Assembly (NCBI GenBank): GCA_043228905.1
Contig: JBHGNT010000010.1
Coordinates: forward strand, 7,378,001-7,442,000
DNA from: Azolla caroliniana
Taxonomy: Eukaryota; Plantae; Polypodiophyta
Direction of reading: 5' to 3'
Length of the DNA stretch: 64,000 nt
A program made the translations under genes and the position numbers. Numbering within the stretch: position 1 is the first letter of the stretch; the number at the start of each line of letters is the position of its first letter. Shown piece by piece: positions 1 through 64,000 of the stretch. The notes beneath the pieces were generated by a model that worked only from the letters and a program-made list of their open reading frames with translations, searched no databases and was not told the origin of the DNA.

Positions 1-29
1 TGGACAGAATCGTTCGCGCCACGATTCGG

Positions 30-461
30 ATGCACTTGTCGGAGTCAGTGTACTTCACAGTGCAATCATGCACGACAACGTTTGAACTTTGTAAAACATT
101 GTTGGAAACTTATGAAAAGAAGGTTGCCGCAACGAAGATGTATCTGATCCGGCGCCTCTACAACTTGTGGATGAAAGAATCTGATTCGGTTCAGGCACAC
201 CTCAACGAGTACGAAAGCATAATCTCCCAAATCTTGTCTCAAGGGACAACAATCGAGGATGAACTCAGAGCAATGATACTCATGAGTAGTCTCCCCTCTT
301 CATGGGAAACTTTCGTTACAACCGTGTGCAATGCTTCAACAACTGCAGTTAAGTACTCCGAAGTCACGAACGCAATCCTGACTAAAGCAACTCGGAGAAA
401 GTCTTTCGCCAAAGATTCGGCAGATGAAGCTTACATAGTACAAGGTTCGACCGACCGATAG
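30..461 (+). pseudogene. copia gag fragment (element A)
   Basis: LYNLWMKE...HLNEY...LMSSLPSSWETFV, typical copia gag; premature stop. Confidence 0.85.
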
Positions 462-674
462 AACAACCGGGGAAGAAGTTCTTCCCGACCGCCGAACAAT
501 TAGCGAAGCCGGAGCAAGTCCCGGGACAACCGAATCTGCAACTACTACAAGAAACCGGGACACATCAAAGCCGACTACCGGGCACTCAAAGCAAAAATCG
601 ACAAATCTCAGAGAGCAGATCAAAAGAGTAGTCGGCATGAGGAGGTCAACTACGTCGGCTCTTCAGCCGAAATT

Positions 675-2042
675 TTGACGACCGACCCGAATATACTGTC
701 CATAGAGAACCCAGTCAAATCAGAAGTTCTGCTCATGACTGAGGAATCGAGCACATGGCTCCTGGACTCGGGCACATCGTATCATGTGACACCTCACCAA
801 TCTCAGTTTCGGCAATACTCGGACTGGCACTCGGACTCAGTTCGAGTTGGAAACTCACAACACTGTGCTATAATCGGAATCGGCACCATAGAGCTCAATC
901 TTCTGGAAGGCTCTACACTTGTACTACACAACGTCCGACACGTTCCTAAGCTTTCAAGTCCCTTGATCTCAGTCGGACAACTTGACAAAGCCAGCATCCG
1001 TGCCGGATTCTCATCAGGAGGGTGGACACTCTACAAAGGGAACCTCGTACTTGCTCAAGGACCAAAGGTACATTCCTTGTATCCTTTATATGTCACACTC
1101 AAAGAGGGTGACTTACTTTTGGTTGATATCCCCGTGTCATCGTTATGGCACGGACGACTTGGACACCTCAGTAAGGCCAGCATAATGCACCTATCCAGAG
1201 CCGGTTTCATCCCCAAACTCTCCTTCTCGGATCACCAATTCTCCGAGCATTGCCAGTATGGCAAACAGGTAGCCACATCACACCCGACATCAGCACCAAG
1301 AGAATCGAGTCCCCTCGATTTGGTCCATTTGGACGACTGTGGCCCGATGCCACATCAGTCTCTCGGCGGTGCTTCGTACTTCGTCAGTTTCATTGACGAC
1401 TCGACTCGGAAGGTGTGGGCTTACCCCATCAGAACCAAAGATCGGGTGTTCTCGATCTTCTCCGAATGGCTTGCAATGGTCGAAAATCAGACCGGTCGGA
1501 AACTGAAATGTCTCTGAACCGACAATAAAGGAGAATTAAAGTCTGAAGAATTCGTCAAATTTTGCTGGGAACGCGGCATTCGACGTCAATATACGACACC
1601 CTATAGTTTGGAAAAGAACGGAATTGCTGAACGCATGAATCGGATGATTCAAGAACGCGTAACATCCATGCTCCAACACTCCAGATTGTCGGATGGCTTC
1701 TGGGTGGAGGTTCTACTTACGGCAGTACACATAATAAATATGTCGCAAAGTAGACCTCTAGGACTTCAAATACCTCAGGAAATATGGACTGGCAATAAGC
1801 CGAATTATGACAAACTGAGGATCTTCAATTGCGAGGCGTATGCTCTCATACCGAAAGACGACCGCCGGAAACTTGAACCAAGTTCAAGGAAATGTGTTTT
1901 TCTTGGATATGGATCCGACGGCGAGATCAGATACCGACTCTGGGACCCCGAGCACAGAAAAGCGTTCGAAGTTCTGACATCGTGTTCAATGAGTCGGCTA
2001 TGCATAAAACGGTCGAAACACCTAATGAAGTCCGAAGGGTAA
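675..2042 (+). pseudogene. copia protease + integrase (element A), with stops and frameshift
   Basis: WLLDSGTSYH, LWHGRLGH, FIDDSTRKVW, NGIAERMNR, KCVFLGY. Confidence 0.9.
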
Positions 2043-2551
2043 TATTTTCCGAAGTGCCAACCCTTCATGACGGCCCAACCCACAACACGAGATCAGTTTC
2101 ACGGGTAACCGACAACTCTCACACCGAATCCACCGATTCGGCACAACCGAATGGCTCGGCTCCCGACCATCCTGACCATCTGACATTGACACCCGGTGCG
2201 ACTAGTCCAATCATACCTCGCAGATCCGAGAGATTGTTGCAACCTCCGGAGAGGTACTCTCCCGGAATTTTCTTTACCGATGCCGGCGAACCGACGTCTT
2301 ACGAAGAAGCATTGGCATCTGCCGATTCAGCCCCATGGCATCTGGTGATGGAGTCGGAAATGCACTCCATTCGGGCAAATAAGAATTGGGACTTGGTCGA
2401 ATTACCGAAGAATTGACGTGCTCTTCCGTGTAAGAGGGTCTATCGACTAAAAGAGACGTCCAACTTGACCACCCGAAAGTACAAGGCCAAATTAGTTGTG
2501 AAGGGATTTTGACAAGAATATGGCGTCGACTTCGACGAAATCTTTTCAGCA

Positions 2552-4977
2552 GTGGTGAAAATGACGACCCTTCGTTTCATGCTTGGCGTCGTGGCCACCG
2601 AAAACTTGGAGCTGATTCAGCTAGATGTAAAAACGACATTCCTCCACGGTGACCTACAGGAGGAAATCTATATGGAGCAGCCGAAAGGCTTTGTGGCATC
2701 CGGCCAGGAACATCTAGTCTGCCGACTCAAGAAGAGTCTCTACGGCCTGAAACAGGCAGCCCGACAGTGGTATAAGAAGTTCGACAACTTCATCCAATCG
2801 GTCGGCTTCTCAAAGAGCGATGAGGACCACTGTCTCTTCACCAAAACAACTCAAGACGGGTCTCCCGTCTTCCTCATCATCTACGTGGACGACATGCTAC
2901 TCTCTGGTCGGCATGTCGGAGAGCTCACCAAAATCGTTCGGCAACTACGGTTGAAGTTTGCCATGAAGGACCTCGGTCCGGCAAGACACATACTTGGTAT
3001 GAAGATTAGTCGGTATCGCGATACACGACAACTTTTCTTGTCTCAAACTGACTACATCGGATGTGTCTTAGAACGCTTCAACATGCAATCGACCAAGTCT
3101 GCTTTGACCCCGCTCCCCATTAACCTTCGGCTGTCTCGGCAAGACTGTCCGACATCCGGTCCGGAGGGAGAAGATATGAAGTCGGTACCGTATGTACCGG
3201 CAGTCGGCTCCCTCATGTACGCGATGGTCGCGACACGACCTAATATTTCTCACGCCGTTGTCGTGAAGTACGAAAGCTTCACATTAAAAGTCTACAATAA
3301 AATAAATACGTAACTAAAATAACATTTGATCATGTTTTATATATAAAGATAATATTAACAACACATATGATAATATTATATATATGTAAAGAAAAATAAT
3401 ATATATATATAGATAAATATATTATATTACACGAACAAGAGAGGACTTGAACCAATAACCCCACCCTATGACTCTCAAATCTTACCATTTATTCTATACT
3501 AGTAATATACATAAAATAAAGCATACTTTATATATACTTTATATTACATAAAGGATTTGCTTCATGATATAAAAATAAAGTTGTATGTTGTATTCAATAG
3601 TATTTTGAGACTCAAACCCACAACCTCATACACCGAAGTCAACACACCTACCATTAGGCTAGGCCCTTTCTCTTTAAGATTATATTTTCATGTTTATTAT
3701 TATTGCATATATTGTTTCATACATAAAAGCTCAAATGAGCGAGATGTTTATCATGCATCACATGTAATGCATGAACGCCAAATGGCGATCATGCATCACA
3801 TGCATTTCATGCACTACATGCATGACTTGTACCCTCCAATGCATCATATGTATGGGGGCACCTATTTAAATGGTGAAAGAGAAGATCAAAGGGAGATATG
3901 TATGAGATATCAATCAAATTATGTATTACATAAGAGATACCATAAAAATAGAGAGAGAAGGGAAGAAGTTTAACATAAACGTGGAGCTCTAGCTTGGCGG
4001 TCGTGGTGGTCAACTCTCAACAAGAGGGAGGCGGTTCGAGCCTTATCTTCATCAAAATATTGAAGTGAAGGTTGCAGTGGTCTACGATCAAGAAAGAGAA
4101 GAGCGATTACCTTGCAAGACAAAGTTCGGAGGTTCAACGACGTGCACAATCATTTTGTAACTCTTTCATGAAAATGATTACAAATTTCATACACTTTCTC
4201 ATATATTATTTTATATCTTATCTTGTCTTATCTTATATTCCTTAAAAATCCTATTTTGTCATATCTTATTGATCTCTATTCACTCTATCTCTACTCTTTC
4301 GTCTCTTCCGTCCATAATCCCTGTGATTCCTTCCTCACTTTCACGTTATCCTTTGTGTGCGCAACGCTACGCTTCTAGGCGAGCCACGTCACGACACCGT
4401 AGGAGTCGTCAACAGATTCATGCACAACCCTGACTGATCGCACTGGAACACAGTCAAGCATGTGTTCAGATATCTAGCTGGCACAAAAGACCATGATATT
4501 CTTTTCGGCCCGAACTCAATTTCAGGTGTAGTCGGTTACACCGACTCGGACTTCGCTGGCTGTGTGGATAGTAGGAAATCAACAACCGGATATTGTTTCA
4601 AATTTGGTAATGGAGCAATCTCGTGGAAGTCAAAACTTCAGGAGTGCACATCCACCTCAACGACCAAAGCGGAATATGTAGCTGCGTCCGACGTGGCAAA
4701 AGAAGCTTTATGGCTATGTCGGCTGGCGCACACGTTTCGACAGGTTGACTTCGACTCGGCTCCAGTTTTCTACAGCGATAGTCTGGGTGTTGTTGCTTTG
4801 TCAAAAAATCCGGTTTACCACAACGCCTCTAAGCATATCGACGTTTGATATCACTTCGTTCGGGACTGCATCATTTCAGGGAAAATCAGTCTCGAGAAGA
4901 TATCCACAACCGATAATGTCGTAGATGGAATGACCAAGTGTCTTTCGGCGGATCGTTTCCGGTCCCTTCGGCACTAG
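2552..4977 (+). pseudogene. copia RT + RNase H (element A), split by solo LTR W
   Basis: RT motifs run to ...RPNISHAV at 3258 and resume GVVNRFM after 4400; RNase H ORF 4462-4848. Confidence 0.9.
3259..4396 (+). mobile_element. solo LTR W (TGTCGT clade), 1138 bp, 4-bp TSD CCGT
   Basis: Termini TGTCGTGA...TCACGACA (8-bp inverted repeat). CCGT at 3255-3258 and 4397-4400; removing the insert restores the host RT frame. Homologous to the LTRs of element Z. Confidence 0.9.
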
Positions 4978-5204
4978 ATGGGTGTAACGAAAAATCGGTC
5001 CGGTTAAAGTCGGACACAACACAGGATGGTTTCAGACCACCGACATTGGTTCTTTGAGGATCGGCTTTAGCTCTTCCGGCCCGACCTATTCGGTCTTCTG
5101 TCTGCGGATCTTGCCGATTCTGACAAAACTGATTTATTTGATAAACCTTGTATATATACCTGTAATTCTTTAGATAACCCATGTATATGCCCATTACGGG
5201 GGAG

Positions 5205-5459
5205 TGTCGAATACGAGTGTATAATGGCCATATTCACACTGTCCCTTTGGACAACCCAAGTTTGGGCTATTTCTGTAAATAGCATAAAGGGCAGTTGCCC
5301 TAGGATAGTCACTATATAAAGTGGCTTTGTAACCTTTAGTGAAGGTTGGTTATCTTTTGTAACTGTTGCTATTGGAATATAACAATTTCCTTTTGTGCCT
5401 CTGTGTGTGTGTGTGTGTGTGTGTCTATCTTGCTCATGCATACACAGATTCCTTCATCA
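5205..5459 (+). repeat. 3' LTR of copia A, with (GT)n at about 5402-5424
   Basis: Starts TGTCG right after the PPT, has a TATATAAA box, ends ...CATCA. The right end is inferred because no second LTR is in the window. Confidence 0.7.
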
Positions 5460-5494
5460 CGAATGTTGCTTGCAGTTCCGCATTGACGGCCTTG

Positions 5495-6605
5495 TCCCCA
5501 ACACTGATCTACTGCGACAATATGAGCAGCATGCGGCTTGCCAAGAACCCCGTGTTCCATGCTCACACAAAGCACATACAAGTGCATTATCACTTCGTGC
5601 GTGAGCGGGTCCTGAGCGGTGAAGTAGAACTTCAGTATGTACATACGAATCGGCAAGTTGCCGACATCTTCACCAAACCACTCAGATTGGAAAAGTTGCA
5701 GCACTTCACTGAAATGCTTGGTGTTTAGCATCTCGACGTGCCACACTTGAGGGGGAGAACGGGAACGGGCAAAGGCAAAGAGACTATCGATTGCGCCGGT
5801 AAGGGAAGAACCGACAAAGGGGGAGACAAGAAGAAGAAAGGGGCCGAGTCGATAAAGGAAGTTGACACATCCGAACAAGTCGGAATAAGAGGCAGCGGCG
5901 ACAGAGCCGACCGGAAGAAGAAGGCCAAGACCCGGACATGGTCCGATGTGGTGAAGGGCCTAGAACCGGAAGACGAATCGGGAGCAACCGATTCAGACAA
6001 GACTTGGAACGAATCGGAGACAACCGATTCGGTTTAATAGATGGATTCGGAAGAATTGGATCATTTCAAGGCCAAGAGGATGAGAACGTAGCAGAAGTCG
6101 ACGCCAACACGAAGGAATCGACGAATCAACAAGCGTCGAAGTCACAACAGTGAGGGAGCTGAATTGGGCCTGTTGAGCAGACAAGACGACTGAGGAGGTC
6201 GAGGTGTGCAAGAACAGAAGGGTCGCGGCAAACGGGACCAGACCAGACAAGGAGCATGAGTGAGGCGGAGTGACGCTAGAAGGAGCCAGGAGGAAGGACC
6301 GGCTACCATGGAGACTGACACTACGATCCGACCTCAAGTTGAGCTTGAGGGGGAGTGTTGAGTGGCAAGCTCAACCGGATCCAGATCGGCTGAATAAGCT
6401 TGAGCCGGATCGACATCCGGAAGGATGAGCCGGATCGATGAGCCGGTGAGCTGGGGAGCCGGTTAGCTAGATGAAGCAGTAACCGGAAGCCAAGTAGTAG
6501 CTAGTCTACTAGGGAGTTAATATCTCGTAGTTAGTGTCAGACGCTCGTGTGAGCATTGAAGTACACCGTACTTCTGTCAGTCTGTATGGACTTGTATAAA
6601 AGTGT
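5495..6605 (+). mobile_element. 3' fragment of a copia family-B element (RNase H, tail ORF, PPT, truncated LTR from 6356)
   Basis: IYCDN..NPVFHAHTKHIQVHYHFVRE; colinear with 45550-46700. Confidence 0.88.
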
Positions 6606-8827
6606 GTTGTAATGCGATCGAATGGGATTGTGCATAAATATGCTGACGACTCTAACGACATGAGTAATGTCAGGTCGTGTTGCGACCATCGTGTACATCA
6701 AGGAGCCGACTACTGGTGCATACAATACCGACTTCATAACTGCCTCCTCCAGACCAGATGTCAGGCAATCTCGCTGAGACATCCGAAGATTAATTGGGGG
6801 TAGGGTCGAATAAGATTTGGCCGATTGCATGTTGAAGCATTCTAGGAGACGCCCAATATAGTCAGATTGAGACAAAAATAGTTGTCGTCTAAGACCGAGG
6901 TCCTTCATCCCAAGAATGTGTCTTGTCGGACTGAGGTCCTTCATGGCAAACTTCAACCATAGTTTCGAAACAAGTTATGAGAGATCTCTCGTGTGTCAAC
7001 CGGAGAGTAACATGTTGTCCATTTAGATAATGAGGAAGATGGGAGACCCATCTCTAGCTGTTTTGGTGAAGAGACAATGGTCCTCATCTCTCTTTGAGAA
7101 GCCAACTGATTGGATGAAGTTGTCAAACTTCTTGTACCACTGTCACGGTGCCCGCTTTAGGCCGTATAGACTCTTCTTGAGTTGGCAGACTAAATGTTCT
7201 TGGCCGGATTCCACGAAGCCTTTCGGCTGCTCCATATAAATTTGCTCCTCTAGATTGCCACGAAGGAAGGCCGTTTTTACATCTACCTGGATTGGTTCCA
7301 AGTCCTCGGCTGCCACTTCGCCGAGTAGAAATAGAAGGGTCATCATTTTTACGATTGGTGAAAAATCTCGTCGAGGACAATGCCATATTCCTATCAAAAA
7401 CCTTTTGCTACTAATTTGGCTTTGAATTTTGGGGTGGCTGAATCAGACGCCACTTTTAATCTGTAGACGCACTTGCACAAAAAAGCACGTTAATTTTTCA
7501 GTAGTTCAACTAAGTCCCAAGTCTTGTTTGCCCGAATGGAGTTCATTTCTGACTCCATCGCCAAATGCCATGCGGCTGAATCAGCTGATGCCGATGCTTC
7601 TTCGTATGACGTCAATTCTCGGGCATTCATGAAGAAGACTCCAAGAGAGTACCTCTCAGGGGGTTGCGATAGTCTCTTGGCTTTTCAACGTATGACTAGA
7701 CTAGTTGCATCGGGTGTCGTAGTCGGATGGTCCAAAGCCGAATCATTTGGCTGTGCCGAGTCTAGTGTTGCCAAGTGGGTTCGAGGGGATTCGGCTACCC
7801 GTGAAGTCAACCTCATGTTATGGGCTAGGCCATCATGAAAGGCTGGCACATCTGAGAAGGTTACCCTTCAAACTTCAATAGGCCTTTTGGCCGTCTTGTG
7901 CATAGCCGACTCATTGAACACTACATCCGAACTTCAGAAAATCTGTTTGTGCTCGGGGTCTCAAAGTCGGTATCCGATCTTGTCGTTTGGTTCATAGCCA
8001 AGGAAAATACATTTCCTGGACTTCAACGGTTTCCTTTTGGTATGGGGACGTATGCCTCACATCGGAAAATCCTCAACTTGTCATAATTCGGCTTCCGGCC
8101 GGTTCATAATTCCTGAGGTACTTAAAGTCCTAGATGCCTAGTCCGTGACATGTTAATTATGTTTATTGCCATAAGCATGGCCTCTTCCTAGAATCCATCC
8201 AATACTCTGGAGTGTTGGAGCATGGACACTAAATGTTCCGAAATTGTTCGATTCATTTGTTCAGCAATTCCATTCTGCTTCGGACTATAGGGTACTGTAT
8301 ATTCACGTTGAATGCCGCGTTGTTGGCAAAATTTGACGAATTCTTCGGACTTGAACTATCCTCCGTTGTCAATTTGAAGGCATTTCAGGTTTCGACCAGT
8401 CTGGTTCTCTACCATGGCAACTCATTCTTGGAAGATCGAGAACACTCAATCTTTGGTTCTTGTTGGGTAAGTCCACACTATCTTGGTTGAGTCGTCAATG
8501 AAATTGAGGATGTAGGAGGAGCCACTAAGGGACTAATGTGGCATCGGGCCATAGATGTCTGAATGGACTAAATCAAGTGGACTTGATTCTCTTGGTAATG
8601 TTGTCGGGTGTGAGGTTGTGGCCTACTTGCCATACTAGCAATGCTCGCATAATTAATGATTAGAGAATGAGAGTTTGGGGATGTATCCGACTCTAGATAA
8701 ATGCGTCATGTCGGCCTTGCTGATGTATCCGAGTCGTCCATGCCATAGTGATGACATGGGAATATCAACTAGCAACAAGTCACCCTCTCTGAGTGTGACG
8801 TACAATGGGTAGAGAAAATGTACTTTC
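6606..8827 (-). mobile_element. degraded internal fragment of copia family A (integrase to RT), inverted relative to element A
   Basis: Minus-strand peptides match element A: LYPLYVTLREGDLLLVDIP, EQPKGFVESGQEHLVC, MKFAMKDL. Confidence 0.88.
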
Positions 8828-11800
8828 CGTTGGGAAAACGGGGTCCTCCAAATGGGATGAGCCGAATCGATGAGCAAACTGGTCGAGGCTGAAGCTGAAA
8901 ATCGAAAACCAAAATTGAGAATGATGATCGATTATGAATGATTTGAGGGGCCATCATTGTAAATAGTCTAAATGTGCCCCCTTGTGGGCTATATTTGTAA
9001 ATAGCTTGAAAGTTGTTTTAGTATATAAGAAACTAGGGCAAAACCTTATAATGTAGTAGAATCATTATAGTTATAAGAAGTTATACAGAAGTTAGCTGCC
9101 TCTGTAACTGTGTAAGTGAGAGAGAGAGTGAGAGATAGAGAGTGAGCTTAACTCTGTCGCCGTTTATGAGACGAAGGAGAACTCGAGTTCATTGACTCCA
9201 AGTATCTTATTGTACTCCCCCTCATCATAGTGATCTAGTTCAGAGTTCGATGACTCTCTTGATTTTTCCCTTTTTCGGGTTTTCCACATAAAAGATCTTG
9301 TGTCTTTGTTTTACGTTTTTCGGTCCTCTCGTTTTCTGTCTGTGTACTGTTTATCGCGATTCCTTGCACTCTTACATTCAAAGCAAATCCGGTTGTGGCC
9401 GGTCACGATCCTAATAAAGTGGTATCAGATCAATGGATGAATATTTCGGCGGCGTGTTCAAACTTATCGGCTCCAACTATTCAATGTGGAAGTCGAAGAT
9501 GCGGGACATGTTGGCTGCCAGTGTAGTTTGGCAAAAGCAAGCCAGAAAAGAATCGATGCATCGACTTGGGAAGTCATGCATATGAAGGCAACAACATATA
9601 TAAGGTGTTTTATAGACATGATTCTATACAACAACTTTGATGAAGAGACGCATGCCAACGTCCTATGGAAGAAGATTGGCGTGATGCTCGAAAACAAGAA
9701 TGCCGTGAACAAAGTCTCAGTTTTCAGAAATATCGTGACACTCCAGTATCAAGACGGTTCCATCATGGTGGAGCACATTAATGCCTTCCAAGGATTGATG
9801 AATCAAACCACCTCTCTAGAAGTACCTCTTGCCGATGAGGTATTAGCACTGTTGTTGATGGGATCCCTTTCGGATATCTGGGAAATGCTAGTTGTCACAT
9901 TGGGCAACGCGGGACTGGATGGGAAACATCTATCCCTAGAGCAGGTGAAGTTGAGCTTACAAAATGAGGAAGCTTGTCGAAAGGACTGAGATTCCAATAC
10001 CGACCCGAAGGCCCTTGTCATGGAAAGTGTCATGAATAAAGGAAGAGGCCGAAATTGAAGTCCCCAGAATCGAGATAAGTCGGGGACAAGGTCGACGTCG
10101 AGGGGAAGGCCCATGTCCTTCTATTGTGGGAAGCCGGGGCATTTCCAAAAGAATTACTGTCACTTTCGAAAGGAGAAGGGGGGAGTTGATGGTGTAGAGC
10201 AAAAGAAAATACCGGTCAAAAAGAACGCCTCAGCAATCGCCGTGAGTGAAGAGGAGTAGTTGTTCATTAGTGAACAAAATGAAATCAACCTCGCCGGTGA
10301 AGAATTGACATGGGTGGTCGATTCGGGTGCGTCGTTTCACCTAACCCCCGATCGAAAGTGCTTGTCATCATACAAGGCCGGAGACCATGGTCTTGTAAAG
10401 ATGGGGAATGAAGGACTATGCCGAATGTTCAGCATTAGAGATGTGTGTCTAGTAACGTTGACTGGATGTCGACTAGTGCTGAAAGATGTACGACACGTTC
10501 CGGAAGTCAGATTGAATCTGATATCATCCGTCGGCTGGATGATGAAGGCTACATGGGTAGCATCCGAAACGGAGTCATGAAGTTCTGCGAGGGGAGGCTG
10601 ATTGTGGCTCGAACCCAAAAGACTAGCACATTGTACATAATGAATGCTCAATTATGCCGAAACGAGGTAAACATGGCAGCCGACACAACCAGTGAGTTGT
10701 GGCATAAGACGCTATGCCACATGAGCCAAAAGGGAATACAGATGCTAGCCAAAAAAGAACTCCTACCAGAGGTGAAGAAAGTGCATCTGGATAAATGTGC
10801 TAATTGCTTGGCCGACAAACAGAACAGAGCCATGTTCCGACCGAGGCCTCCGATTTAGAGGAAAATCACTTTGGAACTCATACACACTGATGTATTGTAT
10901 GTAGATGCGAAGTCTCATTCGAGTGGACAATACTTTGTTACCTTCATTGATGATTACAGTCGTAAGTTATGAGCTTACGTGCTGAAAACGAAGGATGAAG
11001 TACTAGGTATTTTCAAGGAGTTCCAGGCGAGAGCCGAGAGAGAAATCGGTCGAAATTTTATGACAGTTTGGATAGACAATGGCGGAGAGTACCACGGACC
11101 GTTTGAAGAGTACTGCCAGACTCAAGGTATTCGGCTAGAGTACATAGTGCCCAAGACGCCGGAACTAAATGGGATGACCGAACGAATGAATTGGATTATC
11201 ATGGAGAGAGTCTGATGTATGCTGCGACATGCGAAATTATTGAAGATCTACTGGGCCGAGGCACTAATGACAATTATTTATGTGATAAACAGGTCTCCCT
11301 TGGTCCCACTAGAAGGTAACATACCACAAAGGGTATGGTCCGGCAAAGAGGTGTCATATCGACATCTAAGGGTGTTCGGTTGCCTGGCCTACATGCATGT
11401 GGCTAAGGACTAGAGGGGGAAACTCGATTCCAAGAGCTGATCATGTCTATTTCTCGGCTACAGCGAGAACGAATTCAGCTATCATTAATGGAACTTAGCC
11501 AAGAAGAAGGTGATTAGGAGCCGAGACATCGTCTTCATGGAAGCGAAGACGATTGTCGATTGGGAGATTGAGAATAAGTCTCCAACTACCGAATCGAGCC
11601 GAGTCGATGCTTGGTATAATCAAATAGAAGTTGATTCGATCTAAATCAAATTCAAGGATTGGGCAGCAGTGAAGGGACCATTGGGTAGCGATGAAGTGGA
11701 TACTTCGGTACCTGAAAATCACCTTGAATGTGTGTCTTCGATTAGACTTGGGTAACCCCACACTCGAAGGTTATACGGACTCGGACATGTCATTTGATGT

Positions 11801-12625
11801 AGATACCAGCTGATCCACGTCCGGGTACGTAATGACTTATGCAGGGGGAGTTGTTTCGTGGCAGTCTAGGTTGTAGAAGGCCATGGCGTTCTCTACCACG
11901 GAAGCCGAGTATATGGCCGCAACAAAAGCCAGTAAGGAAATCATATTGATGAAGGAGTTTATTGGTGAGTTGGGAATTCGACAAGATGAATTCTGACTCC
12001 ATTGCAATCCACCTTGCAAAAAACGCCGCCTATCAGTCGAGGACCAAACACATCTAGAGGATATATCATTGGTTCCGAGAGCAAGTAGAAGAAAAGGAGT
12101 TTGCTTTGATGAAGATCCACATGGCCGAAAATGGATCGGACATGCTGACAAAAGTGTTGTTCGCAGAGACGCTGAACAACTGCCGACAAAGGGTCAGATT
12201 GGTGAAGTACCCCATGCCGGAGTGAAGGGGGAGTTTTTTGGGAAAACGAGGTCCGTCTGGATGGGATGAGCCGAATCAATGAGCAAACTTGGTCGAGGCC
12301 AAAAATCGAAAACCGAAATCGAGAATCGATTATGACTGATTCGAGGGGCCATAATTGTAAATAGTCTGAATATACTTCATTGTGGGCTATATTTGTAAAT
12401 AGCCTGAAAGTTGTTTTAGAATATAAGAAACTAGGGCAAAATCTTATAATGTAGTAGAATCATTATAGTTGTAAGAAGTTACATAGAAGGTAGTTGCCTC
12501 TGTAACTGTGTAAGTGAGAGAAAGAGTGAGAGTTAGAGAGCGAGCTTAACTCTGTAACCGTCTTTCAGATGAAGAAGAACTCAAGGTCGTTGCCTCCGAG
12601 TATCATATTGTACTCCCCCTCATCA
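8828..12625 (+). mobile_element. Ty1/copia element C (Tnt1/Tork-like), most of RT deleted, 3' LTR truncated
   Basis: 5' LTR about 8828-9416, PBS TGGTATCAGA (tRNA-iMet) at 9420, gag 9486-9989, protease WVVDSGASFH, integrase, RNase H remnant, PPT TGAAGGGGGAG about 12223-12233, 3' LTR about 12236-12625 matching the 5' LTR. Confidence 0.9.
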
Positions 12626-13400
12626 AAATAGTGGTAGTTAATTAGCTACTTCTTGAAGGTACAAGCTAATTAGCTATTGCTAATCTAGAGTGTAGTAACT
12701 AATTAGCTACAATAGTACAATAGTGTAGTAGCTAATTAGCTATAGTTGTAAAAAAGCAGTAGCTAATTAGCAAAGCAGTGTAAACTGTGGTAGCTAATTA
12801 GCTACAGTAGTAAATTGTGGTGGCTAATAGCTACTTTGTGAAGGGCGGAAGCTAATTAGCTATTACACAACAATAGTGTAGTAGCTAATTAGCTAATTAG
12901 CTACTACACTAATTAGTAAAGTGTGGTAGCTAATTAACTACAGTAGTAAAATAGTGTTAGTTAATTAGCTATTTCGTGAAGGTACAAGCTAATTAGCTAT
13001 TGCCAATCTATAGTGTGGTAGCTAATTAGCTACAATGGTGGCTAATTAGGTACTTCGTGAAGGGTAGAAACTAATTAGCTATTGCACAACAATAGTGTAG
13101 TAGCTAATTAGCTACAGTTGTAAAAAAACAATAGCTAATTAGCTACAGTAGTAAAATAGTGGTACGTAATTAGGTATTGCCAAGCTATAGTGTGGTAGTT
13201 AATTAGCTAGAGTGCTGGCTAATTAACTACTTTGTAAAGGGTAGAAGCTAATTAGCTATTGCACAACAATAGCATAGTAGGTAATTAGCTAAAGTTGTAA
13301 AAATGTGGTAGCTAATTAGCTACAATAGTAAAATAGTGGTAGCTAATTAGCTACTTCGTGAAGGTACAAGATAATTAGCTATTGCCAATCTATAGTGTGA
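12626..13400. repeat. minisatellite built on the 14-bp palindrome TAGCTAATTAGCTA (left part)
   Basis: Roughly 30 copies by eye at 20-30 bp spacing, with recurring linker types. Confidence 0.92.
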
Positions 13401-14580
13401 TGTCGTGGTGTGGCTCGCCTACAAGCGTAGATAGAAGATAACATGAAAGTGAGGAAGGAATCACTGGGATTTTGGACGGAAGAGACGAAAGAGTAGAAAT
13501 AGATAAATAGTGATCAACAAGATATGACAAGATAGGATATAGAATGATAATTGAAGCAATAAAAGAGATTTATAATTATTTGATGAAAGAGTTACAAAAT
13601 AGTTGCGAGCATTGTTGAATTCGAACTTTGTCTCACAAGGTAGACCACAATCTTTGCTTCTATTGCTCTTCTCTTTCTTGATAGTAGACAACAATCTTCT
13701 CTTCTATCTTTCAATGAGATAAGACTTGAACCTCCACCCTTTTTGTGGAGAGTTGAGCACCACAACCGCCAACTTAGAGCTTCTCTTGTATATTGACCTT
13801 CTTTTCTTCTTTGTCTATTGTGATATCTCTTACAACATAACTCTATTTGATTCTATTGATATATATAATATAGTTCTTTTGATATTGATCGATTCCTTGA
13901 TCTCCCCTTGTGACTACACTCGCTTCTCCTTTTATAGGAAGGGGATGGGTTTGCATGTGGACCAAATGTCACACATGCAAAGAGGGCTCTTGCATGTGTG
14001 CTATATGGTGCACATGTAGTACATTACAATGTTACTTCAAATAAAACAATACATTTTCTTTTATACATATGATGAGTTTGGTTAAATGGTAGGTTTTGAG
14101 GTTCATAATGTGGAGGTTGTTGGTTCAATTCTTCTCTCGCCCATGTAATACAATATATGGTGCACATGTAGTACATTATATGGTTTAGGATTTAAACCAT
14201 ACAATATTACTTCAAATAAAACAAGACATATAATTTATGCAAACTACAATTATAGGGTAAATGGTAAGGTTTTAGAGTCATAAGGTGGGGGTTATTGGTT
14301 CAAGTCCTCTCTTGTCCATGTAATATATATGTATATACATTATTTTCTTGTACATATAATGTATAATATTATCATAGTGTGTTTTCAATATTACCTTTAT
14401 AAAACATTATCAATATATATTTTATTTTAGTTACGTATTTATCTTTTTGTAGACTTTTAATGTGAAGCTTTTGTACTTCACGACATCCACCCCCTCTAGA
14501 CCTGTACATCCTCTAGCATGTGCCACTATCTTTCATCTTCATGTTGATCTATTGGAGGAGGTTCAAGCTCGAACCAATTC

Positions 14581-15474
14581 TTAAAAACTTTTATCCTCTT
14601 TCCAGGGACCACATTCTTTTGGTATCGAATGATCTCGAAGGTCTACCTTGTTCCTCTCATGATTGGGACGAACTATCATAAACTGTACAATTCTTTGTCC
14701 ATCTTGGCTTCGAATCTTTGCATAGGCAGAACCATTGTCAAGGACTTTGGTCTCCATCCGTACCGTTTTTATGTATGGTTGCCCCAAGATTATTGGATAG
14801 GTAGATCCTTCTTGCACAAAGAAATGTTGATCTACCTCTACATCACCAATAGTAACCTTTACATTTGGGCATGCACCAAATAAATCTGCAGTGACTGATG
14901 TTGTTGCTTTTACTCGCCAACCATGATCAGTATCAATTGGCCATCTACCTTTCTTGTAAAAATCAGCACTCATTATATTTATTTCAGAACCATGATCAAT
15001 AAGTGCCATCACCGGGTCGGGAACATCTCCAATCTTCACATGATGTTTCGTAGTCGCTCTTGCCCAACATTTGTGAGAGTAGTGGCTTCTTGCATCTGTT
15101 GAATTTATCATTGAGGTTGATGCATGTTGAGAGTCAACAATGATATTGTTCGACTCGTTGCTTACCACTTCATATGCCACCTTCGTATTTGTTTCTTTAA
15201 CCTGCTCATTTACTTGCTTCTTTCTTCGCACAATATCAATTATTTTATCATGAAATTCCTTTTTTGCAATACCTAACACTTCTCTTAGTGTAAATTCTAC
15301 TCGACTGTCTAGTATTCTTGTTTCTAAAACTTTCTTTAAATCTGTATCTTTTTTAATATCAGACATTAATTTGAATGAAGGACCAGATTTAACTTCTTTG
15401 ACTTTTGCATCCATCTCTTTTCTTTTGCTTTCTCTTATCTCAAACTTTTTTGTTGAGCCAATCTCATCATCCAA
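14581..15474 (-). CDS. retropepsin-like aspartic protease region of element Z
   Basis: ALIDHGSEINIMS catalytic motif and YPIILGQPY. Confidence 0.82.
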   Translation of the reverse strand: MDDEIGSTKKFEIRESKRKEMDAKVKEVKSGPSFKLMSDIKKDTDLKKVLETRILDSRVEFTLREVLGIAKKEFHDKIIDIVRRKKQVNEQVKETNTKVAYEVVSNESNNIIVDSQHASTSMINSTDARSHYSHKCWARATTKHHVKIGDVPDPVMALIDHGSEINIMSADFYKKGRWPIDTDHGWRVKATTSVTADLFGACPNVKVTIGDVEVDQHFFVQEGSTYPIILGQPYIKTVRMETKVLDNGSAYAKIRSQDGQRIVQFMIVRPNHERNKVDLRDHSIPKECGPWKEDKSF

Positions 15475-15526
15475 CCTTTTCCTTTTTTTCTTCCACTATC
15501 ACCTCATGCTCTTGGTGTTCTGCAAT

Positions 15527-16753
15527 CTAAGCATAGACCGTCATAGCATCTACTAGAACATCCCATCCAGTGTTTTTCCTTATAGAATCTCCGACAACAC
15601 GAAGGTCTTCCATCTTCATCTTTTGCTTTTGTGCGGTACTTAAAACCTTCTCCCAAAATGATGGCATGTCATGGAGGCACATTCCTGTCGTTGCTGAGTA
15701 GTACATTGCGGAAGCCTTCTTTGCTTCAACTTCTTCAAATTTAACCTTAACACCACCATCACCAAAGTTCTTTGTAAGTGGACTTCTAGTTTCATTTAAA
15801 TAAATGTTACCATTTTTCCAATACACCAAGTCTCGATTTTCCATGTCTTTATATTCTTCACAATCACGTAGACGATGTTCGAGACTATTGCACCACATGC
15901 ATCAGCATCGGGGTCAAAATGGTTCCCTTGACCTCAAAGTTTGACCATTCTCAAGATTTGCCACTTTAATTGTTAGATCTTTCATACTTTGAACTAGATC
16001 ATCAAGAAAAGACTCGCTCTTAGTTCCGATCATTTCGCATGGTTGATGCACTATTTTGTGTGATGGTTCTCGACCATGTCTTTGAACTTTGATGTTTTGA
16101 TCAAGCCGATTCATGATTCCCACATGTGGTATTTGTAGCATTACACCATTCCTTTGCATTCTTTTCATAAATTTATTACAAGCATTTGTTACCTCATTCC
16201 AATCTGCCGTTATACCATCCTCGGTATTTGGCACTTCAAGCATAAATTCCAATTCTTTTCTATATCTCTTGTCAATTGCCTGCAAAAATAAAGCAACCTT
16301 TTGCCAAGACAAAGAATTTCTTTCTTCTGGCTTTAAGTGTCCATACATCCTATCAAACTCTTTTTTTGTGTCAGCCACAAATAACCCTTTATCTTCTTTC
16401 AAGATCCATTCATGAAATGAATGCATAGTAACTCGAGAGAAATCTTCACGAGAATATTAAGACACAAGCGCTTCTTTGAATGCATTCTAATCCAAACTAT
16501 GCAATGCTTGTATTTCACGAATTCTATCTCTTAATTCCATTTCCACTAATTTATAAAAGTTTGCTATCATATTGACATCATTCACACCAAACATTTCCAT
16601 TTCATCATAATATATATTGACATACTTTGAGATATTTGTGCCATCAAACACGCCAATCTTCTCTCGGACTTCTTGTAAGGCATGAAATAATTGATCTTGA
16701 TTCAATTTTTCAATAAATAACCTTACAGGATCCATTGTACTCATACTTGCCAT
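15527..16753 (-). pseudogene. gypsy gag of element Z (three broken ORFs)
   Basis: VFDGTNISKY N-terminal gag motif and a C-x2-C-x4-H-x4-C knuckle ((C)MWCNSLEHRLRDC). Confidence 0.75.
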
Positions 16754-17872
16754 GTTGATGTTGATCTTTACTTTAGATGTCTCTTCTACTTCCCCGTGTC
16801 ACATCGAGTTCACCAAATTGTGTCATGGCGTGGCTCGCCTAGAAGCGTAGCGTTGCGTAGACAGAAGATAACGTGAAAGTGAGGAAGGAATCATTGGGAT
16901 TTTGGACGGAAGAGACGAAAGAGTAGAAATAGATAAATATTGATCAACAAAATATGACAAGATAGGATATAGAATGATCATTGAAGCAATAAAAGAGATT
17001 TATAATTATTTGATGAAAGAGTTACAAAATAGTTGCGAGCGTTGTTGAACTACAACTTTGTCTGACAAGGTAGACCACAATCTTCGCTTCTATTGCTCTT
17101 CTCTTTCTTGATAGTAGACCACAATATTCTCTTCTATCTTTCAATGAGATAAGACTCGAACCTCCACCCTTTTTGTTGAGAGTTGAGCACCACAACCGCC
17201 AACTTAGAGCTTTTCTTGTATATTGACCTTCTTTTCTTCTTTCTCTATTGTGATATCTCTTACAAAATAACTCTATTTGATTCTATTGATATATATAATA
17301 TAGTTCTTTTGATATTGATCGATTCCTTGATCTCCCCTTGTGACTACACTCCCTTCTCCTTTTATAGGAAGGGGATGGTTTTGCATGTGGACCAAATGTC
17401 ACACATGCAAAGAGGGCTCTTGCATGTGTGCTATATGGTGCACATGTAGTACATTACATGGTATACAATATTACTTCAAATAACACAACACATTTTCTTT
17501 TATACATATGATGAGTTTGGTTAAATGGTAGGCTTTGAGGTTCAGAATGTGGAGGTTGTTGGTTCAAGTCTTCTCTTACCCATGTAATACAATATATGGT
17601 GCACATGTAGTACATCATATGGTTTAGGATTTAAACCATACAATATTACTTCAAATAAAACAATACATATAATTATTTTTATACAAACTACAATTATAGG
17701 GTAAATGGTAAGGTTTCAGAGTCATAAGGTGGGGATTATTGGTTCAAGTCCCGTCTTGTCCATGTAATATGTATATATTATTTCCCTGTACATATAATGT
17801 ATAATATTATCATAGTGTGTTTTCAGTATTACCTTTATAAAACATTATGTGAAGCTTTTGTACTTCACGACA

Positions 17873-18182
17873 ACGGTAACTAATTAGCTATAGTAGTACA
17901 ATAGTGGTAGCTAATTAGCTACTTCGTGAAGGGTAGAAGCTAATTAGTTAATGCCAAACCATAGTGTGGCAGCTACATAGCTTCATAGAAGTAACTAAGC
18001 ACCTACAAAGAAGTATGGAATAGCTAAAGAGAAGTAGCTAACCAACTATAGAGAAGTAGCTTATTAGCAACAAACATCACACAGAATATGCTAAGGTTGT
18101 TGACCTAAGCGAGATAAGGAGCTAAAGAGCTAAATAGATAGAGAGTTGGAGCATGCTAGAATTACCAACCGCTAATTAGCTT
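17873..18182. repeat. TAGCTAATTAGCTA minisatellite (right, decaying part)
   Basis: The same motif resumes immediately after element Z. Confidence 0.8.
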
Positions 18183-18498
18183 ATACATGTTGTTGTAGAA
18201 CCTCATGGATTAACTCACTTGCATGAGGTGTCCAGTTGAGATGGCGTTATAACCGATGAGGAGATATTTGGCAATGTGGCTGAGATTAAGAGTCCCGCTA
18301 TCAGATCATCTTTAGATTAGCTTCACCCAATTCTTTTGGAAGATTGTAGTGAATTAGATTGTGAAAAGTAATGAAATACTCGACCCAGCATGTAAATCTA
18401 AGGTTCATAACAACAGTGTTTCTGAACACTTGATGCAATATTTCTTCAACTCCCAGAACCTTGAATCAACCCCACTGAGCCTAGTTACTAATGATGTC

Positions 18499-20786
18499 TA
18501 TTAGAGACTTGAACTAATGTAAGCATTAGATAAGGATAGAATATAGATCAAAATAGAAAGGAGAGAGAAAGAAGGGTGCCGATCCACCCGACCACCCCCG
18601 AGCAAAGGGATTGAGACAGGCTCGAGCCTCGATCGGCATCCCATACCACCGTCGTGGTGTCGAGTCATAGCTGGTGTTGGCGCGCTCACTACAAGAGTTG
18701 ACCCACCACAAGATAGAGTCTCGACGTAGTCAACAAGATGATCAAATGAGGGTATCTAGGCCTCTTATTTATAACGATACCCAAGGCCCCCAGGCAAGTT
18801 CACACTTGGCCTAATGGGTTATCTCAATCCCGATGATTAAAAGTAATCCTCCCCTTCTTTACACTCACCACGGGATATTATATGGTCATGCCCGTAACAT
18901 ACTCCCCCTCTTTAAAACATTGCACTCTTGCAATGGAAAGTTAGGGAAGTTAGTTATGAGAGTATTTTTACGTTCCCATGTGGCATCTTTTATTGATTTA
19001 TCCATCCATTTTATTTTAAATTCTCGGATTTCTTTAGTACGTAATTTTTTTGTTTTAACATCGAGAATTCTTTCTAGTACATGTGGTTTAGAGGATAATT
19101 CTTCAGAAGTAACCAGAGTTTTAGTTGTAACTGTATTGTCGCCAGAACCTAGAAGTTCTTTTAGACGAGTCACATGAAAAATTGGATGAATTTCAATGCC
19201 ATCGGGAAGAGCGAGACAATAGGCTGATGACCCAATGCGTTTGAGGACTATAAAAGGTCCACAAAACCGTGGGGCTAACTTAGCGCACTTACCCTTAGAC
19301 AATGTCTTAGAATTGTGAGGTACACGTAAAAATACCTTCTGTGCAGGGTTGAATACACGAGGTTGCCTATGATGATCGACATAAAAACGTGCTCTATCTT
19401 GAGATGTTTTTATATTATCTCGTGCAATATGCAACATATCTTGCATATCCGAAGGAAGTTTTGCGTACTTCACAACTCATCATGATGTATATTAACATCA
19501 ATCGGGGGTCGTGGCTAAAAACCATACATCAACATAAAAGGACGTATGCTTGGAGCTGTTATAAGCAAGTTACTCCAAAATTGGGAGATAACATTCCCAT
19601 TTTGTTTGTTTTGCACCAACGTATGCTCGAAACATGTCCTCAATAATTTGATTTACTCGTTTTGTCTGTCCATCGGATTGAGGATGATCCGTGGAGCTCA
19701 TGCTCAACGTAGTTTCTAACTTCTTAAAGACTTGCGTCCATAAGTCACTAGTAGATTTTGGATCTCGATCACTCACGATATCCATCAGTAACCCATAAAA
19801 AAGAAATAACTCGTCAATGAGTTGGTAAGCCAATTCAAGAGCTGTTACTGTGGTTTTAGTAGCAATAAACCTGGCCATTTTAGTTAGTCTATCAACCACA
19901 ACCCAGATTGCATCATGGCCTTTTTGGGTGCGAGGAAGGCTAACAATAAAATCCATGGATATACTTTCCCACTTATTATGTGGAATGTCCAAGGGATGTA
20001 AAAGTTTGGCGGCTTTAAGTCACTCGGCTTTGTTAACCTGACATTGGTGACATTTAGTCACATAACTATGTATGTCAGGGCATATCTTAGGCCAATAGAA
20101 TTGAGTGGAGATGAGAACGAGTGTACGATGTATTCTAGGGTGCCCTGTTGAGGGTGCATCATGGCATTCAAACAGAATTCTCTTCTTTACCTCAGGCAGA
20201 TCTGGAACACAAACCTTCCCATTACGGTAGAGCAGACCGTTAGCAATGTGGAAGTATTCCTTCGAGGATGTTGTGGTGTCTGTTCCAGACTCTACTCTTG
20301 CCCAGTATTTTGCGAAATAACTATCATCAGGATACTTTCCTCGAAGGTGATCATAAAGATCTGATGTTATTTTAGTAAAGCTAAGCATGTTAAATTCACA
20401 AATGTGACTTAGTGCATCAAAACCACAGTGTTCATGGAACCTTTACGTTATCGTATGGAAAAATCAAAGTCTTAGATGAGATCAACCCATCGTGCCTTAC
20501 GACCTTTCAGGTCTTGTTGGTCACAAAAATATTTCAAGCACTCATGGTCCGTAGTTACCCCAAAGTGATTTCCATAAAGATAATGGCACCATGTTTTGAA
20601 CGTATGTATAACTGCGAATAAATCCTTTTCTTGAACGGTATACCGACATTGAGCATAATCAAGTTTCTTACTCTCGAATGCTATTGGTTTACCATCTTGA
20701 TATAAGACAACACCTATAGCATAATCGCTTGCTTCGGTTTCAACCTCAAAAGGTTTTGAAGGATCAGGTAAAAGAAGTGAAGGAGC
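18499..20786 (-). mobile_element. 3' part of chromovirus copy D0 (RNase H, integrase, chromodomain, PPT, LTR 18499-18899)
   Basis: FEVETEASDYAIG, WESISMDFI, KLAPRFCGPF, ILDVKT...FKIKW...DATWE; PPT AGAGGGGGAGTA then TGTTACGGG. Confidence 0.92.
18886..19473 (-). pseudogene. integrase C-terminus with GPY/F motif and chromodomain
   Basis: RFCGPF, HPIFHVTRLK and chromodomain KW...ATWE. Confidence 0.88.
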
Positions 20787-21561
20787 TAGGTAAAATAAAA
20801 TGGATGGATAAATCAATAAAAGAGGCCACATGGGAACATGAAAGTACTCTCAGAACTAACTTCCCTAACTTTCCATTGCAAGAGTGCAATGTTTTAAAGA
20901 GGGGGGGAGTATGTTACGGGCATGACCATATAATATCCCGTGGTGAGAATTTACCGTAGTATTCTATACACGTGGATAAGTGTGACGGTTAAACGAGAGT
21001 GTAAAGAAGGGGAGGATTACTTTTAAATCCTCGGGATTGAGACAATCCATTAGGCCAAGTGTAAAATTGCCTGGGGGCCTTGGGTATCGCTATAAATAAG
21101 AGGCCTAGTTACTCTCATTTCATTATCTTGTTGATTAGGTTGAGACTCTGTCTTGTGGTGGATCAACTCTTGTAGCGAGCGAGCGAGCACCAGGTACGAC
21201 TCGACGCCACGGCGGTGGTATGGGACGCCAATCGAGGCTCGAGTCCGTCTTGATCACTTCGCTCGGGGGTGGTAGGGTGGATCAACACCCTTCTTTCTCT
21301 CTCTCCTTTCTTTCTATCTACCTAGATCTATCCTTATCTAATGCTTACTTTAGTACATGTCTCTGATATTTGGTATCCGAGCCTATGTACTAGTCTTTCT
21401 TTTGTTGGTCTTATCTTCTCGATGGATGGCTATTGATCGTTGTGCGGTTGGCCTTCATGCAGACAAGGATCAATAAGGAACTTTGGTAATCTTTCTTGTT
21501 ATTTTCATTAATTAAATTATGTTGTAGTGGTATTTAATTGGTTATCTAAAACGTTTACATA

Positions 21562-21816
21562 TGTGCACGAGGTCAATACCTTGTTCGACATATAAATAAT
21601 ATGTGATAAGTGTTGTATGCGTACGAGGTTAATACCTCAATTACGTATTACGTTCACGAACATATGTTACGTTTGCGTATGAGGTCAACACCTCGATTTT
21701 GTTGTAAATGATATGCGTTTGGTCTCGTATGTGTAAGAGGTCAATACCTCAATTGCGTATTACGTTGAACCCTTATTTTGGGATGTCTCGTGTGCGTAGA
21801 GGTATATGCCTCGATT
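21562..21816 (+). repeat. five GAGGT-N4-ACCTC stem-loop repeats with about 56-bp period in the leader of D
   Basis: Cores start at 21569, 21625, 21681, 21737 and 21799. Confidence 0.8.
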
Positions 21817-22129
21817 ACATATCTCGATTACGTCATTTTTGGCTATTAAATATAACGATTTCTTTAATATAGGCATATGTGGTCACGTGTATACGTCGTT
21901 GATTGTATATATGTGATAATATACATGTGTATATACGTTCTTACGTGATTTTAAATCGAATGTTTTCCTTTTCGGGGAAAGGTTCTTGGTGGCCGTCCTC
22001 ACATTTTTGTGAGAATCGTGTTGTCACCATCCTTTTTTTTCAACAATTTTTTATTGTTGAAATCCCCGTTGGTGACTTCGATATTTTGTTACGTATAGAA
22101 ACGCCAATAGCCATAATGATGTTGAGTAC

Positions 22130-23857
22130 TGTTAAACACAGTGCTCGGCTACGACCGAGGAATAGGATCAACTCACAGAAAAACAGGAAATACAAAATAC
22201 ACGAAGACAACAGAGAGAAAGGTACACATGATGTTTTACGTGGAAAACCCTAAATGGGAAAAAACCACGGGAGTCCTCAAACTCCAACTATCACTATAAA
22301 CAGAGATGTACAATGGTAAAGCTACAAGGCAACAACCTTGAGCTCACTGTCTTCGCCACAGGCGGCGGCAATACACAGAGGCGTCGACCTCTTCCTTTCT
22401 CTCTCTTTCTCTCTCGGCTGCTCTCACTTCGCTCCCTTGGCAGAAAACATAAAATGAGCAACAACATTTAAACTGTTTGCCCTAAGTCATATTTATACAC
22501 ATATGACTTTCGGGCTATTTACAAATATAGCCTCAAGGGCTCTTGGCAAACATATTCACAAATATGTCCCCGCATCCGGATCTCTCTCCGGGTACATTCG
22601 TCATCCGGCTCCGTAACCGGGGTCTTCAGCATCCGGCTCCGTAACCGGGGTCTTCATCATCCGGTTCCCGGATATCCGACCATCCCATCCGGAGGGACCG
22701 TAATCCCAACAAACTCCCCCTTCACTTCGGCATGGGATGTCTCTCCAATCCGATCCTTTTCCGGCATGCTTCCAGCTTGTCGGGTGTGAGTACCTTGGTC
22801 AGCATATCCGACCCGTTCTCGTCCGTGTGGATCTTCGTCAGCATGAACTCCTTGTCTTCTATCCTTTCCCGGATCCAGTGGTATCTACGCTGGATGTGTT
22901 TCGTCCGGGAATGGTAAGCCGCGTTCTTCGCAAGGTGGATGGCACTCTGACTATCGCAGTAGAGCCGACACTCCTCCTGCCGGATACCGAGCTCTCTAAT
23001 GAAGTCCTTCATCCATATTATTTCCTTGCCGGCTTCAACAGCCGCCATGTACTCCGCCTCCGTGGTTGACAACGCAACCGTCTTCTGCAATCTCGACTGC
23101 CACGAAACGGCTCCCCCTGCATATGTCATTACATACCCTGATGTAGACCGACTGGTATCCGCATCAGCCGACATGTCCGAATCGGTAAATCCATCGAGTT
23201 CGGGCTTACCGGAGCCGAATCGGAGGCACATGTTCGAAGTGCCCTTTAAGTATCGGAGTATCCATTTGACCGCGTTCCAGTGCTCTTTGCCCGGATTGCT
23301 CATGTACCGGCTCACCACTCCGACTGCGTATCCTATGTCCGGTCTTGTGCACACCATTGCGTACATCAAGCTTCCGACGGCAGAGGCATATGGTACTTTC
23401 ATCATGTCCTCTTTCTCAGCCTTTGTCTTGGGGCTTTGCTTGCTGGACAACTTGCAGTTTGCCGGGAGGGTTGATCCGACCGGTCTTGCTTCCGACATGT
23501 TGAACCGGTGAAGCACCTTTGTCACGTACTTCTCCTGTGACAGCCACAACTGCTTCTTCTTCCGGTTCCGGATGATGTGCATCCCTAGTATTTGTCTCGC
23601 CGGACCCAGGTCCTTCATTGAGAAAGTTCGGTGAAGCGCTTTCTTCAGCATCCGTATCTTGGCCTGGTCCCGTCCGACGATCAACATGTCGTCCACGTAC
23701 AGGAGGAGTATTAGAGAGTCTCCTCCTTCGAATTTCTTCACAAACACGCAGTGATCGGACTGCGTTTTGTGGTACCCTTCGTCGGTCATGAAGGAGTCGA
23801 ACTTCCGGTACCATTGCCGGGGAGCCTGCTTCAGTCCGTAAAGGCTCTTCTTCAACC
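22130..23857 (-). mobile_element. 3' half of copia E (Tork-like, related to C): RT-RNase H, PPT, 3' LTR 22130-22711
   Basis: Uninterrupted ORF; PPT TGAAGGGGGAGTT then TGTTGGG...TTTAACA; about 27-bp tandem duplication in the LTR near 22602-22657. Confidence 0.9.
22722..23855 (-). CDS. copia RT C-half + RNase H, open for 377 aa, 5'-truncated
   Basis: SLYGLKQAPRQW, LYVDDML, FTDSD, TTEAEY, RTKHI, SDMLTK. Confidence 0.92.
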   Translation of the reverse strand: MKKSLYGLKQAPRQWYRKFDSFMTDEGYHKTQSDHCVFVKKFEGGDSLILLLYVDDMLIVGRDQAKIRMLKKALHRTFSMKDLGPARQILGMHIIRNRKKKQLWLSQEKYVTKVLHRFNMSEARPVGSTLPANCKLSSKQSPKTKAEKEDMMKVPYASAVGSLMYAMVCTRPDIGYAVGVVSRYMSNPGKEHWNAVKWILRYLKGTSNMCLRFGSGKPELDGFTDSDMSADADTSRSTSGYVMTYAGGAVSWQSRLQKTVALSTTEAEYMAAVEAGKEIIWMKDFIRELGIRQEECRLYCDSQSAIHLAKNAAYHSRTKHIQRRYHWIRERIEDKEFMLTKIHTDENGSDMLTKVLTPDKLEACRKRIGLERHPMPK

Positions 23858-24456
23858 CCCATGGTTTTTAAAACACCTTTGTGTTACCATAGTAACCTGA
23901 TCTTGAACCTCATCTCATATGTCTAGAGGGGTATTGACGTGAGATCATGATATCGATTAATGTTTTCCCATGATATGTTTACATCACGACATGATGTTAT
24001 GACTATCTCTCTGACCTTATCCTATTTCTTTTCCAGAAATAATCATTTAATGGCTCAAAATAATGACCCAATGTCATCCGCTCAAGCGGAAGGAACTCAA
24101 GGGAATCCTCCTGGACAAATGTCCATTGAGATGTATTTTTTGCAAATAACCCAATACCTTAGTTTCACCGCTCAATAGATGACCGAACTTCGGCAATCTA
24201 AAAGTGCTCTCGAGGACGTGTCATTAGTCTACAACGTGAGACTAATAGACCTGATGAGCGACAGGATGAACTATCATTTGTCGTTAAGCCATTTACATGA
24301 GACAAAAAGGAAAGAACCGAAGAAGCAATCTGCATGTGGCTGGGTTGATGAGAGTCTCATTTTGAGTTCTATCCCACGCCAGATAGTACGAAGATTGCAT
24401 ATGTTGGCCAAGAACTAGGGGGTAAGGCCGCCGCCTGGTGGCGTGGGCTCCGTACG

Positions 24457-25737
24457 TTGGGGAAATTGTCCGATACTTGGATAGATTTTGTCACAGTTTT
24501 CAAGGGCCAATTTCTGCAACCTCCCTCTCGAACCGAGGCAGCACAAGCTTTAATGAACCTCTCTAGTCGGAAATTTTCCTCGCTAGAAGATTATGTCCAC
24601 CATGCTAGAACCCAAATCCAAAAGTCGGGTCTAGAAGGAGACAATTGGTTAATAGCTTGTTTTGTCAATGGCATCCCCAATTTGGACTATCACTGGATAG
24701 TGCACAATAAGGATCCAAAATCCTTCGAAGATGCCGTTGAAATAGTTCTTCGCTATCAATGCACTTCGAAGAAGGACCAAAACAAACCCAACGAAGCACC
24801 CGGGACTAAGCAGTCACAATTCGTTGGGAAACGCAAGACACCCAACGAATTCATGGATCGCGATTGTAAGCGACAACATCCTTTTTGCGTATTCTGCAAA
24901 AAGAAGGGTCATACAAAAGATCAATGTCGAAAGCTCCAACAGAAAGAGCACGACAAGAAAGCTAAAGTTGCAGACCATAAAGGTCAAATTCCTAATGTCC
25001 TTCAGGTCTATACACATCATTTAAGTAATTGTCAATGTTCTTTCCCTGACTATGTATTGGGTCCCAATGATTTACTATGTGCAAACGGGTATATCAATGG
25101 ATCTCCCGTGCAATTTTTATTTGATTTGGGAAGCTCACACAATTTTTTGAATGATCGTTTGGTTCAGATATGGGTAATCCAACCCACCGTAAGTGATCAC
25201 ACCTACACGGTGCACTTGGCTGTTGGAAGAGTACGATACATCAACGGGGCGATTCATTCATTAGGAATTTCTATTGACACTTATATAGAGGAAGTAGACT
25301 TCCATGTAATGAATCTTTGTACCACCGATGTAATATTGGGTTATCCCTGGTTTTATAATAAAAGCTCTTCTTTATCTATTGATTGGGTTCATCATTCAAT
25401 TACATTTGTACTGAACAATTGTACTCATTTTATTCAATGTGTAAAAAAACAATCCCTCTCGATTGTTTCCTCGTGTCCATCAATATCCGAGTTGTCTTGT
25501 TCTACTCTATTTTATTGTGTACTTGATCCGGACATTCACGTTTACAATATCGATAATGTCTCGGTTCAATTAACATATTTTGAACAACAACAACTTGATG
25601 AAATCTTAAATGATTTTCGTGATGTTTTTCCGAGTGAACTACCAGATGGCTTACCTCCTAAACGTAATATAGACCATCGTATAGATATTGTACCTAGTGT
25701 TGCACCAATAAGTATACCTCCTTATTGCTTAAGTTGA
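24457..25737 (+). pseudogene. chromovirus gag + protease (element D)
   Basis: CVFCKKKGHTKDQC knuckle, LFDLGSSHNF, DVILGYPW, LPPKRNIDHRI. Confidence 0.88.
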
Positions 25738-25747
25738 TCCAAAGAAG

Positions 25748-26684
25748 ATGAGGTATCTAAGCAATTCAAGGACTATTTATGAATGTGTTATATACGTTAT
25801 AATACAATCTCCAAGGGGTGCACCAGTTCTCTTGGTTAAAAAGAAAGAGGGCACATGGCGTATGTGTATTAATTACCGATGCTTCAATAAAGTGACGATC
25901 AAGAATTTGTATCGATTGCCCCGGGCTGACGATCTAATTGACCGTCTCCAGGGAGCTCGGTATTTTACGAAACTTGATCTCTGTACTGGCTACCATCAAA
26001 TTCATATAAGTGAGGACAATGTTCCTAAAACGGCATTTCGTACGTGCTATGGCCATTATGAGTTTTTGGTTATGCCTTTTGGTTTGACCAATGCTTTGGC
26101 TACATTTCAATAAGAAATGAATGACATTTTACAAGAACAACTTGGAAAATTTGTCGTTATTTTCTTGGATGATATTTTAGTTTATACTCATACATTACAA
26201 GAACATACTAAACATGTCCGCTTTGTTTTAGAAACATTGCGTGACAAACAATTTTACACGAAGATCTCAAAATGTGAGTTCTTCAAGAAATCAATTAACC
26301 GAACGAGTTGAAATTGATCCTTCTCGCATCGAGAAAATCAAGCTTTGGCCCACTCTTCGGAATATTCGAGAAGTTCGATCATTCCTTGGTTTTGTCGGGT
26401 TTTTGCGAAAATCCCTTCGTAATTACTCCCAATTGACGACGCCATTTACTGATCTTTTAAAAGGTCAAACGCGTAAGTCTACAAAACCTATTGTGTGGAA
26501 TGCTACACTAGACCTTGCCTTTATGGAACTCAAGGACCTGGTATGCAAGGCTCCTTCACTTCTTTTACCCGATACTTCAAAACCTTTTGAGGTTGAAACC
26601 GATGCAAGCGATTATGCTATAGGTGTTGTCTTATATCAAGATGGTAAACCAATAGCATTCGAGAATAAGAAACTTGATTCTGCT
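25748..26684 (+). pseudogene. chromovirus RT + RNase H start (element D)
   Basis: [40 protein letters not shown]. Confidence 0.9.
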
Positions 26685-26760
26685 TGTTTACGGGTGGGGG
26701 TACTCGGACTCGGCGTTTGCTAATTTCCTAATTTTACATTTCTGTCCTCTGGGCAACACC

Positions 26761-26776
26761 TGGCACGCCCGTGGGA
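26761..26776 (+). promoter_or_regulatory. primer-binding site, tRNA-Arg type (TGGCACGCCCGTGGGA)
   Basis: Lies 2 nt after the left LTR end. Matches the recalled complement of the plant tRNA-Arg(UCU) 3' end with a 1-nt gap. Confidence 0.75.
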
Positions 26777-27018
26777 CAGGACCTTGTCCGTCGGACCCAC
26801 GGCTTACAAAATACTAACAATATTACAAAAATTGCCTTTTAGGGGTGATCCTCGTTTGATTCCTCCTTTAAGATGTCGAGGATGCTTTCGGGGTCCGGGG
26901 TGGTGGTAGGGTGGTCTGGTTGGACTGTCGGTGCGGGGGGTTGAGTTTGGTTCGGGGGTGGCATATCTTCTCGGACGTCCGCCTCAGGTGCGACCGATTC
27001 TTCTGGTGGGGGTGGGGG

Positions 27019-30000
27019 TTAGTGGGCGCTGACCTCTACTTCGACAGGCTCTGGTACCGTGTGGGCGTCCATGGGATGTCTGTTGGCCGGGGCAAGTTCC
27101 TCCTGTGCCGTGTCCGTGATCTCCTTGCTGGGAGGTTCTTCTTTCTGCTCTGTGGCCGTTGGAGGGCTGGTGGGGATGGCTGCGAGTCGTTGTCGTTCGA
27201 AGGCTTCTGCTTCCAGGCGAAACAACATCTGACCGTCATTGAAGTCCTCCATTATTTGCTCGATTGCCGCGGTGTGAGATTTTGCCAAGGACTTGTAATC
27301 CTCGGTTAAATCTGCACGCAGGTTTTGAATGCTGGCTTCGTCCATTTTGTAGAAGCCGCAGCCCTCCTTCCGTCGGTTCTCGGCGTCGGCGCTTAAAATA
27401 TGCAATTCGGCAGCTTGGGCTGCCCATTCGTCTCCTGCGCGACCTAATGTTTCCTCGACCTTTTTGGTAAGGTGCTGGCGCTGTTTCTCGATCAGTATTC
27501 GGATGCGTGTCTCATCCATGCCGGGCTATGCTCAGATGGCTGCTAATTCCTGTTTTAAGCCGTCGACCTCGGCCTGAATCTTCTGTGTTCTTAACTCATA
27601 GATGGCCTGAGTGTTCTTTGCATCCGCGGTTACGAGCTGGAGAGCCTACTCGTAACGCTTGGTGAGTTTTCGGTGGCCTGCTCCCGTTCTTTCTGACACA
27701 TGGCCCGGATTTGTTCCCGTTCGACAATTCTCTCTTCTTGTAGGGAGAAGTAGGAATCCGATAAGGCGTCTTTTTGCTTTGAAAGTAGCTTGCATTTGAT
27801 GAAAAACTCGTCAGCCATCTCTTTAAGGGTTGTACGCTGACTCTGCAGCTCGGCATTCTCCGGGTTCATCCTCTCCTCCTGTTGGCGATTTCTTTCCTCC
27901 TGCCGCTGGTTCCAGTCTTTTTCATTGTCAAGCGCGGCCTGTAGGTCTAGAACCTCCTTCTCTTTCTTCACCACTGTGGCTGCGTATTCCTCCACCTTGC
28001 TTTTGAGTTCGGCTTCCTTGCCTGCGGATTGCGCTTGTACCCAGCCCAGTGCTTCGTTCTGCTCGTGTATCCTTTGGTCGGCCTGGGCTCTTATCTCGGC
28101 CATCTGCTTGGAAGCTTCTTCTTTTAGGCGAGCCATCGCCTCTTGATGCCGTTGTTCGTGTCTCTCGGTTCTCCGTTGTTCTTCTTTAAGCTCCGCACGG
28201 TAATCCCGGAGCGGGGGTTCTGTCTGAGTTGCCACCTCCTATGGCGCACGAGGTGGGGATATCTCGGTCTGCTCCATGGGCGTGGCCGCCTCGGTTGTTG
28301 TGCAGGCATCGACCATTTGTAACGAGTCCGTTTGTGTACTGGCCTGCACCTTCAGGATTGAGTCGGTGATGGTGCTTTCATCCATGATTGTTATGCGTGG
28401 AGGCGCTGGGAGGGCCTCGGTGGTCGTTACCGGAAGGCTCGGGAGTTGTTGTTCCGGCCGGTTTTGCTCCCAGGTTGCCAGCTTCTGGTTCACAGCGTGC
28501 CATAGTTTTGTAGCCATCTTAGCCTGTTTTTGGGCTATTTTTATCTTTCGGGCCATATTTTTGGCTGCCCGCGTAGTGCGATCCAGGTCCCGATATGCCT
28601 CGATAAGGGCCGTGTTCAACTCGGGGACCTCCATGAGGAGAGTAGCCTATTTTGCCTGCTTCTTCCTCCCGATTTTTTGTAAAGCACTGTCCTCCTGGGG
28701 CTCAATTTCACCTATTAGCGTGCATTGAATCATTTTTGTTTCGGCATGCTCTTCCGCCATTCGAGCGACTGCCGCAACTTGGACTCTGGCGAGGAAGTCG
28801 ACCAACTCGAATGACGTACCGAGGCGTAGGAGCACACTAAATTCGTAAGCCTCCGCGGGGAGGTCCTTATACCCGAGGACTTCATTCTCCGAGATCTGTG
28901 TTGTCTGCCCGTGCTCGATCGTTCCCTAGTTAAGCGATGCCTCCGCAGGGGTGATGGCCAGGTTGCTCTATCTGACCACTAAGGCTTGCTCCTGTTGTGG
29001 CTCCTTCCGTTCTTCCGAGGACTCGCGGTTGAGTCGTCTTCTCTTGCTTGGCTGTGTTTGGGGTTCCGGGGCCGGTAGTGTCGTTTCCTCTACCTGCTTC
29101 CTTTTCTGGGGTCGTGGTGGTGCAACCTACTATGTGTTGGGGCGTGGGCTAGGTCCTGAGGACATTACCGAGGGGCGCGACGTTGGCTGTTGAATGGTGA
29201 CGTCATCGGCCGCGTTGTCTTCCGCGGCTACCTCCTCCTCCCATTCTTGGCAGGTCTCGGAAACTACCCTTTTTTGTTGGGGTTGGGCGGGTGGTGGTGC
29301 AGATGCGGTTTTTTGGTCGGCGGCAGGTGGTGAAGGCGATGTGGGCTCCTCCCATGCTTCGTGGCTGATGGCCACGAATTTCTCTCTCTGTCTTCGTGGT
29401 GGTGGTGGGAACGTGAGTGTGCGAGGGGAAGGAAGCGAAGAGGGTGGGTATAGAACCATCAAAAAGTGGGTAAGAACAGACAACATCTTCTTACCGGACT
29501 GAAATGAAGCTAAGGCGGCGCGGAGTCCCTCACTTGTGATGATTCCCCAATCGATTCTGTTTCTTTCATACGCGCTGATGATGATGGTTGCCTTGTTCTG
29601 CGGCATGCTCGTTGGGTTCGTATGCACAAACGCATACTCCATCAATATACGAGCAATCTCCCAGAAAGCTTTCTTGGGACCACCATACGTGCGATATGCC
29701 TTCCCTATGGCTGAGTACTCACCGAAGTATGCCTTCATCTTTGATGCCGGGGGTATGTCGACCTCATGGTCCCCTCCCCGTTGCAGGTCCAAAACAGCCC
29801 GAAGCACGTTGTTGGTGATGGCTTCGGGACTTATACGTTTAGCCACAGTTTGGGCATCTGGGTGCGTGGGGGCATCAATGATCTTTAGGTAACTGCCCAT
29901 TCCTCGTTCCTGGAGCCAGGCGCGGGTTTCTGTTGAGGCGGTAAGAGGCATGGTGGAGATGGAGGCGGGGTTGGACTGTGTGGAAGCGTGAAGCAAAGTG

Positions 30001-30251
30001 ATGAGGCGAGGGCGAGCCACAGGAGGAACAGCAGGAAGGGGAAGTCCAGCAGAGAGGTTATGAGAGCGAAAGAGGGCTTGAGAGCAAGAGCGCTTAGCGT
30101 GATGAGGGCGAGACGGGGTTTTTGATCTTGAGAGCGATGGAGATGGGGAACGATAATGGTCTGTGCTGCGTTTTGGAAACGGTTTTAGTAACTTATTCCT
30201 AGGGTTTTGTGCCTGAAGCGAATCCTGAAGATTCTGAGTCGTGGGTGCCAT
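27019..30251 (-). pseudogene. large accessory ORF of element F (Pro/Ser-rich N-part, globular segment, long coiled coil), broken by stops
   Basis: Track ORFs 29130-30251, 28647-28835, 28239-28634 and 27630-28235 share one frame; 27019-27519 follows after a frameshift. E/Q/K/R heptad-like composition. Confidence 0.7.
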
Positions 30252-30475
30252 AATAAGTGACTAGCACCACGTGTCTTGAAGGTGAGTGGGGTGCTTCTAG
30301 TGCTTTGCATGTGCTTTGCATGTGTGAACAGCTTAAATAGGTACTAACTGAGTGGTGGCGAGGGGTGCTCCTAAAATTGTGGCTGCCTAGGTGGGTGGTG
30401 TAGGTGTAGCTAATCAGTGGCCTAACTATGGTTAATCCTACCTACTACTACTTTTATTAATTTCAAGAAGGTTAT

Positions 30476-33400
30476 TCAGGGGGACACGTGGCGTCCTCCG
30501 TGGTGATCTCCCGAGTCTTGTTTGTGCCGTGTGGCTCGGTAAACGGGTTGGGTGTCGAAGTCGAAAACCATTGGCCCAGCTTTTGACCGTGTCGCCGGCG
30601 AGTGTGCCGAGCTGGAACATCCTGTTGAACTTGTCGATAATCCAGAATGGACCGGTCCACCGAATCTTAATTTTCCCGGCATTGACCCGAGTCGTGTTTG
30701 GAAAAGAAGAACTGGTTTGCCGATGGTGAGCTCCTTCTCCAGCCCATGTCGATGTCGATCCACGAAAGCCTTGCGTTGCCGTTCCCGTTGTTCGAGCTGG
30801 GCCATACTCTCTATCCTATCTTCCCCGAGTTCGAGGAGTTGTTCCAGCCGGTATTGCTCGGATTCGGCCTCGGGGAGCCGTGCTTTGACTTGAACTCGGA
30901 GGCTCGGGACTTGGAACTCGACGGGCATTACGGCTTCTAACCCGAACGACATTCGAAAGGGGGTCGATTGGATGCTTGTTTTGAAAGTCGTACGATACGT
31001 CCACAACGCGCTTTGGAGTTTATCATCCCAATCGGTCCTGTTTTCATTGATGATCTTCTTCAGTATGGTTTGGAGGATTTTATTGGTCGATTTGGCCAAG
31101 CCGTTTGCCTGCGGGTAGTATGGTGTGCTTTTCTTGTGCACCACCGCGTAGTGGTGTGTAAGCTCACGTATTATATGATTGATGAAGTGCCCACCTTGGT
31201 CACTAACGAGCTCGATTGGACATCCGTAATGGCACCAGAGGTGCTCGTACACAAATTTAGTCGTGGATGCCGCCGTGTTATCTTGGAGTGCCTTAGCCTC
31301 GACCCATTTGGTGCAGTAATCCATGGCAACGATAATATACCTATTCCCTGTTCGGGCCGCGGGTGGTTTGAAAGGGCCTACAAAATCCAAACCCCATTTT
31401 TGAAATGGGTCCAATGGAAGAATCGGCTGGTGTGGCATCCGTGACTGTTCCATTGGTTGCCCCAGACGTTGGCACAAATCGCACTGCCAACAAAACTCGT
31501 GAGCGTCTTTCTTCATTGTTGGCCACCATAATCCACTTTGCCAAAGTTTCCTTGCCGTGGAATCCCCGGCGTAGTGTCCCCTAGCTACTCCCTGGTGGGC
31601 TTCCTGAAGAACGGCGTTCTTCTCGAATTGCCGAATCGCTCGGCGCCATATGCCGTCCGAGCCTTTGTGGTAGAGAATGTCCGAGACGAGGCAAAAATTC
31701 CGGCTACGCACTGCTAGGCGTTTTCTCGTGTCAAGGGGGGTCATGTGCTCGGGAGGTACATCGGTAGTGAGAAAATGGGTCATCTCCGTGATCCATTCAT
31801 CTCCGTTATCGTCTGGTACCGTGGTCAGGTTAAATAGGCTGGCGTCCGGTAGCTCGTCGTACGTTGTTTTCGCCGGTTCTCCTGACTCAAGACGGCTCAA
31901 GTAGTCGGCGACGACATGTTGTACCCTGGGTCGATGCTGAATCTGAAAATCAAACTCTTGTAGTAGGAGCATCCACCGAGCCAACCGTCTGGTGAGGGCT
32001 TGTTTATTGACCAAATAAAGAAGGGCTGAGTGATCCACGTGAAAGGTAAATTTTCGGCCCAAGAGGTAATGCCGAAATTTATTGATGCTATAAATCATAC
32101 CGAGGGCCTCCCGCTCGGTGGTGGAGTAATTCTTTTCCGCGGTCGAGAGCCGTCGGCTTGCGTAGTACACGGGCCTATACCAATTCGGGGGTGTGCATTG
32201 CATCAGAGCACTTCCGATGGTGATGTCCGAAGCATCTACGAAGACATGAAACGGTTCGAACCAAACCGGAGACTGGACCACCGGGGCATGTGACAACATT
32301 CGTTTTAGGGTCTGATAGGCCATGTCCTCGATTGACGTCCATTGGAAAGGAAGGCGATGGACTGCCGCGTGTAAGGGTGTCGCGAAATCAGCCAAGTGTC
32401 GTATCATTCGGCTGTGCCACCGGATCTGTCCCAAAAAACGACTTAGTGCCTTAGCGTTCGAGGGTGCGGTGGCATTCAGGATTTCCTTTACTTTATCCGG
32501 GTCCATAGCGATGCCTTCTTGACTGACAATGTGGTCGAGAAGGTTGCCGCTGGTGACTAAGAACGCGCATTTCGCCGGGTTTAAACTCAATCGAGCTTGG
32601 CGACATCGGTCCAGGCAGAGTCGTAATTGGGTCATGTGTTCCCGTCGATGGCCATACACGGCGAAATCGTCGAGAAAGACTTGCATGAACGCCGGGATGT
32701 AGTCATGAAAGATTTCGGTGATGATGCGCTGGAACGTAGCCGGCGTCGTTTTTAAACCGAACATCATAACTTCTACTACAAAAACACCCCATTCCATGAC
32801 GAAAGCGGTTTTCTCCGGATCCTCCGGGTGCATTCTTATCTAGTTATAGCCGCTGAACCCGTCGAGGAAACTGTAGCATTTGTGGCCGGCGACCGTCTCG
32901 AGGACGCTATCCGTGAATGGTAGAGGGAAACCGTCGGTGACTGTTGCTGCGTTAAGCTTCCGATAGTCGACGCAGACGCGGATTTTTCCGTTCTTCTTTG
33001 GGACCACTACGATCGGGCTCAACCATGTAGCCCGTTTAATAGGGCGAATGAAGCCCACTCGGAGTAGTTTGTCAATTTCCTCTTTGACTTTAGCGGCGTA
33101 GTTCGGGTTCATCCTGTAACGCCTTTGCTGAACCGGCCGAGTCTCGGGTAAGATGTGAATTTGATGTTGGTAGTATTGAGGATCCAGCCCCTTCATATCG
33201 GTGTAAGACCAAGTGAAAACATCCTGGTAGTTGGTGAGTAATTTTACAAGGCATGCCCGTTCGCCGGTTGGTAGATTATTAGCAATTTGTACCGTACGGG
33301 GATTCTCATCCGAACCGAGGTTTATTGTTTCCAGGGTTGATGCTTTCACTCGTTGTGAAATGGCGAGTTCGCGTTCGAAAGCCTCCCGAGCATGACGTAG

Positions 33401-33559
33401 CTCGGCAACTGTGGTTGCATCGGGTTCATCCTGGGGTGGTGACTCCTCCGTGACTTCCTCGTCTTTAGATGGCTCGATGGTTGGTAAGGCATTGATTTCG
33501 AAGAGAGGGATGATCATGGGATGATCATCTAGGAAGTCATCGACCTCCTCATCGGCCAA
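30476..33559 (-). pseudogene. pol of element F: RT, RNase H, integrase (Athila-like)
   Basis: WLSPIVVVPKKNGKIRVCVDYRKLN, FLDDF, FHVFVDAS, NYSTTEREAL, FQKWGLDFVGP, YYPQANG; one stop near 32840. Confidence 0.93.
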
Positions 33560-33637
33560 CCCGTCGAGTATATGGACCCCTTCCGCGTATAACGGCGAAC
33601 TGTTGAGGGCGACGGGGACTCGTTCTTCAGTGATGAT

Positions 33638-34111
33638 TCAGACTTTTGTCTTCCCTCTTCGGAATGAGATCATGTTGCGTTGCCAATGTTGCTTGATATT
33701 CGTTGTACGCAACCATGGTCGACCTAGTAACATTGGGTAGGCGCCTTGTGTCTCCAGTCGTAACACGACGGCCGAGATCGTGAACATGTGGCCTCCGAGT
33801 GTGAAGTCGAGATGGCGGATTAAACCAATGGGGCGAACAGAGCGGGTGTCGGCCATCCGAAGCCAAAAGGGGCATAGTTCCCATTGATTCAGGCTGAGGT
33901 TGAGACACGTTGACTCACTAATAACGTTTACGCCGGATCCGCCGTCGATGATGCATCCGTGCAACTCTTGTCCCTTAATGATGATTTGCACGGCTGGGTT
34001 CTGAGAATCCATGAGTGGTGGACCGGTTCCTGCTTCGGTGAGGTGTACCGGTGGCGTCACGGGCTTAGTATTGGCCTGGAGTGCCGCTAGGGTGTCCCGA
34101 AATCTCGGCAT
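33638..34111 (-). pseudogene. aspartic protease of element F
   Basis: IIDGGSGVNVI and YPMLLGRPWL. Confidence 0.88.
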
Positions 34112-34207
34112 GAGTGGTAGCAGTTTATGTAGGGGCAGCGAGATGCGGGAGTTGGTAAGAACATCCCATAGCTGGTCGTCCTCCGACGACGTGGATGGTG
34201 CCGAGGT

Positions 34208-35725
34208 TTATGGTACTTCAATGGGCCCGTCCCTCATGTTAGTTTGCATGTGTATGGCATTATTTTTATTGTCCGTGTCGACCCATTCTTTTGCTGCCTG
34301 TCGTACGTCATCCTGGATTTGCCACTGACTAGTTTGCGCTTTACTCCGGGTAGTGACCGTTTGAACATCAGCCATGATATTGTTCATCGTGGGTGCCTTG
34401 CCACGGTTGGTTGTTGGACATTGCGTGGTGTAGTGGCCTGGTTGATTACATTTAAAACATGTCACGTTGGCCGAGCTGCTGGTGTCCGCTCAGTCTGTGT
34501 GTCGAAGCTGTTGTTGTTGATCCTCGGTCTCGTTTGGTGGTGGGTTGTTCCGAGGTGCGTTGGAGTTGCACTGGTCCTGTTGAGGAGCGTCTCGTCGGCG
34601 GTTGTGAGTAGGTCTTCTATTGTTGCGTGTGTTGCAGTTGCCGTTTCGCCGATCAATGCGTGAGTTTCTTCGATCATACCGATCATCGCGATCGTCATCG
34701 TATCGAGCATAATCGTCGTGTTGGTCATCACGATAATAATCACGGCGATTATCACGTTGGTAGTCGTCGTCTCGGCGCCATCGATCCGGGGATCGCGGTT
34801 GGTCGTTATCCTGGTTTCGGTAGATATATCGCTCGTCCTGCCGAGAGTATGTATTTCGTGGCTCGATTTGGCGGACCGGTGCCGCCATTGTGCGGTTCAA
34901 CATATTATATTCGCACTACTCGACCGTGTGAGCTCGAGACTGACAGATCGGACATTGTGGTTGGTGGGGACATTCGAGGGCCAGGTGCCCTGATCCTGAA
35001 CACACAATGCATTGGAGGGCTTGGCGAAAGCGATTGTCCTCTTGGGGAAGAGCATTTTGTAAGGATGTCATCGAGAATGTCGTGTCGTGATGGTTCCGAT
35101 CGAGGGCGAGAACGCGCGCTATGACTTGTTCGATAGTATAGTTGGCGAAATTTGTAAGTGTGAGAGTCGTTCATAGAGGCTCTCTTAAACTGGATAGGAA
35201 AGTGTCCGGTATATGTTGTGCCGAGACATCATCAGCCACTTGACTGTAGAGATCCTGGAACCGGATCGTGAACTGCGCGACCGTTTCATGCGGTTCCTGG
35301 CATATAGAGAAGAATTGCCCGAGCAGTTCCCGTTTAGGCACCTCGCGATGAAAAAGTTTAAGGAACTTTGTGCGCACGATTTGGAAAGTGGTGGCCTCTC
35401 CTATTTCGAGGCGAGAGTACCATCGTACGGCCGGTCCATCGAGGGAGAGTGTGAACTCGGCAATCTTCGAGGCATTGATTTCGGCCGGCGTGAGGCGGTG
35501 CGTGGAGTGGTTAGCCTGCCACGTGGATATGAAGGCACGGACGTGTGACTCTGCGTCTGGTCCGTCGGCATATTGTGGGTATGGGTACGACATGATGTCG
35601 TACTGTGGGTCTTCTAGTAGCACCGGAAAAGGGTTTAGTTCCGATTGATTGACCTCCGGAGGGCTCGACGGGGGTCCTGGTGGTGAATCAACTTGCGATC
35701 GAGTGTCCGGTGGCGAGGATTGCAC
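34208..35725 (-). pseudogene. gag of element F (fragmented)
   Basis: FTLSLDGPAVRWY, QEPHETVAQFTIRFQDL, R/D-rich linker, CFKCNQPGHYTTQC knuckle. Confidence 0.85.
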
Positions 35726-36370
35726 TGGACAAGCCTCCGATTGATCGGGAAAGGATTGGTCAGTGACCGCCGAGTCGGAAGTTCCTTCGACTAGCTCAGG
35801 GCGTCGGGCAGGTGGCCGAGACCTCGTGGTGCGAGAGGGCGCTGTAACGGCGGCTGGTGGTTACCTTCAACGAAGTTCGCTGTGCACTCACAGTTGTAAC
35901 TGGGCATGCCAAATTGTGTTACCCGTTCCTTTGGGTGAACACCTTCGATAGATCTGCGTCTATCTGTCTTCAAGGGTGTGGTACGTGAAGGCTCGTAACA
36001 GAGGCGTCGAGAGAGATACAGGGCTCAAAGAGAAAACACTAGCGAGGTTTTGATAGACGTGGCGGCGTGAAACTCATAGGTATGGATCAAAGCACAGACT
36101 CTTGCAGCAAAATAGGCACAAATAAGATATATTACTATGGCAAAAAAGATTACAGAACACGGCCTATGGCCGGTGACCTTACGAGTTTATCTAATTACGA
36201 ATGACTAAGCTAGTGCTTCCGCCTATAGTTTTCTTCTCCCTCCTCTAAGGTACTGCTCCTCGTTTAAATAACTTTTCCAATAATACACAACCGAGCCGAA
36301 GGTGGCCCGTGATACTCGGACTCGGCGTTTGCTAATTTCCTAAGTTTACATTTTTGTCCTCTAGACAACA

Positions 36371-37281
36371 CTGCTCAATGTCGGTATACCGTTCAAGAAA
36401 AGGAATTATTTGCAGTTATACATGCGCTCAAAACATGGCGCCATTATCTTTATGGAAATCGCTTGTGGTAACTACGGACCACGAGTCCTTGAAATATTTT
36501 TGTGACCAACAAGACCTGAAAGGTCGTAAGGCACGCTTGTGGTAACTACGGACCACGAGTCCTTGAAATATTTTTGTGACCAACAAGACCTGAAAGGTCG
36601 TAAGGCACGATGGGTTGATCTCATCTAGGACTTTGATTTTTCCATACGATATCGTAAAGGTTCCATGAATACTGTCATTGATGCACTAAGTCGCATCCGT
36701 GAAGTTAACATGGTTAGCTTCACTGAAATAACATCAAATCTTTATGATCACCTTCGAGGAAAGTATCCTGATGACAGTTATTTTGTAAAATACTGGGCAA
36801 AAGTTGAGTCTGGAACAGACACCACCACATCCTCGAAGGAATACTTCCACATTGCTAACAGTCTGCTCTACCGTAATGGGAAGGTTTGTGTTCCAGATTT
36901 GCCTGAGCTCAAAAAGAGAATTCTTTTTGAATGCCATGATGCACCCTCAGCAGGGCACCCTAGAATACATCATACACTCGTTCTCATCTCCACTCAATTC
37001 TATTAGCCTAAGATGCGCCTTGACATACATAGCTATGTGACTAAATGTCACCAATGTCAGGTTAACAAAGCCGAGCAACTTAAAGCCGCAAGACTTTTAC
37101 ATCCCTTGGACATTCCCAACAATAAGTGAGAAAGTATATCCATGGATTTTATTGTTAGCCTTCCTCGCACCCAAAAAGGCCATGATGCCATCTAGGTTGT
37201 GGTTGATCGACTAACTAAAATGGCTAGATTTATTGCTACTGAAACCACGGTAACAACTCTTGAATTGGCTTACCAATTCAT
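36371..37281 (+). pseudogene. RNase H end and integrase N-part of chromovirus D, with a 74-bp tandem duplication at 36460-36607
   Basis: Nearly identical to the minus copy at about 19830-20650; ILFECHDAPSAGH. Confidence 0.88.
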
Positions 37282-37381
37282 NNNNNNNNNNNNNNNNNNN
37301 NNNNNNNNNNNNNNNNNNNNNNNNNNNNNNNNNNNNNNNNNNNNNNNNNNNNNNNNNNNNNNNNNNNNNNNNNNNNNNNNN
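37282..37381. other. assembly gap (100 N)
   Basis: Run of N; contiguity across it is unverified. Confidence 0.99.
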
Positions 37382-37975
37382 AAAATTTATAAAGTGTAAA
37401 TGTGATGTGCACTTATGTGCACATACACATGTAGACTAAAGGGAGAGTACATGAAGTACGGGTGTTGTGAGTATTGGGCATAGTGTCTGTGTGAGGAGAG
37501 GGAGTTAAGGCCCCATCAATCTCTCCTCCTAAGATCAAGGCCAAATATTCCCCTATTGAAAGAAGGGGGGTTTGGCCTCTTCTTTATGTAATGTGCCTCA
37601 CCCCTTACTACTATAAAAGGGAGTGAGGGGCTTCCACTTTTTGGGTTTCTTTGGGTTGCCATTACGGTTTCGGAATTTTAGGTTTTAGGATCTCGTTTTA
37701 GGGGTTTCATTGATTTTCTTTTTCTTCTTCTTCTTCTTTTCCCCTATCCGGTTAAGGTTTCATCTAGATGGTTTACATTCGGCCTACGCGGTCATGGTTG
37801 TAATTCATGTGGTGTTTTAGTAATATAATCATTCGATGAATCTTGTCTTGTCTTGTCTCTAATCTTAATCTCTCGAATCTTAATATTTCTCTTCCTTCTC
37901 CGTTGAACTCCCAAGCTTCTCTCCCTTCTCTTACTCCCTAGTCCAAGACCCCCGTGGTCCCGGCCCTTTTCGACA
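37382..37975 (+). mobile_element. 3' part of an LTR (X), probably TGTCGT clade
   Basis: TATAAAA box near 37612; ends ...TTTCGACA; U5 resembles W and Y (CTAGTCCAA motif). Confidence 0.6.
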
Positions 37976-37978
37976 CGT

Positions 37979-38755
37979 TGTCGTAGTGTATTTCGTACAC
38001 TACGTGAAAAACTTCTAAAGTACCGATTTAATAAATATGAATAAATAGTAGAAAATATTAAAATATATATAACATGCATAGGGCAAGATTCAAACCTTGC
38101 ACCTCCATGTTAATAATGTAATGTCTTACCATTACACTAGCATTTCATTTGTGTTAAAAAGTAAATGTCCCACATAAAACATCGTAAGTTCACGTAGGAT
38201 AAACTTTAGTTAAAAGAAAAACGCATGCTAAAAGAAAAAGCTACGCATGCACATCTAGCGTGCATGAACGCTATAGTTGATAAAAAACGCACAAGTTAGA
38301 AAAAGCATGATCACTTTAGATAAATCATATAGTCTATCTATAGGAAAAGCATGGAGTCTATAGTTAGAGAAAAAAAAGCATGGATTCCTAAGACTCCCTC
38401 ATCACTACATAAGGATGGGGAGCACAATGTAATGTGTGTGTGAAATATTTGGAAATTGGATATATTTCCGAAAGCACCAACCGATTAATATAATCGAGGG
38501 ATTCACGAAAATAATATAATCTATACTTGTGGGATTCACAAGTTTCCTATATCTTTCTTTCAATCTAAATACATATTCTTATCTAAATATTGATTAATCG
38601 AATACAATACACTCGTGGGATTCACGAAATTTCTATCTCTCTTTCGAATAATCTATTCATTACTAGCCTCATCTCATATTCTTCTTTCTCCTAGTCCAAA
38701 ACCTCGGCGGTTCCCACCCGACTCACGCAACGATCCGGAGCCGAAAGGCACGACA
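37979..38755 (+). mobile_element. solo LTR Y (TGTCGT clade), TSD ACGT/ATGT
   Basis: Termini TGTCGT...ACGACA; 4-bp TSD with one CpG transition; three internal GGGATTCAC repeats. Confidence 0.8.
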
Positions 38756-38774
38756 ATGTACTCGTGGATTTCCG

Positions 38775-39163
38775 CGATACCGCCTTCTTGACGGCTTCGG
38801 CCCAGTAGAATTTCAGCATATACTTCTCCTCAAACATCGCCCTAGCCGCTTCTTCGATCATTTGATTCTTCCTCTCGGCCACACCGTTCTGTTGCGGCAT
38901 GTATCTGTAGGAGAATTCTTTCCTTTTGCAGATAGCTAGAGAACTAGTCGGAAAAATACTCTTTCTCGCCATCGGACCATAGGCACTTGATTTTTCGGCT
39001 TGTCTCCCGTTCGACAAGGCTCTTCACCTTTAAGAAATCGGAGAAAACTTCACTTTTCTTCTCGATCAAGCATGCCCAAGTGTCCCGAGTGTAATCATCG
39101 ATGAAGGTTACAAAGTAACGACTTCCACCGATATTTACGTTCTGTGTCGGTCCCCATACATCT
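38775..39163 (-). pseudogene. copia integrase fragment
   Basis: DVWGP, FIDDYTR, QQNGVAERKN. Confidence 0.85.
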
Positions 39164-39787
39164 TGTTGAGAATCAAGCTTAACATAGTGCAACATGTGAA
39201 CACACCTTTTGAGAATCTATGATTACTCAAAGGTCAAGAGTCACACCACTACTCTCTACACATTAACTATGTGTAATAGAATCATATTCTATGACACATA
39301 ACTAATGAGTTACATATTCCCTATGACTATGAGTCTTCACATTCTCCAAGAGAGAGTGGTTGTTGTGGTTAGTTAATGAAGAGAGAGGGTGACTATATAT
39401 AAATCACCCTCCTCATACTTCATATTAAGTCGGTTGTGACTCCTTGTAATGCTACATTTTTGTATTTCATATTCTCCTTATGAATATACATCTTCTTCTT
39501 CTTGAGTATTCTATTTCCATTCTATCTATCCATCTTGTGTCTTCTCTTCTCTTCTCTATTTCCTCTCACACATACACATAACACATATATCTTCCGCTAC
39601 ACAAGAATCATACCCGATTCTTTACATGGTATCAGAGTGATTTGGTAGCTCAATCTAGCCCATCCGCATGTGTTGTGTTCTATGCCGACGTTCAAGAAGA
39701 ACCGGTCCATTGCTATTGTAGTGCGACTACATAGCTCGTATTCGACAGAGAAGGAAAAGAAAAGAAGGAAGAAATATTCATCAACAA

Positions 39788-40572
39788 TGAATACTCAAAT
39801 GGGGAGCACTCTCCCTAGCGAGAAGCTAGATCAAAACAACTTTGCATCTTGGGAGTACAAGATGCACCAATACCTTGTTGTCCATGGCTATTGGGGTTAC
39901 ATAAAAGGAACACAAGAAAATCGATCCGACCCAAAAGACGCCGACTATGCAACATGGGAGCAAGCGGCAAGCCGAGTGATGTATTGCTTGACGACATGTG
40001 TTCATGACCACATGCTTGGCTACATTCGAGAAGCTGAGACGCCAAAGGAAGCATGGGAGAATCTACGGAAGATTTTCACCGCTAATACAACCGCGAGAAA
40101 GCTTCAACTCCGCCAAGAGTTGAACAACATCCAACAAAGGGATATGTCCATCACGAGCTACACCTTAAAGATCAAGGAGCTTTGCAACTCGCTCATCTCG
40201 ATAAGTGTCAATGTGGATGATGATGAGATGGTGCAAATATGCCTCGGCGGCCTTGCACCACGGTTCGGCGTGATGAGGACCGCCGTATTAGCACGGGAAA
40301 ATCCGCCCTCCTTCTTCGATCTTCAATCCATGTTGTTGGTCGAAGAAAACCATGTTCGAACAAGGAAGAACGCCTCGGAAGGCCACATGCTTTACTCACA
40401 CTTGAACGGAGGAAGAGGATGCAACCGTGCAAGAAGAGGCCGATTCGGCCAAGGACGAGGCAGACGAGGCCCGACTTATGAAAACAACTCGCAATTTCGG
40501 TATCAAGACGGAAGCCATCGAGGAAGCTTCGGAAGAAGGGGGAGCTTCCATTCCGGTCTGAGCCGACCGTAA
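39788..40572 (+). pseudogene. copia gag (G1)
   Basis: EKLDQNNFASW, PKEAWENL, RKLQLRQEL, RGG-rich tail. Confidence 0.88.
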
Positions 40573-41185
40573 GAAGATGCGCGAGTCAGGTTCCACTAGC
40601 CGATAACTCACCAATTACGCCACCAACTCCAAGTAATAATGACGATCGTGGCGGAATGTTCGTAATGAGACATAGAGAAAATTCTATGTTGGCTTCTACT
40701 TCAACTAGTGCCTCCGGTCCGGAAGACATATGGTTTGTCGACTCCGGTGCCTTGCCTCGAACCATATGATGTCTCATCAAGAATGGTTCCAAGAACTTTG
40801 AGAGTCGAAACGACCCGGCTACGTCGAAACCGGAGACGACACTAAGTATCCGATTCGACACATCAGCAATGTCCCATTCGGCAAAGAAGGTAAACAAACT
40901 TTTATTAAGAATGTCTTGCATGTACCAACCATTTCGAAGATTTTGGTCTCCGTCGGCCAAATTGTTGAGCAAGGGATGCAAGTACGATTTAATCAAGGCG
41001 GTTGCTTCATTGAAAAAGAGGGCCGACTCATCACTCATAGACGAAGAGAGGGCCGAATGTTCATTCTCGACTAGCACGAGATGAAATCAGCCATGTTCAC
41101 AAAGGGCACGAAAGCCGATTCCGACATAGAGTTATGGCACAAGAGAATTGGCCATATCAACCTCCAAAATCTCAAGGCAATGCAA

Positions 41186-41342
41186 GTTTAGTTAGTTAGT
41201 CAACCATGTAACTTCGTAGTTACCTAGATAGAATCTAGTTAGAAGTGTTGACTATAACGCCTTAAATAGGACCTTGCACTTAAGTGGGATATTCTAGATC
41301 CTCCACTCCTAAGTACATTTAATATAGAACTTACACCTTTGT
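41186..41342 (+). repeat. remnant of the 5' LTR of copia I, fused to the LTR of B
   Basis: Near-identical to about 47087-47242. Confidence 0.8.
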
Positions 41343-44300
41343 CTCTCCCGCGTATTGTTAAGCTCTCCATTAAACCTGTTTTCTATTGCTTCCGCACGCT
41401 ATTTGTTTTTACATGGTATCAGAGCGCGAGGGTTGAGAACCTCTGTAGCCGACACTCGCTTTTGCAAGAAGAAAACCTAACCTTTGAAAAAAAAAAAACA
41501 CAAAAAAACAATGGATAGAGGAATGGCTAGCTCGCTTCCGGTGGAGAAGCTCGACAGAACTAACTACGCATCTTGGTCATACAAGGTGCACCAGTACCTG
41601 CTTGGGCATGGTTACTGGAGCTATGTCGACGGAGCTAACGACACAACACCTGATGCGGCACACAAGGACTTCCCGGTGTGGGAACAATCGGCAAGCAGAG
41701 TAATGTACTGCTTTGTGTCTAGTGTCAGAGACCAGCTGCTGAGCCATGTCCGAGATGCCAAGACGCCGAAAGATGCTTGGGGAAACCTGAAGAAGGTGTT
41801 CGCCGGAAGCACTACAACCCGGAAGCTGCAACTCCGATAGGAGCTGAGCAATGTTCGACAGAAGGACATGTTGATGGCTGATTACACGGCCCTAATCAAA
41901 GAGATCTGTAACTCGCTTGCCTCTATCAACGTCATGGTAGAGGAAGACGAGATGGTACAAGTCTATCTTGGGGGCCTGGTGTCTAAGTTCCGAGCTTTCT
42001 GGACAGCTATATGTACAAGGGAGAATACGCCGTCATTTTTCGACTTACAGTCGATGCTCCTTGTAGAGGAGAACCATGCCGGTGCGTCAACAAGTGCACC
42101 CACCGACAACCAGATGCTGTACACGGAGGTGGACCGGCCCTGTGGGCGTGGTGGACGATGCAGGTTGGCACGCAATGGAGGCGGTTGGCAAGGGCAAGAC
42201 CGACGACACAGAGACCGTGCCGACAACAGTTCCGGGACTTCCACAAGCAGGGGGAGTCAAGATGGAGCCGGAGGCCGGTAGGACAAATCCGCCACGGAAT
42301 GCTGGTACTGTGGAAAAAAGGGCCACAGAGAAAGCGAGTGCTGGAAGAAGCGCGCCGATTCGGACAGATCTAGATTCGGCAAAACCGGTTGGGAGAACCG
42401 GCAAAGCTCGCACTACGCGCAAGGATCGAAAGGATCCGGAACCGAGAAGACCGTTAAGGGGCCAACCTTGGTGATGAAACATGAGGCTAACTCGATGAAG
42501 AATACCACTTCCAAATCAGAGGAAGTGTGGTATGTTGATTCCAGTGTGTCAAATCACATGACGAACCACAAAGAGTGGTTCTCCTTCTTGGAGAAACCAG
42601 AACAATCGAGAGTTGTCGAAACCGGAGACGACACTCCTCACCCAATCGTGCACGTTGGAGAAGTTCCCCTGAGCCACGTCGGATAGAGGGGGAAGCTGAT
42701 GAATGTATTACATGTTTCGACTATCACAAAGAACCCTGTGTCGGTTGGATAGATCGTCGACCAGGGAATGCAGGTGCGGTTTACGCACCTCGGGTGCTTC
42801 ATCGAGGAGGAGGGCCAGATTATTGCGCAAGGGCGTAGAGATGGGAGGATGTTCATCCTCGACACCAATGACGTCGGCACCACCTAGTTCGCCAAAGGAC
42901 AGAAGGTCGAATTGGACATTGACCTGTGGCACAAGCGGATCGGCCACGTCAATTACCGAAGGCTTCAAGACTTGCAGACGAAACAAATTGTTTTCAGTTT
43001 GCCGAAGTGTAGTGGCCGGAAGGCCCAAGTATGTGAAGCCTGCCAACTTGGGAAGCAACACCGACTTCCATTCCCCGCCGAACAAAACCATAGCCGTAAT
43101 AAGCTTGACCTTATTCATTCGGATGTATGGGGACCGGCACAGAACATGAGTCTTGGTAGGAGTCGATACTTCGTCTCCTTCATCGACAACTATATTCGGC
43201 ACACATGGATCTACCTCATTGAGCGGAAGAGCGAAGTCTTCGACTGTTTCCGGAACCTCAAGAGCATGGTGGAACGGGAATCGGAGAGGAAGATCAAGTG
43301 CCTGCGGTCAGATGGCGGAAAAGAATATTTTTCCGGCCAATTCAACAGTTATCTACAACAAACAGGAATTCGGAGAGAGTTCAGCTGCAGATACACACCG
43401 GAGCAAAATGGTGTGGCTGACAGGAAGAAGCGGTCGCTTGTCGACGCGGCAAGGGCAATGCTGGAAGAGAGGAGCATGCCCCATTTCTACTGGGCGGAGG
43501 CGGTCCAGAACGGCCATCTACATCCAAAACCAGATCGGTGACAAGGTGTCTGTGCATGAGCTGTATTTCGGGTGCAAGCCGAATTTGAGACATCTTCGGA
43601 TTTTCAGCAGCATAGCTTATGTGCATATGTCGGATGAGAAGCGGAGGAAGCTAGATGTAAAATCGGAGAAGTGTATCCTCATCGGCTACTCACATGAGCA
43701 AAAGGGGTATAAGTGTTATAACCCCCGGACGAAGCAGGTCTGAGTTAGCCGCGATGTTGAGTTTGATGAGACAGCATCATGGTATGCCTTACCAGCTCCG
43801 ACTTCTGACCCCGACCCGATACCAGAGGATGAGGCTAGTGAGCCTGAATTGGTCCAGATAGAAGATGATGAATCCGGAACTCAAGAAGAGAGTTCGGAAT
43901 CGTTTTGGTTGAGTGGGCCAAACGAGAGACTGGGTCAATCCGACCAGACGGATGAGGAACCGGCCCGTAATGAAGACTCTGCCGTGCTCTCCCCGCGCAA
44001 GGAACTGAGGAGACGGTTCACGCGCAAAGAGAAGGGGAAGAAGAAGATGCTGGATTATGAAACCGGTAATGATGAGCGGATCCGACTCTGGAAAGGAAAA
44101 TGACGGTTCTTCGGCAGCGAAGACCCAACCGGCCAAGAAGGGCCTCAAACTGGGTAACGGTGGCTTACGCCGGTCAACCCGCCAGAAGGAACCTGTTAAG
44201 CAGTACGGGTACAATGAGTACATGGCGCATCACTATGCGTACATGACCAAGGTGGCGGAAGTGCGTGCGCCGGAGAGCTACGCAGAAGCGGCAAAGGACG

Positions 44301-46858
44301 CACATTGGCGTGCCGCTATGGAAGAAGAGATGCGGGCACTTGATGCCAATGATACATGGGACCTGGTTTACCCTCCCCGTCACAGTAAACCGATCAGATG
44401 CAAGTGGGTGTACAAGGTAAAGTACAACACCGATGGTTCAGTTAACTAGTACAAGGCCCGGTTAGTGGAGAAGGGATATGCACAGACCCACGGAATCGAC
44501 TATGACGGGACCTTCGCTCCAGTAGCGAAGATGACGACAGTTCGTGTGGTGCTGGCGGTTGCTGCGGCAAGGGGGTGGCATCTTAACTAGATGGATGTGA
44601 AGAATGCATTTCTTCAAGGAGATCTTGAAGAAGAGGTCTTTATGATACAAGCCCCCAGTTTCCAGATGGAGATGAACAAGTCGACGGTATGCCGGCTGAA
44701 GAAGTCACTTTATGGCCTGAAGCAAGCCCCCCGAGCTTGGAATGCGAAGATCACACACCGGTTGCGTAATATGGGGTTTGCGGCCTCGAAGTCCGACTCT
44801 TCGTTGTTCATCCGGCAAGGCCCGGACGGTCCGGTTTGCATCTTGTTGTATGTTGATGATCTGGTCATCACCGGACCCGGACTCGATGAAATCAGCCGAG
44901 TCAAGTCCCAATTGTCGGATGCGTTTGAGATGAAGGACCTAGGGGACCTTCACTATTTTATTGGGATCGAGGTGATCCGAACCCCCAACGGCATATTGCT
45001 CTCACAGAGGCACTATGTGTTGAATATGTTGTACAAGTTCGGCATGATAGAATGCCGACCTGTCTCTACATCCTTGGACCGGAACCAGAAGCTCTATCCC
45101 AAGTTCGGACCAGCCTGCGATGAGAAACGGTTCCGACAAATTGTCAGAAGCCTTATATATTTGACCATCACCTGACTCGACATAAGCTATTTGGTCGGTG
45201 TGATTAGCCAATTCATGCAGAAGCCGACCATAGAGCATCTTTAGTGCGCGCACCGAATATTGCGGTATGTGAACGGCACAAAGGACCGGGGACTATTATA
45301 CCGGTGAGGTATAACCGAAGTGCTGGTCGGTTACACAGATGCCGACTGGGCCGGCGATGCATCAGATTGCCGATCAACCTCCAGTTATATGTTTTCCCTA
45401 GGTAGCGCGGCTGTTACGTGGAGCAGCAAAAAGCAGCCAACAGTTGCTCTGTCGAACACTGAGGTTGAGTATCGGGGCGCTACCGTTGCCACTTGTGAAG
45501 CCATTTGGCTTCGGTGACTGCTGCAAGACCTACGGATCGAGGTACGACCCCGATTCTGATCTACTGCGACAACATACGCAGCGTGCAACTCTCCAAGAAC
45601 CCCGTATTCCATGCTCGCACAAAGCACATAGAAGTGCACTATCACTTCGTGCGTGAGCGTGTCCTGAGCGGTGAGGTCGAACTTCGGTATGTTCACATGG
45701 ATCGGCAAGTTGCTGACATCTTCACCAAACCACTCGGATCGGGTAAGTTGCAACACTTCATTGAAATTCTCGGTGTTCAACATCTCGACGTGCCACAATT
45801 GAGGGGGAGAACGAGCAAAAACACCGGAACGGGCAAAGGCAAAGAGACTGCCGATTGCGCCGGTGAGGGAAGAACCGATAAAGGGAGAGACAAGAAGAAG
45901 AAAGGAGCTGAGTTGACAAAGGAAGTCAACACATCCGAACAAGTCGGAACAAGCAGCAGCGGCGACAGAGTCAAGAAGGATAGAGCCGACCGAAGGAAGA
46001 AGGCCAAGACCCGAACATGGTCCGATGTGGTGAAGGGCCTTGAATTGGAAGACGAATTGGGAGTGACCGATTTGGACAAGAGTTGGAACGAATTGGAGAC
46101 AGTCAATTTGGTTCAACAAACAGATTTAGAAGGACCGGATCAATTCAAGGCCAAGAGGATGGGAAGGTAGCGTAAGTCAACGCCAACACGAAGGAACTTG
46201 CGAACCGGCACACGCCGAAGTCACAGCAGCGAGGGAGCTGAATTGGGCATGTTGGGCAGACAAACCGACCGAGGAGGTCGAGGTGTGCAGAACAAGAGGG
46301 GTCGCGAAAAACAGAACCGGACCGGACGAGGAGCGCGAGCAAGGCGGAGTGACGCTAGAAGGAGCCGGGCAGAAGGACCAGTTGCCACAGACGTTGACAC
46401 TACGACCGGACCTCAAGTTGAGCTTGAGGGGGAGTGTTGAGCGGCAAGCTCAATTGGAGCCGGATCGGCTGAATAAGCCTGAGCCGGTGAGCGAGACGGA
46501 TCGGTGAGCCGGTGAGCACCTAGTGAGCAAAAGAGCCGGTGAGCTAGGGAACCGGTTAGCCGGATCCATCTGTAACTGGAAGCCTAGTAGCAGCTAGACT
46601 ACTAGGGAGTTAATACTCTCGTAGTTAGTGTCAGACGCTTGAGTGAGCATTGAAGTACACCGTACTTCTGTCAGTCCGTATGAACTTGTATAAAAGTGTT
46701 CGCTGAACACATACTATGTACAGAGTGTTGATATAATTTTTGAATAGTGATTCTTGTTCTGCTCTCTCTCTGTCTCTCCCGCGTACTATTAAGCTCTCCA
46801 TTAAACCTGTTTTCTATTTTCTGTTTTCTATTGCTTCCACACGCTATTTGTTTTTACA
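41341..46858 (+). mobile_element. near full-length copia B (5' LTR truncated)
   Basis: LTR end 41412, PBS TGGTATCAGAGC at 41413, gag-PR-INT-RT-RNase H with stops, tail ORF to 46170, PPT, 3' LTR 46435-46858. Confidence 0.92.
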
Positions 46859-47387
46859 GTAACCCACGATGGGTGGAAGTAGTCGACCTTCGCCCACACA
46901 CTACAAGCCTTCGTCACCGGCTTGAGGGGGAGGAATTGAGATTGCCACGGCGAGGAAAGCCGAAGACCGGACGGAAGCCGCACAGAAGCCGACATCGGAA
47001 GTCGGACAACGCCAAAAACAACGCCGGATGTCGGACGCCTCACACTTGAGCTTGAGGGGGCGTGTTGAGAGATCAAGCTCAATTAGAGTTAGTTAGTTAG
47101 TCAACCATGTAACTTCGTAGTTACCTAGATAGAATCTAGTTAGAAATGTTGACATAACGCCTTAAATAGGACCTTGTACTTAAGTGGGATATTCTAGATC
47201 CTCCACTCCTAAGTAGATTTAATATAGGACTTACACCTTTGTACCTATATTCTCCTCACACATGTGCACCCTTGGACATGAGATCTATATATACCTCATT
47301 GATGGTATTTTTGTATTTGATGATGATAATGTTGATGCTAATTTAATATAGTCACTCATCCCCCATCTTGTGTTCTTCATAAGTGTA

Positions 47388-47421
<34 letters not shown>

Positions 47422-47477
47422 TCACACACATACACACACATATCACATAATCTTCCGCACTTAACTTAATCACATCA
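46859..47477 (+). mobile_element. 3' end of copia I: PPT and 3' LTR 47063-47477
   Basis: CTTGAGGGGGCG then TGTTGAG...CACATCA; contains (CT)n and (CA)n. Confidence 0.78.
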
Positions 47478-47544
47478 TTAGGTACTAATTAACCCTTAAT
47501 TACTTACCTAATTCTTAATAGTTGTATACCATAGGAATCGGTGT

Positions 47545-49871
47545 ATGACATCGGGTGTGAACGACCTTACTCCGCACGAGAAGGTTTTCGGAAAGAAGCC
47601 AGACCTATCACATGTTCGGATATTCGGCTCCATTGCGTACATGCACATCCCCGACGAGAAGCGACAAAAGCTCGACCTGAAGTCGGAGAAATGTATCCTC
47701 GTAGGATATTCACTGGAGCAAAAGGGGTACAAGTGCTATAACCCCTCAACTCGAAAATCTCGAGTAAGTCGAGATGTCGTTTTCGATGAGTCCGCATCTT
47801 GGTATGCACCAGAGACAACCTCGACTCCGATTCCGTTTGGCCCAGAATCCACCGAAATAGAGATAGAAGCCGAAGATCGGCTCACGTGCATGTTCGAAGA
47901 AAGCCTGATTACGACAAGGCTTATTGGGTCACAAGAGCCTTCGAGCGATCAAAGCACATCTCGGCCGAGTTCGAAGCTGGACAAAGGGAAGGCAAAAATA
48001 CCGGAGTATGAAAACGATCACTTCGATGGAAACGAATCGACTCACTCCCTCGATAGTGAGTTCGACGGCCTTGACATTTGGACAAATGGAGTCAAGAAAG
48101 CCTTAGTATCTGCAAACAAGAAGCTCCGCCGATCCACCCATGAAAAGAACCCTGTAAACCGATTCGGCTACAATGATTATATGGCGTACCATTATGCCTT
48201 TATGATGAAGGTAGAGACAGTAGGGGAGCCGGAAACCTTTTCCAAAGCCGTAAAGGACCTGCAATGGGTCGAAGCAATGAACGAGGAGATGTGGGCACTT
48301 TGCAAGAACCAAACATGGGATCTCATTCCCCGCTCACTGCACAAGAAGGCAATCGGTTGCAGATGGATCTACAAGGTGATGTATAACGCTGACTTCTTCG
48401 TAAACCGCTACAAAGATTGACTCGTAGTGAAAGGATATGCACAAACACATGGAGTCACGACTACGAAGAGACATTTGCCCCGGTGGCAAAGATGACGACT
48501 GTGCGGACTGTAATTGCACTCGCAGCGGCGAAAGGGTGGCACCTCCATCAGATGGACGTAAAGAACGCCTTTCTCCAAGGCGAATTAGAAGAGGAGGTAT
48601 ACATGGTACAATCAGCCGGCTTCGAATCGCGTACTCATCCGAAATCCATGTGCCAACTCAAGAAGCCACTCTACGGCCTCAAGCAAGCACCGCATGCTTG
48701 GCATTCAAAGATTATGCAATATCTTCATCAAATCAGCTTTCGAATGTCGAAATCCGACAACTCCCTCTACGTACGAAACGACTCTAGAAGCTCGATTGTC
48801 ATCATCCTATACGTGGATGAATTGGTCATTGGAGGAGAAAGTTTAGTCGACATCAACAAGGTGAAATCCCTCCTCTCTAACAAATTCAAGATGAAGGACA
48901 TGAAACAACTTCATTAATTCCTGGGCATCGAAGTAATTCGGATTCCAACCGGCATTATGATGTCTTAACGACACTACATTCTCAATTTATTATACAAGTT
49001 AGGGATGAAAGAGTGCAAATCTATGTCAACCCCTCTCCATCGAAACCTCAAATTAGATGGCGACTCCGGCGCAGACGAGTGCAAGCTGACTCAATATCAA
49101 CAACTGATCGGGAGCCTCATCGTTCTCACGATTAAGCGACCCGACCTCAACTATCCGGTCGGCCTCCTTAGCCAATTCATGCAAACTTTGCGAGATATCC
49201 ATTTCGATTGCGCTAAGCGAGTATTACGATACGTGAACGACACAATGGATTACGACATCCTTTACGCATCGACCGCACCAATTTGACTCTAAGGGTACAC
49301 GGATGTCGACTGGGCCGACTACAAAGTCGATCGACGATCAACATCCGGATTTGTCTTCTCGCTCGGTAGCGGAGCAATATCTTGGAGTAGCAAGAAGCAA
49401 CCAACCGTAGCTCTTTCGAGTACGAAGGCCGAATACTGGGGCGCAGCCGTAGCTACATGTGAAGCCGTATGGCTCAAGAGGATTTTGAAGGATCTAGGCG
49501 TTCCCATCAAGGATCTGATTCCCATTTACTACGACAACATGAGTAGTATATATCTGGCTCGGAACCCAGTGTTCCACGCATGCACAAAGCATATCGAAGT
49601 GCACTATCACTTCATTCGAGAGCGCATACAAACCGGAGATGTCGACCTTCAGACGGCCGACATCTTCACCAAAGCCTTCGGAGTCGACAAGCTTCAGCGA
49701 TTCATGTTAGACCTTGGATTGACGATCCCTGACTTGCCAAGCTTGAGGGGGAGTACAAGTGAGAACCGGATACCGTCTGAACCGGGTACGAGCAGAAGCG
49801 GACACTGGAGATCATCCAAACCGGATACCAACCGAAGCGGACATCAATCAAAACGAACCGACCCGAGTTGA
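47545..49871 (+). pseudogene. integrase C-part, RT and RNase H of G1
   Basis: [47 protein letters not shown]. Confidence 0.9.
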
Positions 49872-49931
49872 GCTTGAGGGGGCATGTTGAGAATCAAGCT
49901 CAACATAGTGCAACGTATGAACACACCTTTT

Positions 49932-52900
49932 TGTTACAAAGGCACTACGGCTCTTTTGTGTGCACAATGGATCGTGATGTGATGGATCGTTTAGTGCTCA
50001 AGACAGAAAGGGTAAGGGGAAGGAGACTTACCTTTGGACAGTCCAAAAAGCTTCTACTTCATTACACGCAGAGCTCAACTCGCTCTTGTTTGTTTTCTGT
50101 TTTCTGTTCTCACTATTCTCTGCACTATTCTCACTCTTACTCTTACTTCTTACTTTTTACCTAAGTTATAAGTGACTTATATATGCAGCTAATTAACTGC
50201 CAGTAGCTAATTAGCTGTCTGTAGTTAAATAGTTGTCAGCAACTAAATAGCAGTTTCAGCTTTATGTCCACTAGTAGCTAATTAGCTAATAGCTACTATA
50301 GCTTATTTCTCAATAAGCATCACATACCTTTGTTGAGCTTTCTTCTCAACACTCCCCCTCAAGCTCAACTTATCCTTTCTTTGGATCATGTTCAATCTTC
50401 TTTTCTTCATGCTTTTCAGCTACCATGCCGATGGTTATAACTCCCATCATGTCTCTAAACTTTGTATGTTTTTCCATTCTCAATCCCTTTGTAAGAATAT
50501 CAACCACTTGCTGATTTGTACTTACATACAACAAATCCACTTCTCCATCAATCACCTTTTCTCTAACAAAGTGATAATGCACTTCAATGTGCTTTGTTCT
50601 TGCATGGAACACTGGGTTTTTTGCTAGCTGAATGTTGCTCATATTGTCACACAAATTGTGATAACACCATCTATATATTCTCCCAAATCAGAAAGCAATC
50701 TTCTGATCCATACCTCTTCACAGGTAGCTATAGCAGCTCCTCTATACTCGGCTTCAATACTTGACAATGCAACAATAGCTTGTTTCTTACTACTCCATGA
50801 AATAGCTGCACTTCCCAATGTAAACATATATCCACTTGTGGATCTTCTCTCAGTTTGGCTTCCAGCCCAATCAACATCTGTATATCTTTCTAGCTTTATG
50901 TCCAGATCAACCCTGTAAAATAGTCCATAATTTTGAGTAGCTTTTACATACCTCAAAATTCTTCTTATGCAATCCAAATGTGGCTTTGTTGGCTGTTGCA
51001 TAAACTGGCTGACTAATCCAACAACATAACTCAAATCAGGTCTTGTTATGGTCAAATATATGAGGCTGCCCACCATAGACCTGTACATGTTTACATCTTC
51101 TATTTTGGCTCCCAAATCAGCCCTCAATTTGCAGTTCTTATCTAGTGGTATACCAATAGGTTTGCATCCAAGCATACCATACTTCTTCAACATAGTTGTT
51201 GCATACTATTTTTGCAACATATATATGCCACTTTCAGATCTGATCATCTCAATGCCAAGAAAGTATCCCAGATCTCCCAAATCCTTCATCTGAAATTACA
51301 TTTACAAATTTTTCTTCAACTTACTTATCTCTTCCATAGAATCACTTCCAATGATTAGATCATCAACATATATCAAGATCACAACAATGCAATCATTTAT
51401 CTTCTTTACATATAATGATGGATCAGCCTTTGACATTTTGAAAGCAAATTTTTTCAGAGATTCTGAAAGTTCCATGTGCCATGCTCTCGGTGCTTGTTTT
51501 AGTCCATAGAGAGCCTTTTTCAGCTTACAAACATATTCAGGATGCTTCCTATCTTCAAAACCTAGTGGTTGACACATATACACTTCTTCTAAGTTACCAT
51601 GTAAAAAAGCATTTTTTACATCCATATGGTGCAGAACCCATCTTTTGGCTACACTCACATCAAGTAGTGTTCTCAATGTTGCCATCTTTGCAACCGGTGC
51701 AAATGTTTCATCATAATCAATTCCATGCATCTGGGCATATCCCTTTGCCAGAAGTCTTGATTTATGTCTACTAACATTTCCATTTGAATCATGCTTTGTC
51801 TTGTAGACCCATTTGCAACCTACCACATTTTTTCCTTTTGGTAACTTTACCAAATCCCATGTTCTGTTTTCAGCCAATCCATCTATTTCTTCTTGCATTG
51901 CATTCACCCATTTTTTCTCAGCTTTTGCTTTATCAAAGCTGTTTGGATCAGGGATTTGTAGCACTTTAGACATGTATGCATAATGCATAGCCATATATGT
52001 GTCATAGCCAAATCTTTCAACAGTCTTTTTCTCTCTATCTGATCTTCTTAGTTTCTGATTTGCATCCTTCATTGCTTTTTCCATACCAGGGATTTTCAGG
52101 GCTCCTATACCAAGCTCATCATCCAATGATGTATCTGAATCTACATTTTCCATGTTTCTAGACCCATCATCAAGCTTTTTATATTCTCGCATCTTTTGTT
52201 TTCCCTTTTTATCATCATATTTTTTGTGTCTTTCATGTTTTCCACTCCATGCATTAGACTCAGATTTACTACCTGAGCTTCCAGATGGTCCAATACATTC
52301 CATTGATGTGGAACTTTGTTATCCAACATTGTTTCCATCTTTGTGGTTATCTCTTACATTTTCAGATTTATCCCTGTCTTCATTTTCACAATCTTCATCA
52401 ATTTCTACATTTTGTTTTGGGCTGTACCAACTACCCAACTCATCAAATATTACATCCTGACTTACCACAATCTTTTTTGTCAAAGGGTTATAGCATCTAT
52501 ACCCTTTTTGCTCCTCTGAATATCCAACAAAAATACATTTTTCAGCTTTTGGATCAAGCTTACTTCTTACCTCAGCAGGTACATGAACATAGGCAAGGCA
52601 TCCAAACACTTTTAAGTGTCCTAAACTCTACTTTCTGCCATAGAAACATTCTTCAGGAGTTACTTCTTGTACCCCAGATGTTATACACCTATTTAGAATG
52701 TAGTTTGCTGTGTTTACAACTTCTGCCCAGTAATACAATGGCATATTTTTCTCTTTCATTAATGCCCTTGCTATGTTCACCAAAGTTCTGTTTTTTCTCT
52801 CAGCTACTCCATTTTGTTGTGGAGTATATCTACATGTGAACTGTCTCCTTATTCCTTGATTGCATAGAAAATCAGAAAACTCATTTGAGAAGTACTCTCC

Positions 52901-53105
52901 TCCTCCATAAGATCTTAAACACTTTATTTTAGTTCCAACCTGCTTTTCTACCATGCATTTAAACTTACAGAAACAATCAAATACTTCACTTTTTTCTCTC
53001 ATGAAGTAAATCCATGTTTTCCTTGAGCAATCATCAATGAAAGTTACATAAAACTTACATCCACTAATTGATGCATTTTTTGTTGGTCCCCATACATCTG
53101 TATGA
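49932..53105 (-). mobile_element. AT-rich copia H, 5'-truncated (integrase, RT, RNase H, PPT, LTR 49932-50351)
   Basis: ORFs 52628-53002, 51302-52303, 50639-51193 and 50370-50654; PPT TGAGGGGGAG; LTR contains TAGCTAATTAGC motifs. Confidence 0.9.
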
Positions 53106-53163
53106 CCTCCTCCTACCTAGTGTCGGTTGTCTTCCCTTGCTCTCCTCTCCTCTCCTCTTTCCA

Positions 53164-53166
<3 letters not shown>

Positions 53167-53232
<66 letters not shown>
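53167..53232. repeat. (CA)n microsatellite in the G-family LTR
   Basis: Long perfect dinucleotide run. Confidence 0.95.
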
Positions 53233-53235
<3 letters not shown>

Positions 53236-55509
53236 ACACACATCTCTTCTGCTGCATAAAATCATATTCGATTCTTTACATGGTACCAGAGCGATTTGGT
53301 TGCTTGATTTAGCTCATCCGCGTATGTTGTGTTCTACGCCGACATTCAATAAGAACTGGATCATCACTATCGTAGTGCCACTACATAGCTCGTGTTCAAG
53401 GAGAGAAGGAAAAGAAGAAGGAAATCTACATCGACATAATGAATACTCAAATGGGGAGTGTTCTCCCTAGCGAGAAGTTGGACAAAAATAACTTTACATC
53501 TTGGGAGTACAAGATGCACCAATACCTTGTCGGCCAAGGCTATTAGGGCTACATTTAAGGAGCACAAGAAAACAAACCCGACCCAAAGGAGGATGACTAC
53601 TCAACATGGGGGCAAGCTGCAAACCAAGTGATGTATTTCTTGGAAACATGTGTCCATGATCACATGCTTGGCTACATTCGAGATGTCAAGACGCCAAAGG
53701 AAGATTTTTGCGGGCAACACAACCGCAAGAGAGCTTCAACTCTACCAAGAGTTGAACAACATCCAACAAAGGGATTTGTCCATCACAAGCTACACCTTGA
53801 AGATCAAGGAGCTTTGTGACTCACTTGGCTCAATAAGAGTCAAGGTGGAGGATGAAGAGATGGTGCAAATATGCCTAGGAGGCCTTGCAATGAGAATTGT
53901 CATTCTAGCAAGGGAGAATCCTCCCTCTTTCTTCTATCTTTAATCAATGTTGTTGGTTGAAGAAAATCATTATCGAACAAGGAGCAACACATCGGAAGGC
54001 CACACGCTCTACACACACTCGGACGGAGAAAGAGGATGCGGTCAAGCAAAAAAAGGCCGATCCGTCCAAGGACGAGGCGGACGGGATTCAACTTATGAAA
54101 ATAACTCCCAATTTTGGCAAGAAAACAGAAATAATATAGGAACGTTCGGAAGAAGGGGGAGCTTCCATGCCGGCCCAAGCCGACAAAACTCAATCGAATG
54201 TGGATATTGTAGCAAAATTGGCCACCATGAAGAAGAATGCTGGAAGAAGAAGCGTGAATCGGCTTCCACAAGCCGACAACTCACCAATTATGCCACCAAC
54301 TCCGACTATGAAGACCATGGGGGAATGTTCGTAATGAGACATAGAGCAAACTCTATGTTGACGTTTACTTCAACTAGTGCCTCAATTTTTGAAGACGTAT
54401 GGTTCGTCGACTCCGGTGCTTCGAGTCATATGACGTCTCATGAAGAATGGTTCCAAGACTTATGAGAGCTAGATCGACCCGGTTATGTCGAGACCGGAGA
54501 CAAAACTACTCATCCGATTCGGCATATTGGCAATGTCCCATTCGGAAAAGAGGGCAACCAAACATACATTAAGAATGTCTGGCATGTACTGACCATCACG
54601 AAGAATTTGGTCTCCATTGGCCAAATTGTGGAGCAAGGCATGCAAGCTCGATTCAAACAAGGTGGTTGCTTCATCGAAAAAGAGGGTTGACTCATCGCTT
54701 GTGGACGAAGAGAAGGTCAAATGTTCATTCTCGATTCACATGAGATGAAATCGGCCATATTTGCAAAAGGCACCAAAACCGACATCGACATAGAGCTATG
54801 ACATAAGAGAATCGGCCATATCAACCTGTCATCGGGAACCCGACCTTCAAAGAGGAAGAGATTGAAGGCGTATGTGCAACCTGTCAATTTAGCAAGCAAC
54901 ACTGATACCCATTCCCGAAAGAGAGGAATGTGAGAAAAGGCATACTTGATGTAATTCATTCTGATGTATGGGGACTGGCTCAGACGGGTACATTTGGCGG
55001 ATGCCAATATTACGTGAACTTTATTGATGACTTCTCTAGGCACACCTGGAACTACCCCATGTGGCAAAAGAGGGAAGTGTTTGGACACTTCCAAAAATTT
55101 AAGAATGAAGTCGAGAAAGCCATAGGTCGGCATGTCCGATGTCTTCGGTCAGATGGAGGCAAGCAAATACTTCTCCAATATTCACGACATACCTTCGACA
55201 AGAAGGAATCCAATGAGAATTTTTGTGTCAACATACGCCACAATAGAACAGAGTGGCCGAACACAAAAATCGGCACATCCTCGAAATAGCACGGGCCATG
55301 CTAAATGAGAAGCACATGCCGAAGTCATATTGAGTTGAAGTAGCAAATACTACCGTCTACTTGATGAATTGGTGCACAACATCTGAAGTGCACGAACTTA
55401 CCCCTCACGAGAAGTACTATGGGAAGAAGTTGGATATATCCCATGTAAGGATATTTGGCTCACTTGCATATGTGCAGATTCCTGGGGAAAAGCGGCAAAA
55501 GCTAGATCC

Positions 55510-55613
55510 TGTTAAAGAAAACGTGCGGAAGGGTTAGACAGAACCGGCTCAGCCGGATAGCAATAGAGAATAAAAGGTTTAATGGAGAAGCTTAATACAC
55601 AAAGAGTATACGC

Positions 55614-55659
<46 letters not shown>

Positions 55660-58600
55660 ATAAAATCAATTCAAAATAACTCTAAAACTTTGTACATACA
55701 ATGTGCTATAACAACACTATTTATACAAAGTCCATAAAGGACTGACAGAAGTACTGACAGGTACTTCAATGCTCATACGAGCGACTGACACTAACTACGA
55801 GAAAATGATTACCTAGTAGTCTAGGCTACTACTAGGCTTCTGGTTCTCGCTCGAATCCGGCTCTCCGATCTGTTTCCCCGATCCGGTCATCCTTCCGAAT
55901 GCCGATCCGGCTCAAGCTTATTCAGCCGATCCGGATTCGGTTGAGCTTGCTCGCTCAACACTCACCCTCAAGCTCAACTTGAGGTTGGATTGTGGTGTGA
56001 GTGTCCGTGGCAACCGGTTCTTCAACATGGCTCCTTTTGGCGTTGTTCCGCCTTGCTCGCGCTCCTCGTCCGGTCCGGTCCTATTTGCTGCGACCCTTCT
56101 GTTTCTACGCACCTCGACCTCCTCGGTCGGCCTATCTGCACAACCGGCCCATTTCAACTCCCTTGTTGGTACGACTCCAGCACTTGTCGACCCGTCGGTT
56201 CCTTTGTGTTGGCGTCGACTTCCGCTGCGTCCGTGGGCGCTTGGCCTTTAGTTGATCCGGCTCCTCCGAATCCAACTATTGAAGCGAATCGGCTGTCTCG
56301 GATTCATTCACGCTCTTGTCCGACTCGGTGTTCTCCAACTCGTCTTCCGGTTTCAGACCCTTCACCACATCAGACCATGTCTGGTTCTTGGCTTTCTCCT
56401 TCCGGTCGGCTCTATCCTTCTTGACTCAGTTGTTGCTGTCACTCGTTCCGACTTGTTCGGATGTGCCGACTTCCTTCGTCGACTCGGATTTCTTTTTCCT
56501 TTTGTTTCCCCCTTTGTTGGTTCTTCCCTTTCTTGTTCCTTGTCTGGTGCCGTGAGAAGTTTGTTTGCCTTTGCCCATTCTCCCCCTCAAGTATGGCACG
56601 TCGAGATGCTGAACACCAAGCATTTTGGTGAAGTGCTACAACTTGTCCGATCCGAGCGGTTTGGTGAAGAATGGCAACTTGCCGATCTATTTGAACATAC
56701 CAAAGTTCGACTTCACCGCTTAGGACCCACTCACGCACGAAGTGATAATGCACTTCTATGTGCTTTGTGTGAGCATGGAAGACGGGGTTCTTGGCATGCT
56801 GTATGCTGCTTATGTTGTCACAGTAGATTAGGATTGGGTTCGACACCTCGATCTGGAGATCTCACATCAGTCGCCGATGCCAGATGGCTTCATAGGTGGC
56901 ATTGGTAGCGCCCTGGTATTCAGCCTCAGTGCTCCACAGAGCCACTGTTGGCTGCTTTTTGCTGTTCCACGCAACAACTGCGCTACGAAGGGAAAACATG
57001 TACACGGAGGTGAATCGACGATCTGATGCATCACCAGTCTAGTCGGCATCTGTGTATCCGACTAGCTCTTCAACTATACCATGTCGGTATAATATTCCCT
57101 GGTCCTTCTTGCCGCTAACATACCAGAGTATCCCATGTGTGCATTGAAGGTGCTCAACGGTCGGTTTCTGCATGAACTGGCTGGCTGATCACTCCGACTG
57201 GATAACTGATGTCTGGTCAGGTGATTGTCAATTATATCAGGCTTCCGACTATTTGTCGGAACTGTATCTCATCGCAGGCTTGTCCGGAGTCGGGACGTAA
57301 CTTCTGGTTCCGGTCCAGGGGTGTAGAGATCGGTCGGCATTCCGTCATGCCGAACTAGTACAACATATTCAACACATAATGGCGTTGTGAGAGCAATATG
57401 TCGTTGGGGGTTCGGATCACCTCGATCCCAAGAAAATAATGAAGGTCCCCCAAGTCCTTCATCTCAAATGCGTCCGACAGTTGGGACTTCACTCGACCGA
57501 TATCAATGAGTCCGGGTCCGGTGATGACCAAATCATCTACATAAAGCAAAATGCAAACCGGACTGTTTGGACCGTTCTGGATGAACAATGAAGAGTCAGA
57601 TTTAGAGGTCACAAACCCCATCTTACGCAACCAATGCGTGATCTTCGCATTCCAAGCTTGAGGGGCTTGTTTTAGACTGTAAAGCAACTTCTTAAGCTGG
57701 CACACCACCGACTGAAAACCGGGGGGTTGGATCATATAGACCCGTTATTCAAGGACACCTTGAAGAAACACATTCTTCACGTCCATCTGGTGAAGATGCC
57801 ACCCCCTTGCCGTAGCAACCGCCAGTACCACACGAACCGTCGTTGTCTTCGCTACTGGAGTGAAGATCTCATCATAGTCGAGTCCGTGGGTTTGTGTGTA
57901 TCCCTTCGCCAGTAACCGGGCCTTGTACCGGTTAACCGAACTGTTGGCATTGTACTTTACCTTGTACACCCATTTGCAATCGATCGGTTTACAGTGTCAG
58001 GGAGGGTCAACAAGGTCCCATGGGTCGTTGGCATCGAGAGCCTGCATTTCTTCTTCCATACCGGCACGCCAATTTGCGTCCTTTGCCGCTTCTGCGTAGC
58101 TCCCCAACTCACGCACTTCCGCCACTTTGGTCATGTACGCATAGTGATGCGCCATGTACTCATTGTACCCGTACCGCGTAACGGGGTTCTTTTGGCGAGA
58201 AGACCGGCATACCTTGTCATCACCCGGTTTGGGGCCCTTCTTGGCCGGTTCGGACCAGAGTCTCCACTACTCGCCGGTTCTGCATCCGACTGGTCACTTT
58301 GACCTAGTCGCTCGTTCGGTCCACTCAACCGAAACAATTCCGGACTCTCTTCTAGAGTCTCAAGCTCGTCATCTTCTATCTGGACCGGTTCAGGCTCATT
58401 GGCCTCATCTTCCAGAATCGGGTCTAAGTTGGAAGTTGGAGTTGGTAGAGAGTACCATGATGCCGTCTCATTGAACTCAACATCTCGGCTTACTCGAACC
58501 TGCTTAGTTTGGGGGTTATAACACTTATACCCCTTTTGCTCATGTGAGAAACCGACTAGGATGCACTTCTCCTACTTCGGATCTAGCTTCTTCCGCTTCT

Positions 58601-61350
58601 CATTTGGTACATGCACATATGCTATGCTACCGAATATCCGAAGGTACCTCAAATTCGGCTTCCGCCCGAAATACAACTCATGTGCTGACACCTTGTCTCT
58701 AATCCGGTTTTGGATGTAGACGGCCGAACAAACCGCCTCAGCCAAGTAGAATTGGGGCATGCTCTTCTCCTCTAGCATTGCCCTTGCCGCATCAACAATC
58801 GACCAGTTCTTCCTCTCGGCCACACCATTTTGTTCCGGTGTGTATCGGCAGCTGAATTCTCTCCGAATTCCGTTCTATTACAGATAACTATTGAATTGGT
58901 CAGCAAAGTATTCTTTTCCACCATCCGACTGCAGGCACTTGATCTTCCTCTCCGTTTCCCGTTCAACTAAGCTTTGAAGTTTCGATGAGGTAGATCCATG
59001 TGTGCCGGCTATAGTCGTTCATGAAGGAGACGAAATATCGGCTCTCGCCAAGACTTACGGTCTGCACCGGTTCCCATACATTCGGATGTATTAGATCAAG
59101 CTTGTTACGGCTTTAATTTCATTCGGTGGGGAATGGAACCCGGTGTTGCTTCCCGAGTTGGTAGGCTTCACAAATTTTGGCTTTCCGGCCACTAAATTTC
59201 GGCAAACCGAAAATAACTTGTTTTGATTGCAGGTCCTGAAGCCTCCAGTAGTTGATGTGGCCGATCCGCTTGTGCTACAGGTCAATGTCCGACTCGACCT
59301 TCTGCCCTTTCGCAAACATAGCGGTGCCGACGTCATTAGTGTTGAGGATGAACATCCTCCCATCTCTACGCCCTTGCGCGATTATTTGGCCTTCTTCCTC
59401 GATGAAGCACCCGAGGTGCGTTAAACACACATGCATTCCCTGGTCGACGATTTCTCCAACCAACACTAGGTTTTTTATGATAGTTGGAACGTGTAGGACG
59501 TTCATTAGCTTCCTGTTTTGTCTGACATGGCTTAGAGGGACTTCTTTGACATGCACAATCGGGTGAGTGGTATCGTCTCCGGTTTCGACAATCCCTGGTT
59601 GTTCCGGTTTCTCCAAAACAGAGAACCACTCTTCATGGCTCTTCATGTGGTTCGACGCTCTGGAATCAACGTACCATACTTCCTTCGATTTGGAAGTAGT
59701 CTTCTGCATCGAGTAAGCCTTGTGCTTCATCACAAAGGCTGGCCCTTTACTGGATTTGCTGGTTGCGGATCCTTCCGATCCTTCTGCATAGTGCGAGCTT
59801 TGTCGGTTTTCCCGGCCGGTTTTGCCGGATCCGGGTTTGTCCGAATCGGTGCGCTTCTTCAAGCACTTGCTTTCCCTGTGGCCCTTTTGCCACAGTACTA
59901 GCATTCCGTTTCGGACTTTCCTTGCCGGTTCCAGGTGCCGCTTTGACTCCCCCTACTTGTGGAGTGTCTGGGACTGCTGTCGGCACTACCTCTATGCCTT
60001 CGGTCCTGCTCTTGCTGGCCGCCTCCATTGCATGCCGACCCACCTTGTCCACCACGTCCATGGGGCCGATCTATCTCCGTGTACAACATCCGGCCGTCTG
60101 ATTGAGTGGTCCTAGACCCACTCGTGTGGTTTTCTTCGACCATCAACATTGATTGCAAGTCGAAGAAAGACGGTGGTTTCTCTCGTGTGAAAATCGCTCT
60201 CCAGATTTGCCCGTACCTTTGCGCTAGACCACCAAGGCAGATTTGTACCATCTTGTCTTTGTCCACTGTCATGTTGATGGACACAAGTGCGCCACAAATC
60301 TCCTTTATCTTGGTGGTGTAATCCGTAACCGACATGTCTCTTTGCCGGATGTTGTTCAGATCCTATCGGAGCTGCAACTTACGGGTTGTGGTACTTGTGG
60401 CGAAAATCTTCCTCAGATTTCCCTAGGCCTCCTTCGGCGTTTTTGCATCCTTTATGTAGCCGAGCATCTAGTCGTGCACACAGGACGCAAGGTAGTACAA
60501 TACTCGGCTCGCTCCTTGCTCCCATATCAGGATGTCCTCGTGTGCCGGCTCTGGTGCTATCTCGTTCGTTCCTTCCACGAAGCTCCAATATCCATGCCCT
60601 AGCAGGTATTGGTGCATCTTGTATGACTAGGACGTGTAGTTCCTCTGGTCAAGCTTCTCTTTTGGAAGTGAACTGACCATTCATCTGTCCATATCTTCTC
60701 TTTGTTTGTTGTTACCGAGTTTTAGGGTTTGTCTACGAAAGCAAGTGTCGGTTGCGGAGGTTCTCAACCGTCTCGCTCTGATACCATGTTAAAGAAAATG
60801 TGCGGAAGCGTTAGAAAGAATCAGCTCAGCCGGATAACAACAAAGAATAAGTGGTTTAATGGAGAATGTTAATACACAGAGAGTATACATGGGAGAGACA
60901 CACACGGAGACAAAAAGAGAGAGCAGAACATAAACTCAATTCAAAATAACTCTAAAACTTTGTACAGACAATGTGCTATAACAACACTATTTATACAAAG
61001 TCCATAAAGGACTGACAGGTACTTCAATGCTCATACGAACGACTGACACTAACTACGAGACAATGATTACCTAGTAGTCTAGGCTACTACTAGGGTTCCG
61101 GTTCCCGCTAGTGAAATATAACTAATGATATACAGTTGTACATCCAAAACAACCCTAAAAAGATGTGATCCCAAGCGGATACCTGGCAAGTACCCCCTTA
61201 TACCGAATCTGGCTCTCTGATCCGTCTCCTCGATCCGGCCAGTTGTTTCCGAATACCATCCGGATACCGATCCGGCTCATCCTTCCGGATGCCAATCTGG
61301 CTCAAGCTTATACAACCGATCCAGATCCAGTTGAGCTTGCTCACTCAACA
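55510..61350 (-). mobile_element. structurally complete copia J (family B), TSD GATCC
   Basis: 5' LTR 60787-61350, PBS (minus) 60775-60786, gag-pol with stops, PPT, 3' LTR 55510-55960; GATCC at 55505-55509 and 61351-61355. Confidence 0.94.
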
Positions 61351-62351
61351 GATCCCAAATTGGGGAAGTGTATCCTCGTAGGGTACTCACTAGAGAAAAA
61401 TAGGTACAAGCGCTTGACCCCTCTACTCGAAAGGTTCGTGTAGGTTGGGATGTCATCTTTGACCAATCGGCATCATGGTACAAACCTGAGCTGACTTCTC
61501 TTGAACAATTTCTAATCGACCCGAACTTGGCCAACCAAGAGATAGAAGACGAAGATCAACTAAGGCATATGTTCAAAGAATGTCCGATCATGACCAGTCT
61601 CAGTGGGCCACAAGAGCCCCCAAGTGACCAAAGCACATCTCGGCCAAGTCCAAAGATGGACAAAGGCAAGCCAAAATGCCAGAATATGAAGACGATCAAT
61701 TCGATGGCAACAAATCAATTCACTCACTCGATAGTGAGTTCAGTGGTTTTGATTTACTCATCATGAGCACAAACACATGGAGTCGACTATGAAGAGACCT
61801 TTGCCCCGGTGGCAAAGATAATGACTATGTGGAATGTGATTGCATTTGCAGTGGCGAATGGGTGGCACCTCCACCAAATGGACATCAAGAATGCCTTTCT
61901 TCAAGGAAAATTAGAAGAGGAGGTGTAAATGGTACAACCACCCGATTTCAAATAGAGGATTCATTCGAAAGCAGTTTGTGGCAACTAAAGAAGCCACTCT
62001 ACGACATTAAACAAGCACCCGACGCTTGACATTTGAAGATAACACAATGTCTTCATCGAATCGGCTTTACAATGTCAAAATCCGACAACTCCTTGTACGT
62101 ACGAAATGACTCTGGAACCCTGATTGTCATCATCCTATACGTGGATGATTTGGAGGTGAAAGTCTACTCGACATCAACAAGGAGGTCAAGTCCCTCCTCT
62201 CTGAAAAATTCGAGATGACTGACATGAAGGAGCTGCATTACTTCTTTGGCATCGAGGTAATTTGAACTCCAGCTGGCATTATGATCTCCGAACGACACAA
62301 CATCCTCTACTTGTTATACAAGTTCGGGATGACTGAGTGTAAATATGTGGT

Positions 62352-62700
62352 TGTCATGATATGGCAAGACTCGAACCCATGACCTTATGTTATATGGGTC
62401 GAGCTCTTGACCATTATACCATTTATTGTAATACGTAGAATATCACCCAATCACTGTCAACCATGATTCTAGAGTCGTCAAAAAGGTTTAATACGTGGCG
62501 AAACCAAAAACAGATTAATGAAGTATTTGTGATGTTGATTTCTATGCGTAGTGTCTTCCCCCACGCTCACCCGCGAAATCATACGTAGTTTTTAATTTTG
62601 TAGGCTCAGTCTTCCACTTCTTACTAAAACCTATTAGTACATATGGTTGTAGCATTCGAGGTTGCGCGAATCGTGGATACACGACCGAAGGACTTGTTCC
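62352..62700 (+). mobile_element. probable start of another TGTC-clade LTR (V); right end undefined
   Basis: The copia RT frame breaks at TGTCATG, followed by an antisense tRNA-like module as in W, Y and Z. Confidence 0.45.
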
Positions 62701-62709
62701 CGAATCGAA

Positions 62710-62883
62710 GACATAATCATAGCCGAACCTGAAGCATATATAGCATTTGCTAGTAAAAGAGTGATCGAACAGATGTCACGCCAAAAAATACCTGACGGTT
62801 TTCAATCGGCTGAATCTTTATTTGATAATGGACTACTTGATTTGATTGTACCACGTAACCTCCCGAAGGGTGTTTTAAGCGAG
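62710..62883 (+). pseudogene. accD: plastid acetyl-CoA carboxylase beta subunit, C-terminal fragment
   Basis: [21 protein letters not shown]...[17 protein letters not shown]. Confidence 0.92.
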
Positions 62884-62927
62884 ACAGATTTCATTCAATT
62901 CTTCTATCCCAATGGTATCTCAGAATA

Positions 62928-63030
62928 TTATTTTGGCTTCTTCACTCCATATTTTAGGGTGGATCTGTCGGTTAGTCGGAGACCTCCCTCCGAACTGCAC
63001 GTACGACTCTCATCGAATACAGCTTTCCAT
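62928..63030 (-). pseudogene. rps12: plastid rps12 exon 3 (62928-62953) with the 3' end of group II intron 2
   Basis: AA TAT GGA GTG AAG AAG CCA AAA TAA (YGVKKPK*), preceded by ATCCACCCTA and a domain V hairpin GAAAGCTGTATTCGATGAGAGTCGTACGTGCAGTTC. Confidence 0.88.
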
Positions 63031-63257
63031 ATGATTGAATAGAAACTACTAAAGTGACTTTCTTTTTCAATCACTTCAACCTTAGTGATCATATTTACTC
63101 ATTCTGCATTGAGTATCCGTTTCTTCCTCATCATTCTAAAGATAATAGAAAAAAAAAAAGTTTAGGGATGGAAGAAATAAAATCTTGCATTTCAGTTATC
63201 TTACTCAAAATGTCCGTGGGTTTATTGATCCAATTACCGAACGTTCACAAAACAAAA

Positions 63258-63329
63258 ATTCCATCGAAGGATTCGAACCTATACTTAAGGTTTGGAAGAC
63301 CTTTGTCCTATCCATTAGACGATGGACGC
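63258..63329 (-). tRNA. trnR: plastid-derived trnR-UCU copy; 3' acceptor strand disrupted, anticodon reads TCC
   Basis: GCGTCCATCGTCTAATGGATAGGACAAAGGTCTTCCAAACCTTAAGTATAGGTTCGAATCCT; lies downstream of trnG-UCC as in plastomes. Confidence 0.82.
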
Positions 63330-63488
63330 ACTTTTCTATCTAGTCGATAGCCAACTATCAAGAAGCTAGAGCAAGAGTACCAAATCGCGAACACACAAGA
63401 GTTTTTATTCGTTCGCGACACGGTTTAGAAACAATAAAGAAAAGCAAGATCATTTTGGATAACCCTTTCACCCTTGCGTTCTATTTTT

Positions 63489-63615
63489 TGCGAGTAGCGG
63501 GAATCGAACCCTCATCATTAGCTTGGAAGGCTAAGGGTTATAGTCAATGCCAATTTCTTTTTATGACACCTCTAATTCAGAACCGAACGTGAAAATCTCT
63601 ATTCATTCGGCTCCT
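63489..63615 (-). tRNA. trnG: plastid trnG-UCC exon 2 (about 63489-63536) with intron domains V-VI
   Basis: CCTTAGCCTTCCAAGCTAATGATGAGGGTTCGATTCCCGCTACTCGC, preceded by GACTATAAC and GGAGCCGAATGAA...TTCACGTTCGGTTC. Confidence 0.88.
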
Positions 63616-64000
63616 TTATGGAAATTTAAGGTAGATGTCAAAGCATATGGCATTCTTTTTTCTACCAACTGGTAGGGGTTCCTCACCTCGTCTCATAAGG
63701 AAAGTGGAGATAACAAAAGCTTGTTACTTTTTGGAATCCCCCCCACTTAAAAAATTCTCTTATTCAATGAACCTCTTTTTTTATAAGGTTATTGCAAATA
63801 AAAGTATCCATAGTATCTATGTTATAGGAAATTAATGTATATTCCAAATCTCTCTGGAACATTCTAGAAGCTTTAGGATTACTCCTAAGAACACTATAAA
63901 AGAAGGCACTAGGCATTATTTTGAACCAAATTGGTTCAACGCCAGTCTTAAGCCTCATACCCTTTTTGTACTTACTCTTCACATAATATATCATCTGTTA

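Follow-up and report, generated by a model that had tools for sequence, protein, structure and literature searches.

Priming of the second DNA strand by a polypurine tract (PPT) is regarded as near-universal in retroviruses and LTR retrotransposons (PMC6317226, PMC3185662). Regarding plant Ty3/gypsy elements, Athila4, Calypso and FIDEL are placed in the Athila clade of the OTA non-chromoviruses (Neumann et al. 2019, PMC6317226; PMC2844528), and the element described here resembles this clade in the order gag-protease (PR)-reverse transcriptase (RT)-RNase H (RH)-integrase (INT) without aRH or chromodomain, in a large extra open reading frame (ORF) located after pol and sense to it, in a 5-bp target-site duplication (TSD) and in a primer-binding site (PBS) several bases away from the LTR. 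The 5-7 nt spacer before its short PBS fits the Athila spacing, as seen in FIDEL, where the LTR ends at 1531 and the PBS lies at 1541 (PMC2844528). Besides these similarities, there are differences: the PBS corresponds to tRNA-Arg(UCU) instead of tRNA-Asp, the LTRs measure 445-542 bp compared to more than 1.2 kb in the group of FIDEL, and an inverted tRNA site is found instead of the Athila PPT, TTGGGG. The Phygy (moss) and Selgy (spikemoss) non-chromoviruses also lack aRH, but they are described as short, with little beyond the polyprotein (PMC6317226), and this description sets them apart from a lineage with an extra ORF of 3.4 kb (~1170 aa in relatives), for which reason an element of this short type was rejected. 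Likewise, Tat/Ogre/Retand was rejected because aRH is absent, and a chromovirus because no chromodomain follows the integrase.

Concerning extended tRNA contacts, the HIV primer activation signal and the bipartite PBS of Ty3 belong to the genomic RNA and function in priming the first strand. As in the retroviral and Ty1/Ty3 contacts, the inverted site of the present lineage has a second block that would pair with the tRNA T arm and a hairpin between this block and the PBS-like part; unlike them, it is found on the other strand, at the place of the PPT. The self-priming elements Tf1 and Tcn1 are also lineages with an unusual primer, but they alter the first-strand primer and keep the PPT, whereas here the PPT is replaced (PMC10085805). 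No precedent of such tRNA plus-strand priming was found in the literature searched, nor in the available text of PMC10085805 on plus-strand priming, and both PBS motifs are absent from the supplementary text of PMC6317226, its large element table apart, which may hold relatives.

The element occupies positions 26685-36370 of the window, the 64,000-nt stretch of Azolla caroliniana DNA that was analysed, and is a decayed copy within a high-copy, Athila-like Ty3/gypsy family. As the sequence-only reading had recognised, it is a clean insertion, bounded by direct LTRs with TG...CA termini, the left one damaged in this copy, and by the TSD CTGCT at 26680-26684 and 36371-36375, read from the sequence on both sides and, on the left, also from an empty insertion site preserved in a paralogous host copy (~20550-20790). 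The LTR, short PBS, gag-pol and extra ORF all lie on the minus strand, as had already been read for gag, RT, RH, INT and the extra ORF, and the whole interior is covered by family sequence in four sequencing runs, in tables that mostly reflect the host element and in which the left junction does not show. A search of viral contigs gave no match. A perfect 74-bp tandem duplication is located 90 bp from the right end.

The 5' LTR (35917-36370, minus strand) is 454 bp long, and reads TGTTG...TAACA; 21 distinct flanks directly follow TAACA. Since 34 relatives have LTRs of 445-542 bp, the tiny LTRs formerly ascribed to the element were rejected as a family trait, and only the left, 3' LTR of this copy (26685-26758, minus strand) is cut to 74 bp. 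Its initial 58 bp (26758-26701) correspond to the start of the family LTR and form the direct repeat reported earlier (26701-26758 and 36313-36370, with 4 differences); the remaining 16 bp (26700-26685) agree at 15/16 bases with the LTR end of a second two-site family, represented by contig L049. This damage is private to the copy and was probably caused by a switch of template to a sister family packaged together with it.

Moreover, the LTR carries TATA and poly(A)-type signals on the coding strand, with TATA at 36263-36270, TGTAA at 36150-36154 and AATATA at 36128-36133. TATA occurs within one 80-nt LTR window on the coding strand of 32/35 LTRs compared to 15/35 on the other strand, and TGTAA on the coding strand of all 35 compared to 9/35; the signals of the second two-site family likewise point the coding way. 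Both TATA-like boxes of the earlier interpretation are present, but the one on the gag side (36263-36270) is the promoter of the LTR itself and not an internal promoter; the other, upstream of the extra ORF (30333-30340, minus strand) and also present in L041, is likely to be one. The purine run GAGCCGAAGGTGG (36294-36306), previously proposed as a weak PPT preceding the right LTR, is situated within the LTR, and most family contigs have TC in place of its AA; it was therefore discarded.

On the coding strand, a 5-nt spacer, CAATT (35912-35916), separates the 5' LTR from a 13-nt PBS for tRNA-Arg(UCU) (35899-35911), the arrangement of a Ty3/gypsy element. In this copy, the PBS reads TGGCATGCCCAGT, having two transitions by which it was hidden, and the intact form TGGCACGCCCGGT is found in 10 natural contigs. 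Contigs of the four runs mostly carry other letters than this copy at 35906 and 35901, the other letter reaching, by depth, 45333/50994 and 38131/40297, respectively, in X1 and 257545/259610 and 194141/194773 in X13. The PBS is followed by a hairpin and CGAAC, the complement of the tRNA T-loop (35875-35898, minus strand), and (C/T)GAAC is observed in 17/20 short sites. In one subfamily (8 contigs), the short PBS was swapped to TGGCGACCAC, presumably the complement of another tRNA-Arg, with the inverted site being kept. Thus, the earlier statement that no PBS accompanies the right LTR on the minus strand fails, as one lies 5 nt past the true LTR end. With this PBS and the 454-bp LTR overlooked, the whole coding region had been considered antisense to its LTR and PBS, while LTR, PBS and genes actually share one strand; what stands of that claim is a strong tRNA site on the non-coding strand, which is an additional one in the PPT position.

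The gag-PR-RT-RH-INT region (30534-35593, minus strand) contains 6 stops and a frameshift near 30670 in this copy. Its domain order is supported by Pfam, except for the protease, which was read by eye from the DGGSG motif without a Pfam match, and in the 1708-aa polyprotein of L041 Pfam matched neither aRH nor a chromodomain after the integrase. The extra ORF (26839-30251, minus strand), with 10 stops and a frameshift near 27670 in this copy, has no Pfam match; its best Atlas leads, PF20167 (0.85) and PF03078 (0.83), are both below 0.9, and its 118 unnamed relatives among shorter proteins point to no function. The nearest named protein matches of the element come from liverwort and conifer, and in a quick tree, built without REXdb references and with an open backbone, its RT falls into a separate clade, outside the angiosperm rows. 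Of the rows in this tree, those from Vitis, Brassica and Striga are taken to be Athila by a motif.

At the opposite end, the PBS-like TGGCACGCCCGTGGGAC noticed previously starts at 26761 on the plus strand, 2 nt past the left repeat, and, as also noticed, no purine tract accompanies the left LTR on the minus strand. Pairing of this inverted site with tRNA-Arg(UCU) is predicted over the 28 nt at the tRNA 3' end, through 17 bp, a 13-nt hairpin insert and 10 bp: block 1 (26761-26777) complements tRNA nt 59-76 but for one missing base, the insert (26778-26790) contains a covarying 4-bp hairpin, and block 2 (26791-26800) complements nt 49-58, in the T-stem and T-loop, all on the plus strand. The spacer to the LTR (26759-26760) is 2 nt long in 74/74 loci, with a search pattern allowing 1-3, and directly upstream of the site on the coding strand lies a U-rich 3' untranslated stretch (26803-26835, minus strand), where an A-run or TACAAA is found in 48/69 loci. 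Block 2 keeps 9-10 of its 10 pairs in 48/70 loci, compared to 0/763 control offsets, and its commonest change, A to G (42/70 loci), maintains a G-U pair with the tRNA. In the hairpin, 91% of cells are paired, with 36 double changes, values as high being reached in 0/500 shuffles; the measure "pairs with a double change" showed no excess over shuffles (407/500). An Rfam scan at the inverted site returned no family and one chance snoRNA match. With RNA parameters, the predicted ddG is -31 to -37 kcal/mol for the inverted site compared to -21 kcal/mol for the short PBS.

Regarding its relatives, 74 contigs or loci were selected because they match an exact pattern of the inverted site, and they all belong to a single series of assemblies; every count among them is inflated by related rows and, owing to this selection, they are silent on the share of relatives without the site or with a PPT. 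The inverted site is antisense to the genes in all 53 informative relatives, which have a family protein match downstream, the other 21 having no match. In three contigs measured, pol is ~69-89% identical in nucleotides to the window, and each of the contigs L041 and L072 includes the inverted site, the extra ORF, gag-pol and the short PBS. As for a PPT before the 3' LTR, a 13-nt segment with at least 12 purines occurs within 60 nt of the LTR in 0/69 loci, the final 15-24 nt being fixed by the search pattern. The earlier choice between a lineage trait and a one-off inversion is consequently settled for the former: although the damaged left LTR and the tandem duplication could speak for a private inversion or a misassembly, the shared orientation and the lack of a PPT among the relatives, as well as the intact TSD and empty site, make it extremely improbable, and as to orientation it is refuted. 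Gag or protease matches on the plus strand were also seen in L064 and L029, upstream of the LTR, in flank or rearranged DNA.

As the PPT is absent and a backwards-facing second tRNA site stands in its place, the reading moderately favoured by sequence comparison is that of an Athila-like Ty3/gypsy lineage with an inward-facing tRNA-Arg site at each end and no PPT, in which a host tRNA likely primes both DNA strands. The LTR would produce a coding-strand RNA acting as mRNA and genome, one tRNA would prime first-strand DNA at the short PBS and, after the first jump, RT would proceed through U3 and the inverted site, which thereby become single-stranded DNA. That a second tRNA anneals to this first-strand cDNA and primes the plus strand is somewhat probable; it would open its acceptor and T arms onto the single-stranded DNA in a three-way junction (17 bp, hairpin and 10-12 bp), and its CCA end would prime 2 nt before the TG of the LTR, with the primer later being removed by RNase H and the 2 nt trimmed by integrase. 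A tRNA-DNA hybrid is an RNase H substrate, so the survival of the tRNA as plus-strand primer is unexplained, which counts against two tRNAs. The same applies to hairpin pair 26-37, where A-C mismatches (7) exceed G-T (1) on the antisense strand and would be wobble pairs on the coding strand.

Both points suit a fairly unlikely alternative, where a copy of the tRNA 3' end within the genomic RNA, ending in CCA, escapes RNase H and acts as a non-purine PPT to start the plus strand, with no second tRNA: the RNase H problem is avoided, and the mismatches become G-U on the coding strand. In addition, the coding strand of this segment reads T-stem, T-loop, acceptor 3' strand and CCA, with the U-rich run directly upstream, like the U-box before PPTs (PMC10085805). 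However, the 13-nt hairpin in the T-loop and the missing base spoil a mimic but do little harm to a binding site, the A-to-G change in block 2 alters an invariant T-loop base, which would break the T-loop of a mimic while pairing is kept, and the short PBS shares the design of site, hairpin and GAAC, pointing to tRNA binding.

The stronger predicted binding and textbook 2-nt PBS spacing of the inverted site also count against two-tRNA priming of a coding-strand genome. They suit an unlikely arrangement in which RNA of the non-coding strand is packaged and primed at this long site, with the short site priming the second strand and the genes expressed from separate coding-strand RNAs, including a two-way version where either RNA is copied. 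Like a classical 18-nt PBS, the first block of the long site extends to tRNA nt 59. Nevertheless, the LTR signals point the coding way in both families, the short PBS has Athila-type spacing, and a one-base bulge is fixed in the long site; as a first-strand PBS is recopied from the tRNA every cycle (PMC3185662), the missing base should be repaired, but it is still absent in L022, L049 and L061, whose sites fall outside the search pattern, and no insertion restores it among the best 12 of 21 indels. An antisense packaged genome is thus disfavoured by LTR polarity and the fixed bulge.

It is very unlikely that the inverted site was left behind by an ancient accident of reverse transcription, or that its sole role is tRNA binding for packaging or RNA pairing, with the plus strand starting at some other, unrecognised site. 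Similar accidents have been reported in individual copies elsewhere, and in the main subfamily the two tRNA sites can pair on RNA over 11 bp, but in the TGGCGACCAC subfamily this pairing is lost (-8.9 compared to -24.9 kcal/mol) and the inverted site kept, so that mutual pairing of the sites is not required, and cis self-priming between them was rejected as a general mechanism. The fixed 2-nt register to the TG of the LTR, the covariation and conservation across subfamilies and the second LTR family, and the absence of a PPT to define the LTR start also speak against a relic.

Returning to priming of both strands by a host tRNA, it is quite probable that a whole plant LTR retrotransposon lineage, comprising two or more LTR families together with non-autonomous partners, gave up the PPT, the second strand being primed on single-stranded DNA; its boldest form would be a symmetric element, with RNA of either strand as genome. 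If true, RT and RNase H can start a plus strand from a tRNA on DNA in a successful, high-copy lineage without PPT, two replication steps are tied to one host tRNA, and a natural system for the study of primer choice is available. Annotation tools for which a PPT is obligatory, or in which the best PBS decides the orientation, will discard such elements or place them in reverse, as in the earlier reading.

Regarding the tRNA itself, a copy at the end of L067 was discounted, being decayed and with an imprecise junction, while a complete tRNA-Arg(UCU) was found in L001 (ARAGORN; Rfam 71 bits), carrying CCA in first-strand polarity and joined exactly to the extra ORF. This exact fusion gives weak support to tRNA priming; retroposition of a tRNA or a chimeric assembly could also account for it, as coverage is 2x and the contig stops 1 nt past CCA. 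The tRNA is predicted to pair at 13/13 positions with the short PBS and over 27-29 nt with the inverted site.

The element at 26685-36370 is a 9,686-bp insertion that interrupts another Ty3/gypsy element in its RNase H region. CTGCT, the target-site duplication (TSD) named in the sequence-only reading, borders it on both sides, and a paralog of the host element shows the corresponding empty site at about 20550-20790. Its gag, RT, RH, integrase and long extra ORF are all on the minus strand, as had also been claimed. Among named proteins, the closest matches come from liverworts and a conifer (approximately 38-46% identity), which suggests a land-plant host, probably other than a flowering plant. 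The window copy is decayed: gag-pol and the extra ORF (26839-30251) each carry a frameshift, along with six and ten stops, respectively. The N-terminal domain of the extra ORF, about 200 aa long, is conserved and has 118 unnamed relatives; the ORF ends in an acidic coiled-coil tail and has its own TATA-like box upstream. Regarding the host element, a second copy at 18499-20786 (minus strand) is 93-96% identical to the interrupted one, and a 74-bp perfect tandem duplication at 36460-36607, 90 bp off the insertion, is either a recent duplication or an assembly slip.

The element had been described as having tiny LTRs and no PBS on the minus strand, and both statements fail because a coding-strand LTR and a short PBS were found. 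The 5' LTR (36370-35917, minus strand) starts with TGTTG and ends with TAACA, with a TATA box, TGTAA and AATATA in between; five bases past its end lies the short tRNA-Arg site TGGCATGCCCAGT (35899-35911, minus strand), followed by gag. Relatives were taken from 74 metagenome contigs (given here by L numbers), which were chosen by the exact pattern of the inverted tRNA site, come from one assembly series and are mutually related, so that their counts are evidence of an inherited layout but not of its frequency. Among them, 34 carry a full LTR of 445-542 bp, 21 distinct flanks start directly after the LTR end, and the short PBS follows on the coding strand in 20, being TGGCACGCCCGGT preceded by CAATT in 10 and TGGCGACCAC preceded by CAGTTTT in 8, with L049 and L069 completing the set; two spacer-less rows were discarded as chance, and the short PBS seen in L047 belongs to a different element, on the opposite strand. 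Downstream of the short PBS, a hairpin and then (C/T)GAAC occur in 17 of the 20, a design similar to that of the long, inverted site. In four public runs with three organism labels, letters giving a perfect tRNA-Arg complement at the short PBS predominate among the contigs, and in three of these runs contigs start precisely at 35917. Judged from the sequence, the coding strand of the element is canonical. A PBS-switched subfamily (L006, L010, L028, L043, L054, L058, L064 and L070) has the coding-strand PBS TGGCGACCAC with a 7-nt spacer and an unchanged inverted site. An approximately 38-bp segment present in other family copies is missing from both LTR copies of the window element (36313-36370 and 26701-26758), and this loss is thus older than the last replication.

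The plus-strand tRNA-Arg(UCU) site (26761-26800), located at the PPT position, is real and lineage-wide, as seen in the 74 contigs. The orientation check proposed for relatives gave the arrangement of the window copy throughout, as the nearest family protein match is antisense to the inverted site in 53 of 53 contigs with a downstream match (extra ORF end in 51, extra ORF start in 1, pol in 1), such a match being absent in the other 21 of 74. All 74 contigs have a 2-nt spacer between LTR and inverted site, where the search pattern permitted 1-3, and in L041 and L072 a single contig spans the inverted site, extra ORF, gag-pol and short PBS. The claimed absence of a purine tract also extends to relatives, with none (12/13 purines within 60 nt) in 69 contigs. 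The feature is real and surprising but differs from the initial proposal: the sequences show a lineage of canonical-sense LTR retrotransposons in which an extended inverted tRNA-binding site replaces the PPT, with a priming mechanism that we infer. Literature searching, mostly outside subscription journals, turned up no description of an inverted PBS replacing the PPT, of plus-strand tRNA priming or of antisense gag-pol. Extended tRNA contacts occur in HIV and Ty3.

According to the pairing model, the inverted site is built to bind tRNA. Contig L001 contains a complete tRNA-Arg(UCU), whose 3' part is shared by 14 bacterial tRNA-Arg genes, and the long site is predicted to pair with its nt 59-76, leaving a single tRNA base bulged out, and, after a looped-out 13-nt hairpin, with nt 49-58. 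The predicted gain (RNA parameters) is -31 to -37 kcal/mol for the long site, whereas the short PBS reaches -21 when intact and -13 in the window copy. Outside the search pattern, the second pairing block retains 9-10 of its 10 pairs in 48 of 70 loci, compared with 0 of 763 control offsets. The hairpin, likewise outside the pattern, was scored on 54 rows, made up of the window and 53 of the 74 loci, with 21 duplicate or too-short rows left out; it is 91% paired with 36 double changes, a level reached in 0 of 500 shuffles. The number of pairs carrying a double change did not exceed that in shuffled data (407/500).

A sense genome with a tRNA-primed plus strand is probably the correct reading. 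The polarity of the LTRs was counted in its favor, with TATA in one window on the coding strand in 32 of 35 and on the other strand in 15 of 35, and TGTAA in 35 versus 9 of these LTRs, as was the Athila-type spacing of the short PBS, comparable to that of FIDEL (PMC2844528). As PMC3185662 describes, the first-strand PBS is recopied from the tRNA, and such recopying should erase the bulge if the long site were the first-strand PBS; the bulge is retained in three long sites outside the pattern selection, a persistence also counted for a coding-strand genome. An antisense or two-way genome, consistent with the stronger predicted tRNA binding of the long site and its classical geometry (18 nt with a 2-nt spacer), appears quite unlikely. 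At L001:1190-1265, the CCA-bearing tRNA-Arg(UCU) adjoins the extra ORF's 3' part, fused to it precisely at the base where homology stops and lying on first-strand polarity, and it thereby weakly supports a coding-strand genome; it is possibly a captured primer, or alternatively may have arisen by retroposition of a tRNA or as a chimera. A tRNA-mimic RNA acting as plus-strand primer is regarded as unlikely, and a non-priming role of the inverted site as very improbable. Three of these four readings share the loss of the PPT and its replacement by tRNA-derived sequence.

In a quick RT-RH tree (65 rows, open backbone, no REXdb references), the two-site contigs form one clade (SH-aLRT 99), nested in a wider group that includes non-chromoviruses of liverworts and angiosperms and separate from chromoviruses and the aRH-bearing row; neither an aRH nor a chromodomain was found in the element's protein. 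Although the element resembles Athila in the way it works, it was not filed as Athila, because the tRNA-Asp PBS and PPT expected there were both missing.

The terminal 16 bp (26685-26700) of the damaged left LTR (26685-26758, minus strand) match, at 15 of 16 positions, the end of the LTR that represents a second family in L049 (oriented 1823-2150); that LTR, too, is flanked by short and long tRNA-Arg sites. As the TSD is intact, the simplest reading is that this LTR would have arisen by a template switch between co-packaged families in reverse transcription, although a standard intramolecular second jump would put the short LTR form at both ends; the match to a second two-site family hints at co-packaging. 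L069 (205-3086), with the long site, 2.9 kb without pol matches, the short PBS and an LTR, looks like a 2.9-kb non-autonomous two-site partner. It forms one family with L007, L017 and L036, all of which share the inverted site and lack a pol match. Near family LTRs, tRNA genes or decayed copies occur in 4 of the 74 contigs, namely L001, L017 (1062-1137 and 2756-2828), L068 (131-203) and the end of L067. Elsewhere, the window contains a tRNA-Gly(TCC) gene at 63259-63330 and a 100-N scaffold gap at 37282-37381, and its remainder consists of nested remains of copia and gypsy elements.
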